Shown here: in pieces, positions 1 through 64,000 of the stretch
Layout: every line of letters begins with the position of its first letter
How positions within the stretch are numbered: position 1 is the first letter of the stretch
Made by a program: the position numbers and the translations under genes
NCBI GenBank assembly: GCA_903845215.1
Contig: CAIMWI010000010.1
Span: 30,141 to 94,140 of the forward strand
Reading direction: 5' to 3'
DNA: 64,000 nucleotides
Source: an uncultured Rhodobacterales bacterium
GTDB lineage: Bacteria; Pseudomonadota; Alphaproteobacteria; Rhodobacterales; Rhodobacteraceae
Notes under the pieces: model-generated
Database searches by the model: none
Seen by the model: only the letters and a program-made list of their open reading frames with translations
What the model was told of the DNA's origin: nothing

Positions 1-66
1 CCACGGGCAAAGCAGCCGCAGCCCAAGCCTTTATCCCCTCTGTCGGCCCAAGCCTTTGCCAGCCGC

Positions 67-888
67 TCACCATCCTAAATCCTTGCGCAGCATATTGGCC
101 CCGACAAGCGTGATAAAGATCGCAAAGGCGCGTTTAAGCGGTTTGGCATCCATCGCATGGGCCAACCGAACGCCATAGGGCGTGGTCAGCAGGGTCATGG
201 GGATGATGACGGCAAAGGCCGGCAAGCTGACAGCCCCCAGCGAAAACGGCGGCGCATCCGGCACGCGCATAAGCAAAAAGCCAATCAACGACGGCACCGA
301 AATCAGAACCCCAAAGCCCGAGGCCGTGGCAACGGCACGGTGAATGGGCAGGCCATACAGCGTCATCAAGGGCACGCCAAAGGTGCCCCCGCCAATCCCC
401 ATCAGGGTCGAGAAAAACGCCAGCATCGTCGCCTCAACCCCGCGCAGCGGTTGGCTTGGCATCTGCGCGCCCAAGCGCCAATCGGAACGGCCAAAGGCCA
501 TGTACAGCCCTGCCATCATCGCCAAAAATCCAAAGATCGCCTTTAACGCCGTGGTGGACAGAAAATAGGCCGCCCCCACCCCGATGAGCGACCCCAAAAC
601 CAAAAACGGCGCCCATGCCGTCAAGATCCCCCAATCCACCGCGCCCTTTTTGTTGTGCAACAAAACCGAGCGCACCGAGGTGACGACAATGGTCGCAGCT
701 GAGGTGCCGATACAGACCTGCATCAAATGGTCAGAGGCAAAGCCCAATTGCCCGAACAGGTAGAAAAAGGCCGGCACCAGAACGATGCCGCCGCCCACCC
801 CCAGCAAGCCCGCAATCACCCCCGTGGCCGCCCCTATCGCCAGCAAAAGTGCCAGCATGGGCAGGAAAGTTGCATAATCCATCATCAC
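67..888 (-). CDS. TauE/SafE (DUF81) family anion/sulfite exporter, integral membrane protein
   Basis: 273-aa very hydrophobic ORF. It has the duplicated Gly-rich TM motif (GLLGVGGGIVLVP ... LMGIGGGTFGVPL) typical of TauE/SafE permeases. Confidence 0.8.
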   Translation of the reverse strand: MMMDYATFLPMLALLLAIGAATGVIAGLLGVGGGIVLVPAFFYLFGQLGFASDHLMQVCIGTSAATIVVTSVRSVLLHNKKGAVDWGILTAWAPFLVLGSLIGVGAAYFLSTTALKAIFGFLAMMAGLYMAFGRSDWRLGAQMPSQPLRGVEATMLAFFSTLMGIGGGTFGVPLMTLYGLPIHRAVATASGFGVLISVPSLIGFLLMRVPDAPPFSLGAVSLPAFAVIIPMTLLTTPYGVRLAHAMDAKPLKRAFAIFITLVGANMLRKDLGW

Positions 889-999
889 CTCGCACCGTTT
901 GGCACCAGCCTAGCCGTGACGCCGCAAAAGGGCCAGAGCGGGGTTGCCCTTGCACAGGCGCGGCGTTAGCTGTGCGGGCATCTTTTTGAAAGGTTTCTC

Positions 1000-2178
1000 A
1001 TGTCCGGCTCTTTGGCCCGCCCCGCGCTGATTTTGGGGCTTTTGTCCTGCCTTGGCCCTTTTGCCATTGATATGTATTTGCCCGCGATGCCGGTGATTGG
1101 CGGGGACTTGGGGGCCTCTCCGATGGTGATGCAAAGCACGATCACGGCCTATTTCGCCTCATTCGGGATCGCGCAGATGTTTTACGGGCCTTGGGCCGAT
1201 CAATCAGGGCGCAAGCTGCCGCTTTATGCCGGGATTGCGATGTTTGTTTTGGGCACGATCTTGTGCATGACGGCCAGTTCGCCCACGGGGCTGATTGCGG
1301 GTCGCTTTGTGCAGGGGCTGGGCGGTGCCGCCTTGGGTGTGGTGCCCCGCGCTATCGTGCGCGACATGATGACAGGGGCCGAGGCCACGCGGATGATGTC
1401 AAAAATCATGCTGACCTTTTCCATCTCGCCCATGTTGGCCCCTTTGGTGGGATCGGCGCTTTTGGTCATCACCGGCTGGCGGGGGATTTTTGCCGCCTTG
1501 CTGATCGCCTCGGTGGTCAGCTTGGCCCTGTTGGCATTGGCCCAGCCCGAAACTTTGGCCAAAGACAACCGCCGTCCGTTCAAGATGGGCTTTTTGCTGA
1601 AAGGCTGCGGAGAATTGCTTGTGGACAAAACCTTTATGCTGTTGACTTTTGTGGGGGCTTTTGGCTTTGGCAGTTTCTTTATCTTTCTGGCTTCGGCCTC
1701 TTACGTCTACCAGCAAGGCTTTGGGCTAAGTTCCACGCAGTTTTCCATCGCCTTTGCGGTCAATGCCATGGCCTTTATCGGGGCCAGCCAAGGGGCCAGC
1801 CGTGCAACCGTGCGCTTTGGCAACATGCCGGTGCTGATCTGGGCGAGTGCGGGCTTTGCTTTGGCTGCCGTGGGGCTTTTGGGCTTGGCGCTGCTGGGGA
1901 TGGTGAACCTGTGGGTCTGCATGGCGGGTTTGGCGCTGGCCAATGCCTGTCTGGGGCTGATCGTGCCCGCCACGATGGTGATGGCGCTGGATGATCAGGG
2001 CGATAAGGCGGGGTTGGCCTCGTCCTTAGGGGGCACGTTGCAGATGCTGGCGGGCGGGGCCATGGTGGTGGCTTTGGGGCCATGGCTGGGGGCCAGTGCC
2101 ACGCCGATGATCGCCGGCATCGCTTTTGCGGCCACAGTGACGCTGGTCTTAACGCTGCTTGTGCCACGCAACGCTTAA
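1000..2178 (+). CDS. MFS transporter, Bcr/CflA drug-resistance subfamily
   Basis: 392-aa ORF with a 12-TM-like profile and an ATG start. N-terminal LGPFAIDMYLPAMP and GPWADQSGRK motifs are characteristic of Bcr/CflA MFS pumps. Confidence 0.8.
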   Translation: MSGSLARPALILGLLSCLGPFAIDMYLPAMPVIGGDLGASPMVMQSTITAYFASFGIAQMFYGPWADQSGRKLPLYAGIAMFVLGTILCMTASSPTGLIAGRFVQGLGGAALGVVPRAIVRDMMTGAEATRMMSKIMLTFSISPMLAPLVGSALLVITGWRGIFAALLIASVVSLALLALAQPETLAKDNRRPFKMGFLLKGCGELLVDKTFMLLTFVGAFGFGSFFIFLASASYVYQQGFGLSSTQFSIAFAVNAMAFIGASQGASRATVRFGNMPVLIWASAGFALAAVGLLGLALLGMVNLWVCMAGLALANACLGLIVPATMVMALDDQGDKAGLASSLGGTLQMLAGGAMVVALGPWLGASATPMIAGIAFAATVTLVLTLLVPRNA

Positions 2179-3206
2179 GCCGCAAAGGGGGGCGCGGTTT
2201 GCACTTGATCTAGCGCGTGCAGCAACAGATCGGTCCCCGCGCCGGGGCGGTTGGCCCCCTCGGAGAGGATCCGCCGCCACCCCCGCGCGCCGGGCCGTCC
2301 GGTGAACAGGCCCAGCATGTGCCGTGTGATCTGATGCAACCGCCCGCCTTGGGCGATATGGTTTGCGATATAGGGCAGCAGATCGGCCACCACCTGATGC
2401 GGATCGGGCGCGAAATCCTCGCCCCAAAGCCTGTCTGCCCCGATCAAGACGGCTGCGGGGTCGTGATACGCCGCGCGCCCCACCATCACCCCGTCTATCC
2501 CTTGATCCAGCATATCCTGCACTTGGGCCAAACTTGTGATCCCGCCGTTCAGGCAAAGGGTCAGATCGGGAAAGCGTTGTTTCATCGCCAGAACCAAGGG
2601 GTAATCCAGCGGCGGGATCTCGCGGTTTTCCTTGGGCGACAGGCCCTGCAACCACGCTTTGCGGGCATGGATGATGACATGGCGCACACCTGCTGTGGCA
2701 AGCGTTTCCAAAAAGCGCGGCAAGATGTCTGCGGGGATCTGATCATCCACCCCGATGCGGCATTTGACGGTTACGGGCACGGGGCTTTCGGCTTGCATGG
2801 CCGCCACACACGCGGCCACAAGCGAGGGACGTTCCATCAGCACCGCCCCAAAGCAGCCTGATTGCACGCGGTCAGAGGGGCAGCCGCAGTTCAGGTTGAT
2901 CTCGTCATAGCCATAAGGCACAGCCACCCGCACCGCGGCCGCCAGTTCCGCCGGATCCGACCCGCCCAGTTGAAGCGCCACGGGATGTTCTGCCGCATCA
3001 AACCCCAACAACCGCGCTGCATCGCCGTGCAGAATGGCGGCGGCTGTCACCATCTCGGTATACAGCATCGCGCGGCGGGTCATATGGCGGTGAAAGACCC
3101 GGCAGTGCCGATCCGTCCAATCCATCATGGGGGCCACCGACAGGCGGTGGGCCGAAGGTGCAAGAGAGGCGGCAAGCGTCATGGGCAAGATCCGGCGCGA
3201 GAGCAA
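2175..3206 (-). CDS. dusA: tRNA-dihydrouridine(20/20a) synthase DusA
   Basis: Carries the DusA signatures [18 protein letters not shown] and [15 protein letters not shown]. The start is uncertain (3206 or the internal ATG at 3182). Confidence 0.9.
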
Positions 3207-3316
3207 AGCCTTGCTATACCCCAGCCCTGCGCGATGTCAAAGCAGATGCCCGCGCTGGTGCGGGGCCTGCTTGCCCTTGCACCCCCCCTCGTCTATCTAG
3301 GCGCAAAGGGGATTTC

Positions 3317-4102
3317 ATGCGCATTCTGATCACAAATGACGACGGCATCAACGCGCCGGGCCTAGCTGTGCTAGAGCAGATCGCCAACACTTTGGCAGGC
3401 CCTAAAGGCGAGGTTTGGGTGGTCGCCCCCGCCTTTGAACAATCGGGCGTGGGGCACTGCATCAGCTATACCCATCCCACGATGATCGCCCAACTCGGCC
3501 CACGCCGTTATGCGGCCGAAGGGTCGCCCGCCGATTGTGTGCTGGCGGGGCTGTATCATGTGATGAAGGACCATAAGCCTGATTTGGTGCTGTCGGGGGT
3601 GAACCGTGGCAACAATGCGGGCGAAAATGTGCTGTATTCCGGCACCATCGGGGCCGCGATGGAAGCCGCCCTGCAAGGCGTCAAAGCCATCGCTTTGTCG
3701 CAGTTCTTTGGCCCGCAGAATGCCAAGATTGACGACCCTTACGAGGCGGCTGTGATCCACGGCGCAGGGTTGATCCAGCGCCTGCTAGACAAGGGCCTGT
3801 GGGATGAAGCCGATTACCGCCTGTTTTACAACGTGAATTTCCCCCCCGTTCCGGCAGCAGGCGTCAAAGGCACAAAGGTCGCCACCCAAGGTTTTCGCCG
3901 CTACACCGCCTTTTCGCTCGAACCGCATGTCTCGCCCACGGGGCGGCAGTTTTTGTGGATCAAGGGCGGCGAGCAGGGTCGCGCCACCTTGCCGGGGTCA
4001 GATGTCACGGCCAATGTGGAAGGCTATATCTCTGTCACGCCGCTGCGCGCAGATTTGACAGCACATGACCGCTTGGCCGAACTTGGCGCCGCCTTGGCAT
4101 GA
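3317..4102 (+). CDS. surE: 5'/3'-nucleotidase SurE
   Basis: Start moved to ATG 3317, giving the canonical N-terminus [15 protein letters not shown]. Lies in the conserved surE-pcm-nlpD order. Confidence 0.95.
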
Positions 4103-4764
4103 GTGACAGCGCCCTGCCACTTCCTGATCCAGCGGCAGAGCGGCAGATGCAGCTGATCTTAACCTTGCGCAGCTTGGGGGTTACAGATGCCCGCGTGCTG
4201 GCCGCGATGGAGCGGGTCGACCGCGGCGCCTTTGTGCGCGGGGTTTTCGCCAGCCGCGCTTATGAAGATATGCCCCTGCCGATTTCGTGCGGGCAGACGA
4301 TCTCTCAGCCTTCGGTCGTGGGGCAGATGACCCAAGCGTTGAACCCGCAACCCCGCGACAAGGTGCTAGAGGTGGGGACCGGATCAGGCTATCAGGCCGC
4401 GATCCTAAGCTTGCTGTGCCGCAGGGTCTATACGGTTGATCGTCACCGCGCTTTGGTGGAAGAGGCGCGGGCGGTCTTTTCGGCCATGTCTTTGGCCAAT
4501 ATCACAGCCTTTACCGCCGACGGCAGCTTTGGATTGCCCGAGCAAGCGCCGTTTGATCGCATCCTTGTGACAGCCGCCGCCGAGGACCCGCCCGGCCCGC
4601 TCTTGGCGCAATTGAAGATTGGGGGTATCATGGTGGTGCCTGTGGGCCAATCAGATACGCTTCAAACTCTGATCAAGGTCACAAGATTGGCCAGCGGCTA
4701 TGACTATGAAGAATTGCGACCGGTGCGCTTTGTGCCGCTGGTCGAAGGGCTTGGAGCAGGGTGA
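4099..4764 (+). CDS. pcm: protein-L-isoaspartate O-methyltransferase
   Basis: Has the SAM-binding motif [13 protein letters not shown] and the ISQPSVV motif. Its ATG overlaps the surE stop (ATGA). Confidence 0.95.
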
Positions 4765-4813
4765 CCATAGGCCCGGATCAACGGGCACGGCACATGGGGT
4801 ATATCGAGTGGGG

Positions 4814-6058
4814 ATGAACATGGACCAAATGAGGGACTTTCGCAAAGCCAAGTCAGGCTTCACGCTGTCGGTTCTGGCGGCATTGCTTTTGTCAGCCTGT
4901 ATGGAAACCAAGTCGTTAGACTGGGACTTGCGCAACAATGGCGGGGCCACCTCGGGCGCGGTTGAACGCGCCACGGGGGCGCGGCCTGCGGCAGATGGGC
5001 AGGGTGTCATCTCTTATCCAGGCTATCAGGTCGTGGTGGCGCGGCGCGGCGATACTGTCAGTTCGGTTGCGGCGCGTTTGGGCATAGCGGCGGATCAATT
5101 GGCCGGCTTTAACGCCCTGTCACCCGATGACAGCCTGCGTCAAGGCGAGGTTTTGGCCTTGCCGACGCGCGTTGCCTCGAACGGGGGGATGGCTGGCGCC
5201 ACCGCGGCCATGGGCGGCATTGATGTTGCAGCCATTGCCACCACAGCGCTGGACCGTGCCGATACATCTGGCCCCCAAACCGGCGCCACAATTGGTGAAG
5301 GCCCCGCAGCCAAAGCCGGCGACCTGCCCTTTGCCACCCAAGGTTCTGGCCCCGAACCGGTGCGCTATCAGGTCAAACGCGGTGAAACGGCCTTTACCAT
5401 CGCGCGCAGCTTTAACATCTCGGCCAAGGCCTTGGCGGACTGGAACGGTTTGGGGCCAGAACTGACAGTCCGCGAGGGCCAGTTCTTGATCATTCCGACA
5501 CCCGCTGACATCTCGCGCTTGCCAGCTGCCTCGCAGGTCGACGATGTGACCCCGCCCGGCGAAGGCACGCCCACCCCCACCCCCCCCTCGTCCAAAGAAC
5601 CGCTGCCCGAAGAAGCCACCGTCCCCGCAGCAGAGGCAGCAGCCGAAGCCGCCGCAGAACCCACCCCCGCCCCAGATCTGGGCAGCGAGCGCACCCAAGC
5701 CTCGGCCGCGGCGATGAGCATGCCGGTCGAGGGCAAAATCCTTCGGGCTTGGGATGGCAAGACCAGCCAAGGCATCGACATCGCTGCCGCCGCGGGCACG
5801 GCTGTTCAGGCGGCGGCTGAAGGAACGGTGGCGGTCATCACCCATGATGCCAAAACCGGCGCGCTGATCGTGATCTTGCGCCATGCAGATGGGCTTTTGA
5901 CGGTTTATGCCGGTCTTGATTCTGCCACGGTAGAAAAAGGCGCGGCTGTCAAACGCGGCCAAACCATCGGCACCGTCAAAGATGGCAGCCCTGCGCAACT
6001 GCACTTTGAAGTGCGCAAAGGCCAAGTCTCGGTCGACCCGCTTACCTATCTGCAATAA
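4814..6058 (+). CDS. nlpD: LysM-domain lipoprotein with degenerate LytM/M23 domain (NlpD-like amidase activator)
   Basis: Start set at ATG 4814, which gives a signal peptide plus lipobox (LLLSAC). Two LysM repeats (YQVVVARRGDTVSSVA..., YQVKRGETAFTIA...) and a Pro/Ala-rich linker. The C-terminal M23 fold lacks the metal-ligand His residues (QGIDIAAAAG, LHFEVRKG), as in E. coli NlpD. Confidence 0.85.
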   Translation: MNMDQMRDFRKAKSGFTLSVLAALLLSACMETKSLDWDLRNNGGATSGAVERATGARPAADGQGVISYPGYQVVVARRGDTVSSVAARLGIAADQLAGFNALSPDDSLRQGEVLALPTRVASNGGMAGATAAMGGIDVAAIATTALDRADTSGPQTGATIGEGPAAKAGDLPFATQGSGPEPVRYQVKRGETAFTIARSFNISAKALADWNGLGPELTVREGQFLIIPTPADISRLPAASQVDDVTPPGEGTPTPTPPSSKEPLPEEATVPAAEAAAEAAAEPTPAPDLGSERTQASAAAMSMPVEGKILRAWDGKTSQGIDIAAAAGTAVQAAAEGTVAVITHDAKTGALIVILRHADGLLTVYAGLDSATVEKGAAVKRGQTIGTVKDGSPAQLHFEVRKGQVSVDPLTYLQ

Positions 6059-6167
6059 AGGCGGCGCACGGCACGAAGGCAATCCGCCGCAGCCCATGAA
6101 CTCGGGGGGTTTTCACCCTTCGGGATCATAGGATGTTTGGGCAAGTATGAAACCCACAGCGGGGGGA

Positions 6168-7001
6168 TTAAAGCGCCACGCCCTCGCGCGCCGCCAGATC
6201 GCAAAAGAACTGCCACGCCACGCGTCCTGATCGCGAACCGCGCGTGGCTTGCCATTCGATGGCTTCGGCCCAAAGCCTGTCTTCGCCGATCACCACGCCG
6301 TGCGCTGCACAATAGGCGCGGATCATCGCCAAATAATCATCTTGGCTGCACGGGTGAAAGCCCAACCACAGGCCAAAACGGTCCGACAGCGAGACTTTTT
6401 CTTCCACCGCCTCGCCCGGGGTGATGGCCGAAGCGCGTTCATTGTCGATCATCTCGCGCGGCATCAGGTGGCGGCGATTGGAGGTGGCATAGAAAAGCAC
6501 ATTGTCCGGCCGCCCTTCGATGCCGCCATCCAGCACGGCCTTAAGCGATTTATAATGCTGATCATCGCTGGCAAAAGACAGATCATCGCAAAACAGGATA
6601 AAGCGGCAGGGGGCGGCGCGCAGATGCGCCAACAAGCGCTGAACCGACGGCAGATCTTCACGGCTAAGTTCGACGATCTTCAGATCATGGCCTTCCGCCC
6701 TGACTGCGGCATGGATGGCCTTGACCAACGAGGATTTGCCCATCCCCCGCGCACCCCACAAAAGCGCGTTGTTCGCGGGTAAGCCGCGCGCGAAGTGGCG
6801 GGTGTTTTCCATCAGCGTGTCGCGAGAGCGGTCAATGCCCAAAAGCAGGGCAACATCAACCCGCGACACTTTGGCCACAGGATCCAGCCTGTCAGGCGAT
6901 GTGTGCCACACAAAAGCCTCGGCCGCCGCGAAATCGGGCGGCGGCAGGGGCTGGGGCGCCAGACGTTCCAGCGCCGCAGCGATGCGGTGAAGGTCGGTCA
7001 T
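6168..7001 (-). CDS. DUF815-family AAA+ ATPase (uncharacterised)
   Basis: Walker A motif GARGMGKSSLVKA, plus FILFCDDLSF and YATSNRRHLMPRE blocks that match my recollection of DUF815/PF05673. Its ATG overlaps the tatC stop (ATGA at 6998-7001). Confidence 0.75.
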   Translation of the reverse strand: MTDLHRIAAALERLAPQPLPPPDFAAAEAFVWHTSPDRLDPVAKVSRVDVALLLGIDRSRDTLMENTRHFARGLPANNALLWGARGMGKSSLVKAIHAAVRAEGHDLKIVELSREDLPSVQRLLAHLRAAPCRFILFCDDLSFASDDQHYKSLKAVLDGGIEGRPDNVLFYATSNRRHLMPREMIDNERASAITPGEAVEEKVSLSDRFGLWLGFHPCSQDDYLAMIRAYCAAHGVVIGEDRLWAEAIEWQATRGSRSGRVAWQFFCDLAAREGVAL

Positions 7002-7840
7002 TCCGCGTCAGGCTCTTCCCAAGTGCCGTCCAACTTCGCTTGCTTTTCGGCCTGCTTTTCAAAGTAAACGATGATCCAAATTGACACTTCATAAAGCGGA
7101 TAGATCACCGCAAACAGCACCCCCATCGAGGTGACATCAGGCGGGGCGATCATCGAAGACAAGATCAATATGCCGACGATGGCATATTTGCGCGTGTCTT
7201 TCAGACCCTTGGACCCGATCAGCCCGGCTTTGCCCATCAAGGTCAAAAGGACGGGCATTTGAAAACACAGGCCAAAGGCCATCAGAAACTGCATCGTCAA
7301 AGAATAGAAACGATCGATCGAGCCTTGGAACACCAACCCCTTGGGCAGACTGCCCAAGACAGAGCCGGTTTGCATGGCAGAAGACAGCGAATCTTGGAAC
7401 GACAAGAAAAACCGGAACGCTTGGGGAATAACCAGCAGATATGCCAAGGCCCCCCCCAGAAAGAACATCACCGGCGAGGCAATCAAGAACGGCAAAAACG
7501 CCGCTTTTTCATTGCGATACAGGCCCGGTGCGACAAAGCGCCACAGCTGGAAGGTGATGACCGGAAAGGCCATCACAAAGCCGCCCCACATAGAGATTTT
7601 CATGGCCACAAAGAAGCTGTCCTGCGGCCCCAAGGTCTGCAACTGACATTCTTGCCCGCGTTCAGCCAACACAGCGCAGATCGGCGCCGACAAAAAGGCC
7701 CAGATATGTCCGACGATCAGAAAGGCGATGATGAAGGTCACAACAAAAGCACCGATCGAAATCATGATCCGGTTGCGCAGCTCTTTCAGATGTTCCAGCA
7801 GCGGCGCAGCCGAACCATCTAGATTTTCGGAGTTGCTCAT
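6998..7840 (-). CDS. tatC: twin-arginine translocase subunit TatC
   Basis: 280-aa six-TM protein. The N-terminal LLEHLKELRNRI motif is typical of TatC. Follows tatA-tatB. Confidence 0.95.
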   Translation of the reverse strand: MSNSENLDGSAAPLLEHLKELRNRIMISIGAFVVTFIIAFLIVGHIWAFLSAPICAVLAERGQECQLQTLGPQDSFFVAMKISMWGGFVMAFPVITFQLWRFVAPGLYRNEKAAFLPFLIASPVMFFLGGALAYLLVIPQAFRFFLSFQDSLSSAMQTGSVLGSLPKGLVFQGSIDRFYSLTMQFLMAFGLCFQMPVLLTLMGKAGLIGSKGLKDTRKYAIVGILILSSMIAPPDVTSMGVLFAVIYPLYEVSIWIIVYFEKQAEKQAKLDGTWEEPDAE

Positions 7841-8571
7841 ACCGTTTCCTCGCCTTTGGGTTTGCGCGGTGTCTTACGCGGTTTCACGGCAGCTTTCACG
7901 GGGGCAGCGTCTGCAGCCGTCGCAGGAACGGCTGCTTTGACCACGCGCTTTTTGGGTGTTGGCTTTGCGGCTTGGGGCGGGGGGGCGGGTGCATAGGTGC
8001 CAGCCTCGATCGCTTTAAGCTTTTCGGTCTGCTCTTTTAAAACCTGCGCGCGCAGGGCCTGCTTGTCATACAGCGCCTGTGTGGCAGGGCCATGGGCCGC
8101 TGCTTGGGAAGCCGGTGTTTGGGAAGCGGGCGCTGCGTCGTGGTCGGCCAGATCATCGGCCGCCTCGGCCGCATCATCCACCACATCAGGTGAAGGCGTG
8201 GCGCTAGTAACAACCTTGGGCGGCGTTGCGGGCATCGGGGGGGGCACAAGTGTGCGGGCCGGCATCGGCACAGTGGGTTTGGCTGCATTCTTCAGCGGAT
8301 CCCATTTTTCAAAGCGGTCCGCCGCATTTTTCACCACATCCAAGCCCAAGGCGCTGGACGACGTACTTGCCTTAAGGTCCTTTACGACATCCTTCACGCC
8401 GGTATCTTTGGCCGCCTGTTCCATCGCGCGCGAAAACTCGCGGCTCATTTGGCGCAGTTTGCTCGTAAACCGCCCCAATTGGCGAAACATGTGCGGCAAG
8501 TCCTCTGGCCCGATGACAATAAGAGCCACCGTGGCGATGATCAGCAGTTCGGGCCAGTTGAAGTCAAACAT
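7837..8571 (-). CDS. tatB: twin-arginine translocase subunit TatB
   Basis: N-terminus MFDFNWPELLIIATVALIVIGPEDLP (TM plus amphipathic helix) followed by a long Ala/Pro-rich tail. ATGA overlap with tatC. Confidence 0.85.
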   Translation of the reverse strand: MFDFNWPELLIIATVALIVIGPEDLPHMFRQLGRFTSKLRQMSREFSRAMEQAAKDTGVKDVVKDLKASTSSSALGLDVVKNAADRFEKWDPLKNAAKPTVPMPARTLVPPPMPATPPKVVTSATPSPDVVDDAAEAADDLADHDAAPASQTPASQAAAHGPATQALYDKQALRAQVLKEQTEKLKAIEAGTYAPAPPPQAAKPTPKKRVVKAAVPATAADAAPVKAAVKPRKTPRKPKGEETV

Positions 8572-8578
8572 TGCCGGA

Positions 8579-8803
8579 TCAGGCTTGTTTGTCGTTGGTC
8601 GGCGTTACATCGCGGGCGACGGCAGGGGGCTCTTCGGCAACCGGTTCAGCCGCAGCAGCGGCCTTGTTGTCATCCATGCCTTTTTTGAAGGCGGTGATAC
8701 CTTTGCCGACTTCGCCCATCAGGGACGAAACTTTGCCCTTGCCAAACAAGACAAGAACAACAACGGCGATCAGAAGTAGACCAAGGGGGCCGGGAGCGTG
8801 CAT
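8579..8803 (-). CDS. tatA: twin-arginine translocase subunit TatA
   Basis: 74-aa ORF with [17 protein letters not shown] followed by an amphipathic [11 protein letters not shown] segment. Confidence 0.9.
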
Positions 8804-8920
8804 GAGAAGTCCTCCATTACGCCGCGCGGTGCGGCAGATGTTTTGTCAAGCAAAGGCCAATCGATAAAGACCTGCAAGCCACAGTTTCGCTTAAAGATGG
8901 GTTGGGGTTGGAATCCCGCG

Positions 8921-8950
8921 GCCTTACTGCCATATTTATGTCAGTAAGGC
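8921..8950. promoter_or_regulatory. 9-bp perfect inverted repeat GCCTTACTG-N12-CAGTAAGGC in the tatA / WYL-regulator divergent region (candidate operator)
   Basis: Read directly from the sequence. The arms are 8921-8929 and 8942-8950 with an AT-rich 12-nt spacer, ending 25 nt upstream of the regulator ATG at 8975. Confidence 0.45.
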
Positions 8951-8974
8951 CCAAGTTTAGGGAAATCCTCCCCC

Positions 8975-9679
8975 ATGTCACGATCCATTCGCCTGTTCGA
9001 TCTGATCCAGATTCTCCGCGACGGGCGTTTGCACCGGGCGTCAGATATGGCGCGGGATTTGGGCGTTTCAGTGCGGTCGATCTGGCGGGACATGGCGACA
9101 CTCGCGGCGTCTGGCATGCCAGTAGAGGGAGAGCGCGGCGTGGGCTATATTCTGCGCCAGCCCATCACCTTGCCACCCATGATGCTGCAACCGACAGAAT
9201 TGATCGCCCTGCGCTTGGGCGTGCGCTTGGTGGCCGAAGGGGCCGACCCCAACCTTGCCGCTGCAGCCCGAAGTTTGGCCGGCAAGATCGCCACCGTGGC
9301 CCCTGCCCCGCGCGATTCAGAGTTGAGCGACGATCTGTTTACCCCATCGCCACCCACCGCCCACCGCGCCAGCCCGCATCTGCCGATGCTGCGCAAAGCC
9401 ATCAGGCAAAGTGAACGCTTAACCATCGCCGTGCTGGACGGGGCGGGGCAACTGATCCAGCGTGACATCCGGCCCCTTGCCTTGGCGCTGACGGGGCAAA
9501 CTTGGGTCTTGGCCGCATGGTGTGACACCAAAACAGGCTTCGCAGCCTTTGGGTTGGACCGCTTGCTAGATATCGTGCCGCGCGGCGAGGCCTTTCCCCG
9601 TGAACCCGGCAAACGGCTGACAGATTATCGCAAGTGGCAAGCGAAAGGCGCGGGGCAAGTGGTCAAGTTGGAAGTTTAG
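8975..9679 (+). CDS. YafY-family transcriptional regulator (HTH + WYL domain)
   Basis: N-terminal wHTH (RLFDLIQILRDGRLHRASDMARDLGVSVRSIWRDMATL...GVGY) followed by a WYL-type C-terminal half (WVLAAWCD...FGLDRL). Confidence 0.8.
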   Translation: MSRSIRLFDLIQILRDGRLHRASDMARDLGVSVRSIWRDMATLAASGMPVEGERGVGYILRQPITLPPMMLQPTELIALRLGVRLVAEGADPNLAAAARSLAGKIATVAPAPRDSELSDDLFTPSPPTAHRASPHLPMLRKAIRQSERLTIAVLDGAGQLIQRDIRPLALALTGQTWVLAAWCDTKTGFAAFGLDRLLDIVPRGEAFPREPGKRLTDYRKWQAKGAGQVVKLEV

Positions 9680-9708
9680 CCAAGGATGAATGGGCAAAGC
9701 GGGGCGAT

Positions 9709-10791
9709 TTAGCCGGCAAAAACAAAACAGCGATCGCGGCGGATCATCAGCCAAAGCGCCGTGCCAACCTTGGGCAGGAACACGCCGGGCACGGCGGCGG
9801 TCAGGGGCGAGTTGTCGAAATCCATTTTGAATTCCACAAGGCTTTCATGGCCCAAAAACCGCGACCGCATCACAGTGCCACGCGCGGCCGTGCCGTCTTG
9901 GGGCGTGGGGTTGGGGCCACGGCCAGCGCGGTCGAAATCAATCTTTAAATGCTGCGGACGGATCACGATATGCACAGGCGTGCCATCGCTATGGCCTGGC
10001 GTCAAAAACGCACCAAAAGGCGTTTGGGTCAGCGCCCCGCGCGAGGTGCCGCAGATGACGTTGACGTCGCTGAAAAAGGCCGCCGCGGCACGGTCGATCG
10101 GCGCGTTGTAAAGATTGTAGGGCGCGCCTTTTTGGACGATGACGCCGGCGCGCATCAGGGCTATTTCATCGGCCATGCGCATGGCTTCATTGGGTTCATG
10201 CGTCACAAGCAGAACGGCTGCGCCCTCTTCTTTCAAAAGGTCCAGCGTGGCGTCGCGGATGCCATCGCGCAGGCGGTTGTCTAGGCCCGAGAAGGGTTCA
10301 TCCATCAACATAACGCGCGGACGCGGGGCAAGGGCGCGGGCCAGCGCCACGCGCTGCTGTTCGCCGCCTGACAGCTGATGGGGGTGCTTGTCGCCAAAGC
10401 CCGTCAAATTGACCTTTTCCAGCAAGGCATCCACCCGCGCAGCGCGCTGCGGCACATTGCGCTGCAAGCCAAAGGCCACATTGCCGGCCACCGTCAGATG
10501 CGGAAACAGCGCGAAGTCTTGAAACATCAATCCCACACCGCGTGCTTCGGGCGGAAGTGCCGCGGTGGGACCAAAGACCTCGACCCCGTCAATCAGGATG
10601 CGGCCCGCATCTGGCTTTTCAACTCCGGCGATCATGCGCAAGGTGGTGGATTTGCCGCAACCCGACGGGCCAAGCAAGCAAGTCACCTGCCCCGCTTCGA
10701 CGACCAAAGACAAGTCAGATACGACCTTTTGCCCACCATAAGACCGCGAAAGCGATTGCACCACCAGTCGTGTGGCATCTGAACGGGGCAT
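9709..10791 (-). CDS. ABC transporter ATP-binding protein, FbpC/PotA-like with C-terminal TOBE-like extension
   Basis: Walker A GPSGCGKST, signature LSGGEQQRVALARAL and Walker B VMLMDEPFS. Start set at ATG 10791 (MPRSD...). No permease or binding protein is adjacent. Confidence 0.85.
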   Translation of the reverse strand: MPRSDATRLVVQSLSRSYGGQKVVSDLSLVVEAGQVTCLLGPSGCGKSTTLRMIAGVEKPDAGRILIDGVEVFGPTAALPPEARGVGLMFQDFALFPHLTVAGNVAFGLQRNVPQRAARVDALLEKVNLTGFGDKHPHQLSGGEQQRVALARALAPRPRVMLMDEPFSGLDNRLRDGIRDATLDLLKEEGAAVLLVTHEPNEAMRMADEIALMRAGVIVQKGAPYNLYNAPIDRAAAAFFSDVNVICGTSRGALTQTPFGAFLTPGHSDGTPVHIVIRPQHLKIDFDRAGRGPNPTPQDGTAARGTVMRSRFLGHESLVEFKMDFDNSPLTAAVPGVFLPKVGTALWLMIRRDRCFVFAG

Positions 10792-10859
10792 GGGCAAGGT
10801 CAATTCCCTATTGTTTTCATCAGAATTACCCTTATCAGCCGATCTGCCCTGCTGCAAGG

Positions 10860-12182
10860 CTACCGCGCCAAGATCAACTCTGCCATCAATCCGCCCAAAT
10901 CCGCACTCTGCCCCAAACGCAGCACCCCGCCATGCGAGCGCGCAATATCCGCTGCAATCGACAAGCCAAGCCCGACGCCCCCGCCAAAATTGGGGTCGCG
11001 CGCCGCATCAAGGCGGGCAAAGGGGCGCAGGGCCTCTTCGCGGCGGTCGGCCGGAATGCCGGGGCCGTCGTCTTCCACCACAAAGCGCAGCGATCGCTCG
11101 GTCAGGGCAAAGCACAGCCGCGCCTTTGTGCCATAGCGCAGAGCATTGCCGATCAGATTGTCAAGGGCACGGGTCACGGCTTGTGGGCGCATCCGCACTT
11201 GGCCTTGGCCTGTACAGACGCCAAGCGCAACCGATTGACCGCCGCGCTGGGTTTTGGCCATAACCTGTGCCAGAAGTTCAGCCGGGTCGACCGACACTGT
11301 CTCTTCTTGCGCATCGCCGCGGGCAAAGGCCAAGAACGCATCGACCAAGCGTTGCATCTCTTGAACATCGCCCAGAATTGCCTCGGTTTCCTCGGTTTGG
11401 TCCATCAAGGACAGACCAAGTTTCATGCGCGTCAAAGGGCCGCGCAGATCGTGGCTGACGCCTGAAAGCATCAGCGTGCGCTGTTCGATCTGGCGTTCGA
11501 TGCGCGCACGCATATCCAAAAACGCCATGCCGGCTGCGCGCACCTCGGCAGCGCCGCGGGGCTTATAGGGCAGGTTTTGGCCCCGACCAAAGGCCTCGGC
11601 CGCGGCGGCCATGCGGGTGATGGGAACCAGTTGATTGCGCAAAAAGGCAAAGGCCACTGCCGTCATCAAGATCGACGCCAAGGCCATAATCACCAACAGC
11701 TGATGCGGATTGCTGGCCGAGACGCGTTGACGCGAGATATCCACACGCATCGCGCCAAAACGGGTTTGCACCCAAGTCTGCACATTGCGCGGATCGGTTT
11801 GCATATCGACGGCCAGAACTTGCGGCAGGGTCGCGCGCATCACGGCACCCACTTCGCGCCCCGATAAATCCCAAACATCGCGCTGATCCGCAGCGGGAAC
11901 AGTTTGGCCCGCAGGCAGGGTTGCCACGAATTTCAAAGCCACGCTAAGTTCGGCGGCACGTGCTTGGGCCTGCGGCAGGTCTGGCGCGCTGTCAACCTGC
12001 GACAAAAGCAAACCCACCTCTATCCCCGCACCACGCGATAATTGTCGGGTGACGCCGTCAAAATGGCGCTGGATGAAGATGATCGAGACGACAACTTGCA
12101 CAAAGACCACAGGCAAGATCAAAATAAGCGCCGCGCGTCCATAAACGCTACGCGGGACATAGGATTTCAAGGTGAATGCCAT
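10860..12182 (-). CDS. two-component sensor histidine kinase (EnvZ/ChvG-like architecture)
   Basis: Two TM segments plus a HAMP-like linker. H-box SHDLRGPLTRM, N-box GNALRYG, G1 DDGPGIP and G2 GGVGLGLSIA. No response regulator in the window. Confidence 0.85.
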   Translation of the reverse strand: MAFTLKSYVPRSVYGRAALILILPVVFVQVVVSIIFIQRHFDGVTRQLSRGAGIEVGLLLSQVDSAPDLPQAQARAAELSVALKFVATLPAGQTVPAADQRDVWDLSGREVGAVMRATLPQVLAVDMQTDPRNVQTWVQTRFGAMRVDISRQRVSASNPHQLLVIMALASILMTAVAFAFLRNQLVPITRMAAAAEAFGRGQNLPYKPRGAAEVRAAGMAFLDMRARIERQIEQRTLMLSGVSHDLRGPLTRMKLGLSLMDQTEETEAILGDVQEMQRLVDAFLAFARGDAQEETVSVDPAELLAQVMAKTQRGGQSVALGVCTGQGQVRMRPQAVTRALDNLIGNALRYGTKARLCFALTERSLRFVVEDDGPGIPADRREEALRPFARLDAARDPNFGGGVGLGLSIAADIARSHGGVLRLGQSADLGGLMAELILAR

Positions 12183-12299
12183 AGTCTTAGCCTAGCCCTG
12201 CGCGGGGGCGGTTGGAAAGGGCCATTTTGCAGGTTTTAGGGCCTTGAGCCTGCGCGGCTAGGGCGCGATGCTGCAGCATCCTTGAACCGGTGATGACGT

Positions 12300-13163
12300 G
12301 TGATGCCCCTGCCCCTTTCAACCTTGCGCGCCGACAATCCCGGGCCTTTTACCGGCCTCGGGACCAATACCTATTGTCTGGGGCAGACCACAAAAACCAT
12401 CGTTGATCCCGGGCCAGACACACCGGCCCATCTGGCGGCCATTCTGCAAGAGGTGGGGCGCCATGAGATCGAGGCGATCTTAGTCACCCATGCCCACACC
12501 GACCACAGCGCCCTCGCCCCACGCTTATCCGCCCTGACGGGGGCCCCCATCTTGGCTTTTGGCGATGCCCGTGCCGGAATGTCCGCGCAGATGACCGCGC
12601 TAGAGGCTGAGGGCATCGCAGGCGGCGAGGGCCGCGATGATGCCTTTGTTCCCGATCATTGTTTGACAGATGGTAAAATCCTTAGCCTTTCGGGACTAGA
12701 GATCGAAGTGATCCACACCCCCGGGCATATGAGCAATCACATCTGCCTGGGCTTGGGCGATACGCTGTTATCGGGCGATCATGTTATGGCATGGTCCACG
12801 TCGCTGGTCTCGCCGCCTGATGGCGATATGTCGGCCTATATGGCGTCGTTGCACAAGCTGGCGCGGCGCATCTGGCGCCGGTTTTTGCCCGGACATGGCC
12901 TGCCTGTCGAAGACCCTGCCGCCCGCATGACTGCCTTGATCGCGCATCGTTTGGGGCGCGAGGCTTCGGTGCTGGCGGCCCTGTCGCAAGGCCCGGCCAC
13001 GCCAGAGGCTTTGACGAAGACCATATACACCGATCTTGCCCCCAACCTGCAGGCGGCCGCCACGCGCAACGTACTGGCCCATCTGATCGACCTGCAGGCC
13101 CGCGCCAAAGTTTCGCGCCTTGGCCTTAACCCGCTGAGTGTGGCAACCTTTGCGCTGACCTAA
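12300..13163 (+). CDS. MBL-fold metallo-hydrolase
   Basis: HxHxDH motif (THAHTDHSALAP) and a later HTPGH motif. GTG 12300 or ATG 12303 start. Confidence 0.8.
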   Translation: MMPLPLSTLRADNPGPFTGLGTNTYCLGQTTKTIVDPGPDTPAHLAAILQEVGRHEIEAILVTHAHTDHSALAPRLSALTGAPILAFGDARAGMSAQMTALEAEGIAGGEGRDDAFVPDHCLTDGKILSLSGLEIEVIHTPGHMSNHICLGLGDTLLSGDHVMAWSTSLVSPPDGDMSAYMASLHKLARRIWRRFLPGHGLPVEDPAARMTALIAHRLGREASVLAALSQGPATPEALTKTIYTDLAPNLQAAATRNVLAHLIDLQARAKVSRLGLNPLSVATFALT

Positions 13164-13218
13164 CCGCGAAGCCCGGCTGCGTCTTTTCACAACCTGTCAC
13201 TTTTCGCGGCATTTCCCC

Positions 13219-13247
13219 TTGTCGGCCCCAAACACCCTTGCTATAGA
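13219..13247 (+). promoter_or_regulatory. putative sigma70-type promoter of tRNA-Asn (TTGTCG-17 nt-TATAGA)
   Basis: Hexamers at 13219-13224 and 13242-13247 with a 17-nt spacer, ending 11 nt before the tRNA 5' end. Confidence 0.4.
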
Positions 13248-13258
13248 CCGCCTCGTGT

Positions 13259-13333
13259 TCCGGCGTAGCTCAGCGGTAGAGCAGCTGACTGTTAATCAGC
13301 TGGCCGTAGGTTCGATCCCTACCGCCGGAGCCA
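13259..13333 (+). tRNA. tRNA-Asn (anticodon GTT)
   Basis: Hand-folded 75-nt cloverleaf. Acceptor TCCGGCG/CGCCGGA, anticodon loop CTGTTAA, T-loop TTCGATC, encoded CCA. Confidence 0.9.
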
Positions 13334-13359
13334 AATCTTCCAAAGATTTGAAAAAGATA

Positions 13360-13392
13360 GGGCGTGTCGCAAGACGCGCCCTTCTTTGGTTT
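13360..13392 (+). terminator. rho-independent terminator after tRNA-Asn (possibly bidirectional with the convergent MATE gene)
   Basis: 9-bp stem GGGCGTGTC / GACGCGCCC with a GCAA loop, followed by TTCTTTGGTTT. Confidence 0.7.
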
Positions 13393-13411
13393 GCCTTCGA
13401 AGACATGCGGT

Positions 13412-14770
13412 TCAGGCGCCAATTACCGCGCGGGGGGCGCGGGCCCAAAAGCGCGCCATCAAGCTGACCGATGCGAAAAGCAGGCCCAAGCACAGGCCCA
13501 GCCAAATCCCTTCAGCCCCAAAGTCAAAGGTAAAGCCCAAGATCGCACTGGCGGGAATGCCCACGCCCCAATAGCTGAAGGCTGCAGCCCACATTGGCAC
13601 ACGCGTATCACGAATGGCGCGCAGCAGGCCCAAGGCCATGACCTGCATGGCATCACCCAATTGAAACAGCGCAGCAAGGGCCAAAAGGCGGGTGCCAAGG
13701 GCCAGGATCTCGGACGCTTCGGGGTGATCTGTATCCAAAAACAGCGCCGTGATGGTGACGGGCAGGCTTAGGAACAAGGCAATCCCGATGACACATAGCC
13801 CAAAGGACAAGCCAATCGCGCTGATGGCAATCTGGCGCAGACCTCGCACATCCCCCGCCCCCGAGGCACGGCCCGCCAGAACCGTCGCAGCATTGGACAG
13901 GCCCAGATGCAGCATAAAGGCCATGGCAGCCACTTGCATGGCGATGCCATGCGCGGCCAAGGCAACCGTGCTGACCCAGCCCATCATCAAGGATGCCGCC
14001 GCAAAAAGCCCGCTTTCGGCAAGCCCGGTCACACCTATCGGCCACCCAAGGCGAAAGACGCGCCCCAAAGCGGCTTGATCCACCCGCCAAAAGCGGGTGA
14101 AAAGGCCAAAGCGGCGCAGATCCCGCTGATAGTGGGCATAGACTGCCATGATCCCAAAGGTGACCCACTGCACCACAAGGGTCGCCAGCGCTGCGCCGCG
14201 CACACCCAGTTCAGGCGCGCCCCAATTGCCAAAGATCAGCATCCAGCCCAAGGCCAGATTGACCAGCACCGCCGCCAGCGTCACCCAAAGCACCACTTGG
14301 GTGCGCCCCAAGGCGGAAAGATAGGATTTCAACGCCATGACCAGCAGCGCCGGCACCATGCCAAGGCCCGCGATGTGCAAAAAGTCATGGGCAAGTCGGG
14401 CAACTTCGGCCTCTTGCCCTAAAGCCAAAAGCCAAAGGCCCGAGGTCCAGAACACAGGATAAATCGCAAGACCAAACCCCAATGACAGCCAAAGCGCCAT
14501 GCGCGCATCGCGGCGCACTTCGGTTTCATCCCCCTTGCCCAAGGCGACGGCAACCAAGGGCAACAAAGCTTGGGCAAAGCCCGAGCCAAGGATGAAGACG
14601 ATGAAAAAACACGACCCCGCCAGGGTAACTGCCGCCAACTCTGTCACGCCGTAGCGCCCCATAAGCACCGTGTCTGTGACATGCAAAAGCATCCCCGCCA
14701 CATGCGAGCCTATGATGGGCAGACCCAGCGCCAAGATCGCACGGGTATGAGAGAGATATGACGGAACCAT
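13412..14770 (-). CDS. MATE family efflux transporter
   Basis: 452-aa 12-TM ORF. The N-terminal ILALGLPIIGSHVAGMLLHVTDTVLMG resembles the NorM/MATE signature. Confidence 0.85.
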   Translation of the reverse strand: MVPSYLSHTRAILALGLPIIGSHVAGMLLHVTDTVLMGRYGVTELAAVTLAGSCFFIVFILGSGFAQALLPLVAVALGKGDETEVRRDARMALWLSLGFGLAIYPVFWTSGLWLLALGQEAEVARLAHDFLHIAGLGMVPALLVMALKSYLSALGRTQVVLWVTLAAVLVNLALGWMLIFGNWGAPELGVRGAALATLVVQWVTFGIMAVYAHYQRDLRRFGLFTRFWRVDQAALGRVFRLGWPIGVTGLAESGLFAAASLMMGWVSTVALAAHGIAMQVAAMAFMLHLGLSNAATVLAGRASGAGDVRGLRQIAISAIGLSFGLCVIGIALFLSLPVTITALFLDTDHPEASEILALGTRLLALAALFQLGDAMQVMALGLLRAIRDTRVPMWAAAFSYWGVGIPASAILGFTFDFGAEGIWLGLCLGLLFASVSLMARFWARAPRAVIGA

Positions 14771-14814
14771 GCGACTTTCTATCTGCTACACTTGCCCTCA
14801 GCAAGGCGGCACCC

Positions 14815-14880
14815 AAAACGGGGGGGTAACCCCCGCACCCCCGTGGCGTGTTTAAGCCAAGACAAAGCGAGGTGCGGGGG
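14815..14880 (-). repeat. G-run/C-run hairpin repeat (REP-like), two inverted copies of the core GTGCGGGGG; likely terminator of the epimerase gene
   Basis: The minus strand reads CCACGGGGGTGCGGGGGTTACCCCCCCGTTTT. This shares CCACGGGGGTGCGGGGG with the element at 32988-33003. A second core GGTGCGGGGG at 14871-14880 is the exact complement of 14831-14840. Confidence 0.6.
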
Positions 14881-14886
14881 CAGCGA

Positions 14887-15792
14887 TTAGCGTGGCAGGG
14901 GCGCGTAACTGCGCCAGTTGTGCTGCTCTTTAAAGCCCAAAACATCGCGGATTTTTTGGTTGGAAAGCAGGCTTTCGTTCGCACCGACCGGGCGGGTCAA
15001 AGGCACTTTGGGGAAAAACTGCGCCAAAAGCTCGGCGTTGGGTTGGGGGACGGAGTTGGTGTCGTTGACGGCGTTGAAGACTTGGTAGCCCAGCCCGTCT
15101 TTTTTCAGCGCAAGATCGACAATCTGCCCCAGATCGCGGGCGTCGATATAGCTAAAGGTGATGCGGCGGCGTGACCCTGGGTCTTTGGCAAAATCGGGAA
15201 AGCGGGCGTAGTCTTGCGGCTCCATCACATTGCCGATGCGCAAGGAATAGACATCGGCACCGCTGCGGCGTTGAAAGGCCTCGGCTGTCACCTCGTTGAC
15301 CTTTTTGGACATGCCATAGCTGTCCATCGGGTTGATCGGATAGGCTTCGTCCAACGGCAGATAGGCGGGGTCGGTCTGGCCATCGCTGAAACACACACCG
15401 TAAGTGGTTTCGGACGAGGCGATGATCACCTTGCGGATGCCCGATTTCAGCGCCGCTTCCAGCACGTTGTAGGTGCCCATCACATTAACGCAGTAGGTTT
15501 CATTGTCGGGTGCCAGCATTAAGGCCGGAATAGCCGCAAAATGTACCACGGCGTCAAAGGGGCGGTGGCCTAGGCCGTCTTCCAGATCTTCGCCGCTGGC
15601 ATAGGCGGTCATGGCGTTAAACATCTGCCCGCTGTCGGTGATATCGGCCACCAGATCGGCCACACCGGGATGGCGCAGCGCCACCTTATCGACATTCAGC
15701 ACCCTGTGCCCTTGGGTTGCCAGATAAGCCACCACATGTTTGCCCGCTTTGCCCGAACCGCCTGTAAAAAGTACCCGCATCAAACCCTCCAT
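14887..15792 (-). CDS. NAD-dependent epimerase/dehydratase family protein
   Basis: Rossmann motif VLFTGGSGKAGKHV and the YGMSK catalytic motif. The start may be the internal ATG at 15780. Confidence 0.8.
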   Translation of the reverse strand: MEGLMRVLFTGGSGKAGKHVVAYLATQGHRVLNVDKVALRHPGVADLVADITDSGQMFNAMTAYASGEDLEDGLGHRPFDAVVHFAAIPALMLAPDNETYCVNVMGTYNVLEAALKSGIRKVIIASSETTYGVCFSDGQTDPAYLPLDEAYPINPMDSYGMSKKVNEVTAEAFQRRSGADVYSLRIGNVMEPQDYARFPDFAKDPGSRRRITFSYIDARDLGQIVDLALKKDGLGYQVFNAVNDTNSVPQPNAELLAQFFPKVPLTRPVGANESLLSNQKIRDVLGFKEQHNWRSYAPLPR

Positions 15793-15891
15793 GATTTGGG
15801 CGCACCTTGCCTTAAGCCGCCGCCCAAGGCCAGCCCTTGCGCCCTGCCCCCTTGGCGGTATCTAATGGGGGCCAATCAGAACAGGCCCCAA

Positions 15892-17844
15892 ATGTCAGAC
15901 CTTTTGAGCAACACGACCGATACCTACAACGCCTCATCGATCGAGGTGCTGGAACCGCTAGAGGCAGTGCGCCTGCGGCCGGGGATGTATATCGGCGGGA
16001 TTGACGAGCGCGCATATCACCACTTGGCCGCCGAAATCATCGACAACGCGATGGACGAGGCGGTCGCAGGCCATGCCACGCGCATCGAGGTGGAATTGCA
16101 TGCCGACGGGTCGCTGACCGTGCGCGACAACGGGCGGGGCATTCCGGTCGACCCGCACCCGAAGTTTCCCGACAAATCCGCGCTAGAGGTGATTTTGTGC
16201 ACGCTGCATTCGGGCGGCAAATTTGGCGGCAAGGCTTATGAAACCTCGGGCGGATTGCACGGCGTGGGGTCTTCGGTGGTGAACGCGCTGTCAGACCGGA
16301 TGGATGTGGAAGTGGCGCTGAACAAAGAGCTTTACACCCAAAGCTTTTCGCGCGGCAAACCCTTGGCCCCCATTCGCAAGGTGGGGCCCGTGGCCAATCG
16401 GCGCGGCACTTGGGTAACATTCCACCCCGATGCGCAGATTTTTGGCAGCCAGCAGTTTCGACCAGGCCGTTTGATGCGGATGGTGCGATCCAAAGCCTAC
16501 CTGTTTTCAGGTGTGGAAATCCGCTGGAAAACCGCCATCCCCGATGGCGACACACCGACAGAGGCGGTGTTTCACTTTCCCGGCGGCTTGGCGGATTATT
16601 TGGCCGATACCTTGGAAAAAACCACAACCTATGCCGACAAGCCCTTTGCCGGAAAGGTGGGGTTTCAGGCCAAATTCGGGGTGCCCGGGTCAGTGGAATG
16701 GGCAATCAATTGGACACCGGCGCGCGATGGGTTCATTCAATCTTATTGCAATACCGTTCCGACGCCCGAAGGCGGCACGCACGAGACAGGGTTTTGGAAT
16801 GCAGTTCTCAAAGGCATCCGCGCTTACGGCGAATTGATCAAAAACCGCAAGACAGAATTGATCACCCGCGATGATCTGACAGCGGGGGGCTGCGCCCTTG
16901 TGTCATGCTTTATCCGAGAGCCGCAATTTGTGGGGCAGACCAAAGACCGCTTGGCCACCGAAGAGGCAGTAAAATACGTCGAAGGCGCGGTGCGCGACCA
17001 TTTTGACAATTGGCTGGCGGGCAATACGAAATATGCAGGGGCGATTTTAGATTTCCTGATCCTTCGGGCAGAGGAACGGTTAAAGCGGCGGCAAGAAAAG
17101 GAAACGGCGCGCAAGACGGCGACCAAAAAGCTGCGCTTGCCGGGGAAACTAACCGATTGCTCGGCCAAAAACCGCGATGGGACAGAATTGTTCATCGTGG
17201 AAGGCGATAGCGCGGGCGGGTCGGCCAAGGCGGCGCGCAACCGCGAAACGCAGGCCTTGCTGCCATTAAAGGGCAAGATTTTGAACGTGCTGGGGGCAGC
17301 CTCGGCCAAGTTGCATGACAATTCCGAAATTCGCGACATTTGCGAAGCCCTTGGCGTGACGATGGGGGCCAAGTTTAACGTTGACGATTTGCGCTATGAT
17401 AAAATCATCATCATGACCGACGCCGATGTCGATGGCGCGCATATCGCCAGCCTGCTGATGACGTTTTTCTTTTCCCAAATGCGCCCGCTGATCGACAAGG
17501 GCCACCTGTATCTGGCCTGCCCGCCGCTGTACCGGCTGACCCAAGGGGCCAAGCGGATCTATGTGGCGGATGATGCCGAAAAAGAGCTGATGCTGGCCAA
17601 GGGCTTGGGCGGGCGCGGAAAAATTGATGTGCAGCGGTTCAAAGGCTTGGGCGAGATGGATGCCAAAGACCTAAAAGACACCACGATGAATCCGTTGACA
17701 CGTCAGTTGATCCGCGTAACGATAGTTGAGGAAGACCCCGGCGAGACGGGCGACTTGGTTGAGCGTTTGATGGGCAAAAAGCCGGAATTGCGGTTTCAGT
17801 ATATTCAAGAAAACGCGAGGTTTGTTGAGGAGTTGGATGTTTGA
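15892..17844 (+). CDS. parE: DNA topoisomerase IV subunit B
   Basis: GHKL ATPase motifs (IIDNAMDEA, DNGRGIPVD, GGLHGVGSSVVNALS), Toprim EGDSAGGSAK, and the C-terminal QYIQENARFVEELDV. The 651-aa length (no GyrB insertion) favours ParE. Start set at ATG 15892. Confidence 0.93.
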   Translation: MSDLLSNTTDTYNASSIEVLEPLEAVRLRPGMYIGGIDERAYHHLAAEIIDNAMDEAVAGHATRIEVELHADGSLTVRDNGRGIPVDPHPKFPDKSALEVILCTLHSGGKFGGKAYETSGGLHGVGSSVVNALSDRMDVEVALNKELYTQSFSRGKPLAPIRKVGPVANRRGTWVTFHPDAQIFGSQQFRPGRLMRMVRSKAYLFSGVEIRWKTAIPDGDTPTEAVFHFPGGLADYLADTLEKTTTYADKPFAGKVGFQAKFGVPGSVEWAINWTPARDGFIQSYCNTVPTPEGGTHETGFWNAVLKGIRAYGELIKNRKTELITRDDLTAGGCALVSCFIREPQFVGQTKDRLATEEAVKYVEGAVRDHFDNWLAGNTKYAGAILDFLILRAEERLKRRQEKETARKTATKKLRLPGKLTDCSAKNRDGTELFIVEGDSAGGSAKAARNRETQALLPLKGKILNVLGAASAKLHDNSEIRDICEALGVTMGAKFNVDDLRYDKIIIMTDADVDGAHIASLLMTFFFSQMRPLIDKGHLYLACPPLYRLTQGAKRIYVADDAEKELMLAKGLGGRGKIDVQRFKGLGEMDAKDLKDTTMNPLTRQLIRVTIVEEDPGETGDLVERLMGKKPELRFQYIQENARFVEELDV

Positions 17845-18506
17845 AAGTCTATAAATTTATGTCTGCCAAATGGGCAAAAGAAGCTATTTTATCAAAAAGA
17901 TTAAAAATTAGTATAATTCCAACTCTGAATGATCCATGGGAAGGAAACGCGCTTAGTTACACTAGTGCTGAAGACAAAGAGGCTTGGAAACTCAGAATAG
18001 ATTACATATCCCTTAGCCTTGGCATGATTTGCTTTTCGAAAGAGTGGGCGGATCCTGTTCTCTGGTCACATTATTCGGAACAGCATAAAGGAATAGTACT
18101 CGGATTTGAACTAAACAGTCCTCTAACAACTGAAGTTAGATATAGAGAAAGATTAACGAAATATGATGACTTCAAGAAAACCAGCAGTAGTGAGGAAACA
18201 GAATTTGTCATTAGTGCTATTTCGAAAAAATATTTGAGCTGGGAATACGAAAAAGAAGTAAGGTTATTTACTACTTTCGGAAAGCCTGACCCAGTAAGTG
18301 GCCATTTCTTTAGAGATTTTGATAGTGAAATGCGGTTGACAGACGTAATCTTTGGCGCGCGTTACTCGGACTATGAGGAAATGACGTTTGTTGTCGCATC
18401 TATTCCAAGTGTATCGAAAGAAACTATTTCATGGTGGAAATCAACGCTTGGCAATGAAAATTTCAAAATGACACCAGGTAAGATTTGGAAGTTCGAGCAG
18501 CCATAA
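17841..18506 (+). CDS. DUF2971-like protein of unknown function on a low-GC insertion
   Basis: The only ORF in a ~0.7 kb AT-rich patch. The motifs VYKF, LNDPWEG, CFS..DPVLWSHYSEQHKGIVLGFE and SWEYEKEVRLF fit my recollection of PF11185. TTG 17841 overlaps the parE TGA and is preceded by GAGGAG at 17827-17832. An alternative ATG lies at 17859. Confidence 0.7.
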   Translation: MKVYKFMSAKWAKEAILSKRLKISIIPTLNDPWEGNALSYTSAEDKEAWKLRIDYISLSLGMICFSKEWADPVLWSHYSEQHKGIVLGFELNSPLTTEVRYRERLTKYDDFKKTSSSEETEFVISAISKKYLSWEYEKEVRLFTTFGKPDPVSGHFFRDFDSEMRLTDVIFGARYSDYEEMTFVVASIPSVSKETISWWKSTLGNENFKMTPGKIWKFEQP

Positions 18507-18553
18507 CAACTGTAAATAATAATGAAGGCTGTTTTTTGTGCGTCGCCCCCCCC

Positions 18554-18964
18554 CTACTCCTGCACCGTCTTCAAATACTCTGCAATCTCCACCAATCTTA
18601 ACGGCGTGGGCGTCAAGATCCCGTCGCCGGTATCCACCAGCACCGTTGGCCCCTCCATCAAGGGCGCAAACTTGGGCATCAGGGCGGAAGGGGCCTCTCC
18701 ATGGCTATAGCCCCAGATTTTTGACATCACATAGGCCATGGGGAACACCCCGCCATGGCGTGAGGATAGGCCCGTCAGGTCAGCGGGGGGGTGGGCAAGG
18801 CTTTTGGCCAGCTCGCCGTCACCCTTCGCACTACCCCCGTGGCATGGCGCGCAAAGTTCGGTGAAATCGGCTTTACCCGAACTGGGCGGCGTGGGCGCTT
18901 GGCCCGGCACGCAGGCGGCCAAAATCAGCAGGGCGGGCAGCAGATGGGGGGCGCGCATTGGCAT
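18554..18964 (-). CDS. c-type cytochrome lipoprotein
   Basis: Start set at ATG 18964, which gives a signal peptide plus lipobox (LLILAAC). Single heme motif CAPCH. Confidence 0.75.
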   Translation of the reverse strand: MPMRAPHLLPALLILAACVPGQAPTPPSSGKADFTELCAPCHGGSAKGDGELAKSLAHPPADLTGLSSRHGGVFPMAYVMSKIWGYSHGEAPSALMPKFAPLMEGPTVLVDTGDGILTPTPLRLVEIAEYLKTVQE

Positions 18965-19040
18965 TCCTTTGTCAGTTTGCGCCAGACTACACCTGTGGCT
19001 GGGTGTTGAAAACCTGTCGTGCGGCAAAACTATTCGCGGG

Positions 19041-19712
19041 TCAGACGATCTGCCCGTTTTGCAACCGTACCACGCGGTCCATCCGTGCGGCCAAATCCAT
19101 GTTATGGGTGGCGATCAGCGCCGAAAGCCCCGTTTCGCGCACGATTTGCATCAGCACATCAAAGACTTGGGCCGCATTGGCGGGATCAAGATTTCCCGTG
19201 GGTTCATCGGCCAAAAGCAGTTTGGGGCGATTGGCCAAGGCGCGGCAAAAGGCGACGCGCTGTTGCTCGCCGCCCGACAGGGCCGCAGGGCGGTGACTTG
19301 CGCGGGCCAGAACGCCGACGCGGGCCAACAGGTCGCGGGCGCGCGCCTCGGCCTCAGGCTTGGGGATGCCTTGGGCCAGTTGCGGCAGGGTGATGTTTTC
19401 CAGCGCAGAAAATTCCGGCAGCAGGTGGTGGAACTGGTAGATAAACCCCACCTCGGCGCGGCGCGCCTCGGTTCGGGCGCGGTCGTTCAGGCCGGTCATT
19501 TGGCGGGCGCCGTAGTGCACGCTGCCCGCATCGGCCACATCCAAAAGGCCCGCGATCTGCAGCAAGGTTGATTTGCCAGCGCCCGAGGGGGCGACAAGGG
19601 CCACGACCTCTCCGGCCGCCACAGTGATACTCGCGCCGCGCAGCACCACGACCTCGCCCGCTTTGCCACGATTATAGGCTTTTTCAATGCCTTGCAGGGT
19701 TAAGCTATTCAT
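19041..19712 (-). CDS. lolD: lipoprotein-releasing ABC transporter ATP-binding protein LolD
   Basis: Walker A APSGAGKST, signature LSGGEQQRVAFCRAL and Walker B LLLADEPTGNLD. Overlaps the upstream LolC/E-type permease. Confidence 0.9.
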   Translation of the reverse strand: MNSLTLQGIEKAYNRGKAGEVVVLRGASITVAAGEVVALVAPSGAGKSTLLQIAGLLDVADAGSVHYGARQMTGLNDRARTEARRAEVGFIYQFHHLLPEFSALENITLPQLAQGIPKPEAEARARDLLARVGVLARASHRPAALSGGEQQRVAFCRALANRPKLLLADEPTGNLDPANAAQVFDVLMQIVRETGLSALIATHNMDLAARMDRVVRLQNGQIV

Positions 19713-20985
19713 AGCGCAGCGCCTCGACCGGGTTCATGCGGGCGGCTTTGCGCGCGGGGATCAGGGTGATGACGAAAGACAGGCCCAACGACAGCGCCAT
19801 GGCCGACCCCACATCTCGCCCCTGAAGTTTGGAGGGAAGGGTGTAGATGCCCCGGATCGAAGGATCCCAAACACCCCCCCCCGCCCAATAGTTCACAAAG
19901 GAAAAGATCGGGTCGATGTACAGCGCAAACAGGCACCCTAGCGCCACGCCCATGCCCGTGCCGATCACACCTGTGAAGGATCCGCACAGGAAAAACACCC
20001 GCAGGATCGACCCCTCTGTCAGGCCCATGGTGCGCAAGATGCCAATGTCGCGGCCCTTGTTTTTCACCAGCATAATAAGACCAGAGACGATGTTCATCGT
20101 GGCGATCAGCACAAGGATCGACAAGATGATGAACATCACATTGTCCTCGACCGACAGCGCGCGCAAGAAAGCGCCAGAGCTTTGCTTCCATGTCCACAGC
20201 ATGGAAGCCGGCCCACCTGCCGCCATCAACGCATCGGCATAGATGTCAACGGCATCAGGGTCTTTGACCATGACCTCGTATTCATCCAAGCGCCCCTCGC
20301 GGTTAAAAAAGCTTTGCGCTTCGGCCAGGGGCAGATAAAGTCGCACCTTGTCAATGTCATAGCGGCCAGCGGTGAAGATGTATTCCACCGTATAGGCCTT
20401 GATCCTTGGGCTGGTTCCGAAGGCCGATTTCACGCCAGAAGGCGCGATCAAGCGGACCCTGTCGCCCACTGTCACGCCCAGCTCCCGCGCCATTTCCGAC
20501 CCCATAGCCAAGCCTTGCGGATAGTTGGCCAAGTTCCCCTGCCCCAGATTGCCCGCCCCGATGCGCGGCAGGCTGGCCAGATCGTCCAGCGTCATGCCGT
20601 AAACATCGCCGCCGGTGCTTTGATCAAAGGCCGTCACCATCACTTGGCCGCGCACCAAGGGGGCAACACGGGTCACGCCGGGCACGGCACGCAGGTTTTC
20701 TAGCGTTGCGGCTTGATCGGCAAAGCCTTTGATCAGGCGTCCGTTCTGATCGGCATAGCCCGCGGAATAGACCGTGACATGGGCATTGGCGCCCAAAATC
20801 GTGTCGACAAACTCGGCCCGAAACCCTGCGCGCACCGCCAAGGTGGCAATCAGCGCAAAGACCGCCAAGGTGATGCCCACAAGGCTGATCCATGTCATGA
20901 CAGAAACGCCCCCTTCGGCGCGGCGGGCACGCAAGTAGCGCCACGCGATCATGAATTCGAAGGGCGCAAAGGGGCGGGTTGACAA
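19705..20985 (-). CDS. lipoprotein-releasing ABC transporter permease (LolC/LolE family, FtsX-like)
   Basis: 426 aa. N-terminus FEFMIAWRYLRARR, a large periplasmic loop, and a C-terminal FtsX/MacB-type 3-TM bundle. Confidence 0.9.
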   Translation of the reverse strand: MSTRPFAPFEFMIAWRYLRARRAEGGVSVMTWISLVGITLAVFALIATLAVRAGFRAEFVDTILGANAHVTVYSAGYADQNGRLIKGFADQAATLENLRAVPGVTRVAPLVRGQVMVTAFDQSTGGDVYGMTLDDLASLPRIGAGNLGQGNLANYPQGLAMGSEMARELGVTVGDRVRLIAPSGVKSAFGTSPRIKAYTVEYIFTAGRYDIDKVRLYLPLAEAQSFFNREGRLDEYEVMVKDPDAVDIYADALMAAGGPASMLWTWKQSSGAFLRALSVEDNVMFIILSILVLIATMNIVSGLIMLVKNKGRDIGILRTMGLTEGSILRVFFLCGSFTGVIGTGMGVALGCLFALYIDPIFSFVNYWAGGGVWDPSIRGIYTLPSKLQGRDVGSAMALSLGLSFVITLIPARKAARMNPVEALRYE

Positions 20986-21070
20986 GGATAAGGTCTTTCC
21001 AAAATGCCAAGTGTTGCACGACCATGCGGGTGCCGCACGCGCACGTCAAGCCACGAAGCCGTCAATTCGG

Positions 21071-21289
21071 TTAGCGGGTCTTGCCCTTCAGCAGCGCGAA
21101 AATCGCCATGGCATGGCCGTGGCCAAGGCCGAAATCGGCCTTAAGCCAGTCGGTGATCTGGGTGGCTTTGACATTGGGGGCAATTCCATCGGGGCCAGCA
21201 AAGCCTTTTTCGGCGGCCATCGCTTTAAAATCAGACGGGCTTTTGCCGGTCTTGGCTTGGATATTGTCCAGATAGGCCTGAAAGCTCAT
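21071..21289 (-). CDS. DUF4287 domain-containing small protein
   Basis: 72-aa product from ATG 21289. The sequence MSFQAYLDNIQAKTGKSPSDF...WLKADFGLGHGHAMAI matches DUF4287 as I remember it. Confidence 0.7.
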   Translation of the reverse strand: MSFQAYLDNIQAKTGKSPSDFKAMAAEKGFAGPDGIAPNVKATQITDWLKADFGLGHGHAMAIFALLKGKTR

Positions 21290-21300
21290 TCGGCTTACCC

Positions 21301-21957
21301 CTAACGTGCGGCCCAAAGCATGCCGCGCCGGATCATTTCGCGCGGGGCACCGTGGTCGATCACATTGGCTTGGTGGCCCAAAGCGTTGTAGTAAACGCGG
21401 CCCTTGCCCCATAGTTTGGTGAAACCGACGGGCATGGCCACGGGGCCATTGGGCGCATGGGGGCCATCGACCACCGGAAAATCGCAAACCGCGTGAACCT
21501 TTACGGCCGGATCGACGTGCAGGTAATATTGCTCGGTTTTCACATCAAAGTCGCCGATCCCCGCCACCAAAGGGTTAGACGGGTCTGTGATGCGCACGCG
21601 GTATTCCACCCCGTCATTGCCCGGATGCGCCACCCATTGCGCACCCGTCATGAACTGCCAAACCACGTCGTTGCGAAAGGCGTCGCACATCCCGCCGTGG
21701 CACCCTGCCAGCCCCACACCTGATTCCACGGCATCGGCCACCGCTTGGCTGCGTTCTTTTTCAATCGTGCTCATCGTCCAAACGGGCACGATCAAGTCTA
21801 GGGTTTTCAGCGCCGCGGCGTCGTCAAAACACGCCAAGCTGTCGGTGACATCTACCGCAAAACCCGCCTCGCGCAGGTCGGCGGCGAAAAGTGCTGCGAC
21901 CTTGTCGGGCTGGTGCCCGTCCCAACCGCCCCAAGTGATCAATGCCCGTTTTGCCAT
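21301..21957 (-). CDS. ThuA-domain (class I glutamine-amidotransferase-like) protein
   Basis: 218 aa. The pattern ALITWGGWDGH...LIVPVWTM...GCHGG resembles ThuA-like trehalose-utilisation proteins. Confidence 0.65.
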   Translation of the reverse strand: MAKRALITWGGWDGHQPDKVAALFAADLREAGFAVDVTDSLACFDDAAALKTLDLIVPVWTMSTIEKERSQAVADAVESGVGLAGCHGGMCDAFRNDVVWQFMTGAQWVAHPGNDGVEYRVRITDPSNPLVAGIGDFDVKTEQYYLHVDPAVKVHAVCDFPVVDGPHAPNGPVAMPVGFTKLWGKGRVYYNALGHQANVIDHGAPREMIRRGMLWAAR

Positions 21958-22030
21958 ACCAGCCTCCTGCGCTTTTTACGCTACTTGACCCAAATTCTTG
22001 CGACAGCGCAAGACAATCCCGCTCTATTTG

Positions 22031-22083
22031 CCCTTTGCCCATATACTCCACGGGAGGTCCGGAGGGTGTGAAACCCTCCGGTC
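22031..22083 (+). repeat. G-run/C-run hairpin repeat (REP-like), TGTGAAA-loop variant
   Basis: CCCTTTGCCCATATACTCCACGGGAGGTCCGGAGGGTGTGAAACCCTCCGG. It has the same architecture and identical loop as 32962-33017, with compensatory stem changes. Confidence 0.6.
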
Positions 22084-22088
22084 CGGCG

Positions 22089-23078
22089 TTAGAATTTTTG
22101 CGCTGATGCTGGCTTGTTGGCGACAATCGCCTCGATCGCCGCCAAGACATCCTCGGTCAGCTTGGCCTTTTGCGTCAAAGCCGCGAGATTGTCGGTCAAC
22201 TGGCTGATGCGCGAAGCGCCCAAGATCACGGTCGAGACTCGGCGGTTGTGCAAACACCACAACAGCGACATGTTGGTCAGGCTTAGCCCTGCGCCTTCGG
22301 CCACCTTGGCCAAGGCGCGCGCCTTTTCGATCTTGGCTCGCCCATCTTCCGAGGTGAAATTGTCGCGCAGCCATTCGTAGCCGGCCAAATTGGCCCGCGC
22401 ATCATTGGGGATGCCGTTGTTGTATTTGCCCGTCAGCAAACCTGACGCCAGCGGTGACCAGATCGTGGTGCCCAACCCGTAGGTGTCATAGATCGGTGCG
22501 TAATCGGATTCGACCTTGTGGCGTTCAAACAGGTTGTATTGCGGCTGTTCCATTGTGGGCGGTGTCAGATTGCAGCGCGCGGCCACGGCATGGGCCTCGG
22601 TGATCTGCTGGCCCGACCATTCCGAAGTGCCCCAGTACAAAACCTTGCCCTGCACCACCAGATTGTGCATGGCGCGCACGGTTTCTTCGATGGGGGTGTC
22701 GATATCGGGGCGGTGGCAGAAATACAGATCCAGATGGTCTACCCGCAAGCGTTTCAAAGCGGCGTGGCAGGCCTCGGTCACGTGTTTGGCCGATAGGCCG
22801 CGTTGGGTGGGCTTAGCGCCGCCCCAAAACACCTTGGAGGAGACGATATAGCTGTCGCGGCTCCATCCCAGTTCCTCGATCGCTTGGCCCATCACCAGTT
22901 CGGATCGGCCCTGTTCATAGCCTTCGGCATTGTCAAAAAAGTTGATCCCCGCGTCATAGGCGGCGGTCAGCATTTCTTTGGCGGGGGCCAGATCGACCTG
23001 TTTGGCAAAGGTCACCCAAGACCCATAGGAAAATTCCGAAACCTGCAGGCCCGATTTGCCCAAACGGCGATAGTCCAT
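22089..23078 (-). CDS. aldo/keto reductase (Kv-beta/Tas-like subfamily)
   Basis: 329 aa. N-terminus MDYRRLGKSGLQVSEFSYGSW, plus the DNAEGY and HRPD motifs. Confidence 0.9.
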   Translation of the reverse strand: MDYRRLGKSGLQVSEFSYGSWVTFAKQVDLAPAKEMLTAAYDAGINFFDNAEGYEQGRSELVMGQAIEELGWSRDSYIVSSKVFWGGAKPTQRGLSAKHVTEACHAALKRLRVDHLDLYFCHRPDIDTPIEETVRAMHNLVVQGKVLYWGTSEWSGQQITEAHAVAARCNLTPPTMEQPQYNLFERHKVESDYAPIYDTYGLGTTIWSPLASGLLTGKYNNGIPNDARANLAGYEWLRDNFTSEDGRAKIEKARALAKVAEGAGLSLTNMSLLWCLHNRRVSTVILGASRISQLTDNLAALTQKAKLTEDVLAAIEAIVANKPASAQKF

Positions 23079-23162
23079 GATGCGCTCCCTGAATTCTATG
23101 CGCAGAACCTAAGGCCTGTGGGGCCAGTTTGCCAGTCTGATTTGGCCTTTGGGTGAAGATGC

Positions 23163-23198
23163 CGAAAGCAAAACAGCCCCGAACCTGCTGGTCGGGGC
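23163..23198 (-). terminator. rho-independent terminator of proS
   Basis: The minus strand reads GCCCCGA-CCAGCAGGT-TCGGGGC followed by TGTTTTGCTTT. It begins about 22 nt after the proS stop. Confidence 0.7.
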
Positions 23199-23220
23199 CG
23201 TCTGGAAAAAACGCTTTACG

Positions 23221-24558
23221 TCAGATGCCAGCGTAAATCTCGGCCAGTTTGGCCACGGCATCCTCGGGCGTCATCTCGACCGACACGCCTGTGCGGCGCG
23301 AGGTCAGTTCAACCACCCCGTTGGCCAAGCCGCGCGGGCCAACCGTGATGCGCCACGGCAGGCCGATCAGGTCCATCGTGGCGAATTTTGCGCCAGCGCG
23401 TTCGTCGCGGTCGTCGTACAGCGGTTCCAACCCCTTGGCGAGCAGGGCCTTTTCCAAGGCAGCACAGGCGGCATCGGCGGCCGCATCGCCTTGCTTAAGG
23501 TTCACGATCCCAACGGGGAAAGGTGTCACCCCTTCGGGCCAGATGATGCCCTTGTCGTCATGGCTGGCTTCGATGATCGCCCCCAGCAGGCGCGACACGC
23601 CGATGCCGTGGCTGCCCATTTCAACGGCAACCTTTTCGCCCTTATCGTTGACGACACTGGCCCCCATAGCTTCGGAATATTTGGTGCCAAAGTAGAAAAT
23701 CTGCCCCACCTCAATGCCGCGCCCGACCTTACGGCGCTCTTCGGGGATGGCGTCGAACAAGGTCGCGTCATGGGTTTCATCGGTGCGCGCATAAAGCGTG
23801 GTGAATTCCCCACACACCTCTGCCACAGCGGCGCGGTCGTCGTAATCGACCTCGCGCGCGCCCAGTTTCAGATCGATCACGGCGGAATCGTAAAACACTT
23901 CCGATTCGCCAGTTGTCGCCAGCACCAAAAACTCATGCGTGTTATCGCCGCCAATCGGGCCAGAAGCGGCGCGCATCGGAATGGCCGTCAGGCCCATGCG
24001 TTCATAAGTGCGCAGATAGCTGACCATGTGGCGGTTGTAGGCGTGCAGGGCAGCGTCTTTGTCGATGTCGAAATTATAGCCGTCTTTCATCAAGAACTCG
24101 CGGCCGCGCATCACACCGAACCGAGGGCGCATCTCGTCCCTGAATTTCCACTGAATGTGGTACAGCGTCAGCGGCAAGTCTTTGTACGAATTGACATGCG
24201 AGCGGAAGATATCCGTCACCATCTCTTCATTGGTGGGGCCGTACAGCATCTCGCGGCCCTGACGGTCTTTGATGCGCAGCATTTCTTGGCCGTAATCGTC
24301 ATAGCGGCCAGATTCGCGCCACAGATCCGCCGGTTGCAGCGTGGGCATCAGCAAGGGAATATGGCCTGCGCGGGCCTGTTCTTCATGCACGATGGTTTGA
24401 ATGCGGTTGAGCACCCGCAGCCCCAAGGGCAGCCACGAATAAATCCCCGCGGTCTGCTGCTTGATCATACCAGCACGCAGCATATAGCGATGCGAGACGA
24501 TCTGCGCCTCGGCGGGGTTTTCCTTTAAGACGGGCAGAAAGTAGCGCGACAAACGCAT
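23221..24558 (-). CDS. proS: proline--tRNA ligase (short alphaproteobacterial type)
   Basis: Start at ATG 24558 gives [32 protein letters not shown]. Class II motifs are present. Length is about 445 aa. Confidence 0.95.
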
Positions 24559-24751
24559 ATTGGGCCTCTTGCTAATGGTCTTGCTGTTCCTAACGGGTTG
24601 CACCCCCCCTCGCAAGCGGGCGGGTGCACTTGGTACGATCTGGGGCGATTTTGTCTTAAAAACCTGATAGGTCGGGTGTCAAAGTCCTGCCGAAACCTTG
24701 CAACCCCAGACATCATGGGCAATATCAAACCCGATAGTAGGAGTGACGCGC

Positions 24752-25825
24752 GTGTCAAATCAAATTCAAGGTCGGTATTGGATGATTGCCGCCCTGCTGT
24801 TCTTTGTGGCCCTGTGGTATTTGGGATCGGTTCTGCTGCCCTTTTTGGTGGGCGGCGCTGTGGCGTATTTTCTGGATCCGGTGGCCGACCGCTTGGAACG
24901 CTGGGGCCTGTCGCGCGCCTTGGCAACCTTGGTGATTTCGGTCGCAGCCTTTGTGCTGCTGGTGTTGATCGTCTTGGCCCTGATTCCGGTTTTGATGCAG
25001 CAGTTGACCTCATTGATCAATGCCGCACCGACCCTCGTATCAGAGTTTCAGGCCTTTTTGATCACCCGCTTTCCCGAGTTAAGCGACAACACCTCGGTCA
25101 TGCGCACCACGCTTGATCAGATAGCCCAAGCCATTCAGGCGCGCGGCGCCACTTTGGCGCAGGGCCTTGTCTCGTCGGTCTTTGGGGTCATGGGGTGGCT
25201 GATCTTCATCGTGGTCGTGCCTGTCGTAGCCTTTTATCTGCTGATGGATTGGGACAAGTTGGTTGCGCGCGTTGATGATTTGCTGCCGCGCGATCATGCC
25301 CCGGTGGTGCGCAAACTTGCCCAAGAGATTGACCGCGCCCTTGCAGGCTTTGTGCGCGGCCAAGTTTCGGTTTGCCTGACCTTGGGGGCCTATTATGCGG
25401 CAGGTTTGATGATGGCCGGCTTGCAATTCGGTCTGGTGATTGGCGCCATCGCCGGGGCCATGACGGTGATCCCTTATATCGGCGCATTGGTGGGCGGGGC
25501 CTTGGCGATTGGTTTTGCCTTTTATCAGTTTTGGGGAGATTGGATGGCGATTGGCATTGTCGCCGCCGTCTTTGGCTTTGGCCAGTTTATGGAAGGCAAC
25601 GTGCTGACCCCGCGCCTTGTGGGCAAATCGGTCGGGCTGCATCCGGTTTGGCTGATGTTTGCGCTGTCGTTGTTTGGCGGGCTGTTTGGTATTGCGGGGA
25701 TGCTGGTTGCGGTGCCTATTTCGGCGGCGGTGGGGGTTTTGATGCGCTTTGCCATTGGGCAATACCAAGACAGCCTTTTGTACCGCGGCCACAGCGACCC
25801 ATCGCAAGATAAGGGCCAAGGGTGA
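24752..25825 (+). CDS. AI-2E family transporter (PerM-like)
   Basis: Multi-TM ORF with a typical C-terminal GLFGIAGMLVAVPI block. GTG 24752 was chosen because AGGAG (24739-24743) lies 8 nt upstream; the track start at 24698 is a TTG. Confidence 0.8.
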   Translation: MSNQIQGRYWMIAALLFFVALWYLGSVLLPFLVGGAVAYFLDPVADRLERWGLSRALATLVISVAAFVLLVLIVLALIPVLMQQLTSLINAAPTLVSEFQAFLITRFPELSDNTSVMRTTLDQIAQAIQARGATLAQGLVSSVFGVMGWLIFIVVVPVVAFYLLMDWDKLVARVDDLLPRDHAPVVRKLAQEIDRALAGFVRGQVSVCLTLGAYYAAGLMMAGLQFGLVIGAIAGAMTVIPYIGALVGGALAIGFAFYQFWGDWMAIGIVAAVFGFGQFMEGNVLTPRLVGKSVGLHPVWLMFALSLFGGLFGIAGMLVAVPISAAVGVLMRFAIGQYQDSLLYRGHSDPSQDKGQG

Positions 25826-26490
25826 GCGGACAATTGACCTTTGATCTGCCGCTGACCCAAGCTTGGCAGCGCGATGCCTTTTTGGTGACCCCTGCCACCG
25901 CAACCGCCTTAGCGGCGATCGACAGTTGGAAAACATGGAACGGCGGGCGGTTGCTGCTGGTGGGCCCGTCTGGTGCGGGAAAGACGCATCTGGCGCATAT
26001 TTGGGCCGATATGGCCCAAGCCTTGTGGGTTAAACCCGCCGACCTGACCGCACAATTGCCCCAAATTGCGCCGAACGCCCGTGTAATCCTTGACGATGCG
26101 CAGGATGTGGCGGGCCGCGCAGAAGAGGCGCTGTTTCATCTGTACAACCGCCTTGGCCCCCAAGGCCACCTGCTGCTGACATCCCACATGGCACCGCGCG
26201 ATTGGGGGCTGACCCTGCCCGATCTGCTGTCGCGCCTGCAAGCGATGCCAATCGCGCGTCTAGAACCGCCCGATGACGCGCTTTTGGCGGGCGTCTTGGT
26301 CAAGCTGTTTGCCGACCGCCAGATCACCGCCGAGGCGCGGCTGATCCCCTATCTTTTGGCCCGCATGGAACGCTCTATCGCTGCGGCGCAGGCTTTGGTG
26401 ATGGCGCTAGATGCCAAATCACTTGCAACCCACCGCCCCGTCACCCGCGCCCTTGCCGCCGAGGTGCTGGACAGCGCACCATCACAATGA
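25822..26490 (+). CDS. hdaA: DnaA-related regulatory inactivator HdaA
   Basis: 222 aa. N-terminal QLTFDLP clamp-binding-like motif and Walker A GPSGAGKTHLAHIW. Its GTG start overlaps the upstream stop. Confidence 0.8.
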   Translation: MSGQLTFDLPLTQAWQRDAFLVTPATATALAAIDSWKTWNGGRLLLVGPSGAGKTHLAHIWADMAQALWVKPADLTAQLPQIAPNARVILDDAQDVAGRAEEALFHLYNRLGPQGHLLLTSHMAPRDWGLTLPDLLSRLQAMPIARLEPPDDALLAGVLVKLFADRQITAEARLIPYLLARMERSIAAAQALVMALDAKSLATHRPVTRALAAEVLDSAPSQ

Positions 26491-26532
26491 AACACGCCAC
26501 GCTTGGCAAGCTTGAAATGCCTTGGATATAAA

Positions 26533-28707
26533 ATGACCCAGACCGATTTCCTCAAAGCCCCCTTCCCCGCAGCGGTTGCTTTCCCAGCGGCCGAAACCGC
26601 GGGGCCACGGCGCTTTTTTAACCGTGAATTGTCTTGGCTGGCCTTTAACTGGCGCGTCTTGGACGAGGCGACCAACCCCGCCGTGCCCTTGCTGGAACGG
26701 CTGCGCTTTTTGTCGATCTCGGCCACCAATCTGGATGAGTTTTACACCGTGCGTGTTGCCGGACTGCGCGCACAAGTGCGCAATGGCAACGCCCCCCTTT
26801 CCGACGATGGCCGCACACCTGCCGAACAGCTGGCTTTGATCCACGCCGATGCCCGCCGTCTGATGCAAATGCAGCAGACGGTCTTCAATAAGCTGAAAAA
26901 AGAAATGGAAGCGGAGGGGATTATCATCCTGACCCGCTCTAAGTTGACGCTGCGCGACTTAAAGGTGCTAGAGGAAAACTTCTTAAGCAAGGTGTTTCCC
27001 GTTCTATCACCCTTGGCGATTGATCCGGCCCATCCCTTTCCCTTCATCCCCAACACCGGTTTTTCGCTGGCGCTAGAGCTAGAGCGCGTGTCAGACCGCC
27101 GCACGCTAAAGGCGCTGCTGCCCATTCCCCAACAAGTCGCCCGCTTTGTGCCCTTGCCCGGAAAACCCGGGGAATCGCGGTTTTTGCCGCTGGAAGAACT
27201 GCTGCTGTTGCATTTGGATATGCTGTTTCCCGGTTATACCGATCGCGGCCACTGCATGTTTCGCGTGCTGCGCGACAGCGATCTAGAGGTGGAAGAAGAA
27301 TCCGAAGATTTGGTGCGCGAATTTGAAACCGCCCTCAAACGCCGCCGCCGAGGCGACGTGATCCGCCTGAAAATCTCTTCCGGGGCGCCCGAAGATTTGC
27401 GCGCCATGATCATGCACGAACTGTCCGTAACGCCAGATGAGGTGGTAGAGGCGCGGGGCCTGCTGGGTGTGGCAGACCTCAAACAACTGGTCCTGTCCTC
27501 GCGCCCTGATCTTCTGTGGCCGCCCTTTACGCCGCGCGTGGCCGAACGCGTGCAAGACCATGACGGCGATCTTTTTGCGGCCATTCGGCAAAAAGATATG
27601 CTGCTGCATCACCCCTACGAAACCTTTGACACGGTCATTCGCTTTTTGGAACAAGCGGCGCGCGACCCCGATGTATTGGCCATCAAACAAACGCTGTACC
27701 GCACCAGCCATGACAGCCCGATCGTCTCGGCCCTGTGCGAGGCGGCAGAAAATGGCAAATCGGTGACAGCGCTTGTTGAACTTAAAGCGCGCTTTGATGA
27801 AGCCGCAAATATCTTGCAATCGCGCCGTCTGGAACGGGCGGGGGCGCATGTGGTTTATGGCTTTACCCATATGAAAACCCATGCGAAAATTTCAACCGTG
27901 GTGCGGCGCGAAGGTGACAATCTGGTCACCTATACCCATTACGGAACGGGAAATTACCACCCCATCACCGCGCGGATTTACACCGACCTCAGTTTTTTCA
28001 CCTGCGACCCTGCCTTGGGGCGCGATGCGACCAAGGTGTTTAACTACCTGTCAGGCTATGTGCAGCCCACGGGCCTGGAAAACTTGGCCATCGCCCCGAT
28101 CACCCTTAAACCCCGCCTTCTGGCCCTGATCGCCGCAGAGGCCGACCACGCCCGCGCCGGACGCCCTGCCGAAATCTGGATCAAGCTCAACTCTCTGTTC
28201 GAACCCGATGTAATCGACGCGCTTTATGCGGCCTCGCAAGCGGGCGTGAAGATCAGCCTGATCATCCGCGGCATTTGCGGATTACGTCCGGGTATCAAGG
28301 GCTTGTCGGAAAATATTCGTGTAAAGTCTGTCGTGGGCCGCTTTTTGGAACACAGCCGGATCGTGTGCTTTGGCAATGGTCACGGCCTGCCATCAAACGA
28401 GGCGATGGTGTTCTTATCCTCAGCCGATTGGATGGACCGCAACCTGTCGCGCCGGGTGGAAACCTTGGTCGCCATCCACAATCCTACCGTGCGTGCACAA
28501 ATCATGGGCCAAATCATGGCCGCCAACTTGGCGGACGAGTCGCAAAGCTGGCTTTTGCATGCCAACGGCAGTTATGAACGCGATCTCGTCAAGGCGCAGG
28601 TGTCTTTGTTTAACTGCCACCGATTTTTCATGGAAAACCCCTCGCTGTCGGGGCGCGGTTCAGCGGGGATCAAGGACGCCCCCCTGTTGGCTGGGCCTGC
28701 CTACTAA
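26533..28707 (+). CDS. ppk1: polyphosphate kinase 1
   Basis: Start at ATG 26533. Has the FFNRELSWLAFNWRVLDEA N-terminus, the phosphohistidine region HMKTHAK, and two PLD-like C-terminal domains. Confidence 0.95.
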   Translation: MTQTDFLKAPFPAAVAFPAAETAGPRRFFNRELSWLAFNWRVLDEATNPAVPLLERLRFLSISATNLDEFYTVRVAGLRAQVRNGNAPLSDDGRTPAEQLALIHADARRLMQMQQTVFNKLKKEMEAEGIIILTRSKLTLRDLKVLEENFLSKVFPVLSPLAIDPAHPFPFIPNTGFSLALELERVSDRRTLKALLPIPQQVARFVPLPGKPGESRFLPLEELLLLHLDMLFPGYTDRGHCMFRVLRDSDLEVEEESEDLVREFETALKRRRRGDVIRLKISSGAPEDLRAMIMHELSVTPDEVVEARGLLGVADLKQLVLSSRPDLLWPPFTPRVAERVQDHDGDLFAAIRQKDMLLHHPYETFDTVIRFLEQAARDPDVLAIKQTLYRTSHDSPIVSALCEAAENGKSVTALVELKARFDEAANILQSRRLERAGAHVVYGFTHMKTHAKISTVVRREGDNLVTYTHYGTGNYHPITARIYTDLSFFTCDPALGRDATKVFNYLSGYVQPTGLENLAIAPITLKPRLLALIAAEADHARAGRPAEIWIKLNSLFEPDVIDALYAASQAGVKISLIIRGICGLRPGIKGLSENIRVKSVVGRFLEHSRIVCFGNGHGLPSNEAMVFLSSADWMDRNLSRRVETLVAIHNPTVRAQIMGQIMAANLADESQSWLLHANGSYERDLVKAQVSLFNCHRFFMENPSLSGRGSAGIKDAPLLAGPAY

Positions 28708-28820
28708 GCCAAAGCGTGCAGCGCAACGCCCCGCCTCACGCCGATGTGAAAGGCCCGATTGACCACGACAAGATCCTGCGCCATGGACAAGCCAAGACGT
28801 CCAATCGCGGGGAATCGACG

Positions 28821-30386
28821 ATGAGCAAACCACCCAAACCGACCCGCGCCATGCAAGACCAAATCGAAGCCGACAAGGTTCTGTTCGGCCGCAGCCTGTT
28901 TGACGACCCCTCGGCCCGCGCCCTTAGCCGCGTGGGCGTGGTGGATGTGGGGTCAAATTCCGTCCGTATGGTGGTGTTTGATGGGGCGGCGCGCTCTCCG
29001 GCCTATTTTTACAACGAAAAAATCATGTGCGGTCTGGGCAAAGGGCTGGCCGAAACCAACCGCCTGAACCCCGAAGGTCGCAAGCGCGCGCTGACGGCGT
29101 TAAAGCGTTTTGCTTTGCTGGCCAAGGGGATGGGGATCGAAAACCTAACCGTGGTCGCCACCGCCGCCGCCCGCGAGGCTGAAGATGGCCCCGAATTTCA
29201 ACAAGAGGTGTTGCAACAAACCGGCCTGAAAATTTGGGTGGTCGACGGCGACGAAGAGGCGCGCCTTTCGGCACAAGGCGTGTTGTTGGGCTGGCCTGAT
29301 GCCAAGGGCGTCGTCTGCGATATCGGCGGCAATTCGATGGAACTGGCGCGGATTGGCGACGGCAAAGTGGGGCGGCGCGCCACCTCGGCCCTTGGGCCGT
29401 TTCGCTTGCAGCAAGTGCAAGGTGGCCCCAAGGCGCGCGCCGATCATATTGATCGCCTGATCAAAGACTTACAGGCCAAAGTTCAATCACACGGCGAGCG
29501 GATTTATCTGGTGGGCGGATCGTGGCGCGTCATCGCCCGACTGGATATGGAGCGCCGCAATTACCCTCTGACTGTGCTGCATGAATACCGCATGATGCCC
29601 GAAAGCCTGCTGGAAACGCTAGACTGGATTCAAAACGCCGACCTTGGGGCCTTGCGCGCGCGCACCGGCACCTCTGCCGAACGGATGGAACTGGTGCCCC
29701 TCGCCTGCGAGGTTCTGCGCGAGGTGATCCTTATGCTCAAGCCGTCAGAAATTGACATCTCGGCTTACGGCATCCGCGAAGGGCTGCTTTACGAAGTGAT
29801 GCCCGAACGCCTGCGCCAACGCGACCCTTTGATCGAGGCGGCACGGGCGAGTGAGCAAACCGCAGCACGCATTCCGGGAACAGGCAAACGATTGTTCGAA
29901 TTCCTTCTGCCGCTTTTTCCGCAGGCCGATGCACAGCGCCTGCGCCTGATGAAAACCGCGTGCCTTTTGCACGACACCACATGGCGTGCCCACCCCGACT
30001 ACCGCGCCGAGGCCTGCTTTGACAATGCCACCCGCGCCAACCTTGGCGGCCTTGATCACCCCGGGCGGGTGTTTTTGGGCCTGTCCTTGCTGCATCGCTA
30101 TAAGAATTCACGCACCGGTTCGCGGCTGGAACCGCTGTTTCGCCTTCTCAGCGAAGCGCAGATCCAAGAAGCCGAGATCTTGGGCAAAGCCATGCGCTTT
30201 GGTGCCATGTTTGCCGGCGCAGACCCCGCACAAGCCGGACGTTTGGCCTGGAACGAAGCCGATCGGATACTGGAACTGCACCTGACGCGCGATGGTCAGG
30301 ATCTTTTCGGCGAAGTGGCGCAGGCGCGCTTGTCGTCGCTGGCGCTGGCCATGCGGGCGCAGATGCGTGTGGTGCCGCCAAGATGA
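28821..30386 (+). CDS. ppx: exopolyphosphatase (Ppx/GppA family)
   Basis: Start at ATG 28821. ASKHA motifs VVDVGSNSVRMVVF and VCDIGGNSMEL. Lies directly after ppk1. Confidence 0.9.
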   Translation: MSKPPKPTRAMQDQIEADKVLFGRSLFDDPSARALSRVGVVDVGSNSVRMVVFDGAARSPAYFYNEKIMCGLGKGLAETNRLNPEGRKRALTALKRFALLAKGMGIENLTVVATAAAREAEDGPEFQQEVLQQTGLKIWVVDGDEEARLSAQGVLLGWPDAKGVVCDIGGNSMELARIGDGKVGRRATSALGPFRLQQVQGGPKARADHIDRLIKDLQAKVQSHGERIYLVGGSWRVIARLDMERRNYPLTVLHEYRMMPESLLETLDWIQNADLGALRARTGTSAERMELVPLACEVLREVILMLKPSEIDISAYGIREGLLYEVMPERLRQRDPLIEAARASEQTAARIPGTGKRLFEFLLPLFPQADAQRLRLMKTACLLHDTTWRAHPDYRAEACFDNATRANLGGLDHPGRVFLGLSLLHRYKNSRTGSRLEPLFRLLSEAQIQEAEILGKAMRFGAMFAGADPAQAGRLAWNEADRILELHLTRDGQDLFGEVAQARLSSLALAMRAQMRVVPPR

Positions 30387-30994
30387 CCCTTACCTTCGAC
30401 CATATCGCGGTATCCGCCCGCACCTTGCAAGAGGGCGTTGATTGGGTCGAACACAGCCTTGGCGTAAAGATGGCCGGCGGCGGTGCCCATCCGCTGATGG
30501 CCACCCACAACCGCCTGCTGGGGTTGGGGGATCTTTACCTAGAGGTCATCGCCGTTGATCCCGCAGGCGCAGCCCCGTCCCACCCCCGCTGGTTTGACCT
30601 TGATCGCTTTTCCGGCCCGCCGCGCGTGACAAATTGGGTGATGCGCACCGATGATATGACGGCAGCCCTCGCCGCCAGCCCCAAGGGCTGTGGTGCGCCG
30701 CTGTCATTGGCGCGCGGCGATTACCGCTGGCAAATGGCGGTGCCGCGCGACGGTATCTTGCCCTATGACGGCGCTTTTCCTGCGCTGATCCAATGGCAAA
30801 CCCCGCTGCACCCGACCCAATCGCTGCCCGATTGCGGTGTGCGTTTGGCCAGCCTTACGATTGAACACCCCCAAACCGCCGAATTACAGGCGGCTTTGGC
30901 CTTGCACGACCCCCGCATCATCCTTGTGCAAGGCGCGCAAAAGGCCCTGACAGCCACGTTCCAAACCCCGCATGGCGAACGCATTTTGCGATGA
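30383..30994 (+). CDS. VOC/glyoxalase-like domain protein
   Basis: 203 aa. FDHIAVSA...HPLMATHNRLLGLGDLYLEVIAVDP resembles the glyoxalase-like (PF13468) fold. Overlaps the ppx stop. Confidence 0.65.
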   Translation: MTLTFDHIAVSARTLQEGVDWVEHSLGVKMAGGGAHPLMATHNRLLGLGDLYLEVIAVDPAGAAPSHPRWFDLDRFSGPPRVTNWVMRTDDMTAALAASPKGCGAPLSLARGDYRWQMAVPRDGILPYDGAFPALIQWQTPLHPTQSLPDCGVRLASLTIEHPQTAELQAALALHDPRIILVQGAQKALTATFQTPHGERILR

Positions 30995-31043
30995 ATATGG
31001 TGTTTTTTCCTGACAGGGCCGCGCAGTCGCGCTAAGATAATTC

Positions 31044-31718
31044 ATGTCGCTATGGTCTCGCATTGCCCAAGTTCTCAACGCCCTCGCCACTGGCGAGGGT
31101 TTGGGCACACTTTTTGACAGCCTAGGCCGCAATCCTGAACGATCAGTTGGCTTTACCATCGCTGTCATCGCCTTGGGCGCCAAAATGGCCAAAGCTGATG
31201 GCCAAGTGACCCGCGATGAAGTGGCAGCCTTTCGTCGTGTCTTCACCATCCCAAAGGCTGAAGAGGCCAGTGCCGCAAAGGTGTTCGATTTGGCCCGTCA
31301 GGATGCGGCGGGCTTTGATGCCTATGCCCGCAAAATCCGCGCCATGTTCAAACCCACCGACCGCGACGTGATGATTGACCTGATGGAGGGGCTGTTTCAT
31401 ATCGCCGTAGCCGACCGCACCTTTCACCCCGCCGAAGAGGCATTTTTGCGCAGCGTGGCGCAGATTTTCGGGCTGGATGATGCTAGTTTTCGCAGTCTGC
31501 GCGCCCGCCATGTGCAAGACGATCCCTATGCCGTGCTGGGGGTTGACCCGAATGCCTCGGATGACGTGGTGCGCAAAGCGTGGCGTGACGGTGTCAAAGC
31601 GTCTCATCCCGATGTGCTGCTGGCCCGCGGTGTACCGCCCGAGGCGGTGAAACTCGCCGAAGACCGCCTGCGCGCGCTGAACACAGCTTGGGAACAAATT
31701 TCAAAGGCCCGCGCATGA
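31044..31718 (+). CDS. DjlA-like co-chaperone (TerB-like N-domain + C-terminal J domain)
   Basis: TerB-type segment (AKADGQVTRDEVAAFRRVF) and a J domain (DPYAVLGVDPNASDDVVRKAWR...SHPD). Confidence 0.75.
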   Translation: MSLWSRIAQVLNALATGEGLGTLFDSLGRNPERSVGFTIAVIALGAKMAKADGQVTRDEVAAFRRVFTIPKAEEASAAKVFDLARQDAAGFDAYARKIRAMFKPTDRDVMIDLMEGLFHIAVADRTFHPAEEAFLRSVAQIFGLDDASFRSLRARHVQDDPYAVLGVDPNASDDVVRKAWRDGVKASHPDVLLARGVPPEAVKLAEDRLRALNTAWEQISKARA

Positions 31719-31806
31719 TAGCGGGCAATCGGCTAGGCTATATAACCGAATGTTCGGGAAAGCTTGGCGCCACACGTCGCCGCCTTGCGCCAAGATTGGA
31801 ACGAAG

Positions 31807-32961
31807 ATGCGCCTGTCGATAATTGGCGCGGCCTTGGTCGCGGCCTTGGTGGGCTATGGCAGCACCGTTGCCTTGGTGCTGGCAGCGGCGCAGTCGGTCG
31901 GGGCCACCCAAGCCCAAACGGCAAGTTGGCTTTTGGCGGTGTGTTTAGCAAAAGCCGTAGGCTCGGCGCTGTTGTCTTGGCGCACGCGCGTTCCTGTGGT
32001 GCTGGCATGGTCCACACCCGGTGCCGCGCTGATTGCCGCCAGTTCGGGCATCACCATGGCGCAAACTGTGGGGGCATTTGTCGTGGCTGGTGGCTTGATC
32101 GCCCTAACCGGTGCACTGCGCCCCTTGGGTCGGATGGTTGCGCAGATCCCCGACGGCATCGCTGCGGCCATGCTGGCGGGCGTCTTACTGCCCTTTTGCC
32201 TGAAAGGTTTGGCCGTCAGCAGCAGTTTGGGGGCCTTTGGCTTTATGCTGCTTGCGATCTTTGCGCTTGTGCGACGTGCCAATCCGGGATTGGCGGTCTT
32301 AGCGGCCCTTGGTGCGGGGCTGATCTTGGCCTTTGGGCCGGGTGGTGTGGCCTTGCCGGCCTTTGCCCCACCCCATCCCATCCTTACGTTTATTGCGCCT
32401 GATTTGCGTTTGGATGTGGTGATAGGGCTTGCGCTGCCGCTTTACCTTGTCACCATGGCTGGCCAAAATCTGCCCGGTTTTGCCACGCTGCGCGCAGCAG
32501 GGTATCAACCGCCGGTGGGCCAAGCCCTTCAAACCACCGGAGTTCTCTCTGCCATATCTGGGCTGTTTGGCGCCCATACCATCAGCATGGCGGCCATCAC
32601 CGCCGCGATCTGCCTTGGCGATGACGTCCACCCTGACCGCGACGAACGCTGGAAAGTGGGCCTGGCCTATGCGGCGGTCTGGGGTCTTTTGGGCATTGCA
32701 GGCCCATGGGTCATGGCCGTTTTGCACGCCATGCCGGCTGATATCGTGACCCTGCTTGTCGGCATTGCCCTTCTTGGCCCGCTGACAGGCGCGCTCACAA
32801 ACGCCTATGCCACCGCCGAAACCCGCTTTCCCGCCACCGTCACCTTGACCCTCACCGCCTCGGGCCTTGGCATCGCGGGCATAGGCGCGGCGTTCTGGGG
32901 CCTGTTGGCGGGCCTTAGCCTTCTCGCCCTTGACCAAGCCGCCAAAGCCCTGCGCCGCTAA
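31807..32961 (+). CDS. benE: benzoate/H+ symporter BenE family transporter
   Basis: Start at ATG 31807 (MRLSIIGAALVAALVGYGSTVALVLAAAQSVGAT...). Polytopic membrane protein that matches BenE family features. Confidence 0.75.
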   Translation: MRLSIIGAALVAALVGYGSTVALVLAAAQSVGATQAQTASWLLAVCLAKAVGSALLSWRTRVPVVLAWSTPGAALIAASSGITMAQTVGAFVVAGGLIALTGALRPLGRMVAQIPDGIAAAMLAGVLLPFCLKGLAVSSSLGAFGFMLLAIFALVRRANPGLAVLAALGAGLILAFGPGGVALPAFAPPHPILTFIAPDLRLDVVIGLALPLYLVTMAGQNLPGFATLRAAGYQPPVGQALQTTGVLSAISGLFGAHTISMAAITAAICLGDDVHPDRDERWKVGLAYAAVWGLLGIAGPWVMAVLHAMPADIVTLLVGIALLGPLTGALTNAYATAETRFPATVTLTLTASGLGIAGIGAAFWGLLAGLSLLALDQAAKALRR

Positions 32962-33032
32962 CCCCTTTCATATGTGCACAAATATCCCACGGGGGTGCGG
33001 GGGTGTGAAACCCCCGCGTCGCAAGGGCGGCC
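32962..33032 (+). repeat. ~70-nt intergenic two-hairpin repeat element (AT-rich box + GCGGGGG-TGTGAAA-CCCCCGC hairpin + 3' box GGGCGGCC)
   Basis: The box CCCCTTTCATATGTGCACAAATATCCC (32962-32988) is 26/27 identical to 61764-61790. The hairpin is at 32997-33017. The element fills the benE/uvrD convergent gap. Confidence 0.7.
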
Positions 33033-35380
33033 TAAAACGGCACGTCTGAAACCTGATGCGCGGGCATCACCCAGCGGGCGACGATCTTTTTGGAACCGGC
33101 ATGGTCAAATTCAATGTCCAGCTTGTCGCCTTCCACCAAAATCACCTCTCCATAGCCGAATTTCTGGTGAAACACGCGGTCGCCGATGCCGTAAGGTGAT
33201 ATGGCCTGTGCATCAATCACAATGCCCCGCGCCTCTTGCGGTTGGGCCATGCCGCGTGCGCCGGCGCGGTCTTGCATGCGCTTCCAACCGGGAGAATTAT
33301 AGACATCTGCCTTGGTCGCGCGCTGTTCAATCGCCGCGCCAAACCCTGACACCGCAGCGCCAAAACCACCCCCGTAAAGGCCGGGCGGCGTTAAGACCGC
33401 CACATGATCCGCCGGCAATTCGTCGATAAACCGGCTGGGCATCTGGCTTTGCCACTGGCCATAAACGCGGCGGTTGGACGCGAAAGAAATCGTGCACAAC
33501 CGCTCCGCCCGCGTGATGCCGACATAGGCCAAGCGGCGCTCCTCCTCTAAGCCTTTTTGGCCGCTTTCATCCATGCTGCGCTGGCTGGGAAACAGGCCGT
33601 CTTCCCAACCGGGTAAAAAGACCGCCGGAAATTCCAAACCCTTGGCCGCATGCAGCGTCATGATCGAGACTTTTTCAGCCGCCTCTTCCGTTTCATTGTC
33701 CATGATCAGCGAGACATGTTCCAAAAACCCTTGCAGGTTTTCAAACTGCTCTAACGCCTTGACCAGTTCTTTAAGGTTTTCCAACCTTCCGGGGGCCTCG
33801 GGGGTTTTGTCGTTTTGCCACATCTCGGTATAGCCAGATTCGTCCAAGATCTGCTCGGCCAGTTCGATGTGGTTGTGGGGCGCTTGGATCACCTGATGCC
33901 AGCGGTCGATATTGCCGACAAAGGCGCGCAGGTGGGCTGCGCCCTTGCCGCCCACCGCGCCCTTGGCCAAAACCTCGCGCGCACCGTCCAGCAGCGGCAC
34001 GCCCGCCAAACGCGCCGCGCGTTGCAGATCGGCTTGCGCCTTGTCGCCCAAGCCGCGTTTGGGGGTGTTGATGATCCGCTCAAAGGCCAGGTCGTCTTCG
34101 GGGCTAACGGCCAATCGGAAATAGGCCATCGCATCGCGGATTTCTTGGCGTTCATAAAAGCGCGGCCCGCCGATCACGCGGTAGGGCAGGCCGATGGTCA
34201 GGAACCGGTCTTCAAAGGCGCGCATCTGGTGGCTGGCGCGCACCAGAATGGCCATATCGTCCAGCCCCATCAGGCCAAGGCCGCGCCCGCCGCGTTGCAG
34301 TGCTTCGACCTCTTCGCCGATCCAACGGGCCTCTTCCTCGCCGTCCCAATGGCCGATCAGGCGGACCTTTTCGCCGCGGGTTTCTTGCGTCCACAGTGTT
34401 TTGCCCAAGCGCCCCGCGTTCGACGCGATCACGCCGGAAGCGGCCGCCAGAATATGCGGGGTTGAGCGGTAGTTTTGTTCCAGCCGCACCACTTTGGCCC
34501 CGGGAAAATCCGCCTCGAACCGTAAAATATTGCCAACTTCAGCGCCGCGCCAGCCGTAGATCGACTGGTCGTCATCGCCCACGCAGCAGATGTTGCGATG
34601 GCCTTGGGCCAAAAGCCGCAGCCACAGATATTGCGCCACATTGGTGTCTTGGTATTCGTCGACGAGGATAAAGCGAAACCAGCGCTGGTATTGCGCCAGC
34701 ACATCGGGGTGGGTTTGAAAGATCGTCACGCAATGCAACAGCAAATCGCCAAAGTCGCAGGCGTTAAGCGTCAGCAGGCGGGCCTGATAGGCCTCATACA
34801 ATTCCGTGCCGCGGTTGTTATAGGCGCTGGCGTCCGCTGTCGGCACCCGATCCGGCCGCAGCGCGCGGTTTTTCCAACCGTCGATCAGGCTGGCCAAAAG
34901 CCGCGCGGGCCAGCGTTTTTCGTCGATATTGGCGGCCGAGATCAGTTGCTTCATCAGCCTGATCTGATCGTCGGTGTCTAAAATCGTAAAGTTCGACTTC
35001 AGCCCCACCAATTCCGCATGACGCCGCAGGATCTTGACCGACAGCGAATGAAACGTGCCCATCCACGCGATGCCTTCCGAGGCCTCGCCCAGAATGCGGC
35101 CAATGCGAAGTTTCATTTCGCGTGCGGCTTTGTTGGTGAAGGTCACCGACAAAATCTCGTTCGGGCGGGCTTTGCCCATGGCCAAAAGATGCACAATCCG
35201 CGCGATCAGCGCCTTGGTCTTGCCCGTACCCGCCCCTGCCAGCATCAGCACCGGGCCATCCAACGCCTCAACCGCCTCGCGTTGGGCGGGGTTCAGGTCA
35301 TCCAGATAGGGCGCGGGGCGGGCAGAAAGCGCGCGGCGCGACAGGGGGATGGCATCAAATGGATCGGCAGAGTCGGTCAT
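33032..35380 (-). CDS. uvrD: ATP-dependent DNA helicase, UvrD/PcrA/Rep family
   Basis: 782 aa. SF1 motifs AGAGTGKTKAL, ILVDEYQDTN, VGDDDQSIYGWRGA and TLHAAKGLEFP. Confidence 0.85.
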   Translation of the reverse strand: MTDSADPFDAIPLSRRALSARPAPYLDDLNPAQREAVEALDGPVLMLAGAGTGKTKALIARIVHLLAMGKARPNEILSVTFTNKAAREMKLRIGRILGEASEGIAWMGTFHSLSVKILRRHAELVGLKSNFTILDTDDQIRLMKQLISAANIDEKRWPARLLASLIDGWKNRALRPDRVPTADASAYNNRGTELYEAYQARLLTLNACDFGDLLLHCVTIFQTHPDVLAQYQRWFRFILVDEYQDTNVAQYLWLRLLAQGHRNICCVGDDDQSIYGWRGAEVGNILRFEADFPGAKVVRLEQNYRSTPHILAAASGVIASNAGRLGKTLWTQETRGEKVRLIGHWDGEEEARWIGEEVEALQRGGRGLGLMGLDDMAILVRASHQMRAFEDRFLTIGLPYRVIGGPRFYERQEIRDAMAYFRLAVSPEDDLAFERIINTPKRGLGDKAQADLQRAARLAGVPLLDGAREVLAKGAVGGKGAAHLRAFVGNIDRWHQVIQAPHNHIELAEQILDESGYTEMWQNDKTPEAPGRLENLKELVKALEQFENLQGFLEHVSLIMDNETEEAAEKVSIMTLHAAKGLEFPAVFLPGWEDGLFPSQRSMDESGQKGLEEERRLAYVGITRAERLCTISFASNRRVYGQWQSQMPSRFIDELPADHVAVLTPPGLYGGGFGAAVSGFGAAIEQRATKADVYNSPGWKRMQDRAGARGMAQPQEARGIVIDAQAISPYGIGDRVFHQKFGYGEVILVEGDKLDIEFDHAGSKKIVARWVMPAHQVSDVPF

Positions 35381-35748
35381 GCGCCCGACCCTAGCGTGAA
35401 TTGCTTAGAATGGAAAGCGGTGTTCCACTTCTGTTCTGATTGCATGACAATGAAAGGTAGACGCCGCGATCAGCCCCCCAAGGGGTGCGATTGGCCCAAG
35501 GCTTTGGCCTTAGCGCTGGCTGCGGGCGAAGCCTTGGGATGGCTTGGCGCAAACCGCTTTCCGCCGCATCCAGCCCCGCCGTCGTTTCACCCTGAAAGGC
35601 GCAGCAGGTGTTAACGGCACCTGCCCGATCGGTTGGCGCACAACAGATCCGCCTTGTTCCAAAGCCCAAGCGCGATCACCCGCCGATCACGCGCTTGGCC
35701 CAACCACCCCTTGGCCCCAACGATGCACAGCTTGATCCGCCCTGCGCC

Positions 35749-36327
35749 CTAAACGGGTGCCGGATATTGTTCGCGCATCCCTTCGGTGTAGCGGCCAAAA
35801 AGACGGGCGAAGGTCACGATGTCTTGGGCAGGCCACTGGGCGAACAGGCGTATGGTGCGCTGCCATTTGGCGTCCAAAAACGCCTCCATCAAGGCCCAGG
35901 CCGCATCCGTTGGCACCAAAACCGACCGGCGGCCATCTTCTTGGCTGACACTGCGCTGCAGCAATCCACGATCCACCAAATCCGCCGCGATCCGGCTTGC
36001 GCGCGAAGGGTCAAGCGCCAGTTCCTCTGCCAGTAAGCCCACCGTTGCCTCGGCCGGCGGGCGGGCATAACCACCCCGAATGCGCAATATTGCAGACAGG
36101 GCGTGAAACTGGGTGGTTTCTAGGCCCAGGTTCAGCTCGCCCATCAAGCTTTGCGGCACATCGCCCTTCATCACACGGCGCACGAAGTGAAAGTGGTCGG
36201 CGTCTAACGAAAGCAGGGCCTCGGCCACTTCGGTTGCATGGCCTTGGGCCTGCAGCGTGGCTTTGATACGGTCATGAAGGCCTGTGGTGCGGGGAAAAGA
36301 CATAAGGTTGCAATAGGGGGAATTCAT
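35749..36327 (-). CDS. MarR family transcriptional regulator
   Basis: The wHTH region LAEELALDPSRASRIAADLVDRGLLQRSVSQEDGRRSVLV is typical of MarR. The start is ambiguous (TTG 36339, ATG 36327 or ATG 36303). Confidence 0.75.
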   Translation of the reverse strand: MNSPYCNLMSFPRTTGLHDRIKATLQAQGHATEVAEALLSLDADHFHFVRRVMKGDVPQSLMGELNLGLETTQFHALSAILRIRGGYARPPAEATVGLLAEELALDPSRASRIAADLVDRGLLQRSVSQEDGRRSVLVPTDAAWALMEAFLDAKWQRTIRLFAQWPAQDIVTFARLFGRYTEGMREQYPAPV

Positions 36328-36331
36328 TGCT

Positions 36332-36351
36332 TGTGTCAAGTATGTGACAAG
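36332..36351. promoter_or_regulatory. direct repeat TGTGTCAAG / TGTGACAAG spaced 11 bp in the marR-MFS divergent promoter region (candidate MarR operator)
   Basis: Read directly from the sequence. The repeat lies in an AT-rich spacer that also contains TTGACATATAAT (36366-36378). Confidence 0.35.
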
Positions 36352-36421
36352 AGCAAATCCATGCGATTGACATATAATTGCCCCTGTCCTAAGGCTGGCC
36401 AGAACCCTTTAGGAGACCACC

Positions 36422-37936
36422 ATGTCCCAAGCGCCAAGCGGTGCCCCTGCCCCCACCGAGGCGGGATCTTTGCGCCTAATAATCCTGTCGATCGGCATGT
36501 TGTTGTTTCTGGCAGCCCTTGACCAAAGCATCGTGTCCACCGCGCTGCCCACGATTGTGGCCAGTCTTGGTGGGGTCGAACATCTGTCTTGGGTGGTCAC
36601 GGCCTATATCCTAACCTCGACCATCGTCGCGCCGATTTACGGCAAACTGGGCGATCTTTACGGGCGGCGAAACACCATTTTTGTGTCGGTCGGTATTTTC
36701 ATTCTGGGGTCGATCATGTGTGGGGTCGCCAATTCGATGACCTTTCTGATCGTCTCGCGTGCCATACAGGGCTTGGGCGGCGGCGGGTTGTTTGTGCTGG
36801 CCTTGTCGGTGGTGGGCGATGCGGTGCCCCCGCGCGACCGCGGCAAGATCCAAGGCGTCTTTGCGGCGGTGTTTTCGACCTCGTCCATTTTGGGGCCACT
36901 GGCGGGTGGCTGGTTGACCGAACAGGCCAACTGGCACTGGATCTTCTTGATCAACGTGCCGTTGGGGTTACTGGCCCTTGTGGGGTTTGCCGCAAGCTTT
37001 AAACCCAAGGGCGTGCGCGTCAGTCACAAGATCGACTGGTGGGGCGCCATTGCCCTGACAGTGGGGCTTGGCGCATTGACGCTGCTGACCAGCCTTGGCG
37101 GGCGCAGCTTTGGGTGGACATCGGCCACAGCCGCAGGTTTGGCGGCGCTGACAGTGGTGGGGTTGATCGCCTTTGTGCGGATTGAACGGCGCGCGGCAGA
37201 GCCAATTTTGCCCATGACGCTGTTTGGCTTGAACGTGTTTTGGGTCACATCGATCTTGGGCTTTGTGGTGGGGGCCTGCCTGTTTGGCGCCATCACCTTC
37301 TTGCCGCTTTACTTGCAAATCGCCGAAGGCTCTTCGCCGACAGGATCGGGCTTGCAACTGATCCCGCTGACGCTGGGGATCGTGGGCGCCTCGACCTTGG
37401 CCGGTATTTATATGAGCAAAACCGGCAAATATAAAATCCTGCCTATTTTGGGCACGGGCCTTTTGACGCTTGGCATGCTTAGCCTGACACAGTTGCATTC
37501 CGAAACCGGCATGGTTTTGTTCAGCGCGCAACTGGTGCTGGTGGGGCTGGGCATGGGCTGCATCTTTCCGGTTCTGACCACCGCTGTGCAAAACGCCGTG
37601 CCGCGCCAATCTTTGGGCACGGCCACCGCCGCTGGCATCTTGCTGCGCCAAAGTGGCGGAGCCTTGGGGGTTGCGGCTTTTGGGGCCTTGTTTTCGGAAC
37701 GGTTGATCAGCGGTTTGGGCAGTTCGGCGGCTGAACTGGGCGGCGGGGCCCAACTGGGGCCGCAGATGATCGCCCAACTGTCGCCCGAGATGAAAGTCAT
37801 CGTGGCCGATTCCGTGATGAACGCCATCCACCCGATCTATTGGATTGCCGCCGCCATGGGTCTTGTGGCTTTTGCCTTCTCTTTCTTGCTGGAAGAAGTG
37901 CCCTTGATCAGCCGCGCCGTTCCCTCGGGCGAATAG
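36422..37936 (+). CDS. MFS transporter, DHA2 (EmrB/QacA) 14-TM drug efflux family
   Basis: 504 aa. Motifs LDQSIVSTALPTI and GKLGDLYGRR. AGGAG lies 6 nt upstream of the ATG. Confidence 0.85.
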   Translation: MSQAPSGAPAPTEAGSLRLIILSIGMLLFLAALDQSIVSTALPTIVASLGGVEHLSWVVTAYILTSTIVAPIYGKLGDLYGRRNTIFVSVGIFILGSIMCGVANSMTFLIVSRAIQGLGGGGLFVLALSVVGDAVPPRDRGKIQGVFAAVFSTSSILGPLAGGWLTEQANWHWIFLINVPLGLLALVGFAASFKPKGVRVSHKIDWWGAIALTVGLGALTLLTSLGGRSFGWTSATAAGLAALTVVGLIAFVRIERRAAEPILPMTLFGLNVFWVTSILGFVVGACLFGAITFLPLYLQIAEGSSPTGSGLQLIPLTLGIVGASTLAGIYMSKTGKYKILPILGTGLLTLGMLSLTQLHSETGMVLFSAQLVLVGLGMGCIFPVLTTAVQNAVPRQSLGTATAAGILLRQSGGALGVAAFGALFSERLISGLGSSAAELGGGAQLGPQMIAQLSPEMKVIVADSVMNAIHPIYWIAAAMGLVAFAFSFLLEEVPLISRAVPSGE

Positions 37937-37945
37937 GGCAAAACA

Positions 37946-37977
37946 CGCTTTTGGCTGGGTAAATCCGGCCAAAAGCG
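37946..37977 (+). terminator. perfect 10-bp hairpin (CGCTTTTGGC-N12-GCCAAAAGCG) downstream of the MFS gene
   Basis: Read directly from the sequence. There is no clear U-tract, so terminator function is tentative. Confidence 0.4.
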
Positions 37978-38145
37978 GCATACTTTGGCATACATTTCAG
38001 CTCTTTCGCCAAAATATTGCGCGCAACGGTTTCATTTGCTGATTTCTTGAACAAATCCCCAAGCGGCCCCTTGCGCTGCACCGCAGCACTTATAGGATGA
38101 TTGGTCAATTCTGCGGCCTTAGCCCGCAGACACCTAGGGGCAGCC

Positions 38146-41100
38146 ATGACCGAGTTTAAAAAGATCCTGATCGCCAACCGCGGCGAAATCGCCATCCGCG
38201 TCATGCGCGGCGCCAATGAACTGGGCAAAAAGACAGTCGCTGTTTATGCCGAAGAAGACAAACTGTCGCTGCACCGCTTTAAAGCCGACGAGGCCTATCT
38301 GATCGGTGAAGGCCTGTCGCCCGTGGGGGCCTATCTGTCGATTGCCGAAATCATTCGGGTGGCCAAAGATTCTGGCGCAGATGCCATTCATCCAGGCTAC
38401 GGTCTTTTGTCGGAAAACCCCGATCTGGTGGATGCCTGCGATCAAAACGGCATCACCTTTATCGGGCCAAAGGCCGAAACCATGCGCGCCTTGGGCGATA
38501 AGGCCAGCGCGCGACGGGTGGCGATGGATGCAGGCGTGCCGGTTATTCCTGCGACCGAAGTCTTGGGCAACGACTTTGCCGCCATCAAGGCCGAGGCGGC
38601 AGCGGTGGGCTATCCGTTGATGCTCAAAGCCTCATGGGGGGGCGGTGGGCGCGGGATGCGGCCCGTTCTGGGACCGGACGAGTTGGAAACCAAAGTGCTG
38701 GAAGGCCGGCGCGAGGCGGAAGCCGCCTTTGGCAATGGCGAGGGCTATCTGGAAAAGATGATCCTGCGTGCGCGCCATGTGGAAGTGCAAATTCTGGGCG
38801 ACAAGCACGGCGAGATTTACCACCTGTACGAGCGCGACTGCACCGTTCAGCGTCGCAACCAAAAGGTCGTCGAACGCGCCCCGGCGCCCTATTTAACCGA
38901 AGCGCAGCGCGCCGAAGTCTGCGATCTGGGCCGCCGCATCTGTGCCCATGTGGGTTACGAATGTGCGGGCACCGTTGAATTCCTGATGGATATGGACACA
39001 TCGAAGTTCTATTTCATCGAAGTGAACCCCCGCGTTCAGGTTGAACACACCGTCACCGAACAGGTGACGGGCATTGACATCGTTCAGGCGCAAATCCTGA
39101 TCGCCGAAGGCAAGACTTTGGCCGAAGCCACCGGCGTGCCGTCCCAAGCCGAGGTGCGCCTGACGGGCCACGCCCTGCAATGCCGTGTCACCACCGAAGA
39201 CCCGCAAAACAACTTCATCCCCGATTATGGCCGTCTGACGGCCTATCGGTCGGCCACAGGCAACGGCATCCGGCTTGATGGTGGCACGGCCTATGCCGGA
39301 TCGGTCATCACGCGCTATTACGATTCGCTTTTGGTCAAGGTCACCGCTTGGGCGCAAACCCCGCAGGCGGCCATCACACGGATGGACCGCGCCCTGTCGG
39401 AATTTCGCATTCGCGGCGTGTCGACCAATATCGAATTCGTCATCAACCTGCTAAAGCACCCGACGTTCCTAGATTATTCCTATACCACCAAGTTCATCGA
39501 CACGACACCCGACCTGTTCACCTTCAAAAAGCGTCAAGACCGCGCGACCAAGATCCTGACCTATATCGCCGACATCACCGTCAACGGGCATCCTGAAACC
39601 GCAGGCCGCGCCAAACCCGCCGCCGAAGCCCGCAAGGCCCGCGCGCCCAAGCCCAAAGTCGGGGCCGAGGCCCTGATGGGCACCCGCAACCTGTTGGAAC
39701 AAAAAGGCCCGCAGGCCGTGGCCGACTGGATGTTGAAGCAGAAAAAGGTGCTGATCACCGACACAACCATGCGCGATGGCCACCAGTCGCTTTTGGCCAC
39801 GCGGATGCGGTCCTTCGATATGATCAAGGTGGCCCCTGCCTATGCCGCCAACCTTAGCCAATTGTTCAGCGTGGAATGCTGGGGCGGGGCCACCTTTGAT
39901 GTGGCCTACCGCTTCTTGCAGGAATGCCCGTGGCAACGCCTGCGCGATCTGCGCGCGCAGATGCCGAATTTGATGACCCAGATGCTGCTGCGCGCGTCAA
40001 ACGGGGTGGGCTATACGAACTATCCCGACAACGTGGTGCGATCCTTTGTGTCGCAGGCGGCCACATCGGGCGTCGATGTGTTTCGGGTGTTTGACAGCCT
40101 GAACTGGGTGGAAAACATGCGCGTGGCGATGGATGCCGTGCTCGAGGCGAATAAGGTCTGCGAAGGCACGTTGTGCTATACCGGCGATATGCTGGATCCC
40201 AACCGCGCCAAGTATAATTTGAAATACTACGTCGATCTGGCGAAGGAACTGAAAGCCGCAGGCGCCCATGTGCTGGGGCTAAAAGATATGGCGGGGCTGT
40301 TAAAACCCGCCGCTGCGCGCCAATTGGTCAAGACCCTCAAGCAAGAAGTGGGCCTGCCCGTCCACTTTCACACCCATGACACCTCTGGTGCTGCTGCCGC
40401 CACGATTCTGGCTGCCTGCGATGCAGGCGTGGATGCGGTGGATGCTGCGATGGATGCCTTTTCGGGTGGCACCTCGCAGCCCTGCTTGGGCTCGATTGTC
40501 GAAGCCCTGCGCCACACCGACCGCGACACGGGGCTGGATATCGCCGCCATCCGCGAGATTTCCAACTATTGGGAGGCGGTGCGCGGCCAATATGCGGCCT
40601 TTGAAAGCGGGCTGCCCGCCCCTGCCTCGGAAGTGTATTTACACGAGATGCCCGGCGGTCAGTTCACCAATCTAAAGGCCCAAGCCCGCAGCCTTGGGCT
40701 GGAAGACCGCTGGCACGAAGTGGCCCAAGCCTACGCCGATGCCAACCAGATGTTCGGCGATATCGTCAAGGTCACGCCCTCGTCCAAAGTCGTGGGCGAC
40801 ATGGCCTTGATGATGGTGGCCCAAGGCCTGACCCGCGCGCAAGTCGAAGACCCCGCCGTGGATGTGGCCTTTCCAGATTCGGTGGCCGATATGCTTAAGG
40901 GCAATATCGGCCAGCCCCATGGCGGCTGGCCTGTGGGCATCCAGAAAAAGGTGCTTAAAGGCGATGCCCCGCTGACCGAACGCCCTGGCAAAAATATGCC
41001 CTCGGTTGATCTGGAAGCCACCCGCGCCAAGCTGATGAAAGATCTGGGCATCAAGATTGATGATGAAGACTTGAACGGCTACCTGATGTATCCCAAGGTT

Positions 41101-41595
41101 TTCTTGGATTACATCAGCCGCCACCTCGCCTATGGCCCCGTGCGCGTGTTGCCGACCAAGACCTTCTTTTACGGCATGGAAGCGGGCGAGGAAATCTCGG
41201 CCGAAATCGACCCGGGTAAAACGCTAGAGATCCGCCTGCAAGCCGTGGGCGATACAACCGACGAAGGCGATGTGCGGGTGTTCTTTGAACTGAACGGCCA
41301 ACCGCGCGTGATCCGCGTGCCCAACCGCGCCATCAAAAGCAAAACCGCCGCCAAGCCGAAAGCCAGCGAGGGCAACCCCGCCCATATCGGCGCGCCTATG
41401 CCCGGGTCAATCGCCTCGGTCGGGATTATGGTGGGCCAAAAGGTCAATGCCGGGGATCTGATGCTGACGATCGAAGCGATGAAGATGGAAACCGGCATCC
41501 ACGCCGACCGCGCCGGTGTGATCAAGGCGCTGTATGTCCAACCCGGCAGCCAGATCGAGGCGAAAGATTTGCTGATCGAGTTCGAGCAGGCCTAA
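38146..41595 (+). CDS. pyc: pyruvate carboxylase
   Basis: About 1149 aa from ATG 38146. Biotin carboxylase N-domain (KILIANRGEIAIRV), carboxyltransferase (DTTMRDGHQS) and a C-terminal biotinyl motif EAMKME. Confidence 0.97.
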   Translation: MTEFKKILIANRGEIAIRVMRGANELGKKTVAVYAEEDKLSLHRFKADEAYLIGEGLSPVGAYLSIAEIIRVAKDSGADAIHPGYGLLSENPDLVDACDQNGITFIGPKAETMRALGDKASARRVAMDAGVPVIPATEVLGNDFAAIKAEAAAVGYPLMLKASWGGGGRGMRPVLGPDELETKVLEGRREAEAAFGNGEGYLEKMILRARHVEVQILGDKHGEIYHLYERDCTVQRRNQKVVERAPAPYLTEAQRAEVCDLGRRICAHVGYECAGTVEFLMDMDTSKFYFIEVNPRVQVEHTVTEQVTGIDIVQAQILIAEGKTLAEATGVPSQAEVRLTGHALQCRVTTEDPQNNFIPDYGRLTAYRSATGNGIRLDGGTAYAGSVITRYYDSLLVKVTAWAQTPQAAITRMDRALSEFRIRGVSTNIEFVINLLKHPTFLDYSYTTKFIDTTPDLFTFKKRQDRATKILTYIADITVNGHPETAGRAKPAAEARKARAPKPKVGAEALMGTRNLLEQKGPQAVADWMLKQKKVLITDTTMRDGHQSLLATRMRSFDMIKVAPAYAANLSQLFSVECWGGATFDVAYRFLQECPWQRLRDLRAQMPNLMTQMLLRASNGVGYTNYPDNVVRSFVSQAATSGVDVFRVFDSLNWVENMRVAMDAVLEANKVCEGTLCYTGDMLDPNRAKYNLKYYVDLAKELKAAGAHVLGLKDMAGLLKPAAARQLVKTLKQEVGLPVHFHTHDTSGAAAATILAACDAGVDAVDAAMDAFSGGTSQPCLGSIVEALRHTDRDTGLDIAAIREISNYWEAVRGQYAAFESGLPAPASEVYLHEMPGGQFTNLKAQARSLGLEDRWHEVAQAYADANQMFGDIVKVTPSSKVVGDMALMMVAQGLTRAQVEDPAVDVAFPDSVADMLKGNIGQPHGGWPVGIQKKVLKGDAPLTERPGKNMPSVDLEATRAKLMKDLGIKIDDEDLNGYLMYPKVFLDYISRHLAYGPVRVLPTKTFFYGMEAGEEISAEIDPGKTLEIRLQAVGDTTDEGDVRVFFELNGQPRVIRVPNRAIKSKTAAKPKASEGNPAHIGAPMPGSIASVGIMVGQKVNAGDLMLTIEAMKMETGIHADRAGVIKALYVQPGSQIEAKDLLIEFEQA

Positions 41596-41602
41596 GTCAA
41601 AG

Positions 41603-41645
41603 CCAAATATGCGCGGCGGTTGCTTTTCCTCTTGCAGCGCCGCGC
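41603..41645 (+). repeat. CCAAATAT box followed by GC hairpin (GCGCGGCG...CGCCGCGC) just after the pyc stop
   Basis: 8-bp stem at 41611-41618 / 41638-41645. The AT-box-plus-GC-hairpin layout resembles the elements at 32962 and 61764. Confidence 0.35.
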
Positions 41646-41677
41646 GTGCTTGACTATCTGACCGCCAGCGACGGAGT

Positions 41678-41752
41678 GCGGGCGTAGCTCAGGGGTAGAG
41701 CATAACCTTGCCAAGGTTAGGGTCGAGGGTTCGAATCCCTTCGCCCGCTCCA
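41678..41752 (+). tRNA. tRNA-Gly (anticodon GCC), copy 1
   Basis: Hand-folded 75-nt cloverleaf. Acceptor GCGGGCG/CGCCCGC, anticodon loop TTGCCAA, T-loop TTCGAAT, encoded CCA. Confidence 0.9.
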
Positions 41753-41761
41753 ATCGCAGGC

Positions 41762-42370
41762 TTAAACGGCACCTTCGGGTGCCGTTTTGCGTTTGCGCTG
41801 CCAAAGTTCCAGCAGCGCGAGGTTCAAGATCCACGACCCCCACGCTGTGATGTCATAGGTCTGCGCCACAGTCCAACCGCTGGCCATCAAGGGGAACATA
41901 ATCAGCCGCAAGGTGACGGCGGCAAAGGTCAGCGCGATCGAGCGTTCCATCCACCAGCGGTGGCGCGCCAGATCGCCGCGCATCGCAAGCTGGATGCCCT
42001 TGATGGTCGTCAAAAGCCACAAAGCCCCCAGCACCCCAAACCCCACCCGCGCAAAATTTGACGCTTCGGATGTGGGGGCAAGGGTCATGCCCGCCACACC
42101 CGCGACCAGAACCGCCGCCCCGTAAACCCGCCCCACATAGCGGTGCAAACGCGGCCAGTGTTGACGCATCCGTCCTGACAGTTGCAAAGGTGCCAAGGCC
42201 AGCGCCAAGGGGCCGCCTAGAATATGGCCCCAAAGCCGCCACGGTGCCGAGTCCAAAAAATGCGCCATGTTGGGCATCACGAGGGACAAAGGGGCGATCA
42301 ACCCCCGCAAAGAGGAAAGCGCGATCAAAAGCGACAGGATCGCAAAGGCCCAATAGGTGATGCGGGACAT
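41762..42370 (-). CDS. DUF2306-like integral membrane protein
   Basis: 202-aa ORF with about 5-6 TM segments. The HRYVGRVYG motif fits my recollection of DUF2306. Confidence 0.6.
   Translation of the reverse strand: MSRITYWAFAILSLLIALSSLRGLIAPLSLVMPNMAHFLDSAPWRLWGHILGGPLALALAPLQLSGRMRQHWPRLHRYVGRVYGAAVLVAGVAGMTLAPTSEASNFARVGFGVLGALWLLTTIKGIQLAMRGDLARHRWWMERSIALTFAAVTLRLIMFPLMASGWTVAQTYDITAWGSWILNLALLELWQRKRKTAPEGAV
41765..41795 (+). terminator. rho-independent terminator after tRNA-Gly copy 1
   Basis: AACGGCACC-TTCG-GGTGCCGTT followed by TTGCGTTTG. It overlaps the 3' end of the convergent DUF2306 ORF. Confidence 0.7.
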
Positions 42371-42452
42371 GGCACGCTCCTTGACAGTGTAAAGCTACCC
42401 CTTGGTCGCAGATCAGCTTGACACTGTCAACCTGCCGCGCAAAACTATCTGC

Positions 42453-43010
42453 ATGATCGAAACACCCCCCCTGCGCGAAGCCTTGATCCAAGCCGGCATC
42501 GCCCTTTTGGCCGAAGGCGGACCCGCCGCTTTGACGCTGCGGCAAGCGGCCCTGCGCGCGGGCGTGTCACACGCCGCCCCCGCGCATCATTTCAGCGGAC
42601 TGCCCGGGCTTTTAACCGCCATCGCCGCACGCGCCTTTGACACCTTCGCCCAAACCCTGCAAACCGCCCGCGATGGGGCAGGCGACGACCCGCGCGCACG
42701 ATTGCACGGCATCTGTCAGGGCTATCTGACCTTTGCCGCAACCCATGCCGGCCTGTTTCATCTGATGTTCACCGCCCCCGAGGTTGACCGCCGCGATCCC
42801 GCCCTAGACCCTGCCGCAGCCCTTTCTTACCAAATCTTGCAACAGGCCTGCCGCCCCTTTGCCACCCACCCCGATGACCGCCTAGAAGTGTCGGTCTGGT
42901 CGATGGTGCATGGCTACGCCGCCTTGGGCTTTTGCACCCCCGCCCCGCCCCGGCCCATGGCAAAGCCGCCTAAATTTTCCGACCTTTTGGACGAATTGCT
43001 GCGCAGCTGA
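42453..43010 (+). CDS. TetR/AcrR family transcriptional regulator
   Basis: Start at ATG 42453. The HTH LTLRQAALRAGVSHAAPAHHF is a TetR signature. Divergent from the DUF2306 gene. Confidence 0.85.
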   Translation: MIETPPLREALIQAGIALLAEGGPAALTLRQAALRAGVSHAAPAHHFSGLPGLLTAIAARAFDTFAQTLQTARDGAGDDPRARLHGICQGYLTFAATHAGLFHLMFTAPEVDRRDPALDPAAALSYQILQQACRPFATHPDDRLEVSVWSMVHGYAALGFCTPAPPRPMAKPPKFSDLLDELLRS

Positions 43011-43074
43011 CAAAAACCCGTCACAAACCCGCTTGCCCCCGCCCGCGACACGCGCTAGTAAACCGCCACGGAGT

Positions 43075-43149
43075 GCGGGCGTAGCTCAGGGGTAGAGCAT
43101 AACCTTGCCAAGGTTAGGGTCGAGGGTTCGAATCCCTTCGCCCGCTCCA
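43075..43149 (+). tRNA. tRNA-Gly (anticodon GCC), copy 2, identical to copy 1
   Basis: The same 75 nt as 41678-41752. Identity extends 7 nt upstream (ACGGAGT) and 1 nt downstream. Confidence 0.9.
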
Positions 43150-43154
43150 ACAAA

Positions 43155-43190
43155 AAGGGTCAGCCGATGGGCTGGCCCTTTTGCTTTTGG
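43155..43190 (+). terminator. rho-independent terminator after tRNA-Gly copy 2
   Basis: 11-bp stem AAGGGTCAGCC-GATG-GGCTGGCCCTT followed by TTGCTTTTGG. Confidence 0.75.
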
Positions 43191-43253
43191 CGCGTGGTTT
43201 TCCTTTGGAACCGGGTGTGAACGCCGTAGATTGGCAGGAAAACGGGGGGCATC

Positions 43254-44618
43254 ATGGTGCAGTTTGTGGCGGTGATCGACATTGGCAAGACCAATGCCAA
43301 GGTGTTGCTGATGGATCTGTCAAATGGCTCTGAGGCGGCAGTGTTCAAAACACCCAACCCCGTGATCCAAACCGCCCCCTATGCGCATTTTGACACAGAG
43401 GCGCTTTGGGCCTTTGTCGGCGCCAGCCTGAAAACCCTTGGCGCAAAACACCGCATCGACGCCATCTCGATCACCACGCACGGCGCTTGTGCGGCCTTGG
43501 TGGATGCAGCGGGGGCCTTGGTGCTGCCCATTTTGGATTATGAGCACGCAGGCCCTGACAGTCTGGCGGCATATAACGCCCTGCGCCCGCCGTTTGGCGA
43601 AACAGGCGCGCCGCGCTTGCCGGGGGGGTTGAACCTTGGCGCGCAGATCTATTGGCTGGCGCAAACCCACCCCACAGCCTTCGCCCGAACTGCGCATATC
43701 CTGACCTATCCGCAATATTGGGCGCATCGGCTAACGGGGGTTGCGGCATCGGAAGTGACCTCGCTTGGCTGTCATACCGATCTGTGGAACCCTTGGGCGG
43801 GCAGCTTTTCCAATTTGGTCGCCGCCCAAGGGTGGGAGCGGTTGTTTCCGCCCGTTCTTCCCGCCGCAGCCCCATTCGCCCTAAAGTCTGATCTGGCCGC
43901 AGACCTTGGCCTGCCTGCGGGGCTGCCCGTCCATTCAGGCATTCATGATTCCAACGCCTCGCTTTTGCCCTATCTGGGCGGGGAGCCGGTGTTTTCGGTC
44001 GTCTCGACCGGGACTTGGATGATCAACATGGCCATCGGCGCGGCGCCCCTGCCCTTGGATGCGGCCCGCGATGTGCTGGTGAATGTCAACGCCTTGGGCG
44101 GCCCCACCCCCACCGCGCGCTATATGGGCGGGCTCGAGTTTGACAGCCTGACCCAAGGGCAGGTGGTCACCCCCACCGATCAAGACCGCCGCGCGGTGCT
44201 GGCGGGCATCTGGGCCCTGCCCTCGCTGCACCCCGACACTGGCCCCTTCCCCGGCCTAACCTTTGGATGGAGCGTTGAACCCCAAACCCACGGCCAGCGC
44301 TGTCTGGCGGCAAGCTATTACACCGCCCTGATGGGGGCGGAATGTTTGGGGCTGATCGGGGCAGAGGGGCCCATTCATGTTGAAGGCCCCTTTGCCAGCA
44401 ACCCTGATTTTGCGGCCATGCTGGCCACGGCCACGGGCCGCGCCGTGCTGCCTGCGGGGCAGTCTGCAGGAACAGGCTTGGGGGCGGCGATGCTGGCGGG
44501 GAATGTGCAATCCCAAAAGGCCAAGGGCGAACCGGTGCTGCCAGACCCGCTGCTGCGCCCCTATGCCACGGCGTGGCGCAGCAGCGTGCAAGATCTTTGG
44601 ACCAAGGCGCAGGCCTAG
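43254..44618 (+). CDS. rhaK: FGGY-family carbohydrate kinase, RhaK-like (rhamnose/rhamnulose kinase of the Rhizobium-type pathway)
   Basis: ASKHA N-terminal motif [14 protein letters not shown]. Its position against the rha transporter operon matches the rhaRSTPQUK model of Rhizobium leguminosarum. Confidence 0.7.
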
Positions 44619-44926
44619 GGCAGATAGAACGTCTCGATCAGATCCACCGACACGGGCGAGCCATCGGGATTGGTGCGCATGATATCGCCCATATAGGCCC
44701 ACCACTTTTGCATCACCGGATCGCGGGGCAACTCGGCCATGGTGTCATCGGGCCTGTGTTCCAGATAGCCAAACAAAATGCCTGTCTCTGGGTCCAGATG
44801 GATCGAGTAATTCGACACGCCTGCAGCCCTTAACAAGGCCGATAGTTCCGGCCAAATCGCATCATGGCGGCGGGTGTATTCTGCCTCCATCCCGGGGTTG
44901 AGGTACATTTTGAACGCATGCCGCAT
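44615..44926 (-). CDS. rhaM: L-rhamnose mutarotase
   Basis: 103 aa. [28 protein letters not shown]...NYSIH is the RhaM/RhaU signature. Confidence 0.9.
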
Positions 44927-44936
44927 GGGGCCACCT

Positions 44937-45890
44937 TTAAGCTTTGGCGCGACGGGCGCGCAGGTCTTGGGTCAAGTTGGGGATCAAAACCGACGCGATC
45001 AGCAAGACCCCGATCACCCCCGTCTGGATATGGCCGGTGATATTGGTCAAAGCCATACCATTGCGCAGGTTCAAGATGATCAGGATCGACAGCACCACCC
45101 CTGTCATGCTGCCCTTGCCACCAAAGATGCTCACCCCGCCCAGCAGCACCATGGTGATGATGTCCAGCTCAAACCCCGTGCCCGCATCGCCGCGCACTGA
45201 ACCCAGACGTGCGGCATACAGCAAGCCTGCGAGGGCTGCGATAAAGCCGCTCATCAAGAACAGCACGGTCTTGACGCGCGCCACATTCAGCCCCGAAAAC
45301 CGCGCCACCTCGGCATTGGTGCCGATCACCACGATCTGGCGGCCAAAACCCGTGCGGTGCAGCAAAATGCCCAAACCGCCCAGAAAAACCAAAAACAACA
45401 CCAGCGACAAAGGCAAAGGCCCCAGCAGCGCATCTTGGCCCAGATGCGTGACCCATAGCGGAAAGTCGCCCATGCTTTGATCTTTCACCAACACCCGCGC
45501 AAAGCCGCGAAAGCCGATCAGCATGGCAAGCGTGACCACAAGCGAGGGTATCCCCGCCCGCGCAATCAACAGCGCGTTGATCATCCCCGCCATCAGCCCC
45601 ACGGCCAGACAGACCACGATCGCCCCCGCCGCCGGAAAGCCGCCCGTCACCAGATAGCCAAAGGTGCACGCCGATAGCCCCATGACAGAGGCCACCGACA
45701 GATCAATCTCGGCATTGATGATGATCAGCGTCATCACCAAGGCGACGATGATCTTTTCAATCGACAGCTGAAACAGGTTGATCTGGTTTTGAAGAGTTAG
45801 AAACTCCGGTGCCAGCATCACATTGCCGGCAAAGGTGGCAAGGAACAGCAGGGCCAAAAGCCCCTCCCATGTCATCAACCGCGCCATCAC
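44937..45890 (-). CDS. rhaQ: rhamnose ABC transporter permease (RhaQ-like)
   Basis: 317-aa polytopic protein of the ribose-type (BPD_transp_2) ABC permease family. Position is as in the rhaSTPQ model. Confidence 0.8.
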
Positions 45891-46882
45891 GCGCCCCCCT
45901 TCCCGCCCAAGCGGCCAAGCGAGCGTGACATGACCGTGTCCACTGTTACCGCCGCCATGATCAGCATCCCCAACAGCGCATCGCGCCAGAATTCGGATAC
46001 CAGTTCCCAGCGGGTCAGCGAGTTGTCGATGGTATCGACCAGCACGCAGCCGATCACCACGCCGATCATGCTGCCCGACCCGCCAAGGATCGACACGCCC
46101 CCCACCACCACAGCCGCCACGGACTTCAGCTCAAACCCCATGCCTGCGACCACGGTGATATTGCCGAACTTGGCCAAAAAGATCAGCCCCGACAGGCCGG
46201 CAAAGGCGCCTGACAGCACAAAGGCCACAAAGACCACCATGCCCGCATTGATCCCCGCCATCACGGCCGCATCTGGGTTGGACCCCACCGCATAAATCCG
46301 CCGCGCCGCGCGCAGGCGGGTTAGGGCTAGTCCCATCGCAAGGGCCGACAGCAGGGCCAGAACCACCGTCACCCGCACATCCAGCCCAAACAGGCTAAAG
46401 GCATTGGCCTGCGGCAGATCAACCAGCCATTGCGGAAGGCTGGCAGTGGTGATGGTTTTGGCATCGGAATATTGCACCAAAAAGCTGCGATACAGCGCCA
46501 AGGTGCCCAGTGTGACGATGATCGACGGCACGCGCCCCCAAGCCACCAGCACCCCGTTGATCGCCCCCATCAGCCCGCCGATACCCATGGCCAGCAGCGC
46601 CACGGCCAAGGGGTGCAGGTCGGGATGGCCTCCCAAGAACTCGCCCGTCAGATAGGCCACAACCCCCACAGTTGACCCGATCGACAGGTCAATGTTGCGC
46701 GTCATCACCACAATCGCTTGGCCCACCGCAATCGGCAGGATCACCGCGGCTGATGTCGTGATGCGCGTGAACATGCGCGGCGACAGGTAGTTGTCGATCT
46801 GGGTGGAAAAGAACAACACCGTGGCAAGCAACGCGACAAACAGGGCGATGATGCGCAGGGTTTGGGGATGCAGGCGCGTCAT
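45887..46882 (-). CDS. rhaP: rhamnose ABC transporter permease (RhaP-like)
   Basis: 331-aa polytopic ribose-type permease. Start/stop overlaps with both neighbouring genes. Confidence 0.8.
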
Positions 46883-48420
46883 GCCGCCACCTGCCCGCGG
46901 GCTGACCCTGCGGCAAGGCGGATGACCTTTTCCTGTGTCGCCTCGGATATATCCAAAATCCCCGCCTGCCGCCCTTCGCGCATCACCAGCACGCGGTCGG
47001 CTAGGGCCATCACCTCGGGCAAGTCAGAGGATATGACCAGCACCGCCACCCCCTCTTGCGCCAGCGTTCGGATGATATTGTGCACCTCGGCTTTGGCGCC
47101 CACATCCACCCCGCGGGTGGGCTCGTCAAAGATCAAAATACGCGGCTTGGTTTCCAGCCACTTGGCCAGCATCACCTTTTGCTGGTTGCCGCCAGAAAGC
47201 TTGCCAACCTCAACCCCGACATGGGGCGATTTGATCGCCAGTTGTTTGCGGTATCCCTCGGCCATGGCCGCTTCGGCCTTGCGGTCGATCAAGCCAAAGG
47301 CCCCCAGCAGCTTGCCCAAACTCGCCAGCGAGATATTGGCAAAGATCGGCAAGCTTAACGCCAACCCCATCTTGCGCCGATCTTCCGAGACATAGGCGAT
47401 CTTATGGCCCATGGCCTGTTGCGGCGAGGTGATCGTGACCGCTTGCCCGTCAATCAAAATGCGCCCTTCGGTGGAAGGCGATATGCCAAACAGCGCCAGC
47501 GCCACATCGGTGCGCCGCGCCCCCACAAGGCCCGCAAAGCACAAAACCTCTCCGGCTGACAGATCAAAGGTGATGCCGGAAAACACCCCCGCGCGGCCCA
47601 AACCTTCCAGCCGCAACACGCTATCCCCATGCGGATTGGCGGCGGATTTCACGGCAAAGGTATCAATCGCCCGACCCACCATGTCTTTGACCATGCCATC
47701 GGGTGTGACCTGATCAATCGGCTTGGTGGAAATATGCTGGCCATCGCGAATGACCGTCACACGGTCGGCGATCTGGAAAATCTCGTCCAGCCGATGCGAG
47801 ATGTAGATCACCGCAACACCCTTGGCCTTTAACGCGCGCGCGATGGACAAAAGCCGTGCCACCTCATGCGCAGATAGGCTGGCAGTGGGTTCATCCATGA
47901 TCAAGACTTTGACATTCAGGCTTAAAGCCCGCGCAATTTCCACAGTTTGCTGTTCGGCCAAGGTCAGGCCCGATGCGGCGCGGTGCACATCCAAGGTGAC
48001 ACCCAACTGTGAAATCAGATCAGAGGCTTGGGCGTAGATCTGCTTCCAGTTCATGAAAGCGCCCTGCGCGCGATTGGAGATAAAGATATTCTCGGCCACA
48101 TCCAGATCGGGAAAGACCATCGGTTCTTGATAAATCGCTGCAATCCCGTGGCTTTGCGCCTCTTGGGTTGACCGGATCGTCACGGGTGCGCCCGAAACAA
48201 AAATCTGGCCCTGATCAGGCTGATGCACCCCCGTCATGATCTTGATCAGCGTCGATTTGCCCGCCCCGTTTTCGCCGACAATGGCGTGAATCTCTCCTGG
48301 CTCGATCGTCAGGGTCATATCTTTCAACGCCGCCGTGGCAGCAAAGCTTTTGGAAACATGACGCAGGTCTAAAACGCTCAAAGCCTGTCTCCTAAGTGTA
48401 AAAGGCGTCAGGGCCGCCAC
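46879..48420 (-). CDS. rhaT: sugar ABC transporter ATP-binding protein, duplicated ATPase (RhaT-like)
   Basis: 513 aa with two nucleotide-binding domains ([10 protein letters not shown]; LSGGNQQKV). Confidence 0.9.
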
Positions 48421-48456
48421 CGGGGCGGCCCTGATTGTCAGATTTGTCGCACCGAA

Positions 48457-49494
48457 TTACTTCGAAGCGGCTTCGACGTTGTCTTTGTTGTAGACAGTGA
48501 ACGGGCCCATCAAGACGCGCTTGGCACCGGCACGGCCGGGATCCTCATCGATCTTGAAATTGCCCATACGGCCAGCGGCAAACTCTTCGCCGATCTCGCC
48601 CTTGATCGCCCCGGTTGCCAGCAGGTAGCTGGTGTAATAGGTCAGATAGCCAAGGTCGACAAAGGACCACAGCGCAAATTCCGGCGCGCAGCCATTCATC
48701 GTGTACGACACCATCTCAGCCGGAAGACCAAGGCCGGACACTTTGACCTTGTCGCACAGCTTTTCGTCCTGCATCGCCTTCGCAGCGGCCACGATACCCA
48801 CAGTGGTGGGGGCCATGATCACTTTCAGATCGGGATACTTATCCACCAGACCCAAGGCGCGGTTGTAGGATTCTTCCGATTGGTCGTTGCCATAGACAAC
48901 GTCGACCAACTTCAGGTCTTTATACTTGGCGTCAGCGGCCAGCACCACTTTCATCGCTTCGATCCAAGCATTCTGGTTGGCGGCATCGGGGCTGGCCGAC
49001 AGCACGGCGAATTCGCCTGCGCCACCGGCTTCGCTATAGACCATATCGGCCATCACGGTGCCGATCGAGCCAAAGTCCACCTGCGCCACAAAGACCGATT
49101 CGCCCTTGCCCGAGGGGATCGGGCTGTCCCATGTCACAACCTTGGTGCCAGCGGCCTGAGCAGCCTCTGCCGTCGGTGCAATCTGGTCGCCGGCGTTGTT
49201 TGACAGCATGACCACGCCCTGCTTCTGGGTCGTGGCGGTTGTCAGCATTTCAATCTGACCAGCGGCAGAGTTTTCAGGGGTCGGCCCGATGTACTGGTAG
49301 GTGCCGGTATTGCCCAATTCCTTGGCGGCTTCTTGTGCGCCACGGTCAGCTTGGTCGAAGGGCAGAATGCCAAGGAACTTCGGCAACAGCACGATGTTCA
49401 CGGCTTGGCCCGGGGTTGCGGTGACCACATCGGCCATCAGGGTCGTGCCCATCAGGCTTGCTGCCATCGTCAATGCTAATCCAAATGTCTTCAT
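48457..49494 (-). CDS. rhaS: rhamnose ABC transporter substrate-binding protein (RhaS-like)
   Basis: Start at ATG 49494 gives the signal peptide [21 protein letters not shown]. Periplasmic-binding type I fold. Confidence 0.8.
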
Positions 49495-49522
49495 GTCGTC
49501 CTCCCGTTGGTTGTTTTCGGCG

Positions 49523-50323
49523 TTAAGCGGCCGATCGCCTCGCGTCACTGTCATCTTCAGCCATCAGCACCTCAATGCCGAGTGACCGCAGATGATCCAC
49601 CATCCCCGCTGGCGCACCCCAATCGGTGACCACCGTAGATACCCGTGTCAGGGGGCACACCACCATGTTGCCCCGCGCCTCGAATTTCGAGGAATCTGCA
49701 ATGACGATCAACTTTTCGGCGCGCGACAGCAGCTTGGCTTCGGCGCGCGCAATCAAAGGATCGCTTTCGATCACCCCCATGGGCGTGATCGCATAACAAG
49801 ACATAAACATTTTAGAGGCCGCGAAATGCTGGATCGCGTCTTCTTCGAACGGCGACAGGATGATCCCCGGTTCGCGGTACAATTCGCCGCCGGGCAGCAC
49901 CACACGGTTGCCGGAATTGGCAATAAGCTCTTGCGCGATGGGGAAAGAGTTGGTCAGCACCTGCATGCGGTGCTGGCGCAGGCATTGCGCCATGAACCAC
50001 GTCGTCGACCCCGCGTTCAAAATGATCGAATCGCCATCAGCGCACAGGCTGGCCGCCTTGCGCGCCACCGCCAGTTTGGCCTGCGGGTTGGTGGTTTGGC
50101 TGGCCCCGAACGACACCGCCGTCAAATCGCCCTGCCCCGACACTTCCGCCGTTTCCGCCCCGCCATGCACGCGCTTTAACTGACCCGTATCCTCTAGCCG
50201 TGCCAGATCGCGGCGCAGCGTGGCAAGCGATGCCCCCGTCAACTCGGCAAGGTCGCTCACACGAACAATCCCGCGTTCGCGCAGCCGGTTCAGGATAAGG
50301 TGCCATCTTTCACGTTCATGCAT
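49523..50323 (-). CDS. rhaR: DeoR/GlpR family transcriptional regulator (RhaR-like)
   Basis: N-terminal HTH ([35 protein letters not shown]) plus a DeoR C-terminal sensor domain. It is the first gene of the transporter operon. Confidence 0.8.
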
Positions 50324-50337
50324 GGGTCAAGGCTAGT

Positions 50338-50438
50338 CAGAATCGCTCATATCCGTCAACAACCAATCGCATTGCTGCATTGCAGTAAGTTTTCTGCGCT
50401 GCAGTATGCAGCATAGTGATTGACGATGAGCGATTCTG
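50338..50438. promoter_or_regulatory. nested inverted repeats in the rhaR / rhaD divergent control region
   Basis: Perfect 13-bp arms CAGAATCGCTCAT (50338-50350) and ATGAGCGATTCTG (50426-50438). Inner arms TGCTGCA (50373-50379) and TGCAGCA (50407-50413). Palindrome CTGCATTGCAG at 50375-50385. The 9-mer TTTTCTGCG is at 50390-50398. Confidence 0.55.
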
Positions 50439-50454
50439 TCCCTAGGTTTTTGGT

Positions 50455-52524
50455 ATGACCCAAAACATCCTCCTCTCGTCCCTTTGGGACGACGCCGTCG
50501 CCGCCCCGCTCGATGAGCCGGGCAAACTGCTGTATCGGTCCAACCTGCTTGGGTCTGATCTGCGGATCACCAATTTTGGCGGGGGCAACACCTCGGCCAA
50601 GGTCACATCGCGCGACCCTTTGACGGGGGCGGATGTGCAGGTGCTGTGGGTCAAGGGGTCGGGCGGGGATATCGGCTCGATGAAGCTGGACGGGTTTTCG
50701 ACCTTGTATATGGACAAGCTGTTCCAACTGCGCGGTCAGTACAAAAGCCTTGATCAAGAAGACGCCATGGTCGAGGCGCTGGGGCATTGCATCTTTAACC
50801 TCAACCCGCGCGCACCCTCGATTGACACATGGCTGCACGGCTTTGTACCGGCGACACATGTCGATCATGTGCATTCTGACGCCGTGATCGCCATTGCCGC
50901 CGCTGCCGACCAAGTGGCCCTGACGGCAGAGATTTTTGGCGACGAGATCGGCTATCTGCCATGGCAGCGCCCGGGGATCGACCTTGGGATCAAGCTTGGC
51001 GCTATGGCCGAGGCGAACCCCAAGATGGTGGGCCTTGTGCTGGGCAGCCACGGGCTGTTCACCTGGGGTGATACCGCCAAGGCGTGCTACGCGCAAACCC
51101 TGCGCATCATCAACAAGGCCGCCGTCTGGCTGGATGCCAATGTCAAACGCCCCGCCTTTGACGGCGAGAAAATCGCAGCCCTTCCGGCACAGGCGCGCCG
51201 CGATGCCGCCCGCCGCCTGATGCCGCTGATCAGGGGCCGAATTTCCAAGGCCGAGATGAAAGCAGGCCATTTCACCGATGCGCCCGAGGTGCTGGAATTT
51301 GTCAATTCTAACGCGCTTGCCAGCCTTGCGCCCTTGGGCACCTCGTGCCCCGACCACTTTTTGCGCACCAAGATCAAGCCTTTGATCGTGCCCGCCGATG
51401 CGGACGGGGTGACTTTGGATGCCCTGATCGCCGGCTACCGCGCCGATTACGCCGCCTATTACGAACGGTGCAAACACCCCAATTCCCCCGCCATGCGCGA
51501 CCCCAACGCCGTGATCTACCTGATCCCCGGCGTGGGCATGGTGTCTTTTGCCAAAGACAAGGCCACGGCCCGCATCTCGGCCGAATTTTATGTCAACGCG
51601 ATCAACGTGATGCGCGGCGCTTCGGGCGTGTCGACCTATCAGGGATTGGATGAGCAAGAGGCCTTCAACATCGAATACTGGCTGTTGGAAGAGGCCAAGT
51701 TGCAACGCATGCCCAAGCCCAAGTCGATGCAGGGCCGTGTTGCCTTTATCACAGGCGGGGCGGGCGGAATTGGATCGGCCTCTGCCGAACGCTTGCTGCG
51801 CGAGGGCTGCAATGTGGTTCTGGCCGATATCGACCAAAGTGCGCTGGATGAGGTGACCGCCGGTTTTGCCAAACGCTATGGCCGCGACACGGTGCGCGGT
51901 GTGCTGATGGATGTCACACAAGAGGCGCAGGTGGTGGCAGCCATCGAAGGGGCTGTGGCCGAATTTGGCGGCTTGGATGTGGTGGTCAACAACGCGGGCA
52001 TCACCTCGGCTGCGGCGGTGGAAGATACAACGCTTGCCATGTGGAACCGCACGATGGACATTCTGTCGACGGGCTATTTTCTGGTGGGCCGCGAAGGCTA
52101 CCGCGTGATGAAGGCCCAAGGCATCGGCGGGTCGATGGTGTTTATCGCCTCGAAAAACGGGGTGGCAGCGTCGCCGGGGGCTTCGGCCTATTGCACGGCC
52201 AAGGCGGCCGAAATTCATCTGGCGCGCTGCATGGCGCTGGAAGGGGCGCCGATGGGCATCAGGGTGAACGTGGTGAACCCCGATGCCGTGCTGCGCGGAT
52301 CGAAAATCTGGAAAGGCGAGTGGAGCCAGCAACGCGCCGCCTCCAACAAAATCGCCGTGGACGAGTTGGAAGAACATTACCGCAAGCGCAGCCTGCTGCA
52401 ACGCTCGGTCTTTCCCGAGGATATCGCCGAGGGGGTGTATTTTTTTGCGAGCGACCTGTCGAACAAATCGACGGGCAACTTCCTGAACGTGGATGCGGGC
52501 AATGCCGTATCCTTTACGAGGTAA
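50455..52524 (+). CDS. rhaD: bifunctional rhamnulose-1-phosphate aldolase / short-chain dehydrogenase
   Basis: 689 aa. N-terminal class II aldolase-like half (RITNFGGGNTSAK) fused to an SDR half (TGGAGGIGSA ... YCTAKAA). Confidence 0.9.
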   Translation: MTQNILLSSLWDDAVAAPLDEPGKLLYRSNLLGSDLRITNFGGGNTSAKVTSRDPLTGADVQVLWVKGSGGDIGSMKLDGFSTLYMDKLFQLRGQYKSLDQEDAMVEALGHCIFNLNPRAPSIDTWLHGFVPATHVDHVHSDAVIAIAAAADQVALTAEIFGDEIGYLPWQRPGIDLGIKLGAMAEANPKMVGLVLGSHGLFTWGDTAKACYAQTLRIINKAAVWLDANVKRPAFDGEKIAALPAQARRDAARRLMPLIRGRISKAEMKAGHFTDAPEVLEFVNSNALASLAPLGTSCPDHFLRTKIKPLIVPADADGVTLDALIAGYRADYAAYYERCKHPNSPAMRDPNAVIYLIPGVGMVSFAKDKATARISAEFYVNAINVMRGASGVSTYQGLDEQEAFNIEYWLLEEAKLQRMPKPKSMQGRVAFITGGAGGIGSASAERLLREGCNVVLADIDQSALDEVTAGFAKRYGRDTVRGVLMDVTQEAQVVAAIEGAVAEFGGLDVVVNNAGITSAAAVEDTTLAMWNRTMDILSTGYFLVGREGYRVMKAQGIGGSMVFIASKNGVAASPGASAYCTAKAAEIHLARCMALEGAPMGIRVNVVNPDAVLRGSKIWKGEWSQQRAASNKIAVDELEEHYRKRSLLQRSVFPEDIAEGVYFFASDLSNKSTGNFLNVDAGNAVSFTR

Positions 52525-52527
52525 GCG

Positions 52528-53808
52528 ATGCGCGAGATCTCTGCCGATCTGATCGGAACGCTGAACGACAAGGGCGCGCAGGCGCAGGCCGAAGATTACG
52601 CCGCTTTGGGCCGCCAATTGGCGCGGCGCGGGATGGATATCGAAGCCGTCACACAGCGCGCCATGGCATGGTCGGTGGCCATTCCCACATGGGGCGTGGG
52701 TACAGGCGGTACCCGCTTTGCCCGTTTTCCCGGGCTGGGCGAACCGCGCCATATTCACGACAAACTGGCCGATTGCGGCGTGATCCAGGCGCTCACACGC
52801 GGCACCCGCACCGTCAGCCCACATATTCCATGGGATAAGGTCAGCGATTACAATGCTTTGCGGCAAGAGGCCGCCCAGTACGGGTTGGGCTTTGATGCGG
52901 TCAATTCCAACACCTTCCAAGACCAGATCGGCCAAGCGCGCACTTACAAACACGGCTCGCTTGCCAATGCTGACCCCATGACCCGCGCCCAAGCTGTCGC
53001 GCATAATTTGGAGTGTATCGAGATTGGCCAAAAGCTCGGCTCAACCGCGCTGACGGTTTGGGTGGGCGATGGCACAAACTTTGCAGGCCAGCAAAATCTG
53101 GGCAAGATGTTTGAAGATTATCTGGACGCCATGGGCCAGATCTACGCCGGATTGCCCAAAGACTGGACGATGTTCATCGAACACAAGATGTATGAACCGG
53201 CCTTCTATTCCACCGTGATTTCCGACTGGGGCTCATCCTTGATCGCAGCACAGACCTTGGGGCCGCAGGCCAAATGTCTGGTCGATCTGGGCCACCATGC
53301 GCCCAACACCAATATCGAACAGATCGTCGCGCGGTTGATCCATGTTGGCAAATTGGCTGGCTTTCACTTTAACGATTCCAAATACGGCGATGATGATCTC
53401 GATGCCGGCTCGGTCGATCCGTTCCGGTTGTTTTTGGTGTTCAACGAATTGGTCGATGCTGAACCCAAGGGGCTAAATTTGGCCTATATGATCGACCAAA
53501 GCCATAATGTGACCGATCCGATCGAAAGCCTGATGGCGTCGGCCATCGAAATCGCCCGCGCTTATGTGCAGGCAAGCTTGGTGGACCGCACGGCTTTGGC
53601 CGCAGCACAGGGCGAAAATGATGTGCTGGGCGCGCATCGGATGCTGAAAGCCGCCTATATCACCGATGTCTCGCCCATCTTGGCCGAGGCGCGGGCGCGG
53701 CAGGGCGGGGCTTTGGATCCGATCGGTGTGTACCGGGCATCGGGCTACCGCGCGGCGAAGGGTAAAGAGCGGCCTATGGTGGTGGGGGCATCGTCCGGCA
53801 TCGTCTGA
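52528..53808 (+). CDS. rhaI: L-rhamnose catabolism isomerase (xylose-isomerase-like TIM barrel, Pseudomonas stutzeri/Rhizobium type)
   Basis: 426 aa, directly after rhaD. The WGVGTGGTRFARF and DLGHH motifs are consistent with this isomerase family. Confidence 0.85.
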   Translation: MREISADLIGTLNDKGAQAQAEDYAALGRQLARRGMDIEAVTQRAMAWSVAIPTWGVGTGGTRFARFPGLGEPRHIHDKLADCGVIQALTRGTRTVSPHIPWDKVSDYNALRQEAAQYGLGFDAVNSNTFQDQIGQARTYKHGSLANADPMTRAQAVAHNLECIEIGQKLGSTALTVWVGDGTNFAGQQNLGKMFEDYLDAMGQIYAGLPKDWTMFIEHKMYEPAFYSTVISDWGSSLIAAQTLGPQAKCLVDLGHHAPNTNIEQIVARLIHVGKLAGFHFNDSKYGDDDLDAGSVDPFRLFLVFNELVDAEPKGLNLAYMIDQSHNVTDPIESLMASAIEIARAYVQASLVDRTALAAAQGENDVLGAHRMLKAAYITDVSPILAEARARQGGALDPIGVYRASGYRAAKGKERPMVVGASSGIV

Positions 53809-53814
53809 TCCGTC

Positions 53815-53875
53815 GATTTTTCTGCGAAAAATCACGTCGGCCACCGGACCGACCCTGAATTTTCGCAGAAAATTC
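53815..53875. promoter_or_regulatory. pair of 19-bp palindromic boxes (GATTTTTCTGCGAAAAATC and GAATTTTCGCAGAAAATTC) centred 42 bp apart
   Basis: Read directly from the sequence. Each box has 8-bp self-complementary arms around a 3-nt core. Box 2 is an inverted copy of box 1 with 2 mismatches. Both contain TTTTCTGCG, which also occurs in the rhaR-rhaD region. Confidence 0.55.
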
Positions 53876-53911
53876 GTGGCCATAGAATTCGTGGCCTTGG
53901 AATTCGTGGCC
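53871..53911 (+). repeat. three 15-bp-period tandem repeats of AATTCGTGGCC
   Basis: Exact 11-mers at 53871-53881, 53886-53896 and 53901-53911, separated by 4-nt spacers. They end 8 nt before the GGAGG Shine-Dalgarno of the next gene. Confidence 0.8.
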
Positions 53912-53928
53912 CAAGAAGTGGAGGGTTT

Positions 53929-54984
53929 ATGACAGACAAACGGTCCATCATCGACGAAAGCCACGATTTCTGGTCAGACATCGTCTTTCCGCTGTTGCTA
54001 AGCCATTTTCCGACCCAAACCGCCCAAATGGCCGCAGGCTTTTTCGGCTATGGCTCAGACGTGCTGCGGCTGGATGATCAGTATTCCACCGATCACCACT
54101 TTGGCTTGCGCGTCAATATCCTGCTGCCTGACGCAATGATGCAGGCCCAAGGCCGCGCCATCGAAGATATGCTGGCCGCCCACCTGCCCCAAACGTGGCG
54201 CGGGCGCGAACTGCGCGAAGGCTACACCCGCACCAAAGGCGTGGCCCTCGCAGCATTGGACCATCACCTTCTTTCCACCATCGGCCTGCCACACGCCCCG
54301 CGCAGCCTGACCGACTGGCTGCAAATTCCCGAGGAAGACATCACCCACATCGTCGCAGGCGAGGTCTGGCACGACCCTTCGGCGCGGTTTTCCACCATCC
54401 GCCACAGCCTTTTGGCCTATTACCCCGAACCCGTCCGCCTGCGCCGTCTGGCCCATTGGTCGCGCTATTTCTCGGGCATGGGGGTTTATGCGTTGAAGCG
54501 CGCCTTGCTGCGCAACAACACGCTGTATGCCTCGACCACCTTTGCGCGCAGCCTGCGCTGGGGGGTGCAGATGGCGTTCATGCTGGACCGCACCTATTAC
54601 CCTTACGACAAATGGCTGACCGAGATGTTCCACCGCCTGCCCCGCATGGGCGCGCGTCTGGCGCATATCGTGCAAAAGGCCCCGCTTCTCACGACGGGTT
54701 GGGACGAAAAGTTGCAGTTGTTGCACGACATGTCAGATATTCTGGACGCGACCATGGTCGAAGACGGGCTGATCGCCCCACATCCGCGTTATAAGGTGTC
54801 AGACACCTCGGGCTACCGGCTTTTGGAATCGGCCTATGCCGAGTTGATCCAGAAATGTCCGGCAGAGATTAAAACCCTGATCCCGCAGTGGGAACAGGTG
54901 CATTGGGAATCCTTTCATTCGGAATTTGTCGACAAAGTCGAGCTGTCCGATTGGCGGCGTATGTTGGTATTGGAGCAAGCATGA
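53929..54984 (+). CDS. DUF4037-like protein of unknown function
   Basis: 351 aa. GYGSDVLRLDDQYSTDHHFG and the later YYPEPVRLRRLAHW...YPYDKW blocks resemble DUF4037-containing proteins. This call is from memory only. Confidence 0.55.
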   Translation: MTDKRSIIDESHDFWSDIVFPLLLSHFPTQTAQMAAGFFGYGSDVLRLDDQYSTDHHFGLRVNILLPDAMMQAQGRAIEDMLAAHLPQTWRGRELREGYTRTKGVALAALDHHLLSTIGLPHAPRSLTDWLQIPEEDITHIVAGEVWHDPSARFSTIRHSLLAYYPEPVRLRRLAHWSRYFSGMGVYALKRALLRNNTLYASTTFARSLRWGVQMAFMLDRTYYPYDKWLTEMFHRLPRMGARLAHIVQKAPLLTTGWDEKLQLLHDMSDILDATMVEDGLIAPHPRYKVSDTSGYRLLESAYAELIQKCPAEIKTLIPQWEQVHWESFHSEFVDKVELSDWRRMLVLEQA

Positions 54985-55970
54985 ACTCGCTAGACCGCGT
55001 GATGGCCACGATCAATCGCCAACCCACCGACCGCACGCCGATTGACTGTTGGCTGTATCAAAAGCAATTCCTGGAACGGCTAGAGGCCGACTATGGCCCG
55101 CGCGAAAAGTTCATGGAAGAATTCGGCGTCGATGTCTTTGTTGGCCTGATGCCCTTTCCCAATCAATATGGCCGCCGCTTTGACATCATGGAATTGGACA
55201 GCCTGTCTTTTGAAGACCCAAAAGACCCCAAATGGCTAAACTATTCGGCGTGGAACTACGATTTTGGCGGCACCAATATCGCCACCGCCGTTGCCCAGCA
55301 AAAGGGCAAGCGCGCGGTTTTGGCGCATTGCTGGGGCATGGTCGAAGGCACCTCGTCGTTCCTTGGCATCGAAAATTGCTGGATGCATCTGGGCGGGCAG
55401 CCCGACCGCATGGCCGCATGGTTTGACAAATACGCCGATTGGATGTGCGTTCAGGTCGACAATCTGGTCGAGGCGGGGGTGGATATGATGACCCTGTCAG
55501 ATGATTGGGGCAGCAATGGCACCATGCTGTTTTCGCCCAAATCGTGGCGCAAGCTGATCAAACCCTATGCCATGCGCGTGGTGCAGCATGCCCGCAGCCG
55601 TGGCCTGCCGGTGAATCTGCATTCCGACGGCTATATCTTGCAAATCGTCGATGACATCATCGAAATGGGCTATACCTCGTGGCACCCCGTGCAAGAAAGT
55701 GCGGGCATGGACCCGCGCGAAGTCAAAGCGAAATGGGGCGACAAGATCACGATCTATGGCTCTTTGGATGTCATCGACGGGCTGTTGAAGTTTGAAGGCG
55801 ACGAACTGGAAGAATACATCACCAACCGCTTTGCCATCTATGCGCCCGGTGGCGGCTTTATCTTCAACGGCGGGCATTTCATCCAGCCCGACATCCCGCC
55901 CGCCCGCCTGATCCATGCCTACCGCGTCGTGCAAAAACTGGCCCCGCTCTATGGCACCTTAGCGGCATGA
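54981..55970 (+). CDS. uroporphyrinogen decarboxylase (URO-D / MtaA-CmuA-like) family protein
   Basis: Start at ATG 54981 (ATGA overlap). N-terminal RVMATINRQPTDRTPID and the LSDDWGSNGTMLFSP and NLHSDGYI blocks are typical of non-HemE URO-D family members. Confidence 0.7.
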   Translation: MNSLDRVMATINRQPTDRTPIDCWLYQKQFLERLEADYGPREKFMEEFGVDVFVGLMPFPNQYGRRFDIMELDSLSFEDPKDPKWLNYSAWNYDFGGTNIATAVAQQKGKRAVLAHCWGMVEGTSSFLGIENCWMHLGGQPDRMAAWFDKYADWMCVQVDNLVEAGVDMMTLSDDWGSNGTMLFSPKSWRKLIKPYAMRVVQHARSRGLPVNLHSDGYILQIVDDIIEMGYTSWHPVQESAGMDPREVKAKWGDKITIYGSLDVIDGLLKFEGDELEEYITNRFAIYAPGGGFIFNGGHFIQPDIPPARLIHAYRVVQKLAPLYGTLAA

Positions 55971-58000
55971 CCCTGCCCATCCCCGAGGGTGCTGTCTGGA
56001 TCGGATCAGATCACCCCTTTGATCTGGCCGAGGTTTACATCAACTTCCGCCGCGATCTGGTGCTGGAAAAAGCGCCCGAAAAAGCGCGCTTTGTCCTAAC
56101 CGCCGACAGCCGCTATAAGCTGTGGGTCAACGGCACCTATGTGGCACGCGGCCCTGCACGGTCTTGGCCGGAGGCTATGGCGCTGGATGATCTGGATATC
56201 ACCCCCTATCTGCGCGCCGGCCCCAACCATCTGGCGGTGCAGGTCTATAGCCCGGGCTATTCGCATTTCGCCTATGTCCATCGCGCTGCGATGGGCTGGA
56301 TCGGCTGGGTTGCGATTGACGGCGATATCACGCCTTCGGACCGGCACTGGCATGTCAAGCGCGATGCCTCTTACAGCGCGCTTGTGCCGCGGGTGTCGAT
56401 CTATGGCACGGGAGCCGAGCAGCGCGATATGCGGCAAACGGGCGATTGGCAGACAGCACCTGCCGCCCATTGGCCGCAGGCGCGCCTTGTTCAACCGCCC
56501 CTAGGCCCAATCTGGGGCGATCTGGTCGCCCGCGATCTGCCCTTGCTGAACGAAACCCTGTCCCCGCTTGCCCAAGTCTGGCAAACCCGCTTTGGCGCAA
56601 GCCCCGCGCCCACACCCGATGCGCATCTTGACCTGCGCGCTGCCTTTGCGACCTGCCCACCATCCCCCCTACCCCCGATCATCCCCGCAGGGCACGCGGC
56701 GATCTGGATTTTCGATCTGGGCCACAGCCAAACCTGTGCGGCCGCTTGCCACATCATCAACGCGGCGGCAGGTGACAGTCTCAGCGTGTCTTACGCCGAA
56801 AAACTGCGTGATGGTCAGGTGCTTTTGTCTGACCCCGACACCTATTGCCGGATGCGCCCCACCGACCGGACCATCCTGCGCGAAGGGGTGCAATGGGTCG
56901 AACCCTTCACCCAACGCGGCGCGCGCTATGTGATTTTCCAGCTTGATGCGCACAGCGACTACACCCCCGACATCCAGTTCTTCGCCCGCACCCAAGCCTA
57001 TCCGTTGGCCGAGCGCCCCCGAATGCCCCAAGCCACACCCACCTTGGATGCCATAGCCCAAATGTGCCGCCGCACCATCCTGTCCTGTCTGGCCGATGGT
57101 TTTGTCGATTCCATCTGGCGCGAAAGTTCGCAATGGCTGGGCGATGTTGTGGCCGAGGCCTTCGCTCTGCAAGGCATCAGTGACGACCCGCGCCCCCTTG
57201 CCCGTGCGATCAACATGGCGGCGGTGGGGGCCGCACAAGACGGCATCCTGCCGTCAATTCTGCCGGGCGATGTGCCCGCCTATGTGGTGACCGATTACAA
57301 CTTTTCGTGGATCGAACTGCTTGATCTTTACGCCCACCACCCCGGCGTCACCGATGCCGCGCAGATGATCGCCCGCCACCGCCACACGCTAGATAGGCTG
57401 TTACAGCGCCTGCACCAAGACGTCGGCCGCAATGGCCTGATCCGCTCGCAACCCGGACGGCGGCTGTTTCTGGATTGGTCGCAAGCCCCAAGGGGTGAGC
57501 CGAACTTGACCTACAACACCCGCTACCTGCATGCCCTTCAAATTGCCGCCAAGCTGACGGGCAGCGCGCAGGTGGCCGATCAAGCCCGCGCCCTGCAATC
57601 GGCCATCCAGTCGCGCTTTTTCACCAGCTTATGGCATGAAACGCCCCAAGGCCCGCCTGCCTGCCAACTCTCGTTGGCGCTGTTGATCTTGACTGACACG
57701 GTCACAGGCGATCAGGCGCACCACCTCGCCGCCCAAATCACCGCTCGCTCGCTGGATCTAGACGACACATCGCCGCCCGATAAACTGACCCTCGCCAGCC
57801 CCTTCATGCACCATTACATCTTCCAAGCGCTGGATCATCTGGGCCAAAGTGCCCAAATCCACGCGATCATCACCGCCCGTTGGGGCCGCTGGGCTATGGC
57901 GGGCGCACCCACAACTTGGGAAAACTGGGACATTACCTTCCCCGACGGCTCGGCCTGCCATGGCTTTTCAGCGCATCCTTTGGGCTGGCTAAACCGCTAA
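55967..58000 (+). CDS. GH78-like alpha-L-rhamnosidase family protein, no signal peptide
   Basis: The N-terminal block ARFVLTADSRYKLWVNGTYVARGP...LRAGPNHLAVQVYS resembles the bacterial rhamnosidase N-domain. The C-terminal TWENWD...GSACHGFSAHPLGWL resembles the six-hairpin catalytic domain end. Confidence 0.6.
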   Translation: MTLPIPEGAVWIGSDHPFDLAEVYINFRRDLVLEKAPEKARFVLTADSRYKLWVNGTYVARGPARSWPEAMALDDLDITPYLRAGPNHLAVQVYSPGYSHFAYVHRAAMGWIGWVAIDGDITPSDRHWHVKRDASYSALVPRVSIYGTGAEQRDMRQTGDWQTAPAAHWPQARLVQPPLGPIWGDLVARDLPLLNETLSPLAQVWQTRFGASPAPTPDAHLDLRAAFATCPPSPLPPIIPAGHAAIWIFDLGHSQTCAAACHIINAAAGDSLSVSYAEKLRDGQVLLSDPDTYCRMRPTDRTILREGVQWVEPFTQRGARYVIFQLDAHSDYTPDIQFFARTQAYPLAERPRMPQATPTLDAIAQMCRRTILSCLADGFVDSIWRESSQWLGDVVAEAFALQGISDDPRPLARAINMAAVGAAQDGILPSILPGDVPAYVVTDYNFSWIELLDLYAHHPGVTDAAQMIARHRHTLDRLLQRLHQDVGRNGLIRSQPGRRLFLDWSQAPRGEPNLTYNTRYLHALQIAAKLTGSAQVADQARALQSAIQSRFFTSLWHETPQGPPACQLSLALLILTDTVTGDQAHHLAAQITARSLDLDDTSPPDKLTLASPFMHHYIFQALDHLGQSAQIHAIITARWGRWAMAGAPTTWENWDITFPDGSACHGFSAHPLGWLNR

Positions 58001-58137
58001 GCCCTGCCTTTTGCCCCCGGCGCAACCTGCTAACCGCAGGAGCCAACCGCCAGTTTGCCCAGCGATCCCCCCCATCAAAGGCCCCTTCAATCCAAAGCCC
58101 AATCGCCCTATAAGACCCCAAACCTTGGGAGGCCCCG

Positions 58138-58722
58138 ATGCGCGACGCCACGATCACCCGCACCACATCTGAAACGGCGATTTCCGTCTCAATTTCCCTG
58201 AACGGCACGGGGGTCGCAAAAATATCGACCGGCGTTGGGTTTTTTGACCATATGCTCGACCAATTGGCCAAACACGCCCTGATTGATATGACCATTACGG
58301 CCAAGGGTGATCAGCACATCGACGATCACCACACCGTCGAAGATGTGGGCATTGCCTTGGGCCAAGCCCTTGCCAAGGCCTTGGGCGATAAAAAGGGCAT
58401 CCGCCGCTATGGCCATTTTGCCCTCGCCATGGATGATGCGCAAATCGCCTGCGCGCTGGATCTATCGGCGCGCCCCTATCTGATCTGCAATCTTGATTTT
58501 CCCACACCCAAGATCGGCACGTTTGACAGCGAACTGGTGCGCGAGTTTTTCCAAGCCCTGTCCACCCACGGCGGCATCACCCTGCATATCGATAAAAAAC
58601 ATGGCTTCAACAGCCACCACATCGCCGAGGCAACCTTTAAAGCCGTCGCCAAATCTTTGCGGATGGCGGTGGAAAAAGATCCCCGCACAGATGCGCTGCC
58701 CTCGACCAAAGGCGTGTTATGA
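58138..58722 (+). CDS. hisB: imidazoleglycerol-phosphate dehydratase
   Basis: 194 aa. Has the [15 protein letters not shown] and [12 protein letters not shown] motifs. Confidence 0.95.
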
Positions 58723-59360
58723 GCCTGACGGTTCTGGTCGATTACGACAGCGGCAATTTGCATTCGGCCGAAAAAGCCTTTCAACGCATGGCGGCAGAAA
58801 CGGGGGCTGGAACGGTTCTTGTCTCTTGCCGCCCCGAAGATGTCGCCCGGGCAGACCGCATCGTTTTGCCCGGCGATGGGGCCTTTGCCTCTTGCCGACG
58901 CGCCCTTGGCAGTTATGGCGGCTTGTTTGAGGCGATAGAAGAGGCCGTCACCACCAAAGCCCGCCCGTTTTTGGGCATCTGTGTGGGTATGCAAATGATG
59001 GCCACATGGGGGCGCGAATACGAAGACACCCAAGGTTTTGGCTGGATTCCAGGAGAGGTCATAAAAATTGCCCCCAAAGATCCGCACCTGAAGGTGCCCC
59101 ATATGGGCTGGAATGATCTGGAGATTGATCACCCCCACCCGGTGCTGGCGGGTCTAAAGCGTGGCGATCACGCCTATTTCGTGCATTCTTACCATTTCAA
59201 AGTCATCAACCCCGCACAGCGCCTGGCCCATGTTGATTATGCAGGCGATGTCACGGCCATCATCGGGCGCGACACCATGGTGGGCACCCAGTTTCACCCC
59301 GAAAAAAGTCAGGCGACCGGGCTGCGCCTGATCGCCAACTTTTTATCGTGGAAGCCCTAA
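58719..59360 (+). CDS. hisH: imidazole glycerol phosphate synthase, glutaminase subunit HisH
   Basis: GATase motifs [10 protein letters not shown] and [10 protein letters not shown]. Confidence 0.95.
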
Positions 59361-59379
59361 CAGGCTGCTGCAGTCAGTG

Positions 59380-59769
59380 TTAACCGGCGACTTTGGACCA
59401 TCCAAAGGTTTTGCACAAAGACGGGCAAACCTTGACCTTCAACGTGTCGCCGTCCACCTTCATCGAGGCAGAATAGGTCTTATCACCGCTTGGTGCCAAC
59501 AACTGGCCATCGGTAAAACTGCCTTCCCCCGCAGATGTCATGCCGGTGATGATGACTTTGCCCAAATCCCCGCCCGCCTGTTCGGCCCCGGTGCTGTCAA
59601 ACGCCTTAATCACCGTGCCGCACATCATGTCGCCGCACGGGGCAATCTGCACATAAGAAAAGCCGCCTTGGTCATTCGGGGGTGTCTGCCAAAGGCCTTC
59701 GACCGGATCGGCAAAAGAAGCCCCAGCGAAAAATACGGCCATTGACGCGATAATCAGTTTTTTCATCAT
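59380..59769 (-). CDS. DUF2147 domain-containing secreted protein
   Basis: 129 aa. Has a signal peptide (MMKKLIIASMAVFFAGASFA) followed by the DPVEGLWQT motif typical of DUF2147. Confidence 0.7.
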   Translation of the reverse strand: MMKKLIIASMAVFFAGASFADPVEGLWQTPPNDQGGFSYVQIAPCGDMMCGTVIKAFDSTGAEQAGGDLGKVIITGMTSAGEGSFTDGQLLAPSGDKTYSASMKVDGDTLKVKVCPSLCKTFGWSKVAG

Positions 59770-59919
59770 AAAATCCTTTTGAAAAAATTTGTGCCAAAAA
59801 TCAGCATTAACTATTTACCAAACCCGAACCCGCTTGTCTAGCGCAAGATGTGCAGGGTTGCCCTCTCTTGCCCTGCCGACCGCTTGCGCCTAAGAACCGC
59901 ACAGTTTTGGAGAGCACCC

Positions 59920-60642
59920 ATGATCCTTTACCCCGCCATTGATCTGAAAGACGGCCAATGCGTGCGCCTGTTGCGCGGCGAGATGTCGGCCGCCACCGTC
60001 TTTGGCGATGACCCCGCCGCCCAAGCCGCCAAATTCGTGGCCGCGGGCTGTGACTGGCTGCATCTTGTCGACCTGAACGGCGCTTTTGCAGGCACCCCTG
60101 TCAATGCCGCCGCAGTCATGGCCATTCTGGCGGCCGTTAAAGTGCCCTGCCAGCTTGGCGGCGGGATCCGCGACATGGCCACGATCGAAATGTGGCTGAC
60201 CAAGGGCCTTGCCCGCGTCATCTTGGGCACCGTGGCTGTGGAAAACCCCGACCTTGTCACCCAAGCCGCCCGCGCCTTTCCAGGGCAAGTGGCCGTGGGC
60301 ATTGATGCCCGCAAGGGCTTTGTGGCCACCAAAGGCTGGGCCACGGAAACCAAGGTACAAGCCACCGATCTCGCGCGCCGCTTTGAAGATTGCGGCGTTG
60401 CGGCCCTGATCTATACCGACATCGACCGCGACGGCGCGATGCAAGGCCCCAATATCGCCGCAACCGAGGCTTTGTCGCGTGCCGTGTCGATCCCCGTGAT
60501 CGCCTCGGGCGGGGTTAGCCAAATGTCTGACCTGCTGGCGCTGCGCGACACCGGCACCATTGCCGGCGCAATCTCTGGCCGCGCCCTCTATGATGGGGCA
60601 ATTGATCTGGCCGCTGCCCTTCATGCGCTGCAACAGGCGTAA
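59920..60642 (+). CDS. hisA: 1-(5-phosphoribosyl)-5-[(5-phosphoribosylamino)methylideneamino]imidazole-4-carboxamide isomerase
   Basis: Start at ATG 59920 gives [17 protein letters not shown], the canonical HisA N-terminus. Confidence 0.95.
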
Positions 60643-60681
60643 GGGCTTTGCCCTTGCAGGCGTTTTATCTATAAGGGCGTC

Positions 60682-61443
60682 ATGCTGAAAACCCGCCTCA
60701 TTCCCTGCCTTGATGTCGCCGATGGCCGCGTGGTCAAAGGTGTGAACTTCACCAACCTCATCGATGCGGGCGATCCGGTCGAAGCCGCGCGCGCCTATGA
60801 TGCGGCGGGCGCGGATGAGCTGTGCTTTTTGGACATCCACGCCACGCATGAAAACCGCGGCACGATGTTTGATATGGTCACCCGCACCGCCGAGCAGTGT
60901 TTTATGCCGCTGACAGTCGGGGGCGGTGTGCGCAGCCACCACGACGTGCGCGCTTTGCTTCTGGCAGGGGCCGATAAGGTCAGCTTCAACTCTGCCGCCG
61001 TGGCCAATCCCGATGTCGTGGCCGAAGCCGCAGACCGGTTTGGCGCGCAATGCATTGTCGTGGCGATTGATGCCAAAACCGTGGCCCCCGGCCGATGGGA
61101 GATTTTCACCCACGGCGGGCGCAAGGCCACGGGTATTGATGCTGTCGAATTTGCCCGCACCATGGCCGCCAAGGGTGCCGGCGAAATCCTGCTCACCTCG
61201 ATGGACCGTGACGGCACCAAGGGCGGCTACAACCTGCCCCTCACCCGCGCCATCGCCGATGCCGTAAGCGTACCCGTCATCGCCTCAGGCGGGGTGGGCA
61301 CGCTGGACCATCTGGTCGAAGGCGTCACCCAAGGCGGCGCATCTGCCGTGCTTGCCGCTTCTATCTTCCACTTTGGCACCTATACCATCGCCCAAGCCAA
61401 AGCCCATATGCACGCGGCTGGCATCCCGATGAGGCTTTCATGA
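60682..61443 (+). CDS. hisF: imidazole glycerol phosphate synthase, cyclase subunit HisF
   Basis: [23 protein letters not shown] and the later IASGGVG motif. Confidence 0.97.
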
Positions 61444-61751
61444 CCAATGCCCTCACCCGCCTCGCCGCCACCATCGAAGCGCGCAAAGGCGCTGATCCCG
61501 AAACCTCGTGGACAGCCAAGCTTCTGGCCAAAGGCCCCGAAAAATGCGCCGAAAAGTTCGGCGAAGAGGCGGTAGAGGCCATCATCGAAGCCGTCAAAGG
61601 CGACACAGCCAAACTCACCGCTGAAGCGGCCGATGTGCTCTACCACCTGCTCGTCATGCTGGCCGCCCGCGATGTGACACTGGCCGACGTGCTGGCAGAA
61701 CTCGAAAAACGCGCTGGCACCTCAGGCATCGCCGAAAAAGCCGCCCGCTAA
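61440..61751 (+). CDS. hisE: phosphoribosyl-ATP pyrophosphatase
   Basis: 103 aa. [24 protein letters not shown]...[13 protein letters not shown] is the HisE signature. Overlaps the hisF stop. Confidence 0.9.
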
Positions 61752-61756
61752 GCCAA

Positions 61757-61832
61757 GCCGCCCCCCCTTTCATATGTGCCCAAATATCCCGGGGGGGTCC
61801 AGGGGGGCAGCGCCCCCCGGCCTTGGGCGGCC
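61757..61832 (+). repeat. ~70-nt intergenic two-hairpin repeat element, second copy (AT-rich box + GGGGGG-CAGCG-CCCCCC hairpin + 3' box GGGCGGCC)
   Basis: The box CCCCTTTCATATGTGCCCAAATATCCC is at 61764-61790 and the hairpin at 61802-61818. Terminal 7-bp inverted repeat GCCGCCC (61757-61763) / GGGCGGC (61825-61831). The element fills the hisE/ychF convergent gap. Confidence 0.7.
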
Positions 61833-61839
61833 GCAGGCC

Positions 61840-62937
61840 TTAGGCGTTGAACAAAAAGTGCAACACATCCCCGTCTTTGACCTCATAGGTCTTGCCCTCG
61901 ACACGGAACTTGCCCGCCTCTTTGGCCCCAGCCTCGCCGTTGCCTGCAACATAATCGGCATAGCCAATGGTTTCCGACCGGATAAAGCCCTTCTCGAAAT
62001 CGCCGTGAATCACGCCCGCGGCTTGCGGGGCCAGCGTGCCCTTCAAGATCGTCCATGCCCGCGCTTCTTTCGGGCCCACGGTGAAATAGGTCTGCAAGCC
62101 CAACAGCGCATAGCCTGCGCGGATCAAGCGGTCCAAGCCCGCCTCGGCCAAGCCCATTTCTTCCAAGAACATTGCGGCCTCGTCGGCAGCCAATTGGCTG
62201 ATCTCTTCCTCGATCCGGGCCGAGATCACGACCGACGCCGCGCCCTGCGCCTTGGCCATCTCGGCCACCCGTGCGGATTGGCCGTTGCCTTTGGCAGCGC
62301 AGGCCTCTTCGACGTTGCAGACGTAAAGCACAGGTTTTGAGGTCAGCAGTTGCAACAAGCGCCACGCGCGCAGATCGTCTTCGCCCACCTGCACCGTGCG
62401 TGCGGGTTTGCCCGCTTCCAGCGCCACTTGCGCCAAGGCCAGCAAACGGTCTTGATCGACCAGCTCTTTATCGCCGCCCTTGATCTTGCGCGCCAAGCCC
62501 GCACGGCGCCGTTCGATCGATTCCAGATCGGACAGCATCAGTTCGGTTTCAATCGTCTCGGCATCGGCCACGGGGTCAATGCGGCCTTCGACATGGGTGA
62601 TATCGCCGTCTTCAAAGCAGCGCAGGACATGGGCGATGGCGTCGCATTCGCGGATATTGGCCAAAAACTGGTTGCCCAACCCCTCGCCCTTGGAGGCGCC
62701 ACGCACCAGCCCTGCGATGTCCACAAAGGTCATGCGGGTCGGAATAATTTGCTTGGACCCTGCAATTTCCGCCAATTTGTCCAACCGCGCATCGGGCACG
62801 GCGACTTCGCCCACATTGGGTTCAATCGTACAGAACGGGAAATTGGCGGCCTGCGCGGCAGCAGTTCTGGTCAAGGCATTGAAAAGGGTGGATTTTCCCA
62901 CATTTGGCAAACCCACGATACCCATTTTGAAACCCAT
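61840..62937 (-). CDS. ychF: redox-regulated ribosome-binding ATPase YchF
   Basis: Start at ATG 62937 gives MGFKMGIVGLPNVGKSTLFNALT. Has the C-terminal TGS-like domain ending DGDVLHFLFNA. Confidence 0.95.
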   Translation of the reverse strand: MGFKMGIVGLPNVGKSTLFNALTRTAAAQAANFPFCTIEPNVGEVAVPDARLDKLAEIAGSKQIIPTRMTFVDIAGLVRGASKGEGLGNQFLANIRECDAIAHVLRCFEDGDITHVEGRIDPVADAETIETELMLSDLESIERRRAGLARKIKGGDKELVDQDRLLALAQVALEAGKPARTVQVGEDDLRAWRLLQLLTSKPVLYVCNVEEACAAKGNGQSARVAEMAKAQGAASVVISARIEEEISQLAADEAAMFLEEMGLAEAGLDRLIRAGYALLGLQTYFTVGPKEARAWTILKGTLAPQAAGVIHGDFEKGFIRSETIGYADYVAGNGEAGAKEAGKFRVEGKTYEVKDGDVLHFLFNA

Positions 62938-63138
62938 GACACCCTCCGCCGTTGCGCCCAAGCGGCATAGGAGGCGGGGGCCTTCTGGTCAAGGGGCGGG
63001 CGGGGGCCAAACGGTTGATGCACGACCTTGTGCGCCAAAAAATAGTGCTACAAGCCTGTCGTTTGGGCCAAGCCATTGCTTTTCCCTGCGCCCAAGTGCA
63101 CATCGGTTGCGATATTTCTTTTGGCAAAGATCGCTGAC

Positions 63139-63930
63139 ATGACCCGAATCGATGACACCTTCGCCCGCCTCGCCACACAAAAGCGCAAGGCCTTTGTCGC
63201 TTATATCATGGCTGGCGACCCCGATGTGGCCACGGCCTTGGCTGTGATGCAGGGATTGCCTGCGGCGGGTGTCGATATCATCGAACTGGGCCTGCCCTTC
63301 ACCGACCCGATGGCCGATGGCCCCACGATCCAACTGGCGGGCCAACGCGCGCTGGAAGGCGGGATGACGCTGGACAAGACCTTGCAAATGGTGCGCGATT
63401 TTCGGGCCTCTGACAGCACAACGCCCATCGTGCTGATGGGTTATTACAACCCGATCTATGCGCGCGGGGTTGATCTCTTCCTGACCCAAGCGCAGCAAGC
63501 GGGCATTGACGGGCTGATCATCGTCGACCTTCCGCCCGAGGAAGACGACGAGTTGTGTCTTCCGGCACAAAAGGCCGGCCTGAACTTTATCCGCCTTGCC
63601 ACACCCACCACCGACAACAAGCGCCTGCCCAAAGTGCTGCAAAACACCTCGGGCTTTGTCTATTATGTGTCGATCACCGGCATCACCGGGGCGGCGGCGG
63701 CCCTTGCGACCGATGTGGCCCCCGAAGTGGCGCGGATCAAATCCCAAACGGATCTGCCGATCATCGTGGGCTTTGGCATCAACACGCCCGACTCCGCCGA
63801 GGCCATAGCTTCGGTCGCGGATGGCTGCGTGGTGGGGTCAGCCATCGTGAAGCAGATCGGCGAGGGGCGTCCAGTTTCGGATGTTTTGGCCTTTGTCGCC
63901 AGCCTTGCCGCAGGCGCGCACCGCGCCTGA
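63139..63930 (+). CDS. trpA: tryptophan synthase alpha chain
   Basis: Start at ATG 63139. Has the [18 protein letters not shown] and [13 protein letters not shown] motifs. Confidence 0.95.
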
Positions 63931-64000
63931 TGTGCGATCCGGCCTATGCCAAGGTGTTGGTGGAAAGCTTCGAACGACTGACGGGCCGCACCTTGGGCGA
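63930..64000 (+). CDS. 5' end of an unidentified ORF running off the window
   Basis: ATG 63930 overlaps the trpA TGA by 1 nt. Only [23 protein letters not shown] is visible, which is too short to assign. Confidence 0.3.
   Translation, partial: MCDPAYAKVLVESFERLTGRTLG

Follow-up and report, generated by a model that had tools for sequence, protein, structure and literature searches.

The closest described counterparts of the locus analysed here are the core defence hotspots cDHS1 and cDHS2 of Pseudomonas aeruginosa (PMC10250203), in which fixed core flanks enclose low-G+C contents that vary among close relatives, many known defence genes lie beside many unknown ones, no single family of mobile elements is involved, and the loci have median sizes of 6-26 kb. 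Similar core-gene-flanked hotspots occur in E. coli and Vibrio. Two other systems share single traits with our locus, namely integron cassettes, in which promoterless single genes are expressed from an upstream resident signal, and islands that integrate into the 3' ends of genes. As for the gene itself, PDC-S31 is a single-gene phage defence candidate that was recognized through "guilt-by-embedding" in BREX, DISARM, and type I RM loci (bioRxiv 10.1101/2024.01.29.577857). Researchers have found that Aristaios, a DUF2971 protein of 316 aa encoded on the Lactococcus plasmid pUCCL641, protects against phages as a single gene, shows an Abi phenotype, and acts on phage transcription (PMC11381338, PMC13064643). 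DUF2971 has also been predicted to be ART-like, with a conserved motif-II Tyr, an ExE motif, and sequence similarity to DarT/AbiGi; its motif-I His/Arg is poorly conserved, approximately 18% of DUF2971 proteins are predicted to be secreted effectors, and DarT-like enzymes act on DNA (PMC12522546). The statement of the initial annotation of this DNA that no function is known for the family is therefore out of date, given Aristaios (PMC11381338) and the predicted ART fold (PMC12522546).

Here, we report that the interval between the parE stop codon and the stop codon of a convergent cytochrome c gene is a family-wide hypervariable slot in Paracoccaceae, which in our window (the whole 64-kb stretch of DNA that was analysed) is occupied by a DUF2971/PDC-S31 gene (Table 1). 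The left anchor matched the parE model TIGR01055 (parE_Gneg) with 744.1 bits against a cutoff of 723.35 and contains the Pfam domains GyrB, Toprim, and GyrB_C; the alignment begins at residue 84, and the mechanically called start of this ORF is probably about 80 codons too far upstream. The last 29 residues of ParE are invariant in all relatives examined, and the parE tail GAGGAGTTGGATGTNTRA is common to all relatives and to 120 metagenomic loci. On the right side, the Pfam matches of the convergent ORF to Cytochrom_C and Cytochrome_CBB3 are weak and under the cutoff, and the likely start of the gene is 18961 or a site downstream of it. In 11 genomes, where it adjoins lolD, its conservation is 52-97%, and the lolD and lolC/E region is 74-95% identical in relatives by tblastn, with conserved right-side synteny. 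Within approximately 3 kb on either side of the cassette, every large ORF is an annotated housekeeping gene.

Table 1 Features of the parE-cytochrome c slot in the window
Feature	Coordinates	Strand	Basis or remark
parE, DNA topoisomerase IV subunit B	15670..17844	+	Left anchor of the slot; NCBIfam and Pfam
GAGGAG, Shine-Dalgarno-like hexamer	17827..17832	+	Glu-Glu codons of parE; 8 nt 5' of the TTG; read directly
TTGA start/stop overlap	17841..17844	+	Cargo TTG 17841-17843, parE TGA 17842-17844
DUF2971/PDC-S31 gene	17841..18506	+	221 aa; current slot cargo; predicted effector
AT-rich spacer, 47 nt	18507..18553	.	Ends in an 8-C run (18546-18553) next to the cytochrome c stop; the variable region ends here on the right
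Putative lipoprotein c-type cytochrome	18554..19027	-	Convergent; right anchor of the slot; CXXCH motif
lolD	19041..19712	-	NCBIfam best match LolD_lipo_ex, 235.8 bits, under cutoff 307.75
lolC/E	19705..20985	-	NCBIfam best match lolCE, 359 bits, under cutoff 362.45

The single 221-aa ORF in a low-GC patch is present as first described, and its composition is strongly foreign. Its G+C content is 0.375, which is 9.1 standard deviations below (z = -9.1) the background of 666-nt windows of the same stretch (mean 0.601, sd 0.025, minimum 0.530), and its GC3 is 0.34 compared with 0.69 in parE and 0.74 in both the cytochrome c gene and lolD. As had been claimed, the rest of the window is GC-rich, this patch being the sole stretch below 50% G+C in 64 kb. 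A cumulative G+C walk delimited the low-GC block to approximately 17793-18537; the right edge agrees with that given before, whereas the left edge had been placed just past the parE stop and must be shifted, because the walk puts it at approximately 17793, so that the drop in G+C starts about 50 nt inside the conserved parE tail. The initial annotation had also chosen the TTG as the start codon. Counted from there, residues 1-6 (M-K/R-V-Y-K-F) are kept in all close homologues, and 90% or more of 115 family members keep Y4 and F6, which lie within strand 1 of a model segment with a pLDDT of 98. Judged by this conservation and by the predicted structure, TTG 17841 is the correct start, while the database gene call begins at ATG 17859 and loses the conserved N-terminus. 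The motifs VYKF, LNDPWEG, DPVLWSHYSEQHKG, and SWEYEKEVRLF were all found in the ORF, and most of them are invariant among homologues. An exact-sequence look-up of the 221-aa protein matched no record.

The assignment to DUF2971 holds, as Pfam PF11185 matched residues 74-142 over the whole 89-position model with 29.8 bits (cutoff 22, E = 1.6e-6). The match to the PADLOC PDC-S31 model PDLC04991 is nearly end to end (E = 1e-27; residues 1-190 against profile positions 1-180 of 208), four further PDC-S31 models matched with E = 6e-25 to 7e-6, and PHROG 1762 matched with E = 2.4e-27; no NCBIfam model matched the protein. All 115 aligned relatives match DUF2971 alone in a Pfam scan, and N30, D31, P32, P72, W75, Y78, W134, Y136, E137, E139, and R141 are invariant in these 115 sequences. 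The family as a whole comprises 21,787 clusters, with 220 plasmid records and 11 phage records, and its distant members are not found beside parE but on plasmids and phages. While PDC-S31 was defined inside BREX, DISARM, and type I RM loci, the window gene lies outside any such locus, between two housekeeping genes, parE and the cytochrome c gene. With Aristaios the window protein shares PF11185, a single-gene organization without a partner, a location on accessory DNA, and the predicted ART-like fold. However, Aristaios exceeds the window protein by about 95 aa and is encoded on a plasmid of a Gram-positive host, whereas the window gene is chromosomal and fused to parE, and the two are distant relatives through their shared Pfam family.

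The fold of the family is predicted to be that of a DarT/AbiGi-like ADP-ribosyltransferase. An AlphaFold model of the window protein built from the 115-sequence alignment is a compact single domain with a pLDDT of 92, compared with an unusable pLDDT of 51 from a 9-sequence alignment. In the structure search for a catalytic fold that had been proposed, DarT (7omw and 7omx; the ssDNA thymidine ADP-ribosyltransferase of DarTG) gave the top two PDB matches in Foldseek, but these matches are weak and not significant (E = 0.17-0.42, probability 0.2-0.3, TM 0.36-0.40), and cholera toxin appeared at rank 22. Y78 and E137-x-E139 are invariant in the 115 sequences and would represent the Y and ExE of the H-Y-E-type motif set, an assignment to motifs II and III that follows the published description; unlike in DarT, the His of motif I is not conserved. 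Searching PDB sequences with either profile returned nothing meaningful even at lax thresholds, and a Pfam scan of the 115 relatives at E <= 1 detected no ART, DarT, or AbiGi family. Membership in DarTG was rejected, as there is no adjoining DarG macrodomain antitoxin and no PADLOC match to DarT or DarG.

Comparison with relatives shows how variable the slot is. The conserved sequence stops exactly at the parE stop in all loci, and in relatives whose flanks are 95-100% identical the cargo consists either of DUF2971 alleles only 47-74% identical or of unrelated low-GC genes, including a TIR protein (TIR-TM), an NsnA/GmrSD-HNH nuclease, and DUF2188 plus an unknown gene. PDC-S16 is also among the cargo of relatives. 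Across other strains, DUF2971 alleles that are 42-74% identical occupy exactly the same position. On the right side, identity to L016, L017, and L012 climbs from approximately 55% to 98-100% at about 18547, and the C-run next to the cytochrome c stop varies from 5 to 9 C depending on the strain. Rfam and tRNA scans of the conserved right-flank block in L003, L005, and L006 found nothing. A search for an empty site among relatives had been proposed; no such site was found in any relative with both anchors, where the junction is always filled, with other cargo of 0.9-2.8 kb, while apparent empty junctions do exist in two distant lineages (L099 and L120). The dS between DUF2971 alleles is 0.5-2.5 compared with a pS of 0.10-0.21 in the adjoining parE, and the dN/dS of 0.17-0.31 together with the high dS indicates that the alleles are old and under purifying selection; fast positive selection was rejected as the source of their divergence. 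Because such divergent alleles sit at an identical position between nearly identical flanks, the gene lineage must also be old at the parE locus.

A census of 120 metagenomic parE 3' ends extended this picture. At these loci, the G+C content falls from 0.587 to 0.468, and the 117 low-GC cargo ORFs from 106 loci fall into 85 families, among which DUF2971 accounts for only two ORFs. Between the parE stop and the following core gene lie 0.15-5 kb (median 1.4 kb), usually filled by one gene. The domains recognized in the cargo include Abi_C, HEPN_AbiU2, AbiJ, Abi_alpha, SieB, Mrr, BglII, Pycsar, TIR, and RelA_SpoT, and the annotated cargo is overwhelmingly of the Abi, HEPN, TIR, restriction, or Pycsar types. 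Slot cargo appears to be often of defence type, on a raw domain tally of the annotated minority of ORFs; the description "defence-rich" applies to that minority, the larger part of the cargo families being unannotated. At 83 loci the first cargo ORF runs in the same direction as parE, and at 23 it is opposed (p = 4e-9). At 41 loci the open frame of a cargo ORF reaches back to start codons within the parE tail, and for 33 of these 41 ORFs there is no alternative start preceded by an SD, although the counts of junction starts are inflated by an ORF-calling rule that takes the first start codon in an open frame.

These junctions bear on how the cargo may be expressed. The initial annotation had pointed to the overlap of the start codon with the parE stop and to the GAGGAG upstream of it as a signal borrowed from parE, and both elements can be read in the sequence. 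What did not survive is the idea that this arrangement is special to the DUF2971 gene: the last codons of parE are GAG GAG TTG GAT GTN TGA, and the GAGGAG/start signal seems to be a property of the invariant parE tail that many unrelated cargo genes use. A 4-nt overlap of TTGA or GTGA is present in every parE-linked DUF2971 allele, and it is retained in L015 and L020, where the gene has been pushed away from its place by a RelE-HTH module and has taken along a copy of the parE tail of 88-141 nt. Scans for promoters and terminators, like folding of 18495-18560, yielded nothing exceeding shuffled controls. The window gene would have neither its own promoter nor its own ribosome-binding site; read-through from parE would supply the transcript, and ribosomes would re-initiate at the TTGA overlap by means of the GAGGAG in the Glu-Glu codons. 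The cassette holds one ORF only, with no antitoxin, immunity, or partner gene. With no antitoxin or partner gene to keep it silent, a toxin that would be constitutively co-translated in this manner sits uneasily with an effector role.

It is possible, though we hold it with considerable doubt, that the parE tail serves as an "expression socket" for promoterless cargo and that the slot allows single-gene immune cassettes to be exchanged throughout Paracoccaceae without an integrase, moved by flank homology. The tail would offer an SD together with start codons for either alternative frame (ATG at -7, NTG at -3, or an ATG sharing the A of TGA), and because it supplies both, promoterless cargo placed flush with the stop would be active immediately, with the low constitutive expression of an essential gene. 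Gene-transfer agents are typical of Rhodobacterales and carry DNA pieces of roughly 4 kb. The cassette size (median approximately 1.4 kb) would suit such a payload, and we speculate that these agents may be a vehicle of the cargo.

Set against the described systems, the parE slot looks like a variant of the core defence hotspot, a parE-coupled mini-hotspot that we did not find described in the literature searched, where neither "PDC-S31" nor a hotspot linked to parE or to Rhodobacterales led to anything relevant. Core genes stand on both flanks and the contents differ between close relatives (85 families at 106 loci), as in cDHS1 and cDHS2, with known defence genes beside many unknown ones and no single mobile element family. 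Unlike those hotspots, which are defined within one species and are larger (PMC10250203), the slot is conserved across a family (ParE 74-90% identical) and is bounded on the left by the stop codon of an essential gene. Its cargo shows a strong bias towards the orientation of that gene and in many cases appears to start within the final codons of the gene, and no mobility genes were seen in the slot. In contrast to integrons, the slot has no integrase, attC-like repeats, or array, and an integron or site-specific integrative element was rejected for the window, where no integrase and no att/attC sites bound the cassette. The resemblance to islands in gene 3' ends is limited to the RelE-HTH insertions, which are flanked by a direct repeat of the target 3' end in 3 of 136 loci (88-141 nt in L015 and L020, 59 nt in L109), while the window cassette has no such duplication. 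Since the repeats are confined to this one kind of insertion, we rejected the idea that cargo generally enters through a site-specific element leaving repeats of the parE tail behind. In a search for a phage vector, viral contigs contained no parE tail and only relatives of at most 31% identity.

In our view, the window gene is best explained as an intact, horizontally circulating DUF2971/PDC-S31 gene in a hypervariable slot, most likely coding for a stand-alone anti-phage effector of the abortive-infection type, and we hold this with somewhat more confidence than doubt. The defence role that had first been offered as a guess has gained support from the PDC-S31 match, from Aristaios, and from the defence-type contents of the slot elsewhere. 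By analogy, the protein of an infected cell would modify a nucleic acid or an essential protein at the expense of NAD+, and the modification would block phage gene expression, as reported for Aristaios. Homologous recombination between the highly conserved flanks would exchange the cargo, and phage-driven balancing selection may keep old, divergent alleles in the population.

We consider it unlikely that the gene is instead a selfish or competitive toxin-like accessory gene, such as an addiction remnant or an effector against bacteria or eukaryotic grazers, that has no role in phage defence and persists only because the slot tolerates cargo. Such a role would agree with the share of DUF2971 proteins predicted to be secreted effectors (PMC12522546), with the clustering of toxin-antitoxin modules (RelE-HTH, BrnTA, and Fic) at the parE locus, and with the unannotated state of most slot cargo families. 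However, the window protein is a compact single-domain model of 221 aa in which Pfam and PADLOC detected no secretion-associated domain, it is accompanied by no cognate antitoxin or immunity gene, its family was flagged by embedding in BREX, DISARM, and RM loci and has a member that gives phage resistance, and the annotated slot cargo points to defence.

Very unlikely, in our judgement, is a partnership with topoisomerase IV, in which the DUF2971 protein would modify, for example, DNA or ParE/ParC and the fusion to parE would follow operon logic. Every member of the DUF2971 clade (42-74% identity) with enough context shares the 4-nt overlap that joins it to the 3' end of parE, even in a different gene order (lolE-lolD-cytc-Fic-parE-DUF2971 in L025/L026) and where the gene carries a copy of the parE tail along (L015 and L020), and the action of DarT-like enzymes on DNA would fit such a partner. 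This linkage is nevertheless expected if the cassette can move only by flank recombination, and no co-variation of ParE C-terminal residues with DUF2971 alleles is visible because the ParE tail is invariant. Furthermore, strains with 95-100% identical parE, cytochrome c gene, and lolD do without the gene and have TIR, GmrSD-HNH, or DUF2188 instead, it is rare among the census cargo, its distant relatives are away from parE, and its GC3 is foreign to that of parE.

The single, recent, lineage-specific insertion by a mobile element into a previously empty junction, close to the one-gene insertion event of the initial annotation, is equally improbable and largely refuted by the divergent alleles at the same position, for although the composition is strongly foreign (z = -9), the closest genome-level relatives (L001 and L008) lack the gene, and a few distant junctions look empty, the slot is filled by different cargo in nearly all relatives, the alleles (47-74% identical, dS 0.5-2.5) lie between flanks 95-100% identical, and tRNA, Rfam, and folding scans and searches around the cassette found no tRNA, integrase, or att-type direct repeat, in keeping with the initial annotation, and no Rfam element, terminator-like hairpin, transposase, or parE-tail repeat.

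The window gene adds a compact alphaproteobacterial subfamily (approximately 210-220 aa) to DUF2971/PDC-S31, a large family of more than 20,000 clusters that has one validated anti-phage member and whose biochemistry is still predicted. For Paracoccaceae, the sequence just past the parE stop yields dozens of unannotated candidate immune genes, and the slot is a natural, defined insertion and expression site in which such candidates could be assayed. If the parE tail does act as an expression socket, the slot would be a concentrated source of new defence genes, with about 85 families at 106 loci, most of them unannotated. If confirmed, the parE-coupled hotspot would explain how promoterless immune genes are swapped between strains without a dedicated mobile element, and why alleles of great age coexist within a single population.

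The open frame directly after parE in the window (the cargo gene) is a real gene, intact and conserved: a DUF2971/PDC-S31 member that starts at the TTGA overlap with the parE stop. The initial annotation had read from the sequence alone a 221-aa frame with a TTG start, belonging to DUF2971, and these readings hold: the frame was found in place, and Pfam puts its product in DUF2971 at 29.8 bits against a cutoff of 22. PADLOC gives a nearly end-to-end match to PDC-S31 (E = 1e-27), PHROGs a match to phrog_1762 (function unannotated), and no NCBIfam model matches the protein. TTG 17841 is the right start, because all close homologues share the N-terminus M-(K/R)-V-Y-K-F, in which Y4 and F6 reach at least 90% conservation across the family, and because the database gene call (215 aa, ATG 17859) would lose the opening beta-strand of the predicted model, made by residues 2-7 (pLDDT ~98). 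Searching 1.84 billion representatives with a profile gave 21,787 related clusters, of which 825 reach E <= 1e-30; the best matches are mostly ~205-230 aa long. Relatives also occur in 220 plasmid records and in 11 records of phages or satellites. Among 115 aligned relatives, N30 D31 P32, G61, P72 W75 Y78, F89, Y101, K130, W134 Y136 E137 E139 R141 and G172 do not vary. The cargo gene adds to a known kind of family (DUF2971, PDC-S31, Aristaios-like).

The cargo region is the sole part of the 64-kb window under 50% G+C. The frame has a G+C of 0.375 (z = -9.1 against 666-nt windows elsewhere, with mean 0.601, sd 0.025 and minimum 0.530) and a GC3 of 0.34, while GC3 is 0.69 in parE, 0.74 in the cytochrome c gene and 0.74 in lolD. 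Of the low-GC borders first proposed, a cumulative walk kept the right end but moved the left one: the block begins at ~17793, so the drop sets in within the conserved parE tail, ~50 nt ahead of the stop, not after it. Upstream lies parE (744 bits with NCBIfam parE_Gneg, equivalog cutoff 723); the gyrB models score under their own cutoffs. Scans of the cargo junctions gave no tRNA, Rfam family, above-chance promoter-like site or terminator-like hairpin, and no integrase or transposase was seen adjoining the cassette.

Coordinates of features in the window and, where a locus label (L) is given, in relatives' genomes or metagenome contigs
Feature	Position	Strand	Remarks
Cargo ORF	17841-18506	+	221 aa, TTG start
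parE stop TGA	17842-17844	+	overlaps cargo TTG 17841-17843
GAGGAG	17827-17832	+	two parE Glu codons, 8 nt 5' of cargo start
Low-GC block	~17793-18537		cumulative walk
Poly-C run	18546-18553		abuts cytochrome c stop; right border of variable region
Convergent ORF	18554-19027	-	small CXXCH protein, weak cytochrome c matches
lolD, then lolC/E	beyond cytochrome c gene		best NCBIfam matches, under curated cutoffs
Mechanical parE ORF	15670-15920 region		opens ~80 codons before ParE homology; NCBIfam alignment from residue 84; true start probably near the MSDLLSN… methionine
Two tRNA-Gly(GCC)	41678-41752 and 43075-43149		1.4 kb apart, identical Rfam scores
tRNA-Asn	13259
tRNA-Thr	54190
L015 parE-tail repeats	571-711 and 1373-1513		141 nt at 88%
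L020 parE-tail repeats	1922-2009 and 2655-2742		88 nt at 89%
L109 parE-tail repeat	~650 nt 3' of parE stop		59 nt at 86% identity, RelE-HTH module
L025, L026 toxin-antitoxin modules	L025:5198-5818, L026:1214-1800		small ORF + Fic 5' of parE, BrnT/BrnA 3' of DUF2971 gene
L006 conserved block	about 8977-9130		non-coding, ~150 nt
L002 region beyond cytochrome c gene	10549-11750		holds a low-GC ORF of 280 aa, no family match
L071 TIR-TM-like cargo	230-914		two consecutive TIR-TM-like ORFs

The nearest protein homologues also directly follow parE with the same 4-nt TTGA or GTGA overlap. Their flanks are almost those of the window and their DUF2971 proteins are not: amino acid identities are 99% (ParE), 96% (cytochrome c), 95% (LolD) and 47% (DUF2971) in L012-14; 99% (ParE), 99% (cytochrome c) and 74% (DUF2971) in L016; and 100%, 97%, 98% and 71% in L017-19. 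Nucleotide identity is 95-100% in the flanks, sinks gradually to 45-70% within the gene and is back at 98-100% at ~18547. The alleles are all AT-rich (G+C 0.35-0.445 against 0.53-0.68 in the flanks). Because allele pairs have a dN/dS of 0.17-0.31 and a dS of 0.5-2.5 (Nei-Gojobori), set against a pS of 0.10-0.21 for the adjacent parE, the alleles represent old lineages under purifying selection; the same values rule out recent rapid evolution as the source of their divergence. We conclude that shuffling has apparently placed old DUF2971 alleles in backgrounds that are nearly identical. Family members with at most 39% identity lack linkage to parE, and one of them adjoins a GAPS4-type PD-(D/E)XK gene and IS200 transposases.

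The stretch between the parE stop and the convergent cytochrome c stop (the slot) holds other genes in wider relatives. Scanning genomes for the cytochrome c protein gave 11 Paracoccaceae MAGs, Pseudorhodobacter antarcticus among them, none with the DUF2971 gene. The initial annotation had proposed looking for an empty junction in relatives; none appeared among the MAGs with both anchors, where the interval spans 0.87-2.8 kb of varying, mostly low-GC cargo. This cargo comprises a GmrSD_N + HNH protein (L006; PADLOC NsnA, E = 6e-90), a TIR protein (L008; TIR-TM, E = 1e-55), a DUF2188 protein (PDC-S16, E = 4e-30) with an unknown 212-aa protein (L001), unknown proteins (L003, L005, L010), and a glycosyltransferase of native G+C (L009). 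Nucleotide conservation ends exactly at the parE stop codon in every locus compared, and in the window's closest group it resumes at a C-run, variable in length, no more than a few bases from the cytochrome c stop. This poly-C run measures 5 to 9 among the window, L001, L008, L012, L016 and L017, and could either be prone to slippage or mark an edge of recombination. L003, L005 and L006, whose cargo differs, share a conserved block just outside the cytochrome c stop; it includes …CATGGTTAACAC…CCCCCCGCGCGTAGAGACGGAAGGAAGAC… and has no Rfam match. The TIR-TM-like cargo forms two consecutive ORFs in independent assemblies (L008, ~132 aa each, and L071), which is either a true two-gene organisation or a frameshift common to both. 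In L002, a close relative whose cytochrome c is 97% identical, rplM/rpsI-like genes follow the low-GC ORF where parE is expected, reflecting either rearrangement or MAG misassembly.

Scanning metagenome contigs with the parE tail pattern GGTTTGTKGAGGAGTTGGATGTNTRA extended the comparison to at least 120 loci, all listed ones with a ParE upstream that is 74-90% identical to that of the window; a sequence search of viral contigs gave no parE tail. Across these loci G+C averages 0.587 over the final 300 nt of parE and 0.468 over the next 300 nt, and 67 of the 83 listed loci with enough sequence show a drop of at least 0.08. The 117 low-GC ORFs (>= 80 aa) from 106 listed loci fall into 85 BLASTP families, and only two are DUF2971, of another subfamily than the window's. 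PADLOC matches include PDC-S31, RT-TIR, Pycsar (PycC and PycTM), a type IV restriction enzyme, TIR-TM, PDC-M50A, PDC-S47, PDC-S16, PDC-S02 and 2TM effectors, and Pfam matches include NYN, HEPN_AbiU2, HEPN_RiboL-PSP, Abi_C, Abi_alpha, AbiJ N-terminal domains, TIR_2, DUF4145, BglII, Mrr, SieB, RelA_SpoT and DUF4238. In listed loci with the right anchor on the contig, the next core gene lies 148-4993 nt (median 1440) beyond the parE stop. Two listed sites look empty: L099 has a perfect GC-rich hairpin right after the parE stop and then native-GC sequence, and L120 has a 144-nt GC-rich spacer before the lolD stop, without a cytochrome c gene. The cargo gene sits between two stop codons, in a hypervariable interval of foreign composition. 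Even near-identical strains differ in what this interval contains, and many known defence genes are among its contents.

Cargo shows a strong bias towards the orientation of parE: the first ORF runs the same way in 83 listed loci against 23 (binomial p = 3.8e-9), and begins within 60 nt of the parE stop in 76. The frame is open back to a start codon in the parE tail in 41 listed loci (30 NTGA, 11 the ATG of GGATGT), counts that are partly over-called, because each open frame was read from its first start codon; 33 of the 41 have no alternative SD-preceded start within 40 codons, and six also have an ATG using the A of the parE TGA (TGATG).

One type of insertion at the site may have brought parE sequence along. 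In L015 and L020 parE and the DUF2971 gene are separated by a RelE-HTH toxin-antitoxin module, on either side of which stands a copy of the parE 3' end. These direct repeats differ almost solely at synonymous sites, as if arriving DNA had carried a foreign parE tail with the module. The displaced DUF2971 gene still begins in the TTGA/GTGA of the parE remnant. Such repeats accompany the RelE-HTH insertion only (3 of 136 loci). In L025 and L026 the order is rearranged to lolE-lolD-cytc-Fic-parE-DUF2971-BrnTA with the parE overlap still present, and toxin-antitoxin modules seem drawn to both sides of parE in this lineage.

Published analyses found significant similarity of DUF2971 to the DarT, AbiGi and Tox-ART-HYD1 ADP-ribosyltransferases (ARTs); in DUF2971 conservation is poor at the motif-I His and strict at the motif-II Tyr, and motif III is ExE (PMC12522546). 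Aristaios, a 316-aa DUF2971 protein from a lactococcal plasmid, was experimentally shown to be a single-gene, Abi-like anti-phage system; it has an ART-like AlphaFold model and disturbs phage transcription (PMC11381338, PMC13064643). PDC systems are untested candidates whose source genes lie within BREX, DISARM or type I RM loci (bioRxiv 10.1101/2024.01.29.577857). Structure prediction from the 115-sequence alignment gave a pLDDT of 92 and a pTM of 0.88 (a nine-sequence alignment gave an unusable model, pLDDT 51). Thermus DarT (7omw, 7omx) took ranks 1 and 2 in Foldseek against the PDB, as weak, non-significant matches (E = 0.17-0.42, probability 0.2-0.3, TM 0.36-0.40), and the viral library returned uncharacterised phage proteins only. 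No ART family came up when all members were scanned against Pfam at lax thresholds, or in sequence searches of the PDB. An ART assignment is plausible because of the invariant Tyr and ExE and the agreement with published analyses. Literature, conserved motifs and the weak fold match suggest that the protein may be an NAD+-using ADP-ribosyltransferase, and family membership and location that it may act as an anti-phage effector. The gene is no DarTG system, because the antitoxin DarG is absent.

We propose that the cargo would be transcribed by read-through from parE, with translation coupled to that of parE, that it would be swapped by homologous recombination in the flanks, and that balancing selection may keep the old alleles. 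Gene-transfer agents as the vehicle would be pure speculation, prompted by taxon and cassette size only. We found no description of the parE slot in the literature searched, which does not prove that none exists. The slot behaves like a core defence hotspot (PMC10250203); however, it is small (median 1.4 kb, as a rule a single gene), borders on the stop codon of an essential gene, is conserved at the level of a bacterial family and apparently serves as an expression site.
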